A stretch of DNA of 64,000 nt from positions 15,934,001 through 15,998,000 of the forward strand of contig OX597826.1 of NCBI GenBank assembly GCA_951406725.2, given 5' to 3'. This document shows, one piece after another, positions 1 to 64,000 of this stretch (position 1 is its first letter; every line of letters starts with the position of its first letter). A model generated the notes under the pieces. It made no database searches. It saw only the letters and a list, made by a program, of their open reading frames with translations, and had not been told where the DNA came from. The DNA is from Octopus vulgaris (lineage: Eukaryota). Both the position numbers and the translations under genes were made by a program.

Positions 1-509
1 CTAAAATACCTTGAAGTAAATTTCTCAAAAATAAAGGAAATAAATTAACCATAGAAATAACGTGATAAAGGAAAGGAAGATATAGAAAAAATTTACCATT
101 CGTAAATACAAACGGCATTGCTGTCTTTTGTTTGGACAATAAAGTTCAAATTCAAATGCTGTTTACGTGGCATTTAAAAGACTGCACTTAAAGGAAGTGT
201 TGAATCCATGCTGCATTGTTGCAGTACATAAGAAAAGTTAATGGACGTTAGAGAATTTTGTACAGCCAGATGATGAGGAAGAACATGTAGATATAGTAAG
301 CGAAATTGAGAGAAACAGTGAAAGAATAGGAATAAAAGAGACACAGAGAGAGTTATAGAAGGATGGAGAGATGAGTGAGAAATAGTATAGGAAAAGAAAA
401 ACTATATGAACTTTAGCAATATTCAAGAAGGAATCAAAGGAAAGGAGAGATTGAGCATATATACATCCGTGTGTGTGTGAGGTAATAAGTATATGTGTAT
501 GTGTGTGTG

Positions 510-549
<40 letters not shown>

Positions 550-972
550 ACGTAAATGTATTGATATTTTCCAGATTTTCTTTAGCAGATATCTAATGGC
601 ATTTGTTTGGTGATTTATTGAAATCTACTTAAACATCTTGGCTGATTTACTGGTGTTAGAAAGTTATTTTTTCTTTAAAAGTTCTTTTGTTTATAAAGTT
701 TATGCAATTATGTTTACTTTAATCAAAGCTGTTTGCACTGAGTCATATACATTGCAAATCTGATGTCTGTTTTTTCAGTATAAATAAATTTCAGTTTTGC
801 GTCATGTATATATTTCTACATTCCCGCGTGTATATGCATAGGCATACATTAACTTACACACATGTACTAACACCCTCACAGAGACATCTATTTCCATTCA
901 CCATATATATTTATAAGCACACAGTTTTCTACCAATATACACATATTACAACACACATATATATGTATGCAT

Positions 973-1029
<57 letters not shown>

Positions 1030-1199
1030 TATCTATATATATATATTTAGAAAGTGGATTTGTGTGGGGTGGAAATTAATTTGAAGATTGGGTTGTTATG
1101 GAGAGTTGCTTTGGAGAAATATGTATTGATTAAAATTGAGTTTAAGTTATTATTTATAATTTATGTATGTAGAATATTCTAAGAGGCTATCTACGCAGC

Positions 1200-1270
1200 C
1201 GGTTACTGATGAGAATCCGCCTAGCAAATAATCTTAGTTGCTAAAAAAATTTGAAACCTAGGTATAACCG
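1200..1270 (+). ncRNA. Type I hammerhead ribozyme motif, family A (Penelope-like/retrozyme type)
   Basis: CGGTTA-CTGATGA-[stem II GAAT/ATTT enclosing TAGCAA/TTGCTA hairpin]-GAAA-CCTAGG-TA-TAACCG: perfect 6-bp stem I, intact core, palindromic stem III ACCTAGGT. Confidence 0.85.
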
Positions 1271-1481
1271 CAAAATATAGTAAGGTAAAAAGGTTTTTAT
1301 TTTTCATTTTCTTCGAAAAGTGCTATTAATTTTGGTTTTGGTCGTTTTGGCTGCTTCTTCTAGCATGTAAAAAATACCTGTTAAAGGGTAATTTTATCTT
1401 GTGTTTATATTGAGAATATGTTGTGTATTGAGTATTTATACACGCTAGGTCACTGATGGTGATATTTCTAAGGAATATTCG

Positions 1482-1513
<32 letters not shown>

Positions 1514-1544
1514 TACGTATATATATATATATCTATATATATAT

Positions 1545-1745
1545 AGGGAGAGTTTACGAAAAAAACAAAATACGAAGACAGGTGGTGTACAAAACAAACA
1601 TATGTATTAGTATAACGCTCAGGAATAGAAAAAGTCTTTTAAGTTTCGAGCCTACGCTCGTCTACAGAAAGGGACACAGAAAAAAACAAGGAGAGAAACA
1701 AGGAGAGACAAAAAATATGAGTAGTGGCTAACGATCTATCATGCT
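1545..1745 (-). mobile_element. Penelope-like non-autonomous fragment inside (TA)n, carrying variant HHR
   Basis: Homologous (reverse complement) to 20060-20215; bounded by TA repeats. Confidence 0.6.
1636..1671 (-). ncRNA. Variant hammerhead motif, family B (CUGUAGA core), partly decayed
   Basis: Minus strand CTTT-CTGTAGA-C-GAGC-gtag-GCTC-GAAA-CT-TA-AAAG. Confidence 0.6.
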
Positions 1746-2189
1746 GCCTATATATATATCAGTGCAGTTGAGTGAATAAGTCTAGTGTTGGAGCAGAAGA
1801 GTATATGCATTGATTTTCATTGTTTCATGGGCTTAACTTTAAATCCACTGAAGTAACTGGAAGTAAGGCGTGATTATCGCATATTTTTTAACATTTCTAT
1901 ATAAGTAGGGACCACACAAGAAACAATCCGTTAGAGTTCTGAACGTATACTTGGGTGATATGTTTCTAGTTACTACAGGTCTATTAGTAACTCTATATGT
2001 AAAAGAGATTGGAGAAATGACAACCCGGTTTCTACAGTCTAGAATAATTGGTCCAACTCGACTTCTGTGCCCCACAAATTCAACGAGAACCTTCACTTAG
2101 TCTACGGATTATAATTTACTGAATGTATATTTAGGAATATTTCCATTAGGGTATCAAAACGATCCGTTATTGAAAGGAATTCAAAGATG

Positions 2190-2510
<321 letters not shown>

Positions 2511-2533
2511 GTAGTGGTTAAGATGATGATGAT

Positions 2534-2580
<47 letters not shown>

Positions 2581-2760
2581 CAACAACATCGAAAAATGCC
2601 TTAGGAATGAGAACCCAGGTTTGAAATTTCCCCAAGACACCTGATGAAGGCTGGAGGGTATAGCAGCCGAAATGTTGTGTTAGCAATAAAGAAGATGACG
2701 ACAAATATCCGTCAAATGTAAATAATGTACATAATTCCTCATCTCTTAATTATAGAACTG
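2511..2760 (+). mobile_element. Family C element, right arm (head reduced to A box)
   Basis: GTAGTGGTTAAGA, then (ATA)n, then body ending TATAGAACTG; inverted relative to 2190-2510. Confidence 0.85.
2636..2681 (+). ncRNA. Hammerhead motif family C
   Basis: GACAC-CTGATGA-A-GGCTG-loop-CAGCC-GAAA-TG-TT-GTGTT. Confidence 0.8.
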
Positions 2761-2774
2761 AAATTCAATAATGT

Positions 2775-2967
2775 TTTCTTCAAAATTTAGCACAAAGCAA
2801 GAAGTTCGTGGGTTAGGGTAAATCGATAACATCGATCCCAGTGCTCACTGGTATGTATTTTGTCGACCCCAAAAGGATAAAAACCAAAGTCGACTAGGAA
2901 CATAAAGTTAGACGAAATGCCGTTACGCATACTGCCCGGCGTACTAACGATTCGGTCAGCTCACCAC
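2775..2967 (-). mobile_element. tRNA-derived SINE (Nin/Deu-like core), decayed
   Basis: Reverse complement similar to 63861-64000. Confidence 0.7.
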
Positions 2968-4830
2968 ATTGAAGGACTAATTATAATACCTAATATCATA
3001 AACGAGGGCTTCATGAATATAACATTATCCCACTTTTACAGGCTGAAAGGGAATAAAATCATTTTCCGATACTATAAACCTGTCAGAGACAGCGAAAGTT
3101 TTTGATTAAGCAAATTTACGTGATATTTCGCTGACTGCTCATTTGGTAGCTGTTCTGATTGTTATTATTTTTGGAATTACTAAATCGGCGAGCTGGTCGA
3201 ATCATTAGTACGATATGCAAAGTGTTTAGCGGTAATCATAGTCCAAATGCCCTGAAGCCGACTTCGCATTTCGTTTTGGTACTCTTGTTTTCAAACCATG
3301 TAGGGCAATACTAACGGTGTCTTCCACCTCTAGGATTCCGATGACAACTTCCACTCTTGGAGCTTATAAGTAATACTGGTAGAATGATTTATATTGTGCA
3401 TTATAAGCAGCTGAAGTCCAAACAAAATAAGAAACACATTGCTAACAGATCCTGTCGTGTTGTGTTGCAGCTTTAGTGGTACTTCAGCGTCTAGCAAACA
3501 CTTAACACTAAGCCTGATTTCTGTCTCTGGGTTCTCATCTTCTTTCACGCGCAATTACTTCATCTAAATTTTGCAAGCTATGCACATTTTTCTGTACCAT
3601 ATTCTCCCACATAAAGAGCTCTTAAATAGATATATTGATTCGTGCACTAACTGACACATCACAAGAACTCGATAGACCTTCACATTTTCATTTATCACTC
3701 GCATAATAACGTAAACATAACAGTGATAACACATAGCTATATTTAAGATATTTGCTGAATGGCTACATAAATGTTTGATCGTGAGAAAGATTCTTTCATT
3801 TCCTGAAAGTTGACTAGCATAACTATATATTCAAAACTGCCTTATCACATCATTAGAACATCAAAGTTAATGTGGTATGGTAATCTTCGTAGCTGGCTGA
3901 GAAAAATAAACCGATTGTTATTTTCAATAACCCACATTAACTGAATATTTCAGATAAATGAAGCTGAGCTGGTATGACGCTGTTGATAAAATATATTGGA
4001 CATACCGTCGACCGCAACCGTGAAGTCTTTTACATTGATTATGTAGTAATTCTAACCTTTGAAAATACAGTGATTTTATAAGATCGAATTTTAAAAATAA
4101 ACTAAAAATAATAACAGAATCAACATCAATGAATTGATATCATTAAGTAGTTAAGTGTTCCTGGTTCATAATCTTTAAGAAGCCTTAACGGTAAGCGATC
4201 TTGCTCTTCGTAGTTCATAGTAACTGATTTTGATAGAGATAAGCTATGCATTTGTGGCCAGAAATAACAACGTGACGTCACAGGTGTTGCAGGGTAGCAT
4301 TACTACCTCTATATTTACCTTTCTGTTTAATCGTATATACAGAACAGTTTCTTCCCTCTTCATAAAAAAGTGGTAAGTCGGTTCGCTACATCTATTTAAA
4401 CGCATGTATATATAAATATGTGCATGCAAACATATACACACCTGTGTGTGCGTGTGTGATTGTGTGCGCGCGTGTGCGTGTGTTTGTGTGGGTGTATGTT
4501 TGTGTATATAAGGATAGGGTTAAAATCCAAGCTGTGACCTCTTCAAGTATATCTGCTTATTCCAATCCTTCGGAGTAGTTCGTAGATGTTATATTTGTGT
4601 GATTCATGCATAAGAACTGAAATCCTTGCAAAAGTGTAAACATCAGAGTAATTATATATCATTTATTCCTCATTTCTCCTATTTCATTTGCCAATAGGAG
4701 TTACAGACTTCTCCATCTGGGAGAAATATCTAATATTATCTTACATGTACGACTCTGTAACTCCTGTCAGCGAATGAAACACTTGAAATTATTACTAATA
4801 CTTAAATATTGTTTCAGGTTTCTTGTTTCG

Positions 4831-4891
<61 letters not shown>

Positions 4892-4894
4892 TAA

Positions 4895-4948
<54 letters not shown>

Positions 4949-5623
4949 ACATATATACATATATATATAGAGAGAGACCCTCCTATGACACACCTACACC
5001 TGTACATATACAAACATATGCACCAGACACAGTCTTACACTCATAGTCATACATATACACACAAGTACACATTCACACAATTAGAAAGGAAAAATTGAAA
5101 AAATATATATAAAAAAAATAAAATATTTAAAATTACAAATTAATGAAAGTTAAAACATATGGAAAAGCTTGTGCAGGAACATTGTAAAAATGTTGATTCT
5201 AGCCGTGTTTTGGTGGGGCCGGAAACCGTAACAGATATTGTGTGACATATGGAAATGATTGCAAAACTTCAGTTCTTCGATTGAGACATGTAGTGGGGTT
5301 CAATGAACTTTTCCAGATGAGCCGTCTTTCCATATTAGAAAGGCCGCACTTGCCTCTAACGTTGGTATAAAGTTTACACTTGGCTAAGATCTTCCAGTAA
5401 ATCATGTAGGTGACACCTTGTTCTTTTAAGAACCATATATAATTGGATAATTATATATACGTATAAATGTCTAAACATATATGCATTATGTCACGTGGAT
5501 GCAAACACCTATGTGTATTTAAGGATGAGGTTGCGTACTGTTTGTTCTAAATTATAACATATATAAATAATCCTCTATTTTTCTAATTTCGCGGTTACTA
5601 CTTCTGTTACTACTTTTTATTAG

Positions 5624-5664
<41 letters not shown>

Positions 5665-5668
<4 letters not shown>

Positions 5669-6946
5669 TACCGGCAATTGCTAGAAATAAGAGTAAAAGA
5701 AAATAACTCGAATAGCTACACAAAGCACTAACCTCATGAATTGATGGAAAGTGAGGGAGCGACCTAGATCATATTTATATAGCACGATAAACTCACAAAA
5801 TGAAGTAAACAGACATAATCTTATCACGTGGTTTCGAACTCTGATTATTATAATCTTAGTTTCTCATCAGAGGGTCTTACTGATATTCCGGTTTAAAATG
5901 GGTAGTTCGCCTCGTACAACTCATGAGAAAAACCGTTATCCGGTTAAAGTGTAAAGTGTAAATACAATAAGAATTAGTATATCAAATTATTAAAATATGT
6001 TAAATACATTATAACACAGGTGACCCGTTAGCAATTATAACCTACAGGCAAGTTAATAAACAAAAGTAAACATTAGTACCGGCAGTTGCTAGAAAAAAAG
6101 AGTAAAAAATAAACCTGCTCGAATAGTTACACAAAGCACTAACCTCATGAATTGGGGGAAAGTGAGGGACCGATTTACAACAACTCTCCATGATGAGATA
6201 AACTCAGAAAATGAAATATTCAGACATATCGTTACCATGTGATTTTGAAACGTCATCATTATAACCTTAGTTTGCATCAGAGGATCTTACTGATACTCCA
6301 GGTTAAAAGGAGTTGGGCGTCACGTGCAACACATGAGAAAAAGTTTTGAAAGCCAGCGCTAACTTAAAAACGGTGAAGGAGTATGTCAACTCATGAGTCT
6401 AATGCTGTGTGTGACCATTCGAACCGGTTTTGTGTTCACTCTTATTTCCAGCAATTACCGGTACTTATTTGTACCCTTGTTCATTTACTTACCTTTAGGT
6501 TTTAATTGCTAATGGGCCACCTATATTATGATGTATTTAATATTTTTAATATATTAATATATTATAATATCTTATTGTATTTATACTATAAGTTTGAGCG
6601 TTTTGAATTTAGCGCTGGCTTTCAACTGTTTTTCTCATGAGTATCTCAGGCGGGATGCTCTTTTTTATTCCGGAGTATTAGTAAGATCTTCTCATGAGAA
6701 CTAAGGTTATAATGATTAGAGATCCAAATCACGTGATAAGGTTATGTCTGTTTACTTATTTTTGTAAGTTTGTCTCACCATGGAGAGGTGCTTTAGATCG
6801 CTCCCTCGCTTTCCCTCAATCCATGAGGTTAGTGCTTTGTGTGGCTATGCGAGTCCTTTCTTTTTTATTTTGAATCTTATTTCTAGCAATTGCCGGTATT
6901 AATGTATACCGTTGTTTCTTAACTTGGCTTGAGGTTTTAATTGCTA
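5665..6946. repeat. ~408-bp HHR-bearing monomer (family D): two direct copies then an inverted copy
   Basis: TTAGTACCGGCA at 5665 and 6073; reverse-complement copy ~6436-6946. Confidence 0.9.
5817..5875 (-). ncRNA. Hammerhead motif family D (best copy; decayed copies 6228-6285 minus, 6686-6743 plus)
   Basis: CTGATGA-GAAAC...GTTC-GAAA-CCACGTGA-TA; three-copy consensus ATCCT-CTGATGA-GAAC..GTTC-GAAA-TCACGTGA-TA-AGG(A/T)T. Confidence 0.75.
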
Positions 6947-7244
6947 TGTATCGTTACTTGGGATATTTGGTTGTTATACCACTGAAGCAGAGCGAAATCA
7001 CGTTAGCTGGTTGACGGTTATCATGTGTCATCCATATAAATGCAAGTGCTTTTATGCACAACGGCTCCAAATAAGAGTTCTTAAGGTAAGTAAAACAGTA
7101 TTCTGTATTGTAACTCAGCCTCCACGTTGTGTTGAGGATAGGATTGACTTTATATGCATGTACACACACAAATGCACGCACAAACATATCTATATCTATA
7201 TACATACATATATATGTGAATATATACATATATATGTATGTATG

Positions 7245-7318
<74 letters not shown>

Positions 7319-7404
7319 TTATTTGAGGGAATAAAATCCAAACTTACGAGGAAAAAGAATTCAATTTTGAAATACTAAATCAAATTTCACACAATATAAT
7401 ATAT

Positions 7405-7566
7405 ATATAAAATATTAGAAAAAAACACCTTTTATCAATTCAAAATGAATAAAAATTGCACGCATCTAGAAAATTACATATAATAGAAAACTTTTCTATT
7501 ATATGTAATTTTCTAGATGGTGTAATTTAATCATTCATTTTGAATTGATAAAAGGTTTTATTTTTC

Positions 7567-7580
<14 letters not shown>
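7405..7580. repeat. AT-rich palindrome
   Basis: Perfect 28-bp arms 7463-7490 and 7492-7519 around a 1-nt spacer; imperfect arms extend to ~85 bp. Confidence 0.9.
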
Positions 7581-7614
<34 letters not shown>

Positions 7615-8545
7615 TGCATGTGTGTATGTTTGCGCGAGTTGTGCATATTTATGAAGGACATCACAATATCCGCTCGTGACAAAATTTATATCTATCATCC
7701 ATGTCACAAATCGGGTTTAAAAATAGAAAACAACAGCAATACCAGTCAACATATTTAGGTTACCTTCTTCATTCTCAGATGTTCCTTTGAATAATCACCT
7801 TTATTGCTTAATGTATCAATACAAAATATATTTATCCGAATTTTTCCCCTAATAACATTCTCAATTCAAAACGAATACATTGAAAATTACAAAGCAACCA
7901 AAATTATTCAAAAATGCACTCAATACAAATACTGTTGATTCAAATAGTAATGGTTCTGATGATAACTATGAGGACGACATTAATAACAAAAAAAAATTAT
8001 TATAACGAGTGTAAAATTATTATAAATATAAAATTCTACGATATATGAATGATGAGACACGCATTTAATCTGAAGTATACATTTTTGATTTCAGCTTTGA
8101 AATTATGTATCCCCAGATATTGAAAACATATTGGGATTATTGACAAAAAAATGAAGATGAAAGACATACTGAATGAATAAGATGATTGAAAAGATTCTAG
8201 TTCAAAATATCTGGCTGAAGAAACAAACGTGATTATATTATTAAAGAAGGCTTTGATGTGACTTCTTACGTGAATAACTCCGTTAAGTATGGTATTGATA
8301 CGGTTTAAAAGGTAATACACTATTGCATAGCTTTTATTTCGCTAACTCTTTATCATCTATCTCCCCATATATATATATATATATAAATGTGTGTGTGTGT
8401 GTGTATGTATGTGTGTGTTTACACATATATTTGTTTATTAGCGTGTGCTTAAATATGTTTCCGTCTATCTATCTATCTATTTATCTATCTTTTTATCGAT
8501 CTCTCTATCTCTCTATCTGTCTGTCTATCTGTCTGTCTGGTTGCT

Positions 8546-8588
<43 letters not shown>

Positions 8589-8627
8589 TATATATATATA
8601 TATATATATACATAAAAATAACTTGTC

Positions 8628-8678
<51 letters not shown>

Positions 8679-8698
8679 GTATACACACATGTATATAA

Positions 8699-8733
<35 letters not shown>

Positions 8734-8752
8734 GTATACACACATGTATATA

Positions 8753-8796
<44 letters not shown>

Positions 8797-8937
8797 TCGG
8801 GAGTTGCTGTGTGGTAGGTAGCTTGCTTACCAACCACATGGATTACGGGTTCAGCCCCAATACGTTTCACCTTGGACAAGTCTTCTACTATAGACTTGTG
8901 AGTGGATTTGATGGATGGAAACTGAAAGAAGCCCGTA
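8797..8937 (+). mobile_element. tRNA-derived SINE, second family, partial
   Basis: GCTGTGTGGTAG...GGGTTCAGCCCC...CCTTGGACAAGTC...GAAACTGAAAGAAGCCCGT; homologous to minus copy at 20230-20397. Confidence 0.75.
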
Positions 8938-9386
8938 GTATATATATATATATGTGTGTGTGTGTATGTATGTATACTAGACTCATCGTGACCTGTTAGT
9001 TCACCTGGAAAATCTGAGTTTTCCAGCAACACAGTTTTGTTTCTTGTTTATATTTCTATTTTCCAGGTTATTTCTCAACGAACATCACATAGAAATCACG
9101 TGTGAACGGCTCCTTTCCCAGAAAATGAAATATTTGGCGGCTATTTCTTGCATGCCCTACTACCATATATCAGGTATATCGGTCGTTTATCGCAAATAGA
9201 TGTTACGTGGTAGCAGGGATTGCTACAAATAGCAGCCAAATCTCTGGAGCTGAGATGCGTTGAATTCACTTGAAAAACGTTTCGTAATTGTATTCCCCTG
9301 GAGCGATCTTTCGCTGTGACAGAACTGTCGGTTTGACTCTAACAACTGTCATCCGGATCACCTAGTTTTGTTCGTTAATTACCGTT

Positions 9387-9495
9387 AAAGATATTCATTT
9401 ATTTACTTTTGTTTTATAGTCAAAGACAGGTAAATGTGAAAGATGTATGAACGTGTATATGAAATGGACGTTTATGTTTGTGTGTGTGTGAGAGA

Positions 9496-9536
<41 letters not shown>

Positions 9537-9815
9537 CCATACAAGAGAGCACGCACGTTTACTCACCCTCTCTTCCACACACACTAACATGCACGCGTAC
9601 ATACAAAAAAGATGTACGCATATGTATTGTTGTATGTACGTATACATGACAACACCCCCTCACTCACTCTCTCTTTCTCTCTCACTTTTTCTCTCTTCCT
9701 CTCTCTCTCTTTCTCGCTTTCACTCACACACACGTCCATTTCATATACACTTACATAGATGTTTGACATTCTCCTCTCCTTAACTTTAAAACAAAAGCAA
9801 ATAAATATAATCTTT
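9387..9815. mobile_element. Fold-back/MITE-like element with long imperfect inverted arms
   Basis: GTGTATATGAAATGGACGT versus ACGTCCATTTCATATACAC with flanking similarity; (GA)n/(TC)n mirrored. Confidence 0.7.
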
Positions 9816-11567
9816 TTATGGAAATAAACGACTTGAAAATATTTTTAAAAATCATGAAAAAATTTTCTATTTAAAGAAAGCTAAAATATAAATACTGTAC
9901 AAACAACTTACATTTTTGAAATCACATAGAGTTAAAACTATTTCTAAATGATTAAAATAGTGTGAACGTGAAAAAGTCGAATTTTTTTCTTAAAGAGCAC
10001 GATGACTATGTGTGTGTATATGTCGCAGATAACGGACGTGTGTTTTTGTTGATTGACTGGCCATGACATTCATTATATGTGTGTGTAATCTGTATGTGTG
10101 TATGCGTGTTGTCACGGAAGCATGTTTTTTTTTGTCAAGAAATAACACAAACATTGTGTTTACTCGATTTCATTAATAAATAGCGGTCCAAATTTCTCAA
10201 AGATTTGTACTGCACTGCCGAAGTTAGGTATGAAAATAAATATGGAAGCAAAAAAGTTGAAATATACTGTTTCTGAGATATTTCGGGTACACATAAACGT
10301 CCCTAGAGACTTAGTATCATTAAGAAGTGCGCATGTGTGTGTGTGGTGTGTGAGTGTGTGTATGCAAAGAAATAAAATGCAAGATGTGTGAGGCATCTGA
10401 AGAGATACAAAATGAAAAATCTACAACAGTAGATCTTGTCAACTCCAAAGAACTGAAGCTAAAGCAGAACCAGAGAGCTATCTAGAACTCTGGCAGCACA
10501 GTGTGCCTCCCTAGATTTAGCCAATGACTCGTGAGAAGTCTTATACTAGATTGTTTTGCGTAATATGATTCCATCTTACTTCGTTTTTGATCTTCAGTCC
10601 TATAAGTGATTTTCGCAATTCTTGTGTTACTATTTTCATCATATTCTGCTTCAATAGTCACATGATTTTTTTTATTATACACAATTAATGATAGTTAAGA
10701 TTGGAAACATGTTTCCTCACAGGCTCTCACTGATATTATTTTGTGTAGCTTATTATTGTGGAGCGTATAAAACTTTAGTGGAATGATGCAATTTTCAAAA
10801 TTTGGTCGAGCATTAAATCAATGTTGGAAGTTTAATTGTTTCTTTGCCGAAAGCTGAGATGGGATTTTATTTGGCGGGTAATATATAAGCCATCGAAATC
10901 TCGTAAGGCTGACATTTAAATTCCAAGTGTATGATCGGAATAGTGGAACACTGTTAGAACAAATCCATACTTAAAATGAACGAGTGATTGCATCGTTTGA
11001 AAAAAGAAATCGATGGAACCTTTTCATTTTAATGCGCGATATTTCTAAAAATACTAGATCCTCATTCGTTAAAGTGTACCATTTGTAATTACGAAAGGAT
11101 TCGTTTGTAACACAATAGAGATATGAACAAAAAAGTATTAATATGAACAATAAAGACTAAATCATTATTGTGAAATTAATTAGATAACATTATTTTTAGG
11201 ATACTGACTTAATGATACTTCTTATTTTTTTGTTATTGTTTCCCGTCTATTTTTTTATTGCTTTTAGAAAATTACTGGGATGTGGGTGAATATCAGAATT
11301 AACAAAGCGATGAACACTTTCGGTCTTAAGATCAAAATTTATATTGTTAATTTAACCTTTTGTCTATCTGAGATAAATAAAATAAACATTCTACGTGTAT
11401 ATTGTAGTTTATTTCATAATCAAGGCATCTCAAAAAAAAAGCGGCGTTTGTTCTAATACAAGTAATTGATTTCGTTCTTTTTTTAATGTGTTCTTCGTAA
11501 CAACTATTCTGTAATTTTCTTTTGATATTCTCTAATCCTTTTGTTCTTTCGAATATATTTCTACAAA

Positions 11568-11585
11568 AACAACAACAACAACAAA

Positions 11586-11639
<54 letters not shown>

Positions 11640-11690
11640 AACTACTACTACTACTGTTCTTCCTCCTGTTGCTGCTGCTGCTACAGCTAT
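11568..11690. repeat. Compound (CAA)/(CTA)/(CTG) microsatellite
   Basis: Direct inspection. Confidence 0.95.
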
Positions 11691-12379
11691 TACCATAACT
11701 GCGGCTACTATGTGCAATATTATCGCTGAAATTTCACATTTAGGAAAATGACCTTCCTTCCAGTAGCGCACAATAGATGCTTGAAGGGAATATGACAGTT
11801 AAATCCGTTAATAATCTACCAAACTTTAAATGAAGATTCGAAATTGATGCACAGGTTTCTGAACATTTTGTTGTATTACTTGCCAGAAATTTTTAGCCAT
11901 GTTACCTGCATGTCTGCAATGGGGGATAGGGACGTACCAAATGCGCCAAATCAACATTGAAGACAGAATTTAAGAGTTATAACATCATGGTACTTCAACT
12001 GATATAAGATAATTAGACCTATCAGATACGTAAAAATCTGTATAAGTCAATGTAACAAAAATTGTTGGACTCTATACGACGTACGAAGTCCACAATGAAA
12101 AATATGACTTCACTCTATATCGGGCACAGATGTATATAAATCGAGGTCTCAATCAAATGTAATGAAAAAATAGGTGAAACATTTAACAGAAATTTTTCGC
12201 TCAATTTTCACAAGTTGTTAAAGTAACTTTTTCTCTATTGTACCAATTCATTTTAGTCTTCTTCAGACAGGCACATAATTGTTTTCAAGCGCAATCAATG
12301 TACTTCGTTAGCGTTCTTGACATAGGAGTTGTGCAGACTTTTCGGTTTTTCTGAAGGCTAGATGCCTCATATAGAGACA

Positions 12380-13070
12380 ATTCTGACAAGGCCTCTGGTA
12401 TAGACCGGAGATGCGAAGTTTAAGGAAAATAAACCACTGACGAGAATCACAAAGAAGTAGATAAATTTATTCATGCTGGCAGAAATGACGAGATGTGAAC
12501 TTGCTGCAGAATTGCATTGGGATCTTTTCGGTTTGAACGGCAGTTTTTTAAAATAATTTACACGTAACTAAACACATTTAAACTTCGTATACTGGTAGAA
12601 TGTGTTTATAAAACATCTTTCTCTCTTGGCTTTATTGATAAAATTCTATAGTTTGTAAGATATTTGTTGTTTTGTTTCTTCTATTTCTGCAATTTCAACC
12701 AATCAATGACATTTATTGAAGTGAAAACATTCTGTGCCGTATGAATATGTCCATCGTTTAAGAAACAGGTTGGCTTTATTTATATTTCTGAAGAAAAAAA
12801 GATACCCTTCCCCCCACCCGTAACCCTAACCCTAATCCTAACCATAACCCTAACTAACGCTAACCCTAAAACAGATTGAAATGCAATAGGTCGATACTAG
12901 GGTCATAATTATGGTTGACAATTTCATGTGATACCGCTAGAAAAAATTGCCGTTCAAACCGAAAAGATCCTTGCATTGTGGTCACAATACATTATAGAAG
13001 ATGGAGAAATACTGGTTTTCGGGAAGTGTGTGTATTGTGAGTTCCCCGGCACTTGACCACCGAGTGAAAT
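12380..13070 (+). pseudogene. Decayed mariner transposase fragment interrupted by a MITE
   Basis: ELAAELH...GF.KVC..*VPRHLT (WVPxxL-like motif) resumes across the insertion. Confidence 0.5.
12520..12970. mobile_element. 451-bp MITE with GG-starting TIRs and 8-bp TSD (Merlin-like or hAT), internal telomeric repeats
   Basis: TIRs GGATCTTTTCGGTTTGAACGGCA / TGCCGTTCAAACCGAAAAGATCC; TSD TTGCATTG at 12512-12519 and 12971-12978; (CCCTAA)-like run 12821-12870. Confidence 0.9.
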
Positions 13071-15829
13071 TATTTAAATCAGTGTCATATTTGTCCGTGA
13101 AATGACGGTTGGGCAGGAGCTAGCGCTTGCCACATAAGGTCATAGTGATATTTTTTGCACAGGGCACGGGCGTCATTCTCATTGATTTTCTAGAACACGG
13201 TTGTACGATGAAGTACGGGCAGTGCGCTGAGACACAAATAAAGATTAGAAAAGCTATTAAGATGTGCTAACTAAAGAAGTATCTGAAAACTGTATATTCA
13301 TCACTAATAATGCGTTGTTACATACGGTTTAGCCAGTAAATGAAGCAAACGGATGTTTAGGATGGTTAATGTAACAGTCTGAATCAAGAGTCCTAGTATT
13401 CCACATGTTTACTCCAATAAAGGACAATCTTTTGGAGAAAACTGTTTGATGACTCAGAGATGAAGGCTGCTTCGAAGACGCTGATGAGGACTATTCCTAG
13501 GAGACAGAAACATCCACAAGTATTAACAGCTATTAATCATAAATCAGCAAAATATCCGACACTATGATTACATTTCAACTTGAAAAGAAATTAATCTTCC
13601 CGCATAAAGTTCCCTTGCAGTATGTATCTTACAATTATCTACCATTTTCATTTATGATGTATCTAGTTCGTCTACTAATTGCAAATTGAACTTTGCAATT
13701 ATTTTTGAATTGCAAATTTTCCCATAACGAGAGTCTGAAGTGGCCATGAGCTTATTTAACACCTTTTTTCAGTTACAATGATAAAAATTACTAAAGTTCT
13801 ATTTGCTTCGAAAGAATTCGAAACAATCTGATAACAACTTATTTATTTTATGTGGTAAATTCTGACCTTTTTGAAGGATATAGGCTGAATAAATTCTAGT
13901 GATAATAATTACGTATAATGTTCTTGCCGAAATAAACCCCAGTCAATTTTCAGTTCGTTAATAATTTTAGTGTCAGTCTAATAAGCGTTATAGAGAAATA
14001 TTGTACATATGCTATGGTATGAGTATAGTATAAGAATTCAAATTTAATCATCATCCTCACACATAAATGTTTTTTTCCTTAGTCTTTAAAATATGGATTA
14101 GAGGCAAATTAAATATCAATGACGTGAGATAGAGAGAAAATATGATACTGAGCTATGTATCTTAAGGTACTCATAATGTTTCTTTCACGTGGAGTGCATC
14201 GCCAATGAATAAAGATAATTAGGAATTATGCTACTCTCTGCTACATCAACGAGGAAGAAAAGACACAAATAGCCCCATATTCAGGGATGTCAGCTGTTGA
14301 TGTGCAACGTAGTAATGTAATGAAGTGTTGACAAAGAAAAACAAAACTTCGTTAGACATAATTCATGAAATAAAGAGAAATTACCGAATTGTTTTGTTTT
14401 CCCGTAGAATTCAATTAACTGTAAAAAGAAAACAACAACAACAACAACAACAATAAAACAAGAACAATAAGCAGAACAAGCCATCAGCTAAAATATCGAC
14501 AATAAAGAAGGCATAGAAAAACTGAGATAGCTCAAATTTGTTTAAAACATGTGATTCTATTAATAATGATTTGATAAAGTTACCTTATTGATTATCAAAA
14601 AACAATAAAAATGTTATGATTGCTAATTTAAAACAGGTTTTTCAACTAATCATAACAAGTTCGGTATCAAAACATTGTGGACCACAATAGTTTTCATTTT
14701 TTTGTATCTACTTTTCGTCCCTCCAACCACATGATTTTGTTTAAATTGATGTCTGCGTTTATTTGTAAAGAAGGAATAGAAATGTTACATTGTTTGCAAA
14801 GAGAGAAAAACTTTGTGAGCGTGGAAAATGATATAAATTTATTGTTATTTGCGTTTATCAGTAAATTCAAATATTTTAAAAACAATTAGTGTTTTACTGT
14901 GTCTATTTTCCCTAGCATCATTTCTTTTGTTCCTTTCATACACAATCTACTCTTGTTTCATGGTAAATGTAAGAAAATATATACATACACACACATGCAT
15001 ACATAACCCTACATACATACATAACCCTACATACATAACCCTACATACATAACCCTACATACATAACCCTACATGCATACACACATACATACATACATAC
15101 ATACATGCATACAAAACTATATACAAACATACATACATATATGCATGCATGTAGATACTCTTAAATATATGTGCCTATAGATGTATGTATCTGTTGGAAA
15201 TGAAGATAGCATATGATAGTCAGAATTATGTTGTAAAAATCATTGAACGATTTTATGGAAATGCATCCCACTTGTTATTGCAGAGAATAAAAACTAATTT
15301 AATTGTGAATTTCCCTCAATACAATATATTCTTCTTTACCTTGGAGTAACTCAGCATGGCATAAATGGGGAAAACATACTAATCACGCATTTATAAATTT
15401 AAATCAGTCAATTAGTTCAGGGTTTTGTATGTTTATACCTTTACCACATACTGGGAGATTTCGCTGTAAAGAACAGTTTGCAGCTTTATCATTTTTCTTT
15501 CTATAAATGTAGTATGAGTCTAGGTGGTGCAAAAAAAGTATGTTAATACCTTCATTGATGTATGTCTCCTAGGTTGATACGCAAGGTAAACCAAATCAAT
15601 ATGCGAATAATTTGTTTATATAAATTTGATATTATGTACAATTCTATTCACATGATGACTCCTAAAACGAGTATCCTGTCAGTGAAAGTTCATTCAGATA
15701 TTATATTAGTGTTTAGTTATCGATTAGAATTTAATTTCATCGTTTAATTTTTTACGATTCTGCACATTAAGCACAATTTTCCAATTACATCAGTTAATAT
15801 GATATCCCGAAGTTAGAGAATTAGAGGCA

Positions 15830-17552
15830 CCATTCTATTCCCATTACTCTTTTGCATGGCACTGATCCCACTCTCAAACGAACTACATAACACCAGATAT
15901 GGGTTCAAAGTTCATAATACGACAATAAGCCATCTGTTTTTTATGGACGATCTGAGGCAGTTTGCTAGAAATGAGAAAGAGCTAGCAGAGCTGCTAAAAA
16001 GAGTTCAGCAATACCATTGGGATGGATTTGGGCCATAAATGTGCGAAAGCAATTTTTGTAAGAGGCAAGCTTCCATTAGATACCGACACTACAATCAAGA
16101 AGCTTGACTCAAAAGAACACTATATACACCTTGGGATAAACGGAGGAGATAGTATACAACATGCTACATATGAAGGAAAAAAATAAGGAGAAAAATGACT
16201 AAAACCTGAGCCCAACTCAAAACATCGCATCAAAATCATTCACACACTGATACTTTCAGTAGTCCTATATAGTTTTAACATCATTAACTGGAATCTTACA
16301 GAGAACTAATGACTGGACAGGTTGAGAAGAAAACTACTAACATCTATGAACATACATCACCCAAAAGCAAACATTGATCGTCTGTACGTACCTAGAAGTA
16401 ATGAGGGAATAGGAATATTGCAGGTAGAACTGTGCTATAAGACCTCCACAGTAGGAACGAACGAGTACTGTTCTTGTACAGATGGCTGGACGCTGCGATT
16501 TGTGTGCAAAGACGAAAGCAATACAAAATCACGATCGATTGTCAAAGAAGCTTGAAAATTCACATGAAAACTTAGCATAAACCCTGAAATAGATGAACAA
16601 CCTAAACCACTGGCACAAAACAAACAAAATGGATTAAGCAGACTGCAAAAAAGAACAGGTAGAAACGAAATGAGAAGCAGTGGAGCCAGAAGCCTCTCCA
16701 AGGACAATATATATTTTGAAGTCGAAATGCTGATGTACACCAAGCAACAACTCATCAATGACTGAGAAGTTCTGGACTGGAAGTAGAGACTGAAGGTTTT
16801 GTATTAGCAACAAAAGATCGATGCTTACTTACAAAACTGTACCAAGCTAACATTCTTCAAAACGGTTCTGCGACGCATTTGAGGAAACAACAGACTATCT
16901 CCCCTCGGGATGTTCTGTGCTGACACTAAAAGAATGCAAGAATCGTCATGATAGCGTAGGACAGTATTTACATTGGGAAATATGTGAACGCTATAAATTC
17001 AGCACTCCTGCTTACTAGTATCAACATCACACTGGGCCAGTGGTTGAAAGTAAAAATGTGATTATCCTCTGAGATTTTCCAGTCAACACTGACAGAACGA
17101 TCGAGGATAATCTACCAGAATAATTATTAAAGACAGGGATGAAAATACGGGTAGACTAAGTGTTGTAAGTGTTCCCACACATAAGAATATCTCTCTCAAG
17201 GAATTTGACAAATTAAGTAAATATAACAACCTGGAAATTGAAATGCATGTGGCATATTAAAACTACAACTATTTCTATTACTGTAGGTGCCCTAGGTATG
17301 GTAAAAAGGGATGTCAGAAGCATTTAGATAAAATCCCAGGAGAACTATGTTTCAGAGAAAGTACTGCCAGCATCCTTAGAAAAGCACTATTCATTTAAAT
17401 TACTGTGTTGTATTACTTGAGGATATTTCGCTACTGCCCTTGCCAGATCCCCTCCCCAAGCTTTCAGTCATACTGCAACATCTCTTGTCCCTATGACGCT
17501 GGGTGTGTCTCGGCAAGTGATTGTAACAAACATGCACAATTAGAAAAGAATA
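15830..17552 (+). mobile_element. 5'-truncated decayed R4/Dong-like non-LTR retrotransposon
   Basis: ISHLFFMDDL (RT), HHPKANIDRLYVPR, RHD and REL-endonuclease region; many stops and frameshifts; ends in (TAA)-like tail. Confidence 0.85.
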
Positions 17553-17589
17553 ATGATAGTAATAAAAAAATAATAATAGAAGCAAAACC

Positions 17590-18357
17590 GTAACTACGTC
17601 TGAGAAGCTCAGGATTAAAAGCAGAGACTTAATGATTTTTAACTGCAGCACAAGATCAAAGCCTTCCCACCACAGATCACCAAAAACACATAATGAAAAA
17701 ATATAACTAACCGCAGAACGTGGTGATGGACAAGAAACAGTAACTCATATATATTGTTTCTGGCTGCCCAGTTCTGCCTTAGAGGCAATATACTCAGAGA
17801 CACGACAGAGTTGGGATCTATATATGCTGGAAACTATTCCAACACTATGCAATGAGAACTGAAAAACGTTGGTATACGCACACCCCAGAGGCGATCACAG
17901 AAAGTGAGAAAGCAGCCATATTCTGGGACATGCCAATGCACACAGATACAGAAATTAAGAGCAACATAATGGATATTGTTGTCAGAGATCATTAAGAAAA
18001 AAAACATGCTTTCTAATCGTTGTATCAATAGTAATAGACGTCAAAGTTTCTCTAGGAGACACAAAGAGACTTTCAAAATACAAAGATCTGAAAATAGATG
18101 TAACTTGAATGTGGAGCCGAAAAACAGACAATTCCTATAATAGTAAGCGCATTAGGTATGATAAAATAACATTCAGACTAAATGCTCAACAACAACACTT
18201 GGACTTACAAGTATATATAATATACAGAAAATATCACTACTAGGCAGCGCACACATCCTATGTATAGTGAAAATAAGAGCACCACAAAACACAGAACATA
18301 CAAAAGGCATATAGCTGCGCTTAGTAGCGAAAGTACGTGATAAAATTAAGACTACTG
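17590..18357 (+). mobile_element. R4/Dong-like LINE 3' fragment
   Basis: AAQDQSLPT, SGCPVL, RHDRVG, ILWDMP, SKYKDL motifs; terminates in long (AAT)n. Confidence 0.85.
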
Positions 18358-18375
18358 AATAATAATAATAATAAC

Positions 18376-18460
<85 letters not shown>

Positions 18461-18497
18461 TAATACTACTACTACTAATAATACTAATAATATAATG

Positions 18498-18528
<31 letters not shown>

Positions 18529-18530
<2 letters not shown>

Positions 18531-18801
18531 TGGGTGTTTTGTTCAACATCCTTAAACAACCCTTATTCAGGGACCTTTTGAGCGGGATGGGCTACTCGAC
18601 CAGAAGAAAATTCTAACTGGGGCCCCACCTGCAAGGCCATGCGGTGTTTATCTTGATATGAGACCACCATATCGCGCACATATGGTTGTAATGCATGTGC
18701 CTGGTGTATCCTTATCAGACGGGTAGTCACATGATAGATGTACTGGGCTTCATATATTTTACCCCTGTGTCACTTTGATGGCATGCACTGCTCTCTCACT
18801 C
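18529..18801 (+). mobile_element. Truncated copy of (TAA)n-embedded non-coding element
   Basis: Matches right half of 27487-28061; flanked by (AAT)n on both sides. Confidence 0.85.
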
Positions 18802-18825
18802 AATAATAATAATAATAATAATGAA

Positions 18826-18933
<108 letters not shown>

Positions 18934-19499
18934 TTCATTATCTTTTTCGTATTGATGGTGTCTTCATCTCTTCTTTTCCCCCTTTTCTGCTTTGCAATGT
19001 TCCTTCTTTATCTGTGATATATATGTATAACAATAATAATAATAATAATAATAACAATCATGACCGACGTGTACGAGTGAGCTCCCTGCAGAGAAGAATT
19101 GAAATTGTGATCATTGGCAAACACGATTTAAGAAACCGCTAAAGTATGTAAGAAAATTGTTACTTAATATAAATCATTTCATGACGCCGAAATATTTCTC
19201 TCATATATGAAACATAGTTTTTGCCAGACACGTCGTTACAGCAAGACATGTGTGTGGAAATATATACACGTAGGGACGTGATATACCTATACAAGAACTG
19301 AAACAATATGCGAGAATGTGATGTTCCTACAGAAAAAAATGTGGGTGCAAATAATAATCGTAAATACAGTCTAATTGCTACAAGTATACACAATAAATTT
19401 AACGTTTATATAGTTCACATATGACCTCGTCCATGTTGTAAGTGAACAAGACAACATAGAATAACAGTGCTTAAACAAATTAAAAGCGACAAATAATAA

Positions 19500-19730
19500 T
19501 AATAACAATATAATATGCAACAAGTCTCATTTTAAACGTAGAGAAAAAGCAGAGATGACGACTACAATAAAGTGATATATGCATTCTACACAGCAAAACT
19601 ATACCCGGGAAATACAGAGATAACAGGGAAGGCATACCAAATATGGAGACGAAATACTGATAGAAGGGGAGAAGACTCTTGTGAATGTCCGGCAATATAT
19701 CCTGTGAGAAGGAAAAGTGCCCCAAACTGA
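19500..19730 (+). mobile_element. R4/Dong-like N-terminal fragment
   Basis: DY.KVIYAFY.AKLYP...AYQIWR-like segment following a TAA run. Confidence 0.45.
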
Positions 19731-19761
19731 AATAGGCAGAATAATATATAAAATGCACAGG

Positions 19762-19845
19762 GCAGCGAGCTGGCAGAAATGTTAGCACGCCGGGCGAAAT
19801 GCTTAGCGGTATTTCGTTTGTCTTTGCGTATTGAGTTCAAATTTC
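19762..19845 (+). mobile_element. SINE tRNA head (Nin/Deu-like family)
   Basis: GGCAGCGAGCTGGCAGAAATGTTAGCACGCCGGGCG...GAGTTCAAAT. Confidence 0.85.
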
Positions 19846-20397
19846 AGTCATCTGACTGTGGCCATGCTGGAGCAACGCTTTTAGTCGAGCAAATCGATCC
19901 CAGGACTTATTCTTTGTAATCGTAGTACTTATTCTATCGGTCTGTTTTGCCGAACCGCTAAGTTACGGGGACGTAAACACACCAGCATCGGTTATCAAGG
20001 GATGTGGGTGGGGGCAAACAAAGACACACAAACATACACACACACACACACACCTGTGTTTTTCTCTCTCTGTGTATCTTTCTGTTGAAGAGCGTAGGCT
20101 CGAAACGTTAAAGACTTGTTTTATTTATATTTCCTGAGCGCCATACTAATACAATTGTTCGTTTGTTTTCCACCTGCCTTCGTCTTTTGTTTATTTTCAT
20201 AAAGCTTCCCGTTATATACCTATACATATATACGACAGGCTTCTTTCAGTTTCCGTCTACCAAATCCACTCACAAGGTTTTGGTCGGCCCGAGACCATAG
20301 TAGAAAACACTTGTCCAAGATGCCACGCAATGGGACTGAACCCGGAACCATGTGGTTCGTAAGCAAACTACTTACCACACAGCCACTCTTACGCCTA
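19846..20397 (-). mobile_element. tRNA-derived SINE, second family, with nested HHR element in its internal microsatellite
   Basis: Minus head AGGCGTAAGAGTGGCTGTGTGGTAAG...GGGTTCAGTCCC; insertion ~20055-20218. Confidence 0.8.
20077..20114 (+). ncRNA. Variant hammerhead motif family B (CUGUUGA core)
   Basis: TCTTT-CTGTTGA-A-GAGC-gtag-GCTC-GAAA-CG-TT-AAAGA: all stems intact, ACGT palindromic stem III. Confidence 0.75.
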
Positions 20398-20769
20398 TTC
20401 TGTATTAACTATTGATATCTGATATCACGTATTTAATGCAGGTGTATTGTTAAACTATTATTGGCTGCGGTATGTCGTCCTGGGAAAGAACCTCTAAACA
20501 CAGCACGTGTTGAGAAAAAATAGAGTATATTAAAGGCAGGCGAAACAAATCACTACGGAGCAGAACATATGTCGATATTTCGATATTTCAGTCCTCAAGA
20601 TGAATTCAAATCGGTGGACCGAAGTATATGCAGATAGCGTAAAATTTATCTGCCGATGTGCAAATGCGCCGCATAAGTAAAACAAAATTTAGAAACAATT
20701 CTATCTCTCTATATCTTTCTTTCTTTCTCTCTCTATCTCTCTCTATATATATATCTATATCTATATCTA

Positions 20770-20834
<65 letters not shown>

Positions 20835-20851
20835 CTCTCTCTATCTATCTA

Positions 20852-20906
<55 letters not shown>

Positions 20907-21268
20907 TACAGATATGTATGTACATACATCGATATATAACGCATTTGTCAAATTATATATGCCTATGCGTATATGTGTAATTTAAATATCTGAAATAGTG
21001 AGTTATAATCATCTTAGTATATTTCAAAATTTCATGAACCACTCTGAGGCATTTCAATCGATACCTATATCGTAAATTTTGAAGATTGAGGAGCACGAAT
21101 TTTCTGACCACAAGTATCTTTACACATGAGACATTCCTGCGCTTCAATCAGTTTACACTAGCAATTTGTGATTCATATTTATTACACACTTTAAACAGGC
21201 GTACATTCCTATGTACGTATATGAATTTACACCGGAGCATGTTTAGATGTACATATGAATAATTATAA

Positions 21269-21309
<41 letters not shown>

Positions 21310-21372
21310 CTTACTTACCCGCATATATATTATATACACACACATAGATACACACGCGCGCACACATGTATG

Positions 21373-21407
<35 letters not shown>

Positions 21408-24400
21408 CACAAATAGGCATCCATATCCTTGTGGGGTTTTTTTGTGAGGCATGTTAAAAGAAGTAAGATACTAAATTACAGTTCATTATCTAAACAATTG
21501 TTAGATCTGAAGATATGATCAAGAAGATTATACATGAATGAATTGAGGCGTAATCTTTTGTACTTCATAGTTGTTATGCAAAAAGGAAAAAATGATTACG
21601 GAGAAATGGGGTTATTAATGAAGTGTAAAGGGAATATATTCTATTTGAAATGCTACATAAGTCGTTTCATTGCTGATAAATATCATTCTTGATAAGAGAT
21701 ATCACTCTAATCTATAGAAGAATTCCCCGCAGCAGTTTATTTCTTAGTGAAGATAAAAGCAAAATTATAAGATCATCGTATCTAAAAGACAAATGTAAGA
21801 GATTGTACACAGAATTTTTGTCCAGGTAAAAGAAAAACCGTATATCTGATTCTGTATTGGTGGTTCTGGTATTAAGCATGCGTACATATTTGCTCACTTT
21901 GGTACATTGATAAACATATGCACACATACATATATGGAAGAGATAGGGAGTAAGTTTCTTGATAGAATGTTGTAACAAAACCGGTTTGCATGTTAAATCA
22001 TTTCTTATCACAAACATTTTGCTTCGCTTTGGACGTTACAAATATCTATCTCAGGTACCTTAGCTGTCGTAGACAATTTTGTGGAATTGCAAATCTGTTC
22101 TACCAGAGACATTCTACTATTATACTTTGGGCAGAATTTTGTTTCTTATTTCAGTTATAAATAAATTATATAAATACATATAAGAGAAATAGTGGTGTGC
22201 TAAATAGACTTAACTAGACCGTTATATACTCCGTGTTTTTATATGGTGTTCCTTTATCTCTATGTTGGTGCTGCTTGTGGAATTTTAGAGACAGGCTTCT
22301 AAAGCCAAAGAAACATAATTCTGGAAATGTATTTCGAGATCAGAAGGCTTCCTAAACCAGTCAAAACGTTTCTATGAAATACACATTTTCCGTGCGAGAA
22401 ATGCACCATGCGAATATTGGCTCATGTTTAATTTAGATGGGTATTAAGGAGGACTTTTCTAACTGGTAATTTGATATATTAGAAATTGTATCGAAAACTA
22501 TTTCGAATTACATTAGGACATCTTCGTGGAGAAAGAAGATACATAAATATTGCCTGGTCATTTCTGACGATACGGCATGGTCACAACAAGAGTATGTATG
22601 ATATTACGTCGATGTGACAAATACATATTGGGTGAGAAAAAAATAAAAGCCCTCGATATATAGGGGATATTAACTGCATTATAGAAGACAGTTGATTTCA
22701 TTTGTACAATATCTTCATCGCACCTGGAGAAGAAATAGCTTCACAACAACAAACACTATATAGACTTAAATGCATTGTAATATGTTCCTTCACGTATCCT
22801 GGCTCATAAAAGGACGACAAAATAATTATCATTTTAATTATACTGGTTATACACAAATATTTGTATAAATACTGTGGCGGTTTATGAACAAACATTAAAC
22901 GAAGTTCAAAGCATTAAATTTTAGAATGGGAAATACGAATAAATATAGAATGGAAAATTTAAAATATATCTTGTATTATTGTGTCATTCTTACAATTAGT
23001 GCTTGTCAAACTTTTGAGTACACTTTATATATATATATTCAACATAGTTTCTAATTGTTATGCAGTCATATCTCCACTTCTCAAGGAAATTGCATCTGTT
23101 GCGACAAATATTTTTATTGTTCATACGAGACAACGTTTATTACAAATTGTTTGTTTTCAATGTAGGTTATGGCTTTTTCATTTGCGTTCCCCCAAAAAAA
23201 TTTCGTATTTTAGAAGGGAAATAAAACATTTGAATTATATTTTTTCAACTTAGCTAAAAGAAAATAATCATTAAAATAAATAATAAAAAGCGTAATAAAA
23301 CCTTTATAGAATGAGTAGCTGTTGAACAAAATTCTAAAACTGTAAAACTAAAACGTGAAGGTTTGCAAGGAAGCAAAAAAAAACAAGAACAAAAAGTGTA
23401 ATAATAATAAAAACAATAATAATTTGGATGGTCTCCAATATAAGTCTACAAGGTTATACTGCAGCCATAAATGTACAATTTGAGTTGCTGTCATTGTGTA
23501 CATTGAAATGATAAATGGGATATGATTCAGAAGTTTGAACAGTAAAATACACTTAGTATTTAACTACTATTCATCTGGTATGCAAAGGAGACACTACGCA
23601 AGTGATGGTATTTGCAAACAGTTCAATCTAATTGTTTAGCCATTAAATTGTTTCATTTAGATTTACAGCCAAAATCCAGTTTACTGCAGAAGTTTGAGGC
23701 ACGAATGTTAAAAATTAGACAGGATGACTTCTGCACGAGAGATAATTTATTTCCCACTCTCTTCGTTCGGTCTTGTTTTACATTCTCTATCTCTCTCAAT
23801 TTCCGTCTTTCTACAAATACACACACACGTACACACAAGCGCACATACACGCAAGTACACACACACACACACGTAGGCACGCACACACTCTCTTTCTCTC
23901 TATCTCTCTCGCGTACACACATGTATAAATATGCGCAAATATTCATATATTCCTAATTTATATATATACAATGTTTTCTCAGATACGTCAATCTTAGACG
24001 CTATGTCCAATCTAGTTTTGTTTCATTCATTTCTTTGAGAGTTATATCTCTATGTCTATTAAAAAGTTGACTAGGAACAAATTTCTGCTTGGATATTTCT
24101 TCAAGTCTATCGAATTTCCACAACATTTAAACACTCTCTATATAATTGTATGCTATCATTTTCTCTGCAACTCTATATCATTACTAGCAGTTATCTAAGT
24201 GCCCCTCAGTAGCACGATCTCGTAAACGTGAATGAATCTTGGGTAAATGGTTACTTAAGAATATATCTCAAAGCAGATGAGGCAAGAGAACCCAAGACTT
24301 TCCGCAGGAGCCTGAAGTAAGGTCTCCACAATTTCTGATACACTAATGAGTTCTATAACCCAACCCAATTGAGACCTGGTTACAGCGTGATTATTAAATA

Positions 24401-26935
24401 TGGCGTAGAACTAGACCCCAGTTTGGAAACAAAAAGTTACAAGAAAGGTTTTTAACCATGTCCCCAAATATGTTACTATATTTTTCTAACTCAGACGTTT
24501 CAATATCTGCTGATATATTTTCACATGGGAAATGATGTGTATTGATATAATTTGAATCACCAAATTATAAAAATATGATCTCATATTCTCGTATAGCATG
24601 CCTATACGAGGCCTGCACGAATTTACTTAAATCATATCAAAACTACTTATTATAGTTTAACAATCTATAATTCTAGCCGCACGTAAGTATATTTATGTGT
24701 CTCTGAAAGAACGTAAAATATTCTTCTTTTTTTATGCCATACATTGTTGAATAGCTTTTGTTTATTATCATGCATAGTGTTGCGATTTTCACTTCATTTA
24801 GTTTCCAGACATTATAAAGCAACATGATTTTATTTCGCACATTTCTAAACTTTGTTACTGTTACTAAAATAGACTTACATTTTCATATAAATGTATGAAA
24901 TATTTGAAATGATAGTTGGAGATACAAATACCTGTGTGCCGGACCACGGTTTTTCCTTTTATTTCCACTTCCATGCAATTAATGGCAATATGATGCCCTA
25001 AAGGAAAAGATTCTGAAGCGAAAACTATGTTTTCCGGACTATCGCATATCAGATTACTGGAACTCTAGTACTTAATTTTTCTCACTCTGCATGCTTTCTG
25101 TGCTTTTTATATACACACTTATTTTCCGGTAGACATATTCCGGCATGCATATACTCCAAACTCCATTACATGCATACGCAATTGTACTCACTCAAGTACA
25201 CGCTAATATATGTTTATATGTATACATTTATATACGTATACTAGTGAGCATACATGCATACATATGCGCGCGTGCATGTATATTTGTGCTTGAATGCATT
25301 CTCATATGCATGCCTCTGAAAATGAATAGTCTTTTTCCTTCGATTCTAAAAAATCGATAAACTGTTTTTGATAGCGAATGCATTTTACAGACAACAATGT
25401 TTTAGAATTTATAATATTTAAAAGTTCGTTCATGCTTCTGCTGGAGTTTATGTTTTATAACTTTGCGGAATGCTATTTATCTTCGTGATAAATAGAATTT
25501 AGAATAACCGAATAAACTGTTTAGCTTATACTCTTTTAACAGGCAATAACAAGTTACATAAAAATAATAATAATAATAATTGTATTTAATGTTTGCATGT
25601 AGCATATATATAACCCACACCTTTACGCATTCTCTGATTGAAGTGGGGAAATAAAAATAAAAATAGTGCCTTATTTTTATCCATATTTTAGCTAAATTTG
25701 AATATATAGCAGGGACACACTTTCAGCAATTGGATCTAATCATATCGTTGCACATATATCGGAAATTTTGATTTTATTCAAAGAAGTAAATAGTATGGAT
25801 ATTTTGCATTTAACATATTGAGAAAATATAACTATTTACGTCTTACTGATGCATCGTATTCAATAGTCTGTAACAAGTACAAACGTGAAAAAGATATTAT
25901 ATAAATCTATTTTTTTCCAATGACATATTATACAAGTTGGAAGTCTTCAGTGCCACATTGCATGATAATACGATGCGTCTATAAATCTCCAAATTTTAAT
26001 CAAGCACCAAATTTAAAGATCATCATGAATATTATTTATACAGTAAAATTATGTCCACAATCATTATTGAAAAAATTATATTTTGAATGATGTCTTGCAA
26101 ACTACTTGCACATGCAAGTGCTACCAGTATACCGGAAGCCAGGAAGTATATGGGGTCATCAGGAGAGAATGTGCGCCGTTTCGGGGCCTACATCGCGACG
26201 GCATCAATGCGCACCGGCCGCCCTCACTGATATGAGGCCCCGCTTGCTAGATCAGCTGATTATCAAATTAAGCTCAATATCCTTCTAGCCATCGCTCATT
26301 GTCTCTTTTTAACCAAATCCAGTGGCTAGCATTCTCGACTGTAGATTGGATATCGGTCATGGTGGTATTGACTTTACGATGAGTTAGGCCTAGCGATAAC
26401 AACAGTCGTCTCACAATGCGTCCAACGAACCCTCTACATTGTAAATATTACAATGTGACACATTCTGAAATAAGAGTAATCTCGAAATACTATCTGTTCC
26501 TTACAAATTGCACATTATGCCAATAACATATAGCAATATAATGAAAAGGTTGATATGTTCCTAATATATAAGTTTACGAACACAATTCGATTAGCCTGAC
26601 ACTATGTTTCCGATATCGTAGCCGTATCCTTCTCAAGAGTATGCGAACCTTTTATCAGTCTTCATCATTTATAACTAAGGTATTGGGTCACACTGGAAGA
26701 TCAGGAATTTTTCAAATTTGTTCAATCGATATGAATCACAAAATGCACATTCAAGTAAATGTTCTCTAAACCTATCGAGAAAAATCGACCTAAAAAAATC
26801 TGTTTTATTATCTTGATTTACGATTTAGTAAAGTTACATTTTTTAATTACTGATTTTTGGACATAATGCAAACTCTTGTACCAATTAAAGTAAGTATATA
26901 TTTCTAAGGAATGGTATTTTAATATACAACTATTG

Positions 26936-27245
<310 letters not shown>

Positions 27246-27256
27246 TACTCTTTCCA

Positions 27257-28292
<1,036 letters not shown>

Positions 28293-31200
28293 TATTGCAG
28301 TAAGTACAGGAAACTAAGGTGTGTCTAAAAATCTATGAATTTGTGTATAAAACTTATGGTCCCTATATTTTTTTTATTTGCCTGGTATAGCAACCTGGAT
28401 ATGTTTTTGTTTATACTTCATTTTATAAAATAGCTTGGTCTGTGAGATATTTCTACACCCGAATCGAGAAAAAAAACAGCTTCCTAGAACTGTTCCTAGG
28501 AGCAATTACGCTACAAGAAATGTCCAAATGTCTTGATTCGATCGAAGAATATTTTCCCTTATATATACATTTCTTGTCAAACATATAATTTTATGTACTT
28601 TGCTATGAATATTTTCTGCCATTATAAGCTTGTAAAAACTATGGTTTTTACTTGTATCTAAGATTTATTCTATTTCCTCAGATCTACAACTTATTTCACT
28701 TTATACTATCAGTTGTGTAAGAAAAGATTCTTTGCTTTAATCTACACTTGAAGAATCAATAAAATAATCTTTATCTCACACGATTCAAAATGTTCCTCTC
28801 ATTATAGGTATTCATGTTTATGCGTTCATCTCATATAGTTTTCGAAAGTGATATCGCCATCAAAAGTTGAATTAATTTGGACAAACAAGAATGACACTAT
28901 GTCACCCGTATGGGAGATTGGGTCAGTGTTTAAATATTGATTCAGATGTTCTACCTACTCAAAGCCAGCTTGCATCACTCATCCATTGCTACCATTCATG
29001 AATGTTTGAATTACTTGTGATTTGTGTGCACTCCGACATTTGCCTCTTTCATTTTTATTAACGGAAAGGCCTTGACACTATTTTATAGTGATTCCGTCAA
29101 CTTATGGATACAATATGATTATTCTAGTAATTTGAAGGTATGTTCAAGAATTATGTCTACGAAAGTGTTCTAAGAATGACCTGCATACCACAAAATATGA
29201 TATAATACAATACATTTGCACCGGCACCAAATAGTAGAGACTATAAACGCTCGGCTTTTACTGCAACTGATGGTAGTTTATTTTATACCTATCTTGTGAT
29301 TTATAGCAGTATAGCTGGTTTAATCCCATATATCACTTTCGGTTATAGTTATCATTCACCATCTCCCTTTGGAAGTTGATCATGTATATTGTTCTAATTT
29401 CAGGGTTTCTCTAGTAGGTGCATCGATAAGTTTGAGAACTTATTCTGATGAGTAATCAACTGTACTGTATTTGTCGAAATTTGAATGCAATTTATTTCCA
29501 GTTTCCGACTTTTCACACTTCATTACTTTCCTATTAATACGACTTTTGGGGATGTTGGGAAAGATATTCAAATAATGTGTATCATTACGTGGTAGCGGAC
29601 CTGTAGTACATAGCATTCCTTCATCAGATGTGTTGAATGTAGATACTATATCTCAGTTGTAGGAAACAATCTAATTACCATGAAATAATGAAGGATACAT
29701 CTATTCATTTCCACATCCACATGTTAACATACTTTGCATTAATGGTTTACAGTTTAATTATCAAAATATAATATTTGCAACAGCAACCCTTGAAATTCCT
29801 AGTTAATTCGCGTTTTGTTGATATTTCAACAATTCTATAATCCTCAAATAATCCCTCTGCATAGATGCTTCTCGAACTTTTCATGCAATTCTTAGTTATT
29901 CCTTCCCTCAATTTTAATGTAATTCGCTTTCATTTAAATCTGATTTAGGACGATTTTACTTTCTCGTGTGGTTACAAGTCGACATTCCTCTGATAGGCTT
30001 ATCCAACTGCGATTGAAGTTATTTCGTAAGTACTTTTATTTCTACAATCGTTGGCGATATAAAGTGTGCAAGCTTTTATAACAAAAAATGTCTTCCGTTC
30101 ATTTTTATCTTTCATTAAATTCTTCCAAGAAAAAACTTATCTAAATTTATTCTGCTGGTCGTGATATTTTTTACTGTTAATTGCATCAATAGAGTTTACG
30201 ATACCAAATTTTTTCACACTTTCAGAAATGCAAATGAAACCTAATATCATTTTGAACTTGATACATAACAGAATATCACCAACCTTTGTAAAAAGGTGTT
30301 TGCGTATAGTATATTCATTGAGTCTGAAGCGCTTTCTTTGTTCAACTTTTGAATCACACTTGCAACTAAAAGATATGTATTATTATTAGATATTGATATC
30401 TTCCTGTGCCCTAAGAATTTTTCTCTGGTTTGCAACAACTTAACATGGGTTAGATAAACGCTTGTGGTTTATTAGAAGTGCCTGAGTTTGCTGAAGTATG
30501 CAAGGTTATATCTGTTTAATACATTGGCTTCTTCATTATAGGACATACTCAAATAGGATAACAGTGTTGTCATATATATCATGCGCGTGGATGGCCTCGA
30601 CAGGCATGAGGTCTAGCCTTCCACTCTGGCACTATATGAACTTAAGAACCACGGTTGTTAGAACCTTAGCAGTGTTAAATTCGAAGATGCTAATTAAGGG
30701 GAAAAGGTTTCTTACACTATTAGACTTTGCCGAAAGAATAATAGAAGCCTACCCGATATTAATAAGAACTTTAATCATTTGCCTTGTATTCTGTAGAATA
30801 TATTTTGTAATATAGCTAGTCGTATTCTCCATTCTCATTGGATGCGGTGACATTCAGCAAGGCTTCTTAGAGCCGGTCCAATATATGAGAAACGACAAAG
30901 AAAACAAACTAGAATTCCTCCCACAACTACGACTAGAATGTTTTGTCGCTCAGTTTAACATACGTAATTAATGTAAAAACTTTCGCTAAAATACTTAATA
31001 TTGAGTAGACGCACGCTGATAGTTATCTATTCATGTTGTCAGAACTTTGCGTCTTTTATGAATCAACATAAATGGAATAAACATGACGAAGCCAATGAAA
31101 TGAAAGTAACCATAAATGTAAGTTATCGACCCAGCTGACTGATTTTATAATGAGCAATGCCTGTTCAAAGAGATATATATAGGACTAAGCACCATGTCGA

Positions 31201-32315
31201 TAATAGCTTTTTGCCTAAAACATAGAGGAGGGCCACAGATGATGCCAAGATGAAAAAAATGTTGCCTGTTGATAAACTGTTTTAAATACCAAGAGAACAG
31301 TCCTCAAATATTCTTTAGAAATGATTACAGTATTTGGTTCAGCCCATCATCCAGCGTGGACATGCATTTTATAGCCACCATAAGAAAAGTCCTTTATCTT
31401 ACGAGATTTTATCGTAAAATCTCAATTATTCAAATGTTTCGAACATTGTTCAAAACTTTTGGTTTCGAGACTTCGTTCTCTGAATGCTTATTTATCTACC
31501 TATTTTTCACTTTATCGTAAATAGCTATACCATGTTCATGATTATAGTTCAATAAGATTTCGTCTTGTACTTTCATGGTATATGTCGAGACGTCGCGTGT
31601 TGTTCATTATGCGATCCATTCTGGAAAGTTTTACAACGACTTCGTTGTAGAGATTCTACACATTTCTGTTTAAAATTATTGGTCCGAATTTGAATCGATT
31701 GAATTAGTATTACTTAAATTTTCCTCGAATGGGGCTTTTACATGCCGAAATCTACTTGGTGTAATTGATAATTATCCCTAATTAATTAATTTCACCCTTT
31801 ATTATTACTGATAACCATATTTTATCCCAGTAAATGACCGCAGCATTTTGTCTTGGCTACACGCGGGTGGAAGGGGGCTGGTGACACAAACTTTCATTCA
31901 AACTTTGAATTTCGTGGTACTGGTCATTATAGATGATGCATTCTAGTATCTCAAAATTTAATATACAATTATTCATAATTGTGGTATCCTGCGCCGATGA
32001 GAGAAGAAGTTTGGGTAAAGTAGAATTTTCTAATTTGCTATCCTAAAACTTGATCTCGAAACGTGTAGGTATACAAAATTGCATGATAGATTGCCGTCAT
32101 TTCATTCTTTCTTTCTTACCTGTCTGTGTTTGCCTTTCAAGTGCTGTGTTTTACGATCCCCTAGTAGAAGGAATAGGCATATCTCTTTGACTGCTATTTC
32201 TAAATTCGGTGTGTTGGTGAGGCAATTCGTTGCTAAACCCTTAATTATTAGTAATTTTCCTCGAATGGGGCTTTTATAAATCTACTTTATATTGATAATT
32301 ATCATAATTAATTAA

Positions 32316-32400
<85 letters not shown>

Positions 32401-32409
32401 GAGAGAGAA

Positions 32410-33240
32410 GGAGAGGGTGCAATGAATAATCCTTCGTCGAAATTACACAAAAGTTAAAATAGCACTGGCATCTCATTTTAACATATATATTTATAAAAAT
32501 TAAATAAAAGTGTCTTGAAATAAAGAGTAAATTTATTCAATAAAATTGGCGTTGGCTTCAAGCACAGCATCCACACGAATTCGGAATTTCCTGCAATCCT
32601 TCTGAACGGTCTCCTTGTTCAAGTTGGTGAATGCTGCCATAATTCTTACTTTCAGTCCATCTTTGGTGTTACAAGGAGTTTTTTGTTAGTCTCTCGGTCA
32701 AATGCGCCTAACACATGACAGTGAAGTGGGTTCCAGGCTGGGGAGTTACATGACAAGAATTGAGGGTTGGTGTGATCGCAGAAATTGTCTGACAGCAATG
32801 ACTGGGTTGTCATGCTTGGGTGTTATTGTGCAGAGACCTTTTGCCAGACAGAGGGTCTTCCAGCAGCCACCTTCGTGACCCAGGGCAGCTACCTTCGTGA
32901 CCCAGGGCAGCTACCTCATGCAGATACTTGGAAAAGGCCACCGTGTTAAATGTGAGTCCGTGTGGGATGATGCATGGATGTATACCGTCGCCATCTCTAG
33001 TGAACACAATGATGTTCAGTGGATGTTTCATCGTTATGATTATTGGTACCTGTTCGTATTGGAGTTTCTGGCACGAATGCCAAGCAGTACAGCATGCCGT
33101 ATCCAAATTTCTGGCGGAGTGAATTGCGTCATGGTGCTGTGTCTCTCACAGTCGGTCCCCAACTGACCCTACAGTACTCTTTAGTCGACAAAATCAAAAA
33201 CAAACAATCAGCATGTGTAACATAAAAAGATAGAATGGCG
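32410..33240 (-). mobile_element. Decayed Tc1/mariner-superfamily (maT/DD37D-like) transposon
   Basis: Minus translation ..NSPAWNPLHCHVLGAFDRETNK..PCNTKDGLKVRIMAAFTNLNKETVQKDCRKFRIRVDAVLEANANFIE*. Confidence 0.8.
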
Positions 33241-34088
33241 ACAATTTATCCATCGGAGTATGCATAAAATAAGTTTAGCTTTATCCTCCCCATTCTTATA
33301 AATAACATGTAGATATTTAACTCGCTTAGTGTGCACCAAACCACACTTCTGCATATGTTTATATTTTCGTGGATGCTTGCATGAGTGAGAGTACACTCGC
33401 TAAGCAGTTTGTGTGAGGTCGATTATGCATCCATATCTCTTAACGGTTATTTCTTATATTTTTCTCGCTGTATTGCCTATTCGTTTCTTTTTTGTATCTG
33501 TGGTTTTATTTTTGAGATATTTCCGTCATTTTGCTGAATTTTTTCTCAATGAAATATGAAGATACTGCTATTTTAACGAATTGTATTTGCGCCACAGAAG
33601 ATAGATAATGAAACTTTTTCATACAGCAATGTGGACGCAAAACACATTCATACACAAGCGGAAGCGTGGCGTCAGGCTATTGTATGTATTTATTGTATAT
33701 ATTTATATTGTATGTATTTATATATCTTACATGAAAAGAAGCATCGATGATTTACCATTCAGCAGGCATTAACTCTACAGAAAGTGTATATTGTTCCAAC
33801 ACAAATATTCAGTTGACCATTTAACATAAAATAATATATCTCTGCCTAGCAATCCAACGTCGTATTGTGTGAAAAAATTATTTTTGAAATATCGATTTCT
33901 TCAAAATTGGCATAAGACCAATGTTTATATGAGAGGAAGAATAGCCAATTGAATGAAATACAATACAGTATTGGTAATTATGTTATCAGGTGACTTAAAA
34001 CCAGTAATGAGAGATACGGAATAAAAATTAAGCCTCTAGCTTTTCAGTTCTTGAAATGATATTCAGAAACACGTACTGGTTGTTGGTG

Positions 34089-34119
<31 letters not shown>

Positions 34120-34129
34120 ACTCACACAT

Positions 34130-34160
<31 letters not shown>

Positions 34161-34254
34161 CACACTCATTCATATACGAGCATATAAAAATAGATGTGAG
34201 ATGTTTGTATAAACAAGCTGAACACGCGTGTTTTGTATGTATATATTTATATAC

Positions 34255-34302
<48 letters not shown>

Positions 34303-34317
34303 GTATTTATATATACA

Positions 34318-34381
<64 letters not shown>

Positions 34382-34782
34382 TGTATGTATGTATGTATGT
34401 ATGTATGTATATAACGCACGCAGTATATCTTGCCTTAATTGTGATTTCTTTGTTTACATAAAAATCAGTATTCTGCGATGAAATACTTAGAACAAGAGGT
34501 AATCATTCAGTACGCGTTTTTTTTCAAACTTTTCTTTTGATGTTTTTCAAACCTATTCCCATTTCTGTTAACGCCATCTACACCACCAAATCTCACATAT
34601 AGCAGGATTGCATTCGTAAACAATTCCACAGCCATCTTAAATGACATCGTTTGCGTCTTATTCTTGTGAGTTTACTACAGAATATATTTCTCCAGACTTC
34701 TCACAACAGGGGAACCGATATAAAGTGTTACATTTATCAACATTATTATCAGATTTACTATATTTATACAGCTAATAAATCT

Positions 34783-34981
34783 AGGAGCTGGCAGAATCGT
34801 TAGGACGCCGGGCAAAATGCTAAGCGGCATTTCGTTCGTCTCTATGTTCTGAGTTCAAACCCCCGAGGTGGACTTTGTGTTTCATCCTTTCGGATTTGAT
34901 AGAATAATTACCACTGGGATCGCTGTAATCGACTTATCCGCTTCCCAGAAATCTCTTGCTTTGTACTAAAATTTTAAATCA
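34783..34981 (+). mobile_element. tRNA-derived SINE (Nin/Deu-like family)
   Basis: GAGCTGGCAGAATCGTTAG...GAGTTCAAAC...TTTCATCCTTTCGG. Confidence 0.85.
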
Positions 34982-35944
34982 GTATTTACACAGCTAACGT
35001 CAATGATATCCATTAGATAAAAATGCAGTGAGCCTTCACCACCTACTATTTTTTAATAATAGTATATGAAGGTCGTTTAGATATGTGCCTATATTACTGA
35101 CGTTATTTTCAAGCTTATGACTTTATGACTTTCTCATATATCTGCCCTAATGTTATAGCGATACCCTCAATAAATATCATGTGGTATAACCTTTATCACA
35201 ATGGTGCAATACTGTACTAAACGCCTGTTTATTTACGCAGGAGGTTTGTAGTAATTTTATGAGGATTCACCTACTGTTTCGCACATCATTAAAATTTGGT
35301 GAACTGAGCTAATAGGCCCCACATTACTGATACTTCGACAGGAGACCTGACATGCTTTCAAATCTCCCACACCTGTATTTAAATTAAAAATATATAGTGC
35401 ATTTCCATTTGGCAAGTAAATCCCAGCTTTGAAGATTTATAACGTATAAGCGGGCGCTATGCACTTTTATCAGCAGAAGTAGCGTTCGTGGAAATTGTCA
35501 GGTGTGAGTACTGAGGGAATTAGTTTGAAATTATGTTGACGTGAGAAAGGATTAGTGAGACTTATAAAACAAGACATTTACTTGCTATTGAAGCTTTTTA
35601 CAAACCGACCAAATTATACTGAAAAAGATTGAATATTCCCAATCAGTTGTATTTCTGTTTGCATGAAAGTATTTTGGGATTAAGGATCAAACTCGCAGCT
35701 GAGAGATATTATTTCTAATTGCACCTAAATAAGATCCGAATGACTAGGTTTATTCAATATTGGCAAAGAGTGCAAAGCTGCCAAGCACGAAATTCTCAAA
35801 ATTTTCAAAGGGAAAATTTTCGAAAGGAACCGATATATATTTAAACAATAAAACAGTAATAGTAATAATAAAAAATTGCTGCTACTTATTTTTCGGATGC
35901 TTAAAAGATTAGAGACAAATAAACTCATTTACCAAAACTCAATA

Positions 35945-36360
35945 TATATTCTCCCAGCATGTTGGTCCATTTTTTTTTTTGCTGATTTCCTTCACTTTCC
36001 TAACTGAAATGATTAGTTCTGCCTGTTTTGGACAGACTACTGTTTGTTTCAGTTCTTGCAACCATTCAGTATCCTTCTTGTGCTCCTTGTCTTTGCTCCA
36101 CATGTCAATCCAAAACCTTTGACTTTCAATGCTATCTGGTATCAACTTTTCATTTGTACACTCTCCATTTATTTCTTTATAGAATCTCTTCTGATGTATT
36201 CTGAACAACCTCTTCTGGTGGTAACCCTTCTTTCTTTGGTCGTATCTTATCATCTTTGCTTTCTTTGCAACGAGTCGTTGTTTCAGTTCTTCTACTACTA
36301 CTTTCAAACATTTAAAAAACAAATTAAATTTCCGTTTCAGCGCCCTGTATTTTTGTTCGC
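35945..36360 (-). mobile_element. R4/Dong-like LINE pre-RT fragment
   Basis: EELKQRLVAK..RYDQR..QKRFYKEI..SQRFW.DMWS...EWL; homologous to 57640-57880. Confidence 0.8.
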
Positions 36361-36364
36361 ATTT

Positions 36365-37732
36365 AAGCTCCCGCAGCTCTGCGTGCCTTGGGTATCTGCT
36401 GTGGTTTGTTTTTGTGCTCTTATGGCTACTGCACTGAAAGTGTTTTACGTTGGATGTTTGCGGTGTCTATTAGTGCTATTTCCTGTGTGCTATATATACT
36501 TGTTAATCCTGGCGCTTTTGTTATATATTTATCTGAGTATTTTTTATCATACCTACTGCCCTTATTATGATAGGAATTGTTTCTGTTTTTAGACTCCGCA
36601 TTCGATTTACCTGTACTTCCAGATCTTTGTATTTTGATATTTTCTATATTCCCTTTAGAGAAACGGTGTTATCTGTTGGTATTGATACTTCGATTTGAAA
36701 GCATTTCTTTTTTCTTGATCTTCTCTGACAACTATATCCGGCCTATTGGCCTTAATTTCTCTATTTGTATGTATTGGCATATCTAACAGTATTGTTGCTT
36801 TCTCATTTCCTGTAACCTTTTCGGACGTGTGCCTATGTCATTACTTTTCTGTTGTTATTCCATAGTGTTGGCATAGCTTCCAGTATATATAGATCCTAAC
36901 TCTGTCGCGTCTGTGTATGTACTTCTTCTTAGCCAGGACTGGGCGGCCAGATACATATTCTGAAGTTACTTGTTATGTTTCATTTCATTATATGTTTTTG
37001 GCAATTTCTTATGGGGAGGCTTTGGTATTGTGCTGCAATTAAAAGTCCTTCAGTCTATGCTTTGAGTTCTGAGCTTCTTAAATATTGTTGGGATTTTGCT
37101 TAGTCTATTTCTTTTGCTTTTCGTTTAACCCAGCTTTCATGCTATCATTTTATCATGCTCCGCTGCCGTTTTAGTTTTAGTTTAGATTTCACGTGTTTTA
37201 CAGCTGTGTCTTCTTCTTCTTCATACTTTTTAGGTAGTATGACTTGCTTTTGTAGTCGTCAGCTTCCTTAAAGTGATTATTTCTATTAGTTTTCCTTGCT
37301 CCTGAAGTAGGCATTTTTGTCGTCCTATGATAGTTATTTTGTAATAGTTTTCTAGTTGTATAAGGCCTGCATCACTTTTCTATACGTCGCAAATATATAT
37401 ATAACCTTTCTATATTAGATTTTGGGTGGTCCATCCTAAATACTGTCACCATTTTGTTGTTTTCCGGTGTAATTTGAGTAGTTCATTTAGTCCAGTTAAG
37501 GATACCGTAGCTGTAACATATAACTAGGACACCTGAAATGTTGATACCTATTATCTTGTTTTTCGCATTGAGCTCTGTTTTCATTATTACTCTAACTCAT
37601 CTATAGTATTCCCTTTTTATTTTCTCTTTCATTTGTGTGTCGTATCGTACCTTCATTATTGATTCCTAAGTATTTGTATGTCTGGCTTTGATCCAATTCT
37701 CTTACTTCATTTGCTTTATCTAGCGTGATGTC
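36365..37732 (-). mobile_element. R4/Dong-like LINE 3' half, decayed
   Basis: TYKYLGI, MKTELNAKNKIIGIN, IEVSIPTD, SKYKDLEV; 3' UTR similar to 18270-18357. Confidence 0.85.
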
Positions 37733-37751
37733 GTTATATTATTATTATTAT

Positions 37752-37869
37752 TAGTAGTAGTAGTAGTAGTAGTAGTAGTAACAGCAGCAGCAGTAGTAGT
37801 AGCAGTGGTAGTAGCAGCAGCAGCAGTAGCAGCAGTAGCAGTATTAGTAGTAGTAGTAGTAGTAGTAGT

Positions 37870-37901
<32 letters not shown>

Positions 37902-37914
37902 TAGTGGTAGTAGT

Positions 37915-37991
<77 letters not shown>

Positions 37992-37993
37992 AA

Positions 37994-38031
<38 letters not shown>
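37752..38031. repeat. Compound (TAG)/(CAG) microsatellite
   Basis: Direct inspection. Confidence 0.95.
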
Positions 38032-38032
<1 letters not shown>

Positions 38033-38040
38033 AAGAAAAA

Positions 38041-39665
38041 TCAACAACAAGAACGAGCCATGTAAGTCTGCTCATAGGGATTTCGCGCAAGTTAGAAGTA
38101 TGCGAAGATACTTTTATCATGGAAAATGTTTGAGGAATATCAACGAATATATTGGAGGAATATGAGAGAAATGTGGCACTGAATATTCCTAGATATATCC
38201 AGCAAAAAATAATTAGTGGACAGTTCTTTCTAAAACACTAGTAGCAAAAGTATAAAATACGCTAGCAAAATGAAGAAAAATTACGATCAGTTTGGAAGAG
38301 AAAAACTATATAGTAAGGGGTAAAGCTATATAGTAAGGGAAGTTTTGCATCAGAGGAGGCTGCTAAAAATCACTCAACAGCCACCTTAACGAGTGAGGAA
38401 CTCATCATCATCCCCATATGCCTTAGCCGAAGAGTAGTGGCTGCAAGAATACTAGATATACCATCAGAAATAAACACCTTCTAGTTAGCGGCTGTGGATC
38501 TCTTCAAAATAGAAGAGAAAGCCACAATTCTGCGGAGCCTGATAATACAGAAATAGAACGAGTTAGGACAGGATATTAATCTAGGTAGATTAGCCTTGTG
38601 TCGAGGCCATCCCAGATTTCATAAGCCTGTAGACATAACAATGCTGCACGTAGATGTTGAGGGTAGTAGGCAGAGATATCAATTGTGCGGGGAATGGGAA
38701 CTTGAACTGCGTTCCTGTTCAGGTAGACCTGGATCTCAAGATAAGGATTGCCTTCCCGGACCCAGAAGATAGGTTGGTGATGCTAGGTATGAATAGGAGC
38801 GACCGGGTGCCCTCAGACCGATGGTTGTTTATGCTTGAAAAGGAGCGGGACGGCTGGATTTTTTCAGAAAGCAGGTTTTCCTCGGGACGTACCGACCTTT
38901 ATAATTAGTGGAGAATTGGAACGTCGTTTAAGATCCATCACCAGACTGTTTGGGGTTAGCGGATAGAAGAGTAGTGATAAAAGCCACGCAAACCTGCTCA
39001 GACATTTCCAACAGTCTAACAGGTTGTTGACAAGATACGCCGGATGGGCTAATGTGGATGAGTACGTTTCGCATCGGGTCATCCAGGTAGTATTTAGGCA
39101 GGGTATTCTGTAGACCAATAAGTAAAGATTATGCAAGTTGTCCACTTTTCAAAATCGTCCGCTGCTCAGATCACAAGTCCACAAGATCGCAAGACTTCAA
39201 GATCACAATATAGGGTTAAAAGACAAGGACTCTTTAACTTGAAGTCGAACCATCACACAAAGACCGGATAAGAGAATTAGTAAAGATGGTATTGCCGGGG
39301 ACAATCGGCAACAAACAAATGATGCTAGAAAGAAGACAAAATAGAAGGTAACTTAGAAACGTAGAAGATATACTTAGGAAAAGCATTGCAACCGACGTGC
39401 AAGACGCGAGACTGACTCTGGACCAATTCTTCAACACTATGTACGAAGGTTGCATTGTAAGAGCTAAGGTGCGTGCTGTAAGACAAGAAGGAACGAAAGC
39501 CGCTCTCTGGACTCGAGTGGCAAAGGGGCAACGTGGAAACAAAGCCAGAATTTGGTCTTTCGTGAACCAAAACGTTCTCAACAGACATCAGCCCGATCAG
39601 ATGTGTGAGGCAATGCATCAGTTCTTTGCCCAAATCTGCGGGACGAATAACAGTCCGATCCACAG
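38041..39665 (+). mobile_element. Decayed L1/Tx1-like LINE (ORF1 remnant, APE endonuclease, linker)
   Basis: YLGRV and SDHK endonuclease-like motifs, GCIVRAKVR linker; homologous to 51850-52830. Confidence 0.65.
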
Positions 39666-39689
39666 ACGGACTGCAACACCGAGCTTTCC

Positions 39690-40390
39690 TCTTTTGATTT
39701 GCATAATCGGCATTGTCTATTTTGACTTTTATCCAATTAGTCCTTACTGCTTGATCCTGTGCAACTACTAACAAACTTACTGTCTTCCTCTTCAGTTACA
39801 ATCAACACGCTTGTACCAACGAGTTACTAGTTTGTTTATTTCGGTGACATAAGAATCTGGAGTTCTGGAGCTGATGGACTCTTTGAACGCACTTTTAGCA
39901 TCGGCTTGACTTTTGAACGCTTTCTTTTGCAGGAAACCAACAAGGTGCTTGAAAAATTAATAGTGGGTAGGAGAAAGATCTGGGAAATAAGCTGGGTGGG
40001 AAGGAACTTCGTAGTCAAGCACCATTAAGTTCTGCAGCTTCATTAGTGAAACATGTGACCGACCATCGTTATAAAGAATGATTGGCCCTCTTCTGTTGAA
40101 TAGTTTGAGACGTAGGGTTAATAGTTTTTCCTTCATTTTGGAAATTTCATGGCAATATGTTTCTGCAGTAATGGTTTTTCTGGGTTTTAAAAAGTCATAG
40201 TGGATGGGTCAAGCAGTACACCACCAAAATATCCCCATAACCTTCTTTTTGAAGAACCCGGTCTTAGGGAAGGTTCCCGGTGCTTCATTTCGTCCAAACA
40301 CTGCGAAGAAGGTTTTTTTATTATTGTACAGAATCCACTTTTCATCGCAAGGCTCAGCTCCCCATGCGTCATGAAAATTGTGTGATAAAT
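39690..40390 (-). mobile_element. Decayed mariner (DD34D) transposase, catalytic half
   Basis: CDEKWILYN, YSPDL-like (YFPDLSPT), RW.KRVDCN across frames. Confidence 0.85.
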
Positions 40391-40822
40391 TTCACGGTCT
40401 GAAATCTAGCCAGAAGGACACAAAATTAAGAGCAAAAGTATATTTAGAAATGTGGATTGTGGATTAGCCATAAAAGTAAATGTAAAAAGTAAATGTAAAA
40501 GTAAAATAAATATCGTGCAGAATATAAGATGAAATATTTTGAAACGATACATTTTATATTAAAGTATATTAAATGACTATATCCTAACCCTTCTTTCAAA
40601 AAGCCAACCTAAGTTTTACAAAGTTGCCTAATTATTTAGCACTTAATAAAGCATCTACTTCACTGAAAATAAAATTAAGGCTACAGTTTATAACATTCTA
40701 AGTTTTTTTCAAAGACAGGATTTAAACTGAATGTTTTCTTATATTAAAGATAATATTCTAAATTTACATTCAATTTCAATTTAAAATTGAAATGTTTTAC
40801 ATGAAATTGGGCAAATTATAGA

Positions 40823-41190
40823 ACCAGTAATAATAATGAATGTCTTAAATTTTGGTACAATAGAAGAAACTCAGGATGCGGGTGTAGATAGGAACAACCT
40901 CAACACGCCACAGGTACTCTCTGTTATCGACGTCAAAATGTTAAAAGGCAAATGCTACCAAGGGGAGGTTTGAACTCGAAAGACAAACAGCCGGAACGAC
41001 TACAGCAAACCAGTAATAATAATGTCTTAAATTTTGGTACAAGAGAAGAAAATCAGGATGCAGGTGTAGATAGGAACAACCTCAATGCGCCACAGGTACT
41101 CTCTGTTATCGACGTCAAAATGTTAAAAGGCAAATGCTACCAAGGGGAGGTTTGAACTCGAAAGACAAACAGCCGGAACGACTACCGCAA
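40823..41190 (-). repeat. Tandem duplication (~185 bp x2) of a decayed SINE
   Basis: ACCAGTAATAATAATG at 40823 and 41009; units near-identical. Confidence 0.9.
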
Positions 41191-42870
41191 TATATTTTGT
41201 TTTTTGCTATAATAAATTTAGCGATCCACCGGCATGCGCAATGTAAGTAGAGAATTTTAATTTTCGATATTGGTATCGATGACCTTAAAACAAAATAGAA
41301 GATAGTGTCATTGGCTCCTATTTTAAAACTATACAATTTTATTTGCTGTAATCTTTCAGCACATATCTAATAACTGGAAATATTAAAATAAATCATATAA
41401 AAGAAATCTATAATTTCCTACAAAAAGTATTATCATTTTACATGTAAAGAATATTTCTGGAATAGATTAAAGTCTTAGCTCCACAATATATCCATTCTCT
41501 ATCATGTAAAAGATAGTGATGTTGATTTCTTTCTTCCTTTCTTTTTTGTTATCTTCAACGCATAAAATTTAAAATAGGAGATGAAAGTTTGTTAATTACC
41601 GATCGAGTTTCCTTTTTCATTTAGACTATTCACTTTATGCAAATAGAAACGCTCATTAAAGTTTCCTAACTTCACCTAGTTTAGATCGTTCCTTACACCT
41701 CTCATACTCACCCACCTTCTTAATATCAATACCCTTTACATCATATCGACGCATTCTTTCAACGTATGGGTATTGTGTGTATATGTGTGTGCTTATAATT
41801 TTATGCGTATATGACGTGTGTGTTTCTGTATCAGCGCACAAACATTTGTATATGCATATGTATGTACATACATATTAATATATGTGAGTACTTAACTACA
41901 TATACGTGTGTGTATCTGTGTGTGAATTTGTGTGCAAAGAGCGAGATAGAGAGAGAGAGAGAGAGAGTAAATCGGAAAAAAGAGAGAGAGAGATTATGAA
42001 TTTGCGTGTAGTTCAGCTGTATCTGTTCTTATATGTACGTGTGGATCTGTGTATTTATGTAATTGTCAGGATATTGTGCTGTGTATGTAGATGACTTTTA
42101 ATTGCCTGTGTAATGTGTGAGATTTTGAATCTGTGTGTCTCTCTATGTATTAAGATTTGCTGTCCTATTAATATACGACCTACCGGAAATATACCACTAT
42201 ACTCGCTATGTATTTATATACGTTTCAGCCACCTATAAATCGTTTTTCTGGTATTTGTTTACTTGTACATTTAATAGTGAATAAACACGCGTACACACAT
42301 ACATACAGATACAGTCGCACACAGGCACACACATACATACAAATATGTGTGTGCCTCTACTTGCAAGATTACGAATTTATGTATGCTGCATTCCTATCGT
42401 GTCACTATGTATAAGTTGTGTACGCGTACGTTTCTAATTTCTAAATAAATAACCATGACTAAAAACGAAGAGAAAGCAACTAAATATAAAATTGTCAGTT
42501 AATTTACCATAAATATAAAATATCTCTAAGAAAAACTATAATGATGATAATATGAAAATTCGAATAATAGGAAAAATTATTAATAAAATAAGGTCCATAA
42601 ATAGATATATTAAACGATGTTTTGTAACAAACTTTTAAATGCGAATATAATATCAACCGATTGGCTTTCAATCAAATTTGTCTCTGATATTAAGTGTAAT
42701 CACATTCTTCATTGACTCGAAAACGCAGAGGGACACATCCACATATCATTATTGCATATTATGTGTGTTTGTGCGTCTACGTGTGTGTGTGTATGTGTGT
42801 GTGTGTGTGTATGGGTGGGTGGGTGTTTGTGCGTGTGTATGTGTAGAAGCTCAGTCGTGTTTTAAAACCG

Positions 42871-43300
42871 TAGGCGCAGGCACAGCTCTGTGTCTAGAAG
42901 TTTGCTGTACACCTTAGTCAACTGACTTCTGCTGTAGCCCTGCATCGACCGAAGCTTGTGAAACCGTTGATCCAGACACGTTTATTCTCTCTCTTCATTT
43001 TCCTTCCTCTCCTCATTGGTTTCTTTCATCATTCCTTTCTGTTGAAGAGCCTGAGCGTCAAACCAATACACCTGCGTGTTATTTCCTCACCTGTATCTTG
43101 TTTTTGTTTCTTTATGTGTGTGTGTTTGAGTGTGCGCGCGTCTGCGTTTGTGTTTTTGTCTCTCATCACCATTTCATAACAGATGTTAGTGTGATTAGGT
43201 CCCCGTAACTGGACAGTCTTACAAAAGAGACCGATAGAATAACAACCAGGCTTAAACTAGAATATCTCTGGTCGCAGTTCAATTGGCTGAAACAAAGCAA
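42871..43300 (+). mobile_element. Decayed SINE (second family) with a deleted family B HHR remnant near 43030
   Basis: TAGGCGCAGG head; CCTTTCTGTTGAAGAGC|CTGAGCG; tail ..AGAGACCGATAGAATAA. Confidence 0.55.
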
Positions 43301-43659
43301 AGATAAAAGAACTAACACGGCACACACACAAAAACATATTTGCAAACGCCTCGAACACACAAAAACATATTCATATACATTTTGGGAGAAAAATATCTCA
43401 TTTGAATTTGACAGTGCTGGGAAAAGCCTGTTTCAGTAGATAATTTCATTTATTAATTTTTATTTAGATATGTATAGCATGTGAGAACAGAGTCCCAATA
43501 CATAATAAGATACCGGCGAAAGCTTAATTTTACTACGAATGTCAATTAATCCCGATTATTGTGTTGAGAGGTTCATTACGCCAATAATAATAACACACGC
43601 ACTCGTTCAATATCACTTCTTTTTTCTTAGCCGATTGGTTAAATATCCAACCAACTAAG

Positions 43660-43892
43660 TAAGAGAAGAGGAATTATATACATTATTTACATTTGACAGT
43701 TATTTGCCTCATCTTGTTTGTTGTTAACACAGTGTTTCGGCTGATATACCCTCCAGCCTTCATCAGGTGTCTTGGGGGAAATTTCGAAACTGGGTTCTCC
43801 TTCCTAAGGTATTTTTCGATGTTATTGTTGTTATTGTTCAGGTCACTGCTTGGAATCGAATTTGGAATCTTGGAGTTAGTAGCCCGCGCTCT
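43660..43892 (-). mobile_element. Compact solo family C element (tRNA head, short linker, HHR at 43726-43771)
   Basis: GACAC-CTGATGA-A-GGCTG..CAGCC-GAAA-CA-CT-GTGTT (cleavage triplet mutated); linker only ~20 bp. Confidence 0.85.
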
Positions 43893-44099
43893 TTCTATCT
43901 ATAAATATACATAATACCTCGACCAAGTTCGGCGACGATTGAGATAAATGTGTGATAATTTATAAACGTGCGTATATATTCACAGTCACAAACAGAAACT
44001 CATGCGCACACACAGACGTTCGCTCATTATTATTAATTTACATATACGTATATACATGCGTATAGACAGCAGACATACAGATAGATATATAGATTTATG

Positions 44100-44153
<54 letters not shown>

Positions 44154-44859
44154 GAGGTAGATAGGTAGATAGATAGATTGATAGATAGATGCATGCCTAT
44201 GTCTGTTTATACTTCGTGTATGATCACAGTCAATGTTCTGTTTATAAACTGATTGTATTATGGGCGTATTGTTGTCGATGTACGCGCGTAACGGAAACAT
44301 TTTTTCTGAGCAAAGCAATTTAATACAAGCATTGATGTTGACGTTCACTTCAAATTATTTATTGTGCGCTGATGTGTGTAAATATATTCTGCCTATGATA
44401 TAATTCCATTTTGTTCATTGATGTTGATGAAATGAGAAAACAGCTGCAGTTTGATCAGTAGCTATTAATCACATTTATGAGGAATGGTTTATGCTCAATG
44501 ACACTAGAGATTCAGAGAGGTATCATCTTCATTATACAGTCCATCACTAATTGAGCTGGTCGGGAGAAGAGAAACATTTGTGCTTCATTTAAGATAAAAG
44601 AGAGGAGATTTTCTTCGAAAAGGTGGGAAGTCTAACCGTCTTTTCGGTAGAATATTTCTCCTCTTTAGACACATACTTCTGACTAAAACATCTGCTTACC
44701 TAATCGAAATACAAGATCAAATTAGAAACTGATGTCTGACTGTAACTGAACGAATATAACCAGTTGAATACGTTCATTTTGAGAGAAGTAACAATAGAGA
44801 ATTTACAGAAGATGCTTATCATCACATGAAAGATTAGTTGATGGAATTCTAAATGCCAT

Positions 44860-44892
<33 letters not shown>

Positions 44893-45518
44893 CACACACG
44901 AACACACACACACACACACACACTTATATATGTACATATACATGTATACAACGCGTTGTTGTGCTCACAATCACAGGCACACATTAAGTTTAATGCAAAG
45001 CATCTAAATAGTTTTAAAATGTTCCAACAGATAATTTTGTAATTTTCATTTAGATCTATTTAATTTGTTACAAAAACTTGTAACTAGGTGTAAGTGTAGG
45101 ATATGCATAGTTATGCAGACACAGGCATATAAACCCATACACAAACAAGTATATGTGTGTTTGTAGTGGGTGTATGTATGTAAGGATTGCCTTGAAGTCG
45201 AGGGTATTTTCGACGTCATTTACCTCCTCACATATTTATTTATTTATAAAGCCGCAGGGGGCTGTTCTTTGATGTCATCGTCGTGCATATTGGGCAGGAA
45301 GGTAAATTTCTGTACTACGGTTATTTTTAAGCAGAATGTCGGAACGAATGAATCAGAGGTTTAGGAGAGAGTTGGGATAGTTTCATCAAATACTCGCGGG
45401 TCGTATTGCATATCTCAATCTTCAGGTTTTGTCAGAGGATGGGTAGCACTCTAACAGACGTTGAAGTTTTGAATCAAGCTTGACCTTTTGTAGAAAAAAA
45501 TATCAGGAATTCTAAAGA

Positions 45519-45521
<3 letters not shown>

Positions 45522-45574
<53 letters not shown>

Positions 45575-45602
45575 CATATATATTTATATATATATTTATA
45601 TA

Positions 45603-45690
<88 letters not shown>
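45522..45690. repeat. Long (TA)n microsatellite (one of many)
   Basis: Direct inspection. Confidence 0.95.
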
Positions 45691-45697
<7 letters not shown>

Positions 45698-48351
45698 TTG
45701 TGTTTGTGTGTGTGCGTGTTATTATATATTGTTTATCATTATTTTTCTTTTTGCTGATGTTGTTATTTTATTTTTGACTACGTATTTCAAATATTTCTAT
45801 TGTATTGTTTTGTGTTCAGCTTTTTGGTTTATTGGAATTTGCGTAAGTTATAAGTCTTACTTTTATGCCATTAATTATATATAATCAAAATTGGGTTTTA
45901 AATAATATTTCGGATCTGGTTAGCGCTATACTTTTAACAAAGCCAAATTTTACAGCACTTAGTATATAAAATTTCATAATTGCGCAGTGGAGCCTTTCAT
46001 AAATTAATCGATCATATGCAGAAGCAATGATGGATTTACTAATATTTCAGTTAGAAGTTCCGAAATATTGCAAACACAAATATTTGGTCCCTTCTCCGTC
46101 TTTTAATAATCTTTTGCGGCAATATCTAACACCTTACTCTGGACGTCTTTATATGACCACTACTGCGTACAATAGTTCTATGAAATGTGATAATACCTAT
46201 ACGATTTATATTCTAATTGTTTCGATATATTTCATTCCCTAACATAGAGAGATAACACTCAAACACTAGTGAATGAGGTATCAAAACTATCTACTATAGA
46301 CTTTAAAACACTTAAAACAATATATAATATAAAACGGATCACAAATCTAATAAATAAGATAATATCGTTCAAATTTCTATTGCATTTCATCAATCATCAC
46401 TTATATTTTAAGATTTCTTCAATGTATATAATAAGAAAGGTTTTTTTCATTACCTTCATTTAATCCTTGTAATTGTATGAGATATTATTTAGTGTATCTC
46501 CACATAATTAATCAACAACAACGATAAGTAGAAGGCTATAAAAAATAAAGCTAATAAATCGATTTTGATAAATACAGTGGGAACCTATGTATTGAATGAC
46601 CTGTTCAAAGAGCTCCTAATTAACAGAAACTTTCTAGCAATTTGTAGAAAGCAAAGAAAAGCCTACCAGTAATTGTTAGAGACTCGCAAATTAAAGTGGA
46701 TTTATTTTTACAAAGTTAAGAGGTAATCACCAAAAATCCATTTAATATCTAATTCAATAAAAATCTGATATTTTTCAATATAAAAACCAATTACAAATAA
46801 TTATGGACTGCTTCAGTATTGTATAATGTTACTCCGATCATTATAGACTACTCGAGCCTATATTAATCAAATGGTAAGATTTTATATATAGAAGGTACTA
46901 ATGTAATTTTTATCCAGAAATTTGTAAAATTCAAAACGTAAACTGAGTATAAATCATTCTTGTGGCATTATTACATAAAACAAAAAAGTTACAGGTGTTG
47001 CACAATCGTCTTTCCTCAGAAATTTTCACTTTATTCAAGTATCGTTCTTAGCCAGAAGAAGAGAGACAAAACCTTGTTATAGATGTTAGCAGCAACCAGA
47101 ACAGACACTTAATTCCAAGAGATTAAGAAATATTCTGTAAAAATATATTTGAATAGACAGACAGCGAATAATTCATTGCGTGCAAAGAGACATTTATAGT
47201 AAAATACACTGAGGCCTTATTTGCCTAAAGTTTTCAAACTAACTGAGAAAGTAGTTATTAATAACTTTTACCAAGTATAATTTGTATAATTATGGCAGTA
47301 ACAAGCTAAGACAAAACTTGACACCTACTGATTGTTGTATCAATAGGTGATGCACCGATGTGAGAAATTATTACTTACAGAAAAAAAAAAACTATAATTA
47401 TAATTATTAACTCTCAAACAGCAAGACAATATACCCTGGATTTAAGAAATAACCCCTGAAGATAAAACTATATATTATGAGAAAATGTTATTGTTGTTCC
47501 TCAGAAACAGACTATTACAGGTTTCTTCTGGTATTCTTCGAGTACAAAGGAATTGAGTGCAAATCCAAGCTGGTAAGTTTTAGAGAAAAAAGAAATACTT
47601 ATAATATTTAGTAAGAATAATTTGTATAATTTTCAAAAGCATAATCAAAAAGAGAAAGAACTACCCTTAACCAATAGCATGACATAGGTTAAATATTATA
47701 CACCGATTTATTTCCAAAAATAGATTTTATTGACGAAGTAATTGAAGACGATGCAGAACTTTAGCCGCATCATGGGGGAAGGAATAAAGCAAAAAATGAA
47801 TTCATATTTAACAGCTACATGCCGTAAGAAAGAGAAAAAGGCATTTATTATTAGAGACATTCAAATAAGTCGCAGTTGTAACTCATAGAAATGAGGTATC
47901 AAATCTATACAAACAAAACCTGGATCGCATTGAAACTTTTCAAATTTTGGTTAATTTTACACATAGGATGCTTTCATTTTTAACACACCCACTTTACCCA
48001 ACCCAACTTTAGTATGTTCAAGATGAGAAATGGAAAGCATGAAAGATCTTTATTTTTTTATACATACAAATTAATTAACACTTTACGAAGCCGTTTGAAA
48101 ATGAATAAATTTCATCAAAGAAAATGTAGACGTTGTATCACTTTATAATATGAAAGAAACGTAATGAAATGTTCTGAAATTTAAAAAAAAAAACGAAAAG
48201 AAGTGAGCAATGGAGTTGCAATTCTCACATCTGTTACATCATGTTAATTGGGAGAGATAGGAGTGAATCATAAACAACCACATCACGGTTTCTTTCCTCA
48301 TTTGAGACAGCCCGAATCGTTTCCTCTTGTGGCGTTTGTATCTTGATAAAT

Positions 48352-48565
48352 ATTCGAGGGGATGCTGAAAGGTTTCTGTCTTTGGGTAAAAGAAAATGTA
48401 GGAGGATCACTTTATTTTTATTTTACTCAACATATTCCCCTCTCTGATTCACATACTTTTTGTAGCGGTCCTTCAGTTTTTCTAAGCCCTGTAAAAAGGA
48501 CTTGGAAGTTTGGACCACTTTTCGCGACACCCTGGAAGCTTGGAACTTTTCAATACTCCCTCCAA
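48352..48565. mobile_element. Mariner-type terminal fragment
   Basis: CGAGGGGATGCTGAAAGGTTTC resembles a mariner TIR; no partner TIR seen. Confidence 0.5.
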
Positions 48566-49598
48566 ACACTGTGGTTCATCATACTATGCTGAAACTGGTA
48601 ATTAATTTTTAAAATTAATTTAAATATCTGTTAGCCAAACGGTACAGATCTGCATACAGATGTAATCATCAATATCTATACTATGACTGAGGCCCAATAT
48701 CTCCGCATATTATTAATCCAGCAATGGAGGAATAACGAAGTGTAACTCTAAAACATTTGAACGAACCTAGATAAATAGAAGTGCCGCCGTCATGTAAACG
48801 ATCTTGTATCTCGATAACAAAGGTTCTTTATAGGCTAGCATTACCAAAGCATCGAAAATATACAGACTTGTGGTATTCATATAATTTTGCTTTAAATCTG
48901 GAAGATATTTTAATAATTAGCAATTAATTCTATTCTAGTCTAGAAAATTGGAACAAAAGTTGACACTACAAACAAAGACAAGATTCAAAAACCTTGTGGA
49001 TGTAGAATTTGTTTGTAGATTGCTTCTAGAATTTTGTGATATATATTATTTTTGTGTGAAGTGGCTTGCGAATAATTAATTTTAAAATAATTATTTTGTT
49101 TATTGACATTTTTAGTTATATGAATTTGCTGTTGAAACGTATTTAAATATATGCATCTTAAAATTGGAGAATGGATTTCATTAATGATAAATGCTTCATG
49201 CTCTAAGTAGCATGAATGAAAATATCTTGAACATAAATGGCATTTCAACAGAATGTGTAACACTTGAGGATAAGTTAAATTGAAATATTTATCTTTAAAA
49301 GTCAAGTAAATAGTAAATAACATAAACAAAATTTTCCAATTGAATATTTCAATTTTTGTAGAATGAGATAATGTCAGAAAGTTGAAAATAGAACAATATT
49401 AAAGCAGAAACCAATCACTTAATTAGAATCATTTTCTTCCCACTTGTACAATAATTTTTTTTCACTCTCAATGCCTTCTGAATATTTGCATTTAACTCTA
49501 TATCATTTTTGCATAAATTTCCCCGAGACAACATATATCCGAGAGTAAATGTTACACCTTTGTATATGTCACCAATAGTAGTTATAGATCACCTTGTA

Positions 49599-50794
49599 TT
49601 GAGTCATTCCACAAATAACGTGATTTTTTATAATTCTATTTTTTCAAACTTAGTATAAACAGTTATTTTTTTAATCTAAAATATACTCTTCTTCATTTTC
49701 TAGAATGCTTTTCCATCAATCTTGTAGACTTGCAAGGCCCCTCTTCCAAAATTCAGTTGTCGGTGACGAAAAGTACTCTTCCAGTACTGTTCTGACCTCT
49801 TCTAACGAATTCATAATCGTGCCGTCCAAAATCATTTGGATGGAAGAAAGTTTAAAACTGCTCCAGTCTTTGGAATGTCATCCTCACTATATGTGGCCAA
49901 GTATCATCCTTATGGAAGAACACCTTTCGTCTTGAAACCAAATATGGTCGTTTTTCTTGTAGCGCTGGCTTAATTCCACTCAAGCTGCTCGCAGTAGATC
50001 TCCTTTGTTATCGTTTGGTTTGGGTTTAAATGTTTATAGTGGACTAAACGTTTCATATCCCACCAAACAAATAACAACACCTTACCTGAGTGAAGACCTT
50101 TAGCCTGGAGTGCCGGTGTTCACCTTTCCCTCCCAACTGTCTTCGGCGCTTGACATTTTTATATAGAACCCATTTCTCGTCACCAGTCATTATTCGGTCT
50201 AAAAAGAAGAGCACACACTCAGTCACTGTGCACGTTTAGACTCGGAAATTTTGTGAGGAGCCCACCGACCCAATTTGCTGACTTTTGCGATGGCACTTAG
50301 GTGTCTATGAATGGTTGAATGACCAAATCCAAGTTTATATGCTAGTTTCTCAGCAATAACGATGGGATTTTGTTCTACCATGGTCTTAGGGACTGCCTTA
50401 TCGAGCTCTACAGATCGTCCAGATCGTCCAGGACGAGATTCGTCATCTAGGCCGTCGTTTCTGGCTCGGAAATTCTTGAACCACCGTTGATACTGGCTTA
50501 CGCTTATTGTCCAATCACCATATACTGCATTAATATTCCTCGCACTTACCGTTGTGTTCTTGCCTTTTTTCTTGAACTCATAAAGCAAACTATACGAAAT
50601 ATGCTCCTTTGTCACTTCCATTAAACATTTGAAAAAATAACTGTTAAAATCAAACTGCCCTCTTCAAAACTTGCACTAAGAATAAGTTCATGTTAAATTT
50701 ACTACCTGCTTTTATAGAAAGTTGATGCAGGTAGTTCCCTTACAACTTTTAGTTTATGCAATTGAAAAAACGCCTTATTTATGGAATGCCCCAA
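49599..50794 (-). mobile_element. Near full-length decayed mariner (Mos1-like) with TIRs and TA TSD
   Basis: TIRs TTGAGTCATTCCACAAATAA / TTATTTATGGAATGCCCCAA; ORF 50223-50621 has HTH, RPGR and WAPHKI; downstream TGDEKWVLY. Confidence 0.92.
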
Positions 50795-50894
50795 TATTAA
50801 AAGCCGCAAACTAACCATTAAGATGAAATGTTATTTTTCATTACCCAGGAAATGAATGACAGATTCAGTTATAAATACAACCTGGTAATTCATA

Positions 50895-51099
50895 TTTCAA
50901 AGTTTGGCATATGGCTAGCAATATCGAGGGAGGGAATAAGTCGATTATATCAACCCCCAGGATGCAAGTGGTACTTATTTTATCAAACCCGAAGGAATGA
51001 AAAGCAAATGACACCTGGCGGAATTTGAACTCAGAACATGAAGACAGACGAATTACCGTTAAGTATTTCGCCTGGGGGGTGGTTTGCCAGCTCGCCGCC
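50895..51099 (-). mobile_element. tRNA-derived SINE (Nin/Deu-like family)
   Basis: Reverse complement GGCGGCGAGCTGGCA...GAGTTCAAATTCCGCC. Confidence 0.85.
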
Positions 51100-51849
51100 T
51101 TTCAACATGGAAATATAAATTAAAAAAAAATGTCTGGTTTCTATTTTATTATATAATTCACTCTCCCCTATCTTCTATTTTTCCATGCTATAGCATCATT
51201 TGTCTGTCTTAGATTAAATCTCCCTCTCCGTAAGTGATACATATCATCCATATAGTTATCTGTATGGTATATATCAGCTTGTATAGTTCTATCAATTTGT
51301 CTTTATGTTAGAATTTTAAGCAGAACTAACAATCTGATTCGGTCCCTCATTAATCATTTGTTTATCAAATATATTTTTGCACACCAACTATGTGCGTTAT
51401 GGAAGAGATAAAGAACACAAATGAAATTTCTCATTATGTTGTTTAGTAGATACGTGGTTTATCTTTTAACAACATGCGATATATCTTACAACTACCATCT
51501 TCAGTCACATGATGGAAGTGTTTTATGTCAAAATATTCTTGTCCAAACCTTAAACCGCTCATATCTTTGATGCTTGTGTGAATATATCTATGAGCAGATG
51601 TAACAGGTGAGCTTATAAAAAGAAAATTTTCACTTCATCTAAAAGAAGTGCATCACATGAAAGAGGTGTTGGTATATAGTATATAGAAACTAAGACATTC
51701 TTAACATCATATTAAAGTTATAAGGCAGTGAGCTCGCAAATCCTTAGCATGGTGAACAAAATACTCAGTCCTAGGATATATTTGAAATCTGGCGTATTGG
51801 CACATTGAGGGTCCTCTGCCAATCGAGCACTGCTCTCGGTAGATAATCA

Positions 51850-52830
51850 AGTACGACACATTCGGGATATCCATTCGGTATCAGTCAGCTGAAAACATCT
51901 GAGCAGGTTTGTGAGGTTTTTGCGCCTCACTTCTTCTACCAGTTAGCTCCATGCAATCGAAGCATGTATCCAAGTGGGCGTTTCAGTCGATTAATGGCAC
52001 TAAAGGTCGAGAAGTTCCAAGAAACATTTTAATTTTATACACCCCTCGGCTGAGGTAAGTGGAGATGAGAATAAGTTCGTCACTCGATAAGGTGATACTC
52101 CAGTGCTTTTTGGCTTCATTATCAGAAGTGAACCCTACTTTGACTGTTCTATATTTTCCACTTGGTTGTATAAATTTTGCTCAAACAAATTTGTCCCAGT
52201 CATTATCTTCTCTGCTGGTGTGCTGCTTATTCAATTTTTCACTTGCTCTGGCTGTTTTCTGTAGAACTGTGCGGAAATTCGTTTCTTGCTGAACAGATCT
52301 AGGAACATTATGTGACACATTTGACTCACACTTCTTCAACATGCATTTTAAACTTTTCAATTCATTTTCCTTTTTTAAAATTTCTTCATTTATTTGCTGC
52401 GTTGCATCGGCGAAACCATTAACAGCGGAATTGTATACTTCAACTTATTTGTTCTATTTTTCTTTCGTCAATGTTGTTGGTGGTGGCAGATTTGCTATTG
52501 CCACGGAGGGTTGTGATGGAGAAGAAAGTGTAATCACTGGTTGTTGATTTTTGTTGTCATTGCTTTATTTTGATATTGCTGAGTTTAGAGTGCTAGAATT
52601 TCCATAGACGGAAAGTCACTTTCATACACTTTCTGTGCTATGTTGTCGTCACTGTTGTTATTGCTGCCGTCACCGGCAATTAAATTTGTCTCTACTGTGC
52701 TGCTGACAACTGGTTCTTCTTTACGGTGGACGAAAAACCCTTGTCCGCCACCTTTCATTTGGAAGGAAGTTTGTGGGGTATCTTTACTAAGCAAACAGAA
52801 GTTTAAACCCTAACTGCTGCGGATGGGGAG
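51850..52830 (-). mobile_element. Decayed L1/Tx1-like 5' fragment
   Basis: LSSDELILISTYLSR resembles SEELIIIPICLSR at ~38390; NLLRCFQL resembles NLLRHFQ at ~38990. Confidence 0.6.
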
Positions 52831-52950
52831 AAAATAATCAGCTCTTTAAAGCACTGGTTTGTATATATATATATATGAAAGAAAAATGTGTTCAGTATGC
52901 TGGATGATTGTAAATATATATATATATTTACACATCGCATATCATTTCTT

Positions 52951-52990
52951 TATATTAGCGCTTTCAACTACTGTAGTTTCATCAGAAATG
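52951..52990 (-). ncRNA. Hammerhead motif family E, weakened stem I
   Basis: CATTT-CTGATGA-AACTA-cag-TAGTT-GAAA-GCGC-TA-ATATA; palindromic AGCGCT stem III. Confidence 0.6.
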
Positions 52991-53564
52991 TCAGTTTGTA
53001 CAGTTTTGCCTGTATTTATATTGTTGGTAAATGAAGTGGCGAGAGAGAGTGTACGTGTGTGTGTGTCTGTGTGTTTGTGTGTGTGTGTGTGTGTGTGTAA
53101 TTGGGAATAGAGGAAAGGAGAAGGTGAAAGAGAGAGAATATTATCTCTCTTTCACCATCTCCATCCCTCCTTCTCCCTATCATGCCCTCTCTCTCTATCT
53201 TTTACGCTCTCCCTCCCTCTATTTCCCGTTATACACACACACACACACACTCTCTCTCTCCCTACTTCATTTACCAATAAAATAAATACGGGCAAAACTC
53301 TACAAACTGACATGTATTAAATCTATACGTAAGCCCCAATACTTCTAACACACACACATATATATATACGTTTGGAAGGATGGCTTCCCTTTGCAAATAC
53401 TGATAGGGCACAGAAAGTGTGTCAATAGCCAACTGGAGAAGATGTCCTCCTGGGGCTACAAGCTACAGTAGCATCCACCCTTAGTAGTTATCCACATTTA
53501 AGTGGCAAATATACTTCACATTGTCGTACAGCTACAGTTTATACCTCGTTCAGAGATTTATTAT

Positions 53565-53621
<57 letters not shown>

Positions 53622-53734
53622 TATAAGATAACAAATGCACAATATATAACTTTGTTTAACAACATCAATAACTATCAATTAACAGGAGTGATGTGTAACA
53701 CGTGTCGATAGACTACCGACAACAAGAAAGGTGT

Positions 53735-53905
53735 CAACATTTGGCACAAACCAACCAAATTCCCGGGTGGAGTAAGACGATTTCATCGACCACAGTGCGC
53801 AACTGGTAATCATTTTATCTATCCCGAAAAGATGAAAGGTAAAGATGATCTTGGTTAACTCATATTTTGCCCAGCGTGCTAAGGTTTCTGCCTGTTTCCC
53901 GCCTT
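53735..53905 (-). mobile_element. Decayed SINE (Nin/Deu-like family)
   Basis: CCCGAAAAGATGAAAGGTAAAG core in reverse orientation. Confidence 0.6.
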
Positions 53906-53989
53906 AAAAAATAACAAATATAATAATAATACTATGTAATCTCAAGTTTTAAAAGAAACATAATTTTCGTGTTTTTTTTAGACATTCAC

Positions 53990-54135
53990 TAGTACAACAC
54001 TAAGTACAAAACCAAATATATGACACCCTATGCATACCACCAATACAAACTTCCAACTTGTTGTCTCTTTGAGGTATCTGTGGTGTGAGACTTGGAGCCA
54101 GCTTGTGCAAATGTAAAGCAAAAATCAAACATAGA

Positions 54136-54137
<2 letters not shown>
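53990..54137 (+). mobile_element. R4/Dong-like 3' UTR ending in (AAT)n
   Basis: Homologous to 55485-55627; both abut (AAT)n at the same point. Confidence 0.65.
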
Positions 54138-54223
<86 letters not shown>

Positions 54224-54236
54224 TAATAATAATAAT

Positions 54237-54298
54237 AAATGCCCTGATGCAGTACCAGCCCCAGTGTCACTTTGATGGCATGCACTGCTCTCTCACTC
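54237..54298 (+). mobile_element. 62-bp internally deleted derivative of the (TAA)n-embedded element
   Basis: Retains both termini of 27487-28061. Confidence 0.85.
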
Positions 54299-54307
54299 AA
54301 TAATAAC

Positions 54308-54351
<44 letters not shown>

Positions 54352-54352
<1 letters not shown>

Positions 54353-54500
54353 CCTTTCTATAAAAGGTACAAAGCCTGCAATTTGTTTGAAGGAAATTAG
54401 TCGATTACATCGACTACAGTATTTCACTGGTACCCAATCGACCCTGAAAGATAGACAAACTCGACCTCGACGGAATTTTAAATGAGAACGTAGCGACGAT
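54352..54500 (-). mobile_element. Decayed SINE (Nin/Deu-like family)
   Basis: AGTCGATTACATCGAC..ACTGGTAC..CGACCTCGACGGAATTT. Confidence 0.65.
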
Positions 54501-55295
54501 CAAACCTTGTCATCTACAACTTTCTATGAAAATTTTACTCCCTTTTTCTGTTCTTTCTTTTCTCCCTGAGTATTCGAAAATGTAAACATCATTTTCATTG
54601 CAAAAACACTACTGTCTTCTCTAATTGGACATATATAGGAACATTTGTATGAAACCTAAAAACTTTAATATATACATTTTTGTGTGAAAATGTTATCTTT
54701 CTTTTCTCCCTGACTACGCGAACAGGTAAACATAACTTTTATTGCAACTACACAATTCAATGCACGATAAAAAAAATGTTAAGGAAGTAAGCACCTGCCA
54801 ATATAGACAAACTGCACAATTACAAAAGCTATAAACCACAGCAAAACTTATAAAAAGGAAAGTAAGGAAAAAAACATAAAATTCAGAAATTCAAAAATTC
54901 AACGATGTGAACATCAGAATATATACTATTTTTTTCTATCAGTAATTAAAAATAGAGCAAGGTGAATTGCGTTTTTTCGAGGCCAAGGTCAGTGTTGTCA
55001 TTGATCGCTAGTAGTAGTAAACGCAGTTGACCTCTGCTGACTTAAAGGGTGTGAGGCCTCTTTTGTCTTCTTATCGCACAGGAATGACCATTGCTGACCT
55101 CACCATTTCGCAAATCTTTTCACAGACCTGTAGAATTTTGGTCTATTCATCAAACTGCTACTCTTCCTCCTCCTATTCCCTTCAACATTCACGTATTTAT
55201 TAATATCTCAAGTACAATACAAAAGTTGAAGCTAAACAACATTTAATATATTTTAATAATAAATGGAAATAGTGATAACGGTAATAATAGTGGTG

Positions 55296-55378
<83 letters not shown>

Positions 55379-55394
55379 CATAATAATAATAATG

Positions 55395-55434
<40 letters not shown>

Positions 55435-55627
55435 GTCTATATAATCTCAAAATTTCCTTATGGCTTCTTAAGCATTCTCTAGAACAAAACATTCTCTATG
55501 CACAAAAGCAAATATATGGCACCCTAGGCATAACACCAACATGAAATTGTAACTTGTTGTCTCTTGAGGTCTCTGAGTGAGACTTGGAACCAACTTGTAC
55601 AAATGCAAAGCAAAAGTCAAACATAGA

Positions 55628-55799
<172 letters not shown>

Positions 55800-56188
55800 T
55801 GTTAACTGCAAGCGTAAACAGATTGTTTATAAATAGAAAGAATGGTGGCAGAGAACTAATTAGTATAGACCATTGTATAAGGAGTGAAAGGAGAATGCTT
55901 GCCGAGTATTTGATAAATAGCAACGAAGATCTGCTGCAATATACCGGGAACCATATTATTATTAGAAATATTGCATTTCTAAATTTCTCAGAGAGATTTA
56001 TGTAGTAGCAGCACGATAAAGTGATGGTGTGTTGCCAACTTAATGTGACAGTCCCAGGAAAGGGAAGAATGCCATTGCTATTACGCCCCAGGAAACACCA
56101 TTTCCAGTTGATTGTGTGACACAAGCGTTCCCTGTCCTTCAGTTTTCAAACAGGGGAGATAAACACCACCACTCAGCAAAGTCAGCAA

Positions 56189-56229
56189 CCAGAGACTAGT
56201 TTCAGAATCATTATTCTTCCTCAGCCTGG
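56189..56229 (-). ncRNA. Type I hammerhead ribozyme family F, canonical
   Basis: CCAGG-CTGAGGA-AGAAT-aatg-ATTCT-GAAA-CTAG-TC-TCTGG: GUC cleavage triplet, palindromic ACTAGT. Confidence 0.92.
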
Positions 56230-56466
56230 ATTACTTTGGGATGATAGCTGTCGATGCTTCTTCGCTTTTGAAAACTTATAGAATTTCAGGTGAAATAAAT
56301 TCATTTCGACAGTATGTTGGCAACAAACCATCACTTTATCGTGCTGCTACTGTATAAGTCTCTGTGAGAGATTTAGAAATTTTGTAGATCAGTTAATTTA
56401 TTTCATTCGAATTTCTATAAGTTTTCAAAGGAGAATAGGCATCGACAGCTAGCAAGCCATTCTACT

Positions 56467-56507
56467 CGAGACTGATGATGAGCAATGACTCTGAAACTAG
56501 TCTCTGG
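56467..56507 (+). ncRNA. Type I hammerhead ribozyme family F
   Basis: CGAGA-CTGATGA-TGAG-caatga-CTCT-GAAA-CTAG-TC-TCTGG; closing pair of stem II mismatched. Confidence 0.8.
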
Positions 56508-56699
56508 TTGCTGGCTTTGCTGGCTGGAGATGTTTGTCTCTCCTGTTTGAAAATTTAAGGACACAGAACGTTTGTGTCACATACCCAACTGAAAACGGTG
56601 TTTCCTGGGGCTAAATAGCAGTAGCATTCTTACTTTTATTGGGACTTCCACATTCAGCTGGCAGTAAGCCATCATCAATATCTATAATATTATTATAAT

Positions 56700-59600
56700 T
56701 TTAAATGCTATTGGTAGAAAGTTTGTGGTAATGATAATCACTGTGGTTATAGAATCGAGAATGGTTATAGAATCGAGAATGAAGCTATAGCCGATCATTG
56801 CGAAGGTTTCCCTCCCGGCAGGTCCGAAACAGCCAGCATCAGGAGCAGTGATCAGGCGTCGGACGGTCGTTATGTCGCAAAAGATCATATACACTGTTAG
56901 CGGAAACACAGACGTAAGTGCACGAAGGAAGTGTACGATACATCTATTGAATGGCATGAAAGAGCAAAGCTGAAAATAAGTCGTGGAGTTGGACGACGAA
57001 TCTTGAAACTTGGGATGGAAAAGGACACGTAGCCAATGTCAGAAAATAAACTATTGAACATAAGAGGGAGGATTACTTACTTGGAGTAGAAATATGTCGT
57101 ATTAATGAGTCTGAGATATCCTGCGGGTTGGTCGGGGTTGAAAACAGAGAGGTAGGAGTTAAACGCAGGGAGAAGAGTAGACAGGAGGAACAAGGGAATG
57201 GTGATGGAGCTGTTAAGAATGAGGAAAAGGAACGATATATACAATGAACACTGATAATGTGGTGGGTGGACATGCTGATTAAAATGAACCAACTAGACTT
57301 GATGAATGCTCTAGAAGCAAATATCCCCATGAATAAGAGAAGAGTAGATAGGAGAATGAAAAATAAAGTTACACAAATGGTAAATACTCTCATGCTGTAC
57401 ATCCAGACGGAGAACATAAAGCAAACAAGGAATCTTCTCCGAGCTATTGAGCTACTTGTTGAGGAGAAATTACAACTTGAAAGTGGAAGCCACGCATTGA
57501 AAAGGACATAATGCAGGCAAGGCAAGATCTATGAAAAACTGAACAATAGTTAAGAGGAAACTGGAAAAATGGGAAAATGTTTGACTGAGAAAAATAAGAC
57601 AAGAAATTCAAAATACGAAAGGGCGGGTTTGATGCAGTAATAGAGCAGTTAAAACAGAGGATCGTGGTAAAAAGCCAGGAGATCAGAAGATTTGTGAACA
57701 GAAAGAAGCAGTTCATGTAGAACATATTGTTCGAAAATAAGTCGAAGCAATTCTTCCGAACGTTAGAAGAAGACAATTGGGACAATGTTGCTCCTGATGC
57801 AAATCAAGCCAAGGAGTTCTGGAACGAAATATGGGGAAACAATGTGGTGCATAAAAGGGATGCAATATGGATAGGAATTATCAGGACATAATTATAAGGA
57901 GGAAAGAAACAAAGGAATATTGTCATAAGCACTGGTAATGTAAAAGGACAAGTGGGTAAAGTGCCTAACTGGAAAGCCCCCGGACCAGATGGGATTCATG
58001 GCTTCTGGATGAAGAGATGCCATGCAGTGCATGAAAGAATAGAAGGCTAATTAAATGAGTGTGTCCAGAAAGGTACACACCTCGCGTGGATGGTGACTGG
58101 GAGGACAACACTTCTAATGAAAGATAGAAGAAAGGGGAATATTGTGGGAAAGTACTGACTAAACTTAATCTGGAACATACTCACTGGAACAGGAAGAAAT
58201 ACTACGAAGGGAACAAAAAGGATGTAGGAAGATTACTCAGGGTACTAAGGGTCACCTGGAAATCGATAAAATAGTTCTGACGCATTGTAAAAAAACATCA
58301 TACAAACATGTTTATGAATTGTATTAACTTTAAGAAGACATATGATATGCCTCATTCTTGGATCGTTGATTGCCTGCAGATATTTAGTGTTGCTGACAAC
58401 ATCACAAATTTTCTGATGCATAGCATGGAAGAATGCAAAGCCAAATTGTACTCAAGTAACGTATTCCTTGGAGAAGTTAATATTAAAAGGGGTATCTTCT
58501 AAGGCGACATTTTTCTCCGTTACTTTTTGTAATTGCACTAATACCCATAACAATGGCACTTACACTTAGGAAGGTTAAGATGGGTTACCGATGAGGGAAT
58601 AAAGGCTCATCATTGAAACATCTGTTTATGGATGACCTGAAAATGTTTGGGAAATCTGAAAACCAGATAGGCTCCTTAACCAAAACAATCCAGAAGTGTG
58701 GTAGGGAGATCGGTATGGAATTTGGGATTACCGAATGCTCAGTACTTAATATGAAAAAGGAAGAAAGCATCCTGCAGATGATTACGGTTAACATCAGGAG
58801 AGACAATGGGTGAACCCGACGTTAGTGGGGAGATATATTTAGGGATTTTTGAGCTGGATAACATTCTACACAGAGAAATGAAAGCCAAGGTCAGCTAGGC
58901 GCATCAAAAAGTGTGAAGATGGTGTTGAATACCTAAAATTTGTTTACCGCAAGGAATATCTGGGCAATTGCAGGGGCCAGATATAGTGCGTCCATCCTCA
59001 AATAGACTAAGGAGGAAATATCAACACTGGGTAGCAGGACGAGAAATTGATGACGCTGCAAGGGGCGCTACACCCTAAAGCAAACGTAAACAGATTGTAT
59101 ATGAGAAGAAAGAAAGGTGGCAGGTGACTAATTAGTATAGACCATTGTATAAGGAGTGAAAGGAGACGGTTGCTGAGTATTTGGTAAATAGTGATGAAGA
59201 CCTGCTGTATTATGCTGTGCAAGATATGGGTGTAAATGTAGATTAAATGATGGCCAATGAGGAGTTTAACCAAAGTGTTGAGAAGAGAAAAGAAGACCTT
59301 CTTGAAATGAGAATGCATTTGAAAGGAATACACAAGACCTTAAGGATAATAGAGCATCGTGGGCATGGTGAGTTTGAGGTGATTTCAAGCGCATCACTGA
59401 AAGCCTGACCATTGCTGCACAAGACCAGGCTCTCGCTACCAATTCAGTGAAGTATAACATCTATAAAACTTCTGACATCCAGAAATGCAGACTCTTTGGA
59501 AATTGTGTAGAAAATGTGACTCACTTAATAAGTGCATGTGAGAGCCTTGCACAAAAAGAATACTAGGGTCGCCACGATTAATTCTGTGTTTTCATTGGCT

Positions 59601-60130
59601 CTTATGCTGTAAATACAAATATGAATTAACAGAAAACTGGTCTGAGCATGTACCAAGTGAAGTTATGCAGGAGGATGGAAAAGTAATGATACTCTGGGAC
59701 TATGATTTACAGAAGGATCGTGTGATCTAACATCGTCGGCCGGATATTGTGATATTGAATAAAAGAGGCAAATGCTGTCAGATTATTGATGTAGCCATAC
59801 CAAATGACATGAATGTCTGAGTTAAGCGATTGAAAAAAAATCACCAAGTACTCCGAATGAAAGTGGGAACGGCAGGACTCTATGGAATGCGAGAGTGTAA
59901 TGTAAATGTGATACCAGTGGTGAACTGAGCGTTGGGCTGAATCCCACTGAAACTTCAAAACTTCTTAAGGCAACTGGAAACCCCATGCCAGATTGTTGTC
60001 TTGCAAAAAACAGCCTTATTTGGCACAGCGTATATCTTAAGGAAAGTATTATCTGTCTTTGTTGTGACTTGACAGATGACTAAACACTCCGGTGCATTTT
60101 TACCTACATTGTTACGAAAGAATAATAATA
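56700..60130 (+). mobile_element. Near full-length decayed R4/Dong-like LINE (RT, CCHC, REL endonuclease)
   Basis: NWKAPGPDGIHGFW, EQKGCRK, RGIF*GD, HLFMDDLK, AAQDQALATN, CRL..VENVTHLISAC, RHD, RPDIV, IIDVAIP; tail GAAAG(AAT)n; multiple stops. Confidence 0.92.
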
Positions 60131-60149
60131 AAGAAAGTTCACATAGCCA

Positions 60150-60420
60150 ACCTAATTGAAATACTAGAGACTGATGTAAGAAGTGATACCAGTTGTGATC
60201 GGAGCATTAGGGTCAATCCTACTGAAATTACAAAAGTTCTTAAAGAGGCTGGAAAACGCTAGGAAGATTTATGTCATACACATTGAACATTGTTAGGTAC
60301 TGCGCACTTTTTAAGGAAAAGTAATGTGTCTGAGTTCCTTGCTGTGATTTTACAGATGCGTAAATACTCCGCGCCCTATTCCATCTTGACCCCATGAGAA
60401 AGAAGTAATAATTATTAAAA
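60150..60420 (+). mobile_element. Additional R4/Dong-like 3' fragment
   Basis: VIPVVIGALGSIP..LLGTAHFLRK. Confidence 0.75.
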
Positions 60421-62142
60421 CAATAATGATTATAAAATAACAGTGATGATGGGGATGGTCTTCATACTGATATTGTTTTTATTCCATTAAGTCCTCTCCA
60501 ATGAAGAGATATTTTTATTACAACGTGCATGTTTTAAAGAATGTCTAAAAAGCCGAACAAGGAGGAGAGAAACGAGATTAATATAACACATTGTATTCGA
60601 ATCCAGAAATGACCTGATAAGGACTATGTTTGAACTATCTGCCGAACAGAAAATCTTATACACACATACATACATACATACATGCATACATACAGACATG
60701 GTGGCAGCTGCTCTCTCTTTATCGGGTATGGCCATTGCGCGAAGGTTCATTAATGTTGTTATCGTGCAATTCCTGTGCAAGAATATTTTTTTTAAAGTGA
60801 GGAAAGGCTGTGCACTGAGTCAATCCCACTCACTAAGCAACAGCAGCCATACTCTGAAAAGAAGAACAAGTCAACATCATCGGTAACCACTGAGCCGCAG
60901 GTTTTATGTTGGAGTTATCCCAGTTACCTGCGTTACCTTCTCCTAGAAGGATGCCCTAACAAAGGCTCGGAGTCCTTCACTCCCAATGGTTTAACCGCGC
61001 GATCGGGTATTCATATATACATACATACATAAATACGTACATAAAATTATCCTGGTACAGGGATAAGATGACTGCCACTGCACAATTCCAGTATAATGCA
61101 AAAATGTTATTAACTATGCGATTATAACTCCGTGGGTGTAGGGACTTATTTTCGAAATCAACTTTTAAAACACAGATAAAGGTGTCCGAGGGAAAGGAAA
61201 GTTTTTCATGTATGCAGTTGCATAGCTTTTGTTCTACTTTCCTTAGAAATATATGTTGTATATATTTACCTATTCCCTTGTTATGCACGCTGTTTGTCTA
61301 TGTATGTTTATATATTATCAGTATGGCTGTCGTCATTGTTGGCAGCATCGTTATAACGTTGTCATCAGCATCATCATCATTATAATTATCATCATCACCA
61401 CCATCACCACCATCATCATCTTCATTATCGTTCACGATATCTGTCCTCCTCTGTGCCTCCTTATCTCTCACTATGTTCGACTAGAAATAAGGGTTGAATC
61501 CAGAAATGCTAAATGTATATTAAAAGCTCTATACGAAAAACAAAGCCATGGTTATTACATTAATTTATAACTAAGATTAAATTAACACTGACTTCGAGAT
61601 AATCACCTGCAAAATGTCATTAGTCTATCACTTGAAATTTTTCAATATATAGACATTAATTAAGATAAGGTATCTGAAAGTTCCGAATAACAATAAGTGA
61701 TATAATTGAGCTATTATCCAAAATGCGAAATGTAAATTTCTTAATTTGATGTCCCATTTACGAGTTTTACGTTGCTATAATCTGATATTTGTTATATTGG
61801 TTTAAAGCCATCAATTTAAGAAACACAAGGTCTTGGTCATAGCAATTGCCTAACATAACTGATACGTATATTGCCGATTCTAGGAACACGAATGCTAATT
61901 ACAAAAGCAATGGGATTTGCCCTTCTAATTTACAGAAATGAGAATAAATAACGACAGTAATTTACATTGCTTTGTGAATTATCGCTCCCGACATCTTGTC
62001 ACCCTAACTTGGTGGAATTATAATCAGGAGACATCATTAAGGAAAGAAACATCTTAATTGCAAGTGAAATTAAGTAAAAAATAAAGTGAACTCGTGAAAA
62101 ATGTCGCATGTCTTTAGGGAACATTGAAGTTAACAACTGGCA

Positions 62143-62330
62143 TCTCTTATTATAAAAGGCAGATTTTATCTGCCTCCCTTTGTCAGTTATAGAAATCTAC
62201 AATATAGGATTTCTTCAATTACAATTTATCTAGCATTTTTAAGAGTAGAATGCATCGGGTCATGCCAGGTCCAGTTTTTAAAATTTCAACCCCAATTAAG
62301 CAAAATTTACAGAAAACTCACTCTTAATGT
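62143..62330 (+). mobile_element. Helitron-like 5' end
   Basis: A|TCTCTTATTATAAAAG start with subterminal palindrome GGCAGATTTTATCTGCC; own 3' end not identified. Confidence 0.5.
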
Positions 62331-63018
62331 GGGCTACAGCACTCGCACACACACACACACACAAAAAGGAGCGAGCTCATTCACTCACGCTATCACTCAT
62401 TTCTACGACTTTCTCTTTGCAAGTAAAGTGAAACTAATTCGATAAAACGAGAGAAGTGTACCTTAAACCATTACTAAAAAAAAACAGCAAACAGAAACAA
62501 ATAAATACATAACGATTTACTCCTCACACAATTTCTTCAATTAGAGTGTACCCATGATTTTTCAGAGTACCTTCAGTGGGTGATGCCATAAAAAATGTCT
62601 TTCAATTTTACCACCAATTAAGACAAAATTCGAGAAAACTCAATATTTTAACATTTCACTCCGAAAGCATTGATGTACATGTGTGCGTGCGTGAGTGTGT
62701 GTGTGTCATTCCTCACACACACGCATACACATACATATATGAGAGTGGCAAACACACACGTTTCAAACAACTACATACAAACACGTGTGTGTTTGTTATT
62801 AGTAAAAAAGGCGTCAAAACACAACTCACTTATCATTCCAACACATTTGCTATAACAATACAGAAAAGGTAAATTGGTTTTTATTTTACTCTGTATATAT
62901 TTTATTATATAATATTATATATAGATATATGTATATATAATTGCAGTATGAAACAGTGTTTATGTATAAACAGACGACACTTATATATAGTTATTAATAA
63001 ATGTATGCATCCGTTTAA

Positions 63019-63340
63019 CCCTTTCGTTACCAAACCGCCCGAATTTACCTATTCATATTTAAATGAGAATATCAGAGTAAATCTCTTTAGTACATTCGTG
63101 AAAACACGTATTATACTTCGTAAAGAGTTCAACTACAGTTTTGTACAAAAATCGAAGTGTAATTTTAATTCCCTGAATTATGGGAGATTTTTTTCCGAAA
63201 TTTGTTCCTATTGTGTTTTCAAAATTTGTAATTCTGACAAAAAATGGATACGAATTTCATTATATCAAGCAGCGAGTCAGAATTCGAAGGATTTTCTACT
63301 GAAGACCTTCATAAATCTAACTCTATGACTGAAAAAAAAA
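63019..63340 (+). mobile_element. piggyBac-like 5' end
   Basis: TTAA|CCCTTT terminus; acidic N-terminus MDTNFIISSSESEFEGFSTEDL. Confidence 0.6.
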
Positions 63341-63344
63341 AGCA

Positions 63345-63739
63345 TCTTTATATAAGAGTGAAGTTGTGTGTATGTCTCCTACGATTTAGATTTGTAACTA
63401 CTCCCACATTTTGCGGTGCAGTTTAACCAAAAGCGTGTATCTTATAGTCGTGATTCATATCGAGCCCTTCTGGGTATTAGCGTGCGTCTACGATGAGACT
63501 ACGATTTAAAAAAAATTTACCATCATATTTTTCCATTTTAATGCATTTTTGTCGCTTTTATATAAGGGAAGTAACTCTCTAAAAATATCTACGATGTGTC
63601 AACGATTTAAAAAAAAATTTACCTTAATTATTTTTCAATTTTTAATGCATTTTTTGCTATTTTTTGGCTATAACTCTCTAAAAATGCTTATATAGTTATT
63701 TCCCTTACAAACCCGAGCAACGCCGGGCGATACTGCTAG
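63345..63739 (+). mobile_element. Non-autonomous Helitron
   Basis: A|TC 5' end; 3' hairpin CCCG-agcaacgc-CGGG followed by CTAG|T; no TSD. Confidence 0.85.
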
Positions 63740-63860
63740 TCATTATATAAATGTTTATTTTAGAGTTTATAAGTATATGGCAATGCGCTTCTATTCAACA
63801 ACAGAAAAGGTAAATTATATCTGACTGTCAATCCATCTCACTATATTTCTCTCTTTGTAA

Positions 63861-64000
63861 GGCGGCGAGCGAGCAGAAACGTTAGCATTCCGGGCGAAAT
63901 TCTTAGCGGTATTTCGTCGGTCTTTACGTTCTGAGTTTAAATTCCGCCGTGGCCAACTTTGCCTTTCATCCCTTCGGGATCGATAAATTAAGTGCCAGTT
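63861..64000 (+). mobile_element. tRNA-derived SINE (Nin/Deu-like family), cut by the window edge
   Basis: GGCGGCGAGCGAGCAGAAACGTTAGC...GAGTTTAAATTCC...GCCTTTCATCCCTTCGGGATCGATAAATTAAGT. Confidence 0.9.

Follow-up and report, generated by a model that had tools for sequence, protein, structure and literature searches.

How did a short repeat that encodes no protein come to lie in two head-to-head arms beside a microsatellite, and which enzymes put it there? This question is raised by positions 5664-6946 of a 64,000-nucleotide stretch of Octopus vulgaris contig OX597826.1, hereafter called the window. The locus is made of four segments of one repeat, U1 to U4, organised into two arms which, read on the hammerhead strand, diverge from about position 6388. 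Each arm consists of a 5'-truncated unit followed by a full unit. In the left arm, U2 (6029..6388, minus strand) is the 5'-truncated unit and includes a tail region at 6029-6071, while the full unit U1 (5664..6028, minus strand) ends at a short 3' end without tail. In the right arm (6386-6946, 561 bp), a 126-nt 5'-truncated unit devoid of hammerhead, U4 (6386..6511, plus strand), precedes the full 435-bp unit U3 (6512..6946, plus strand), which ends at a long end. The arms align with each other over 526 columns with 75% identity (E-value 2e-96), and a block of about 19-20 nt present in U2 and U3 is absent from U1. No further copy was found within the window, the remaining matches being at most 32 nt long with E-values of at least 0.02. 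The initial annotation had described a direct repeat of period 408 within a tandem and inverted array. The period is correct: in the left arm, the unit ends are spaced 408 apart, and positions within the units 410-411. Both arms of the array are present as well, but the direct arm (5664-6388) comprises only about 1.8 units and the inverted unit, with its spacing of 435, is 435 bp long rather than 408.

The inversion junction (6386..6389) joins the arms head-to-head, and about 3-4 nt (TCAA) at this place are compatible with both of them. They possibly represent a microhomology, a tentative reading that requires a 28-nt deletion in U2. An assembly artefact was ruled out by single contigs running across this junction in all three DNA runs, X2, X4 and X8, which carry three organism labels. 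The bridging contigs cover 5788-6521 in X2 (4 differences), 5788-6521 in X4 (22 differences and 22 gaps) and 6295-6569 in X8 (14 differences), and the right end is also bridged by an X8 contig (6742-7104, 4 differences). Since the same insertion is found under three organism labels, it is older than the split of those organisms. The repeat copies differ from each other far more than the orthologues do.

One hammerhead ribozyme per unit had been announced. A relic is indeed found in every unit long enough to contain it, which applies to only three of the four segments, and no copy is intact, with four core changes across the three copies. The U1 relic (5817..5875, minus strand, predicted cut after 5822) keeps the CUGAUGA, GAAA and UA core; its stems I and III are mismatched and its stem II contains a 1-nt insertion. 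The U2 relic (6228..6285, minus strand, predicted cut after 6233) and the U3 relic (6686..6743, plus strand, predicted cut after 6738) exhibit two core changes each, A9C and G12C in U2 and G5C and G12C in U3 in the usual core numbering. From these changes both ribozymes are predicted to be dead, the palindromic stem III of U3 being intact. The monomer comprised between the two predicted same-strand cuts of U1 and U2 would measure 411 nt, yet one of these cuts relies on the U2 ribozyme. Rfam models at their gathering score gave no match in the entire 64-kb window, and the 10 weak matches located in 5400-7200 included no hammerhead family.

The proposal that an intact ancestor with defined stems could be reconstructed from the decayed copies was confirmed using contigs from other loci. 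Among these contigs, the letter at 5818 is changed from A to T in 16, 15 and 11 cases in X2, X4 and X8, respectively, that at 5831 from G to A in 18, 17 and 12, that at 5874 from G to A in 1, 4 and 2, and that at 6722 from A to T in 7, 1 and 3, while a 1-nt gap at 5862 occurs in 0, 1 and 1 contigs; these variants were taken from 40 of 258 contig rows listed. When U1 is restored with the contig letters, and with position 5819 set as in U2 and U3 (two of the three copies), stems I-III reach 5/5/5 pairs around an exact core. A descriptor requiring stems of at least 5, 4 and 3 pairs returned no match on 9.6 million nt of a first-order Markov control, which is a lenient control because the U1 edit was picked after the fact. 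The elements of a type I hammerhead (CUGANGA, GAAA, UH, three stems and the type I order) are thus gathered in the family form and in no single copy. Stem III of the restored form is a 10-nt palindrome, and palindromic helices III have been associated with dimeric activity (PMC4209133). The same work describes minimal hammerheads of Penelope-like elements (PLEs) with a 5-bp helix I, an extended helix II, a palindromic helix III and opposite-strand motif pairs 100-700 bp apart, all features shared by our family, whose opposite-strand relics are likewise a few hundred bp apart. Unlike these minimal forms, the restored hammerhead lacks an unpaired base on the 5' side of helix II, and its helix III could hold 3 pairs by itself, which brings it nearer to the canonical invertebrate type. 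In the restored 90-nt piece, the hammerhead fold (-14.3 kcal/mol) lies 3.6 kcal/mol above the minimum-energy fold (-17.9 kcal/mol), so activity is not implied. When the three copies were folded as a consensus, the hammerhead fold was not recovered (covariation term of +1.35, two-sided changes in 4 of 70 pairs).

The description of the locus as a retrozyme-like hammerhead repeat is well founded. Metazoan non-LTR retrozymes are defined as tandem units of 150-450 bp with low GC content, one type I hammerhead each and no ORF (PMC7229834; bioRxiv 10.64898/2026.07.22.740005), and the present repeat has a period of 408-435, a GC content of 35%, a type I motif and no ORF of at least 100 amino acids in 5665-6930. 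Two or more consecutive complete hammerheads, by which the bioRxiv study defines an active retrozyme, are lacking here, since the core of U2 is mutated and the stems of U1 are broken, and the element is predicted to be inactive now. The inverted arm and the tail set the locus apart, as neither is used as evidence in the available sections of the two retrozyme studies.

The position of the ends relative to the cut site is informative. Counted from the cut site, the left arm continues for 158 nt and then meets a (TA)19 microsatellite (5627..5665, period 2, 19.5 copies), which is likely the target site or an expansion of it; the last 5 nt or so of U1 could equally belong to the TA run. The corresponding distance is 208 nt in the right arm and 204 nt in the inner unit U2, which reaches the same long end. 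Neither arm therefore terminates at the cut site: their ends fall within one region of the unit, that of the right arm lying 38-43 nt further than that of the left arm, an asymmetry that had been overlooked. This one-sided 3' extension, or tail, corresponds to 6904..6946 on the plus strand and closes with 8 nt that are reverse-complementary to 6884-6891. A stem enclosing the tail folds in all three copies and is not significant (z-scores of -1.5, -1.5 and -0.3). The locus had initially been interpreted as the fossil of a rolling-circle-type cDNA. As it stands, this interpretation explains neither the inverted arm nor ends lying 158 and 208 nt past the cut rather than at the cut.

These features recall the insertions of endonuclease-bearing PLEs (Penelope/Poseidon, Neptune). 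PLE copies are reported to form partial tandems, to carry at their 5' end an inverted copy that is itself 5'-truncated, to favour microsatellites and to bear a tail of 30-40 bp, often on one end only (PMC8557442); head-to-head is their usual orientation, with a microhomology junction (PMC3846280). In vitro, AT-rich DNA is nicked on both strands by a PLE protein, which extends both of them and starts reverse transcription internally at two sites, the distance between which corresponds to the tail (PMC11167929). At our locus, an inverted 5'-truncated copy is joined head-to-head, both arms are partial tandems with a truncated copy upstream of a full one, and a tail of 38-43 nt is found at one end only, the AT-rich microsatellite flank being at the other; type I hammerheads with palindromic stem III lie upstream of the 3' ends. 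As the published hallmarks are matched one by one, we favour a PLE-type insertion: the locus is probably a PLE-derived repeat that encodes no protein, carries relics of type I hammerheads and was inserted long ago, as head-to-head partial tandems, by PLE enzymes acting in trans. Elements of this kind are already known: the locus behaves as an old, decayed insertion of PLE type and has the build of a retrozyme. The tail criterion is weakened by the TA run at the tail-less end, where a tail may have been lost afterwards. Two further differences from endonuclease-bearing PLEs should be noted: each unit directly follows another one, with no RT/GIY-YIG ORF between the repeats, and no target-site duplication was seen, the two flanks sharing no word of 5 nt or more, with the left end at (TA)19. 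No empty site was found among the 15 joints listed out of 49.

By analogy with the characterised PLE enzymes, from which all the enzymatic steps are borrowed, the insertion could have proceeded as follows. A read-through RNA of more than one unit, uncut by its own ribozyme and most likely linear, would have been bound by a PLE protein, whose endonuclease would have nicked both strands of the AT-rich target. Reverse transcription would then have been primed internally at the two sites bounding the tail, one per strand, and would have given two cDNAs, both incomplete (about 725 and 561 nt), whose 5'-truncated ends were joined, perhaps via a few shared bases. Afterwards, each copy would have lost about 12% of its letters, core positions included. 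An uncut template agrees with the sole PLE tested in vitro, which used unprocessed RNA and for which ribozyme cleavage was dispensable; in this anole PLE the start sites lie about 85-92 nt past the cut (111-118 nt into the ORF, the cut being at 26), as compared to 158-208 nt at our locus (PMC11167929).

Most PLE copies are truncated (PMC8557442) and hammerheads are located in the pLTRs of PLEs (PMC4209133), so the arms could also be 5'-truncated stumps of an autonomous PLE with a doubled pLTR at its source locus, without any independent non-autonomous family. An ORF combining a telomerase-like RT and a GIY-YIG endonuclease, which characterises autonomous PLEs, is absent from the locus, and a six-frame scan of the window with four RT/GIY-YIG motifs gave 1 unconvincing match. 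The sequences of many related contigs diverge from the unit at 6529 or 6492 and are varied beyond these points. In addition, a frame starting from an ATG inside the hammerhead core is open over 51 codons in all three copies, and the pLTR includes the ORF start in two described PLEs (PMC11167929, PMC3846280). This frame was rejected as a coding relic: its conservation is unremarkable under neutral decay (P 0.15), its variable columns are distributed as 15/17/12 by codon position, and no Pfam family was detected at the cut-off. Moreover, the sequence upstream of the full unit is in both arms the tail of another unit and never coding sequence. We therefore regard the stump explanation as quite improbable.

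A second hammerhead family of the window, unrelated to the first (best local score between families of 29, against 340 within the second family), repeats the same geometry. It occupies 55975-56674, where two arms meet head-to-head at about 56305 and share 80% identity over 280 columns. It forms a partial tandem, carries a 47-nt tail on its left arm and ends 172 and 219 nt beyond the cut. The left-arm hammerhead satisfies our descriptor with stems of 5/5/3, and no stem enclosing the tail was detected (z-scores of 0.1 and -0.1). This recurrence provides internal support for the PLE-type reading of 5664-6946. It also bears on the idea that the array grew locally from one old unit, by duplication and inversion through unequal crossover and fold-back repair, or by serial insertion of further copies into the first one. 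A PLE endonuclease can cut its own pLTR (PMC11167929), local tandem growth of pLTRs has been proposed (bioRxiv 10.64898/2026.07.22.740005), and clustered differences between copies, presented below, would fit templates of different origin. Duplication in place would however neither position the outer ends at tail boundaries nor recur in the second family, and it predicts one pair of segments much more alike than the others, which is not seen. Such a build-up thus appears very improbable. A third family is represented by a solo type I hammerhead at 1200-1270 (plus strand), well-formed, with a 6-bp stem I, a long stem II and a palindromic stem III, which sits between TA microsatellites at 957-1046 and 1483-1545. 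It lies 218 nt before a TA run; as there is a single copy, this end is tentative. Among the local hammerheads, this one is the strongest candidate for activity.

We then considered the nature of the template for the preferred PLE-type insertion. Pairwise identities of the six segment pairs range from 74.6 to 77.4% with no within-arm excess. Private changes amount to 22, 31 and 28 in 295 columns, or about 12% per copy, core positions have changed at a similar rate to the rest, and there is no codon-position or synonymous bias. Decay looks neutral. This star-like divergence, as from one template, is what would be obtained if the template were a circular RNA of about 410-435 nt, produced by ribozyme cleavage and ligation and lapped by the reverse transcriptase into cDNAs of 1.3 and 1.8 units. 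Retrozyme circles of 170-400 nt exist in coral, mussel and axolotl, and PLEs have been named as candidate mobilisers (PMC7229834); moreover, internal priming would require no free RNA 3' end. A homogeneous linear multimer nevertheless predicts the same pattern, which fits a homogeneous template followed by neutral decay equally for a circle and for a linear multimer. The differences between copies are also clustered (p 0.00025), with 15 of 266 columns different in all copies against 5-7 expected, which is not predicted by one template and uniform decay; copy-specific blocks of this kind fit heterogeneous templates better than one circle. Integration from a circular template is in our opinion fairly unlikely.

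Among the clustered changes, one block is peculiar to U1 (about 5765-5785) and another to U3 (about 6640-6660), with 8 and 9 private changes per 20 columns, respectively (p 0.0004 and 0.0008). The U3 block folds into a hairpin of 9 pairs (-12.2 kcal/mol). Template-switch mutation at near-palindromes is a mechanism able to yield clustered changes, and the blocks could be explained by such mutations or by templates from different family members. A heterodimer template grouping U1 with U3 and U2 with U4 found no support: among 81 columns, 2 support it and 1 supports another split, and U2 and U4 are the least similar pair, contrary to this grouping. A broader claim would be that, in this animal, a Penelope reverse transcriptase priming internally copies the ORF-less hammerhead repeats from their circular RNAs; we estimate it to be unlikely. 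If true, the locus would directly preserve in the genome the trace of retrotransposition from a circular template, and the 3' ends of three unrelated families, which lie almost equally far from the cut (204-208, 219 and, tentatively, 218 nt), would reflect a shared RNA layout read by the PLE protein.

The family is also represented at other loci of the genome. At a threshold of at least 80% identity, 560, 470 and 304 contigs were retrieved in the three DNA runs, many of them lying on the different repeat of the left flank, and summed contig depths were not taken as copy number. Single hammerhead positions are covered by up to 18 contigs per run, and position 6530 by up to 21. In all three DNA runs, the unit boundary 6511/6512 is spanned by contigs about 83-89% identical that come from other loci; these make up 8 of the 32 pieces listed. 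A tail followed by the next unit is therefore a family trait, and multi-unit copies are not unique to this locus. No contig piece with two hammerheads was found among the 32 listed (1458 others exist). In X14, a run guessed to be RNA, 25 contigs were found, some of which are 82-87% similar to the repeat; they possibly derive from DNA or intron carry-over and were set aside as evidence. A 185-nt X14 contig matches 6449-6529 (81 nt without difference), then departs from the window, and many related contigs likewise depart at 6529; such a departure might mark a chimeric contig, a different allele or a third end. The left flank (5330-5452 and about 5513-5595) is made of pieces of another, more abundant repeat, with loose ends at 5452 and 5536 and the highest contig depth.

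We found no description of this family in the articles searched, and exact motif scans recovered 0 loci in metagenome contigs and 0 in viral contigs. By itself, the locus is a dead repeat of little consequence, useful as an example. Animal non-LTR retrozymes have been proposed to derive from the pLTRs of PLEs, a derivation reported for those of Xenopus, where 1 of 9 dimers tested was cleaved; that study describes its own evidence on the life cycle as limited and states that other animals were not covered in depth (bioRxiv 10.64898/2026.07.22.740005). The link between animal retrozymes and PLEs has so far consisted of co-occurrence and of pLTR phylogeny in vertebrates. An ORF-less repeat bearing the tail and inversion signature of PLEs thus makes it possible to ask, at low cost and from genomes, which elements mobilise such repeats, and young copies could discriminate circular from linear templates.

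Other elements of the window were recorded. Decayed LINE-like coding remnants, which we presume to be of R4/Dong type, are found at about 57400-59600 (plus strand), with a piece at 55808-55942, and also at 35939-36466 and 17580-18264/36446-37101; Pfam detected no family in the LINE-like ORF pieces tried, some of which came from the opposite strand. The N-terminus of a mariner-type transposase lies at 50223-50663 on the minus strand (Pfam HTH_48, E-value 2e-12). Finally, a dispersed family of repeats of about 150-270 bp is located at 2175-2764, 26932-27332, 27790-28292 and 43656-43893, beside (TAT)n/(AAT)n runs, and forms inverted pairs in several places with 80-91% identity. The window has the general aspect of a repeat-rich animal genome.

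Follow-up and report, generated by a model that had tools for sequence, protein, structure and literature searches.

An Aged Head-to-Head Insertion of a Non-coding, Approximately 350-bp Hammerhead Repeat in Octopus vulgaris, Probably Written by a Penelope-like Element

Introduction

Non-LTR retrozymes were defined in metazoans, where circular RNAs have been shown in coral, mussel, and axolotl and Penelope-like elements (PLEs) were named as the likely helpers (PMC7229834). The mussel circles measure 350–390 nt, and the retrozymes themselves measure 350–390 bp in mussel and 330/350 bp in axolotl (PMC7229834). Furthermore, Li, Clavereau and Pollet (2026) presented retrozymes as non-autonomous PLEs (10.64898/2026.07.22.740005). 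Insertions of PLEs are described as partial tandems, truncated at the 5′ end, that lie next to an inverted copy and bear a tail of 30–40 bp at one end (10.1101/2021.04.23.441226), and the same layout was reported by Arkhipova et al. (2013; PMC3846280). Frangieh et al. (2024) worked with a purified PLE protein, which nicked both strands of AT-rich DNA and extended them; its reverse transcription started from two internal positions 3′ of the hammerhead, and these positions define the tail (PMC11167929). A circular template has already been proposed for PLE tandems, and paired hammerheads 100–700 bp apart on opposite strands were already noted (PMC4209133).

The present analysis concerns a stretch of 64,000 nucleotides of the Octopus vulgaris genome (GCA_951406725.2, contig OX597826.1, positions 15,934,001–15,998,000), hereafter referred to as the window. 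A previous sequence-only reading of two inverted arms in this window, each with a hammerhead motif, had interpreted them as cDNA copies of a viroid-sized circular or tandem multimeric self-cleaving RNA, integrated back to back. Our analysis points to a single aged insertion of a non-coding hammerhead repeat of approximately 350 bp, written by the reverse transcriptase (RT) and endonuclease of a PLE, probably from a ligated circle; the probability of this reading as a whole is placed at roughly 0.55. Its broader part is much firmer, and the sequence evidence indicates that the repeat is very probably a non-autonomous hammerhead element mobilized by PLEs.

The repeat fits a new family of a known class, the animal non-LTR retrozymes already proposed as PLE parasites. 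Published work already covers the class, its proposed helper, the layout of the insertions, and the notion of a circular template, and the window locus is an ordinary aged copy of an abundant repeat. In the literature on octopus and cephalopod hammerheads or retrozymes, no paper on this family was found; supplements and repeat databases may hold it. The family adds a quantitative end map: starts are double and fixed, short and long ends pair strictly, and copies do not stop at the cut site. A retrozyme is thereby linked to PLE enzymology through its footprint and not through co-occurrence, and the question of how PLE tandems form is narrowed to two templates, a circle or an uncut tandem RNA.

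Compared with metazoan non-LTR retrozymes as described in PMC7229834, the octopus family is alike in its unit size (tested range, 150–450 bp), its GC content of 38–42% (below 45%), its type I hammerhead with a short palindromic helix III, its strong self-pairing, the presence of dimers, and the occurrence of PLEs in the same genome. By contrast, the octopus copies are mostly dispersed, truncated or inverted arms of at most 2.6 units, whereas coral arrays reach 62-mers; expression, cleavage, and circles were shown for the described retrozymes, whereas for the octopus family cleavage is predicted and circles are proposed. The retrozymes of Li et al. (10.64898/2026.07.22.740005) belong to the same class with the same proposed helper, and their monomers are likewise dispersed and their multimers rare. 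The argument of that article is drawn from co-occurrence in vertebrates and pLTR homology, whereas the octopus family offers an insertion footprint, and no pLTR homology was found for it. With insertions of endonuclease-bearing PLEs (PMC8557442, PMC3846280, PMC11167929), the family shares 5′ truncation, partial tandems, an inverted head-to-head copy, a tail at one end, two internal RT starts 3′ of the hammerhead, and AT-rich targets; it differs in that the octopus element has no ORF, the whole element being one 350-bp unit, and in its tail of about 55–60 nt versus the 30–40 bp usual for PLEs. Plant LTR retrozymes are of type III, about 700 bp, and above 55% GC, whereas the octopus unit is of type I, 350 bp, and about 40% GC. 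Unlike viroid-like replicons, which have ribozymes of both polarities in each monomer, it carries one hammerhead, in one sense, per unit; the opposite-strand hammerhead in the window belongs to the inverted arm and not to the same monomer.

The Window Locus

The insertion comprises a left arm on the minus strand (55961–56303) and a right arm on the plus strand (56309–56674), both 5′-truncated and each matching a natural family unit at 83% (over 380 columns for the right arm). The arms meet head to head (5′-to-5′) at 56304–56308, where the BLAST matches end, a position good to a few bases. Positions 56022–56301 and 56395–56674 form an inverted repeat of 280 nt with 80% complementarity. The sequence-only reading had noted that the two arms share blocks and start at different points, and this circular permutation is real: the end of the left arm (55975–56046, in the minus sense) matches the start of the right arm (56309–56380) with 89% identity (E = 1e-21). 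The terminal redundancy claimed for the right arm was also recovered. Two 18-mers at 56316 and 56657, spaced by 341, are identical at 14 of 18 positions, and the second (56657–56674, plus strand), a second copy of 56316–56333, stops at the short 3′ site of the family. The right arm therewith spans one unit plus approximately 25 nt. The left arm, which had been taken for a full monomer, measures 343 bp, slightly less than one unit, and is not terminally redundant.

Nor did the proposed monomer length of 341 bp hold. A private 14-bp deletion lies at 56380/56381 (plus strand) in the internal copy of the tail hairpin, and contigs of other copies diverge from the window sequence at 56380; the window period of 341 is the product of this deletion, other copies having 350–356 bp. 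The left arm belongs to the long ("tail") 3′-end class, with a predicted hairpin at the long 3′ end of the unit (55962–55982, minus strand) that is conserved in other copies, and the right arm belongs to the short class. This combination of a long and a short arm follows the pairing rule described below, which points to one insertion event for the two arms. Private changes amount to 31 of 366 columns in one arm and 35 of 343 in the other, and this level of 8–10% per arm indicates that the window copy is old. A fossil of ADAR-type editing was considered and not seen, A>G accounting for only 4/31 and 3/35 of the private changes.

Contigs from two runs, which carry different organism codes, span the right junction of the insertion. 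The search for an unoccupied target revealed none, apart from a weak joint, one side of which has 26 letters, that was disregarded; the AT-rich flanks do not allow a target duplication to be called. The sole stop-to-stop frame of at least 80 aa that touches the arms extends out into a LINE fragment; no PLE protein match and no ORF with RT and GIY-YIG domains were found in the window. Each strand carries one hammerhead, with no two consecutive on the same strand, and the locus likewise lacks the two consecutive hammerhead-bearing units by which Li et al. recognize active elements (10.64898/2026.07.22.740005). Because its two ribozymes sit on opposite strands, the locus cannot yield a cut-to-cut monomer or a circle and is a dead-end product; the rare head-to-tail loci found elsewhere in the genome could.

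Hammerhead Motifs and Folding

When both strands of the window were scanned with stem checking, type I hammerheads were identified at 56224 (minus) and 56472 (plus), both with GAAAC-UA-GUC^UCUGG, in agreement with the earlier claim of one hammerhead per arm with a GUC site and a palindromic stem III. The left motif (56189–56229, minus strand; core CUGAGGA/GAAA) has fully paired 5-bp stems I and II and a predicted cut between 56194 and 56193. The right motif (56467–56507, plus strand; core CUGAUGA/GAAA) has a predicted cut between 56502 and 56503, a private C-to-G change at 56468 that disrupts one pair of stem I, and a U-U in the basal position of stem II; both motifs and cuts were predicted by sequence scan and fold. 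In both, stem III is a single base pair capped by the palindrome, so that the left copy, which had been called canonical, deserves the term for its core and stems I and II and not for stem III. No match at the Rfam gathering score was obtained in the window. Hammerheads with a single-pair palindromic stem III are described as poor cutters alone that work as dimers (PMC4209133), and the axolotl hammerhead monomer gave 6% cleavage in one hour (PMC7229834). A further hammerhead-like motif of unrelated sequence was observed at 1195–1275 on the plus strand of the window, with CUGAUGA at 1206, a long stem II, and the palindrome ACCUAGGU.

In the right arm, stem I is extended into a long predicted hairpin with the hammerhead at its tip (56418–56557, plus strand; z = −8.2), with compensatory changes between subfamilies; in the family, this stem extends to approximately 35 pairs. 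A stem alignment that took in 36 of 50 extracted sequences had 92% of its cells paired over 40 pairs, versus 27–50% in slid controls, and four pairs were altered on both sides in 4–8 of the 36 sequences. The pairs with a change did not exceed those of shuffles (98 of 500), and the compensatory cells derive from a few subfamily-level changes. Folding of the circular monomer, a check put forward by the sequence-only reading, gave z values of −2.1 to −8.1 in all eight natural cut-to-cut monomers and −5.5 for the right arm (40 shuffles each); the long stem has been lost from the left arm (z = −0.1; as a circle, −0.8). The long stem of the right arm is unusually perfect for an old copy, and several private changes improve its pairing, which could reflect selection in the source lineage or DNA-level conversion within the hairpin.

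Abundance and Arrays of the Repeat Family

The genome was searched as 2.8 Gb in 227 contigs. With the right arm as query, 2,534 first-look candidates were obtained, and the 40 that were scored are approximately 79–86% identical over their main matches. Two exact motifs gave 574 and at least 1,022 matches, with 0 for the reversed controls. The period is 350–356 bp between anchors in most loci and 346–361 bp between cut sites, in accordance with the retrozyme-sized hammerhead unit first proposed. The unit is non-coding, and GC is 0.38–0.42 in all eight natural monomers. None of the listed sequence sets containing the unit was recorded as RNA; contigs from runs presumed to be RNA cover it, but they carry no information on strand, ends, level, or circularity and were left out of the evidence. 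At least three subfamilies were distinguished, and one natural unit of each served as a mapping reference. An older fragment of the family, 68% identical, lies at 53381–53560 of the window; it ends close to the long site and is followed by an (AT)n run.

Loci of 1.1–2.6 units are present. Six exact head-to-tail hammerhead pairs occur at five loci, one of which has three hammerheads, and two further loci span two cut sites. Among 17 anchor pairs, two consecutive periods were found at one locus only and no long master array was seen; the longest array found has 2.6 units, in a search in which exact patterns miss diverged arrays and the assembly may collapse long ones. This array (L126:3318–4234; G000:C13:10719817–10720733) carries three hammerheads, lies inside another abundant repeat, and is the best candidate source locus; many contigs show its empty site with about 7 shared AT letters. 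Its three units are a mosaic of shared differences and not clean copies of one molecule, which suggests that arrays are also shaped by local duplication or conversion; as a discriminator between circle and tandem templates, these units gave the mosaic pattern only. At another locus (L180; G000:C1:150061000–150064900), a head-to-head insertion has been amplified in a 0.9-kb tandem repeat of four to five copies. The longer-period repeats at L174, L128, and L180 were considered as longer versions of the element and rejected.

Ends and Pairing of the Copies

The end map comprises 141 distinct arms from 95 of the first 100 listed matches, among 1,022, to the motif downstream of the ribozyme; the other five matches fall within loci already included. 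Positions are counted from c1, the first base 3′ of the cut, and BLAST places the ends to within about 10 nt. The sequence-only reading had called for start points to be mapped on a circular consensus. On the map, the 5′ ends are indeed ragged and spread over the whole unit, and the 3′ ends are fixed: 64 lie at c158–182, 50 at c220–243, and 27 elsewhere, so that 114 of 141 arms end at two sites approximately 55–60 nt apart. Ribozyme-picked samples give the same two 3′ ends. The rate of 5′-end stops at the tail hairpin is mildly raised in a larger set (9/39 vs. about 10–20% elsewhere). A 5′-end pile-up at this hairpin was rejected as a feature of the family, being mostly due to the 14-bp deletion of the window copy and to selection for long matches.

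Among 97 insertions, 58 are single arms and 38 are minus-then-plus (head-to-head) groups, with no tail-to-tail group. Both outer ends lie at a fixed site in 28 of the 38 groups, the 10 with an off-site end being set aside, and 27 of these 28 classifiable pairs combine a short and a long arm (binomial p = 1e-7); two of the 27 depend on arms below 30 bp, and the sole exception falls in a locally duplicated locus. Pairs mixing subfamily B with others number 0 of 38. In 47 of 48 comparisons, a sister arm was nearer than the median other locus; some of these comparisons share one locus. The targets are AT-rich or (TA)n, as judged by eye in the printed flanks without a counted control.

The permutation is not random: on a periodic template, it follows from two fixed starts combined with two stops at random points. 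Fixed 3′ ends and short/long pairs are the known footprint of PLEs, which can arise with no circle; the permutation loses its proposed value as a signature of a circle. The idea that two cDNAs were integrated independently also gives way to one insertion event per pair.

Template and Mechanism of Insertion

Among the fixed-end arms, 56 reach the cut site; 51 pass it and 5 stop within 6 nt, which is the background rate. Fourteen of 114 fixed-end arms span at least one unit, and no hard 5′ wall was found in 182 fixed-end arms. A ribozyme-cut linear monomer is excluded as the template because copies do not stop at c1. Since copies run through the cut site, the template was continuous across it, namely a ligated circle or an uncut tandem RNA, between which DNA cannot discriminate; on this point, the original proposal of retrotransposition from a circular or tandem multimeric RNA stands. 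Given mobilization by PLEs, the evidence leans toward the circle. In its favor are the head-to-tail loci from which a monomer could be released, the absence of long arrays among the loci found, the extended stem I that would keep the cut ends close, and the good folding of cut-to-cut monomers as circles; the mosaic units of L126 weigh against it.

In the preferred reading, a rare head-to-tail locus with at least two hammerheads would be transcribed, and the ribozymes would pair via the palindromic stem III and release a unit-length RNA. The long stem I would hold both RNA ends together, and a ligase would close the circle. The PLE protein would then nick both strands of an AT-rich target and prime two cDNAs, from internal sites that lie about 170 and 228 nt 3′ of the cut. 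Each cDNA would break off at random, in some cases having gone around more than once, and the two would be joined head to head. The specific version in which one ribozyme-made RNA circle is primed twice by the PLE protein, at two fixed internal sites and on opposite target strands, is put forward tentatively and falls short of even odds. If true, the double-primed circle would explain both the strict short-plus-long head-to-head pairs and the seamless copies longer than a unit; the circular intermediate proposed long ago would truly underlie the partial tandems of PLEs, and it could be proved in a minimal system consisting of a 350-nt circle and the young 717-aa PLE protein described below.

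The strongest competitor retains the double priming by a PLE protein and replaces the circle by the uncut linear transcript of a partial-tandem locus; extra units would arise by re-initiation or template jumps, and the hammerhead would be kept for another step or as a hitch-hiker. We consider this possible, with a sizeable share of the probability that is smaller than that of the preferred reading. The protein-coding 717-aa PLE has the same ends and inversions, and loci of 1.1–2.6 units exist. In vitro, the lizard PLE used unprocessed RNA and hammerhead mutants were without effect on insertion (PMC11167929); on this evidence, the read-through is accounted for just as well by an uncut tandem transcript. 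Xenopus dimers failed to cleave in vitro in 8 of 9 cases (10.64898/2026.07.22.740005). Against an uncut transcript, fixed internal starts and 5′ truncation mean that a linear route can only shorten copies, so daughters would never be longer than their source, yet each of the three subfamilies has arms longer than a unit, and the search turned up no long array. Moreover, no 5′ wall marks a transcript start, the period and the junction are constant, and covariation is seen in the long stem proposed to bring the cut ends together.

Penelope-like Elements and the Search for a Helper

Two PLE families of this genome were characterized. A 781-aa family has an RVT_1 match, just under the Pfam cut-off, and a GIY-YIG domain. 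Five of its loci (L122–L125 and L127) show a young RT plus GIY-YIG frame of 781 aa with a Zn-finger linker and an extra upstream frame of up to 479 aa, and motif scans found no hammerhead in them. A 717-aa family is very young and very abundant, with 22,789 candidates (e.g., L279:1–2830; G000:C5, about 4983700–4986500). Its ORF matched no Pfam family and has a weak match to the 781-aa RT (24%, E = 2e-6). It is short, has (TA)n targets and flanks, CxxC and CxH near the C-terminus, and a hammerhead-like motif in its pLTR with a CCGAAGA core that deviates at one core position. Its two ends lie about 65 nt apart, and all seven readable inverted pairs are short plus long. Judged by these traits and motifs rather than by a tree, the 717-aa family resembles the Hydra clade of PLEs (PMC8557442); with the 350-bp family it has in common the two-end rule and a similar tail length.

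Neither the 781-aa nor the 717-aa family, as sampled, has DNA similarity to the 350-bp unit, and the 717-aa family is much younger. The helper search scored the best 150 of 6,136 and the best 150 of 22,789 candidates. Across 25 GIY-YIG loci, 8 extended PLE regions, and 30 loci of the 717-aa family, the search revealed no DNA in common with the unit, and no matching hammerhead was found in the Neptune-like RT plus GIY-YIG loci or in the 717-aa family. We thus infer a helper PLE from the insertion footprint. PLE fragments near L003, L004, L010, L085, and L181 were considered as the helper and rejected as independent neighbors, and a hammerhead beside a GIY-YIG fragment (L131) proved to belong to a second non-coding family. 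This second, unrelated hammerhead family (L220–L239; e.g., G000:C4:100756849–100757199), with 235 first-look candidates, has the palindrome ACUCGAGU in stem III, a unit of about 0.5 kb, partial tandems, inverted arms, and (TA)n flanks.

Remaining Alternatives

The unit might be merely the pLTR of a long autonomous Penelope, the window locus being two 5′-truncated stumps of it. The layout does match truncated PLE insertions, and hammerheads sit in pLTRs (PMC4209133). Upstream of the hammerhead, however, copies re-enter their own unit with the period of 346–361 bp and never an ORF, no long flank is shared among 30 loci, the PLE fragments beside five loci are mutually unrelated over a gap and not contiguous with the repeat, and the unit has no similarity to the PLE families sampled. 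The sequence-only reading had named fixed ends within a long Penelope pLTR as the pattern that would speak against its own proposal; the fixed ends are there, and copies within such a pLTR were not found in any copy examined. We regard the pLTR explanation as improbable.

An even smaller chance is left to two circles copied from random starts and integrated independently, back to back. That the arms differ in their starting points and share only 80% identity would agree with such an origin, but 8–10% private change per arm explains this identity, the 3′ ends are fixed in 114 of 141 arms, and pairs are short plus long in 27 of 28, always head to head, and never mixed between subfamilies. Least credible of all is a DNA-level element (a fold-back or MITE-like transposon, or a satellite) with a chance hammerhead motif, which would account for the long inverted repeat and the lack of visible coding capacity but not for the polarized truncation (3′ fixed, 5′ ragged), the unequal outer ends, the 58 single arms among 97 insertions, or the RNA-type compensatory changes.

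Surroundings of the Insertion

The insertion is flanked by a short fragment (55808–55956) and a long decayed copy (about 56780–60300) of a LINE-like element. At the insertion the left LINE-like fragment breaks off, suggestive of a deletion or rearrangement there. The same LINE-like element recurs in the window at 16687–18260 and 36542–37141.
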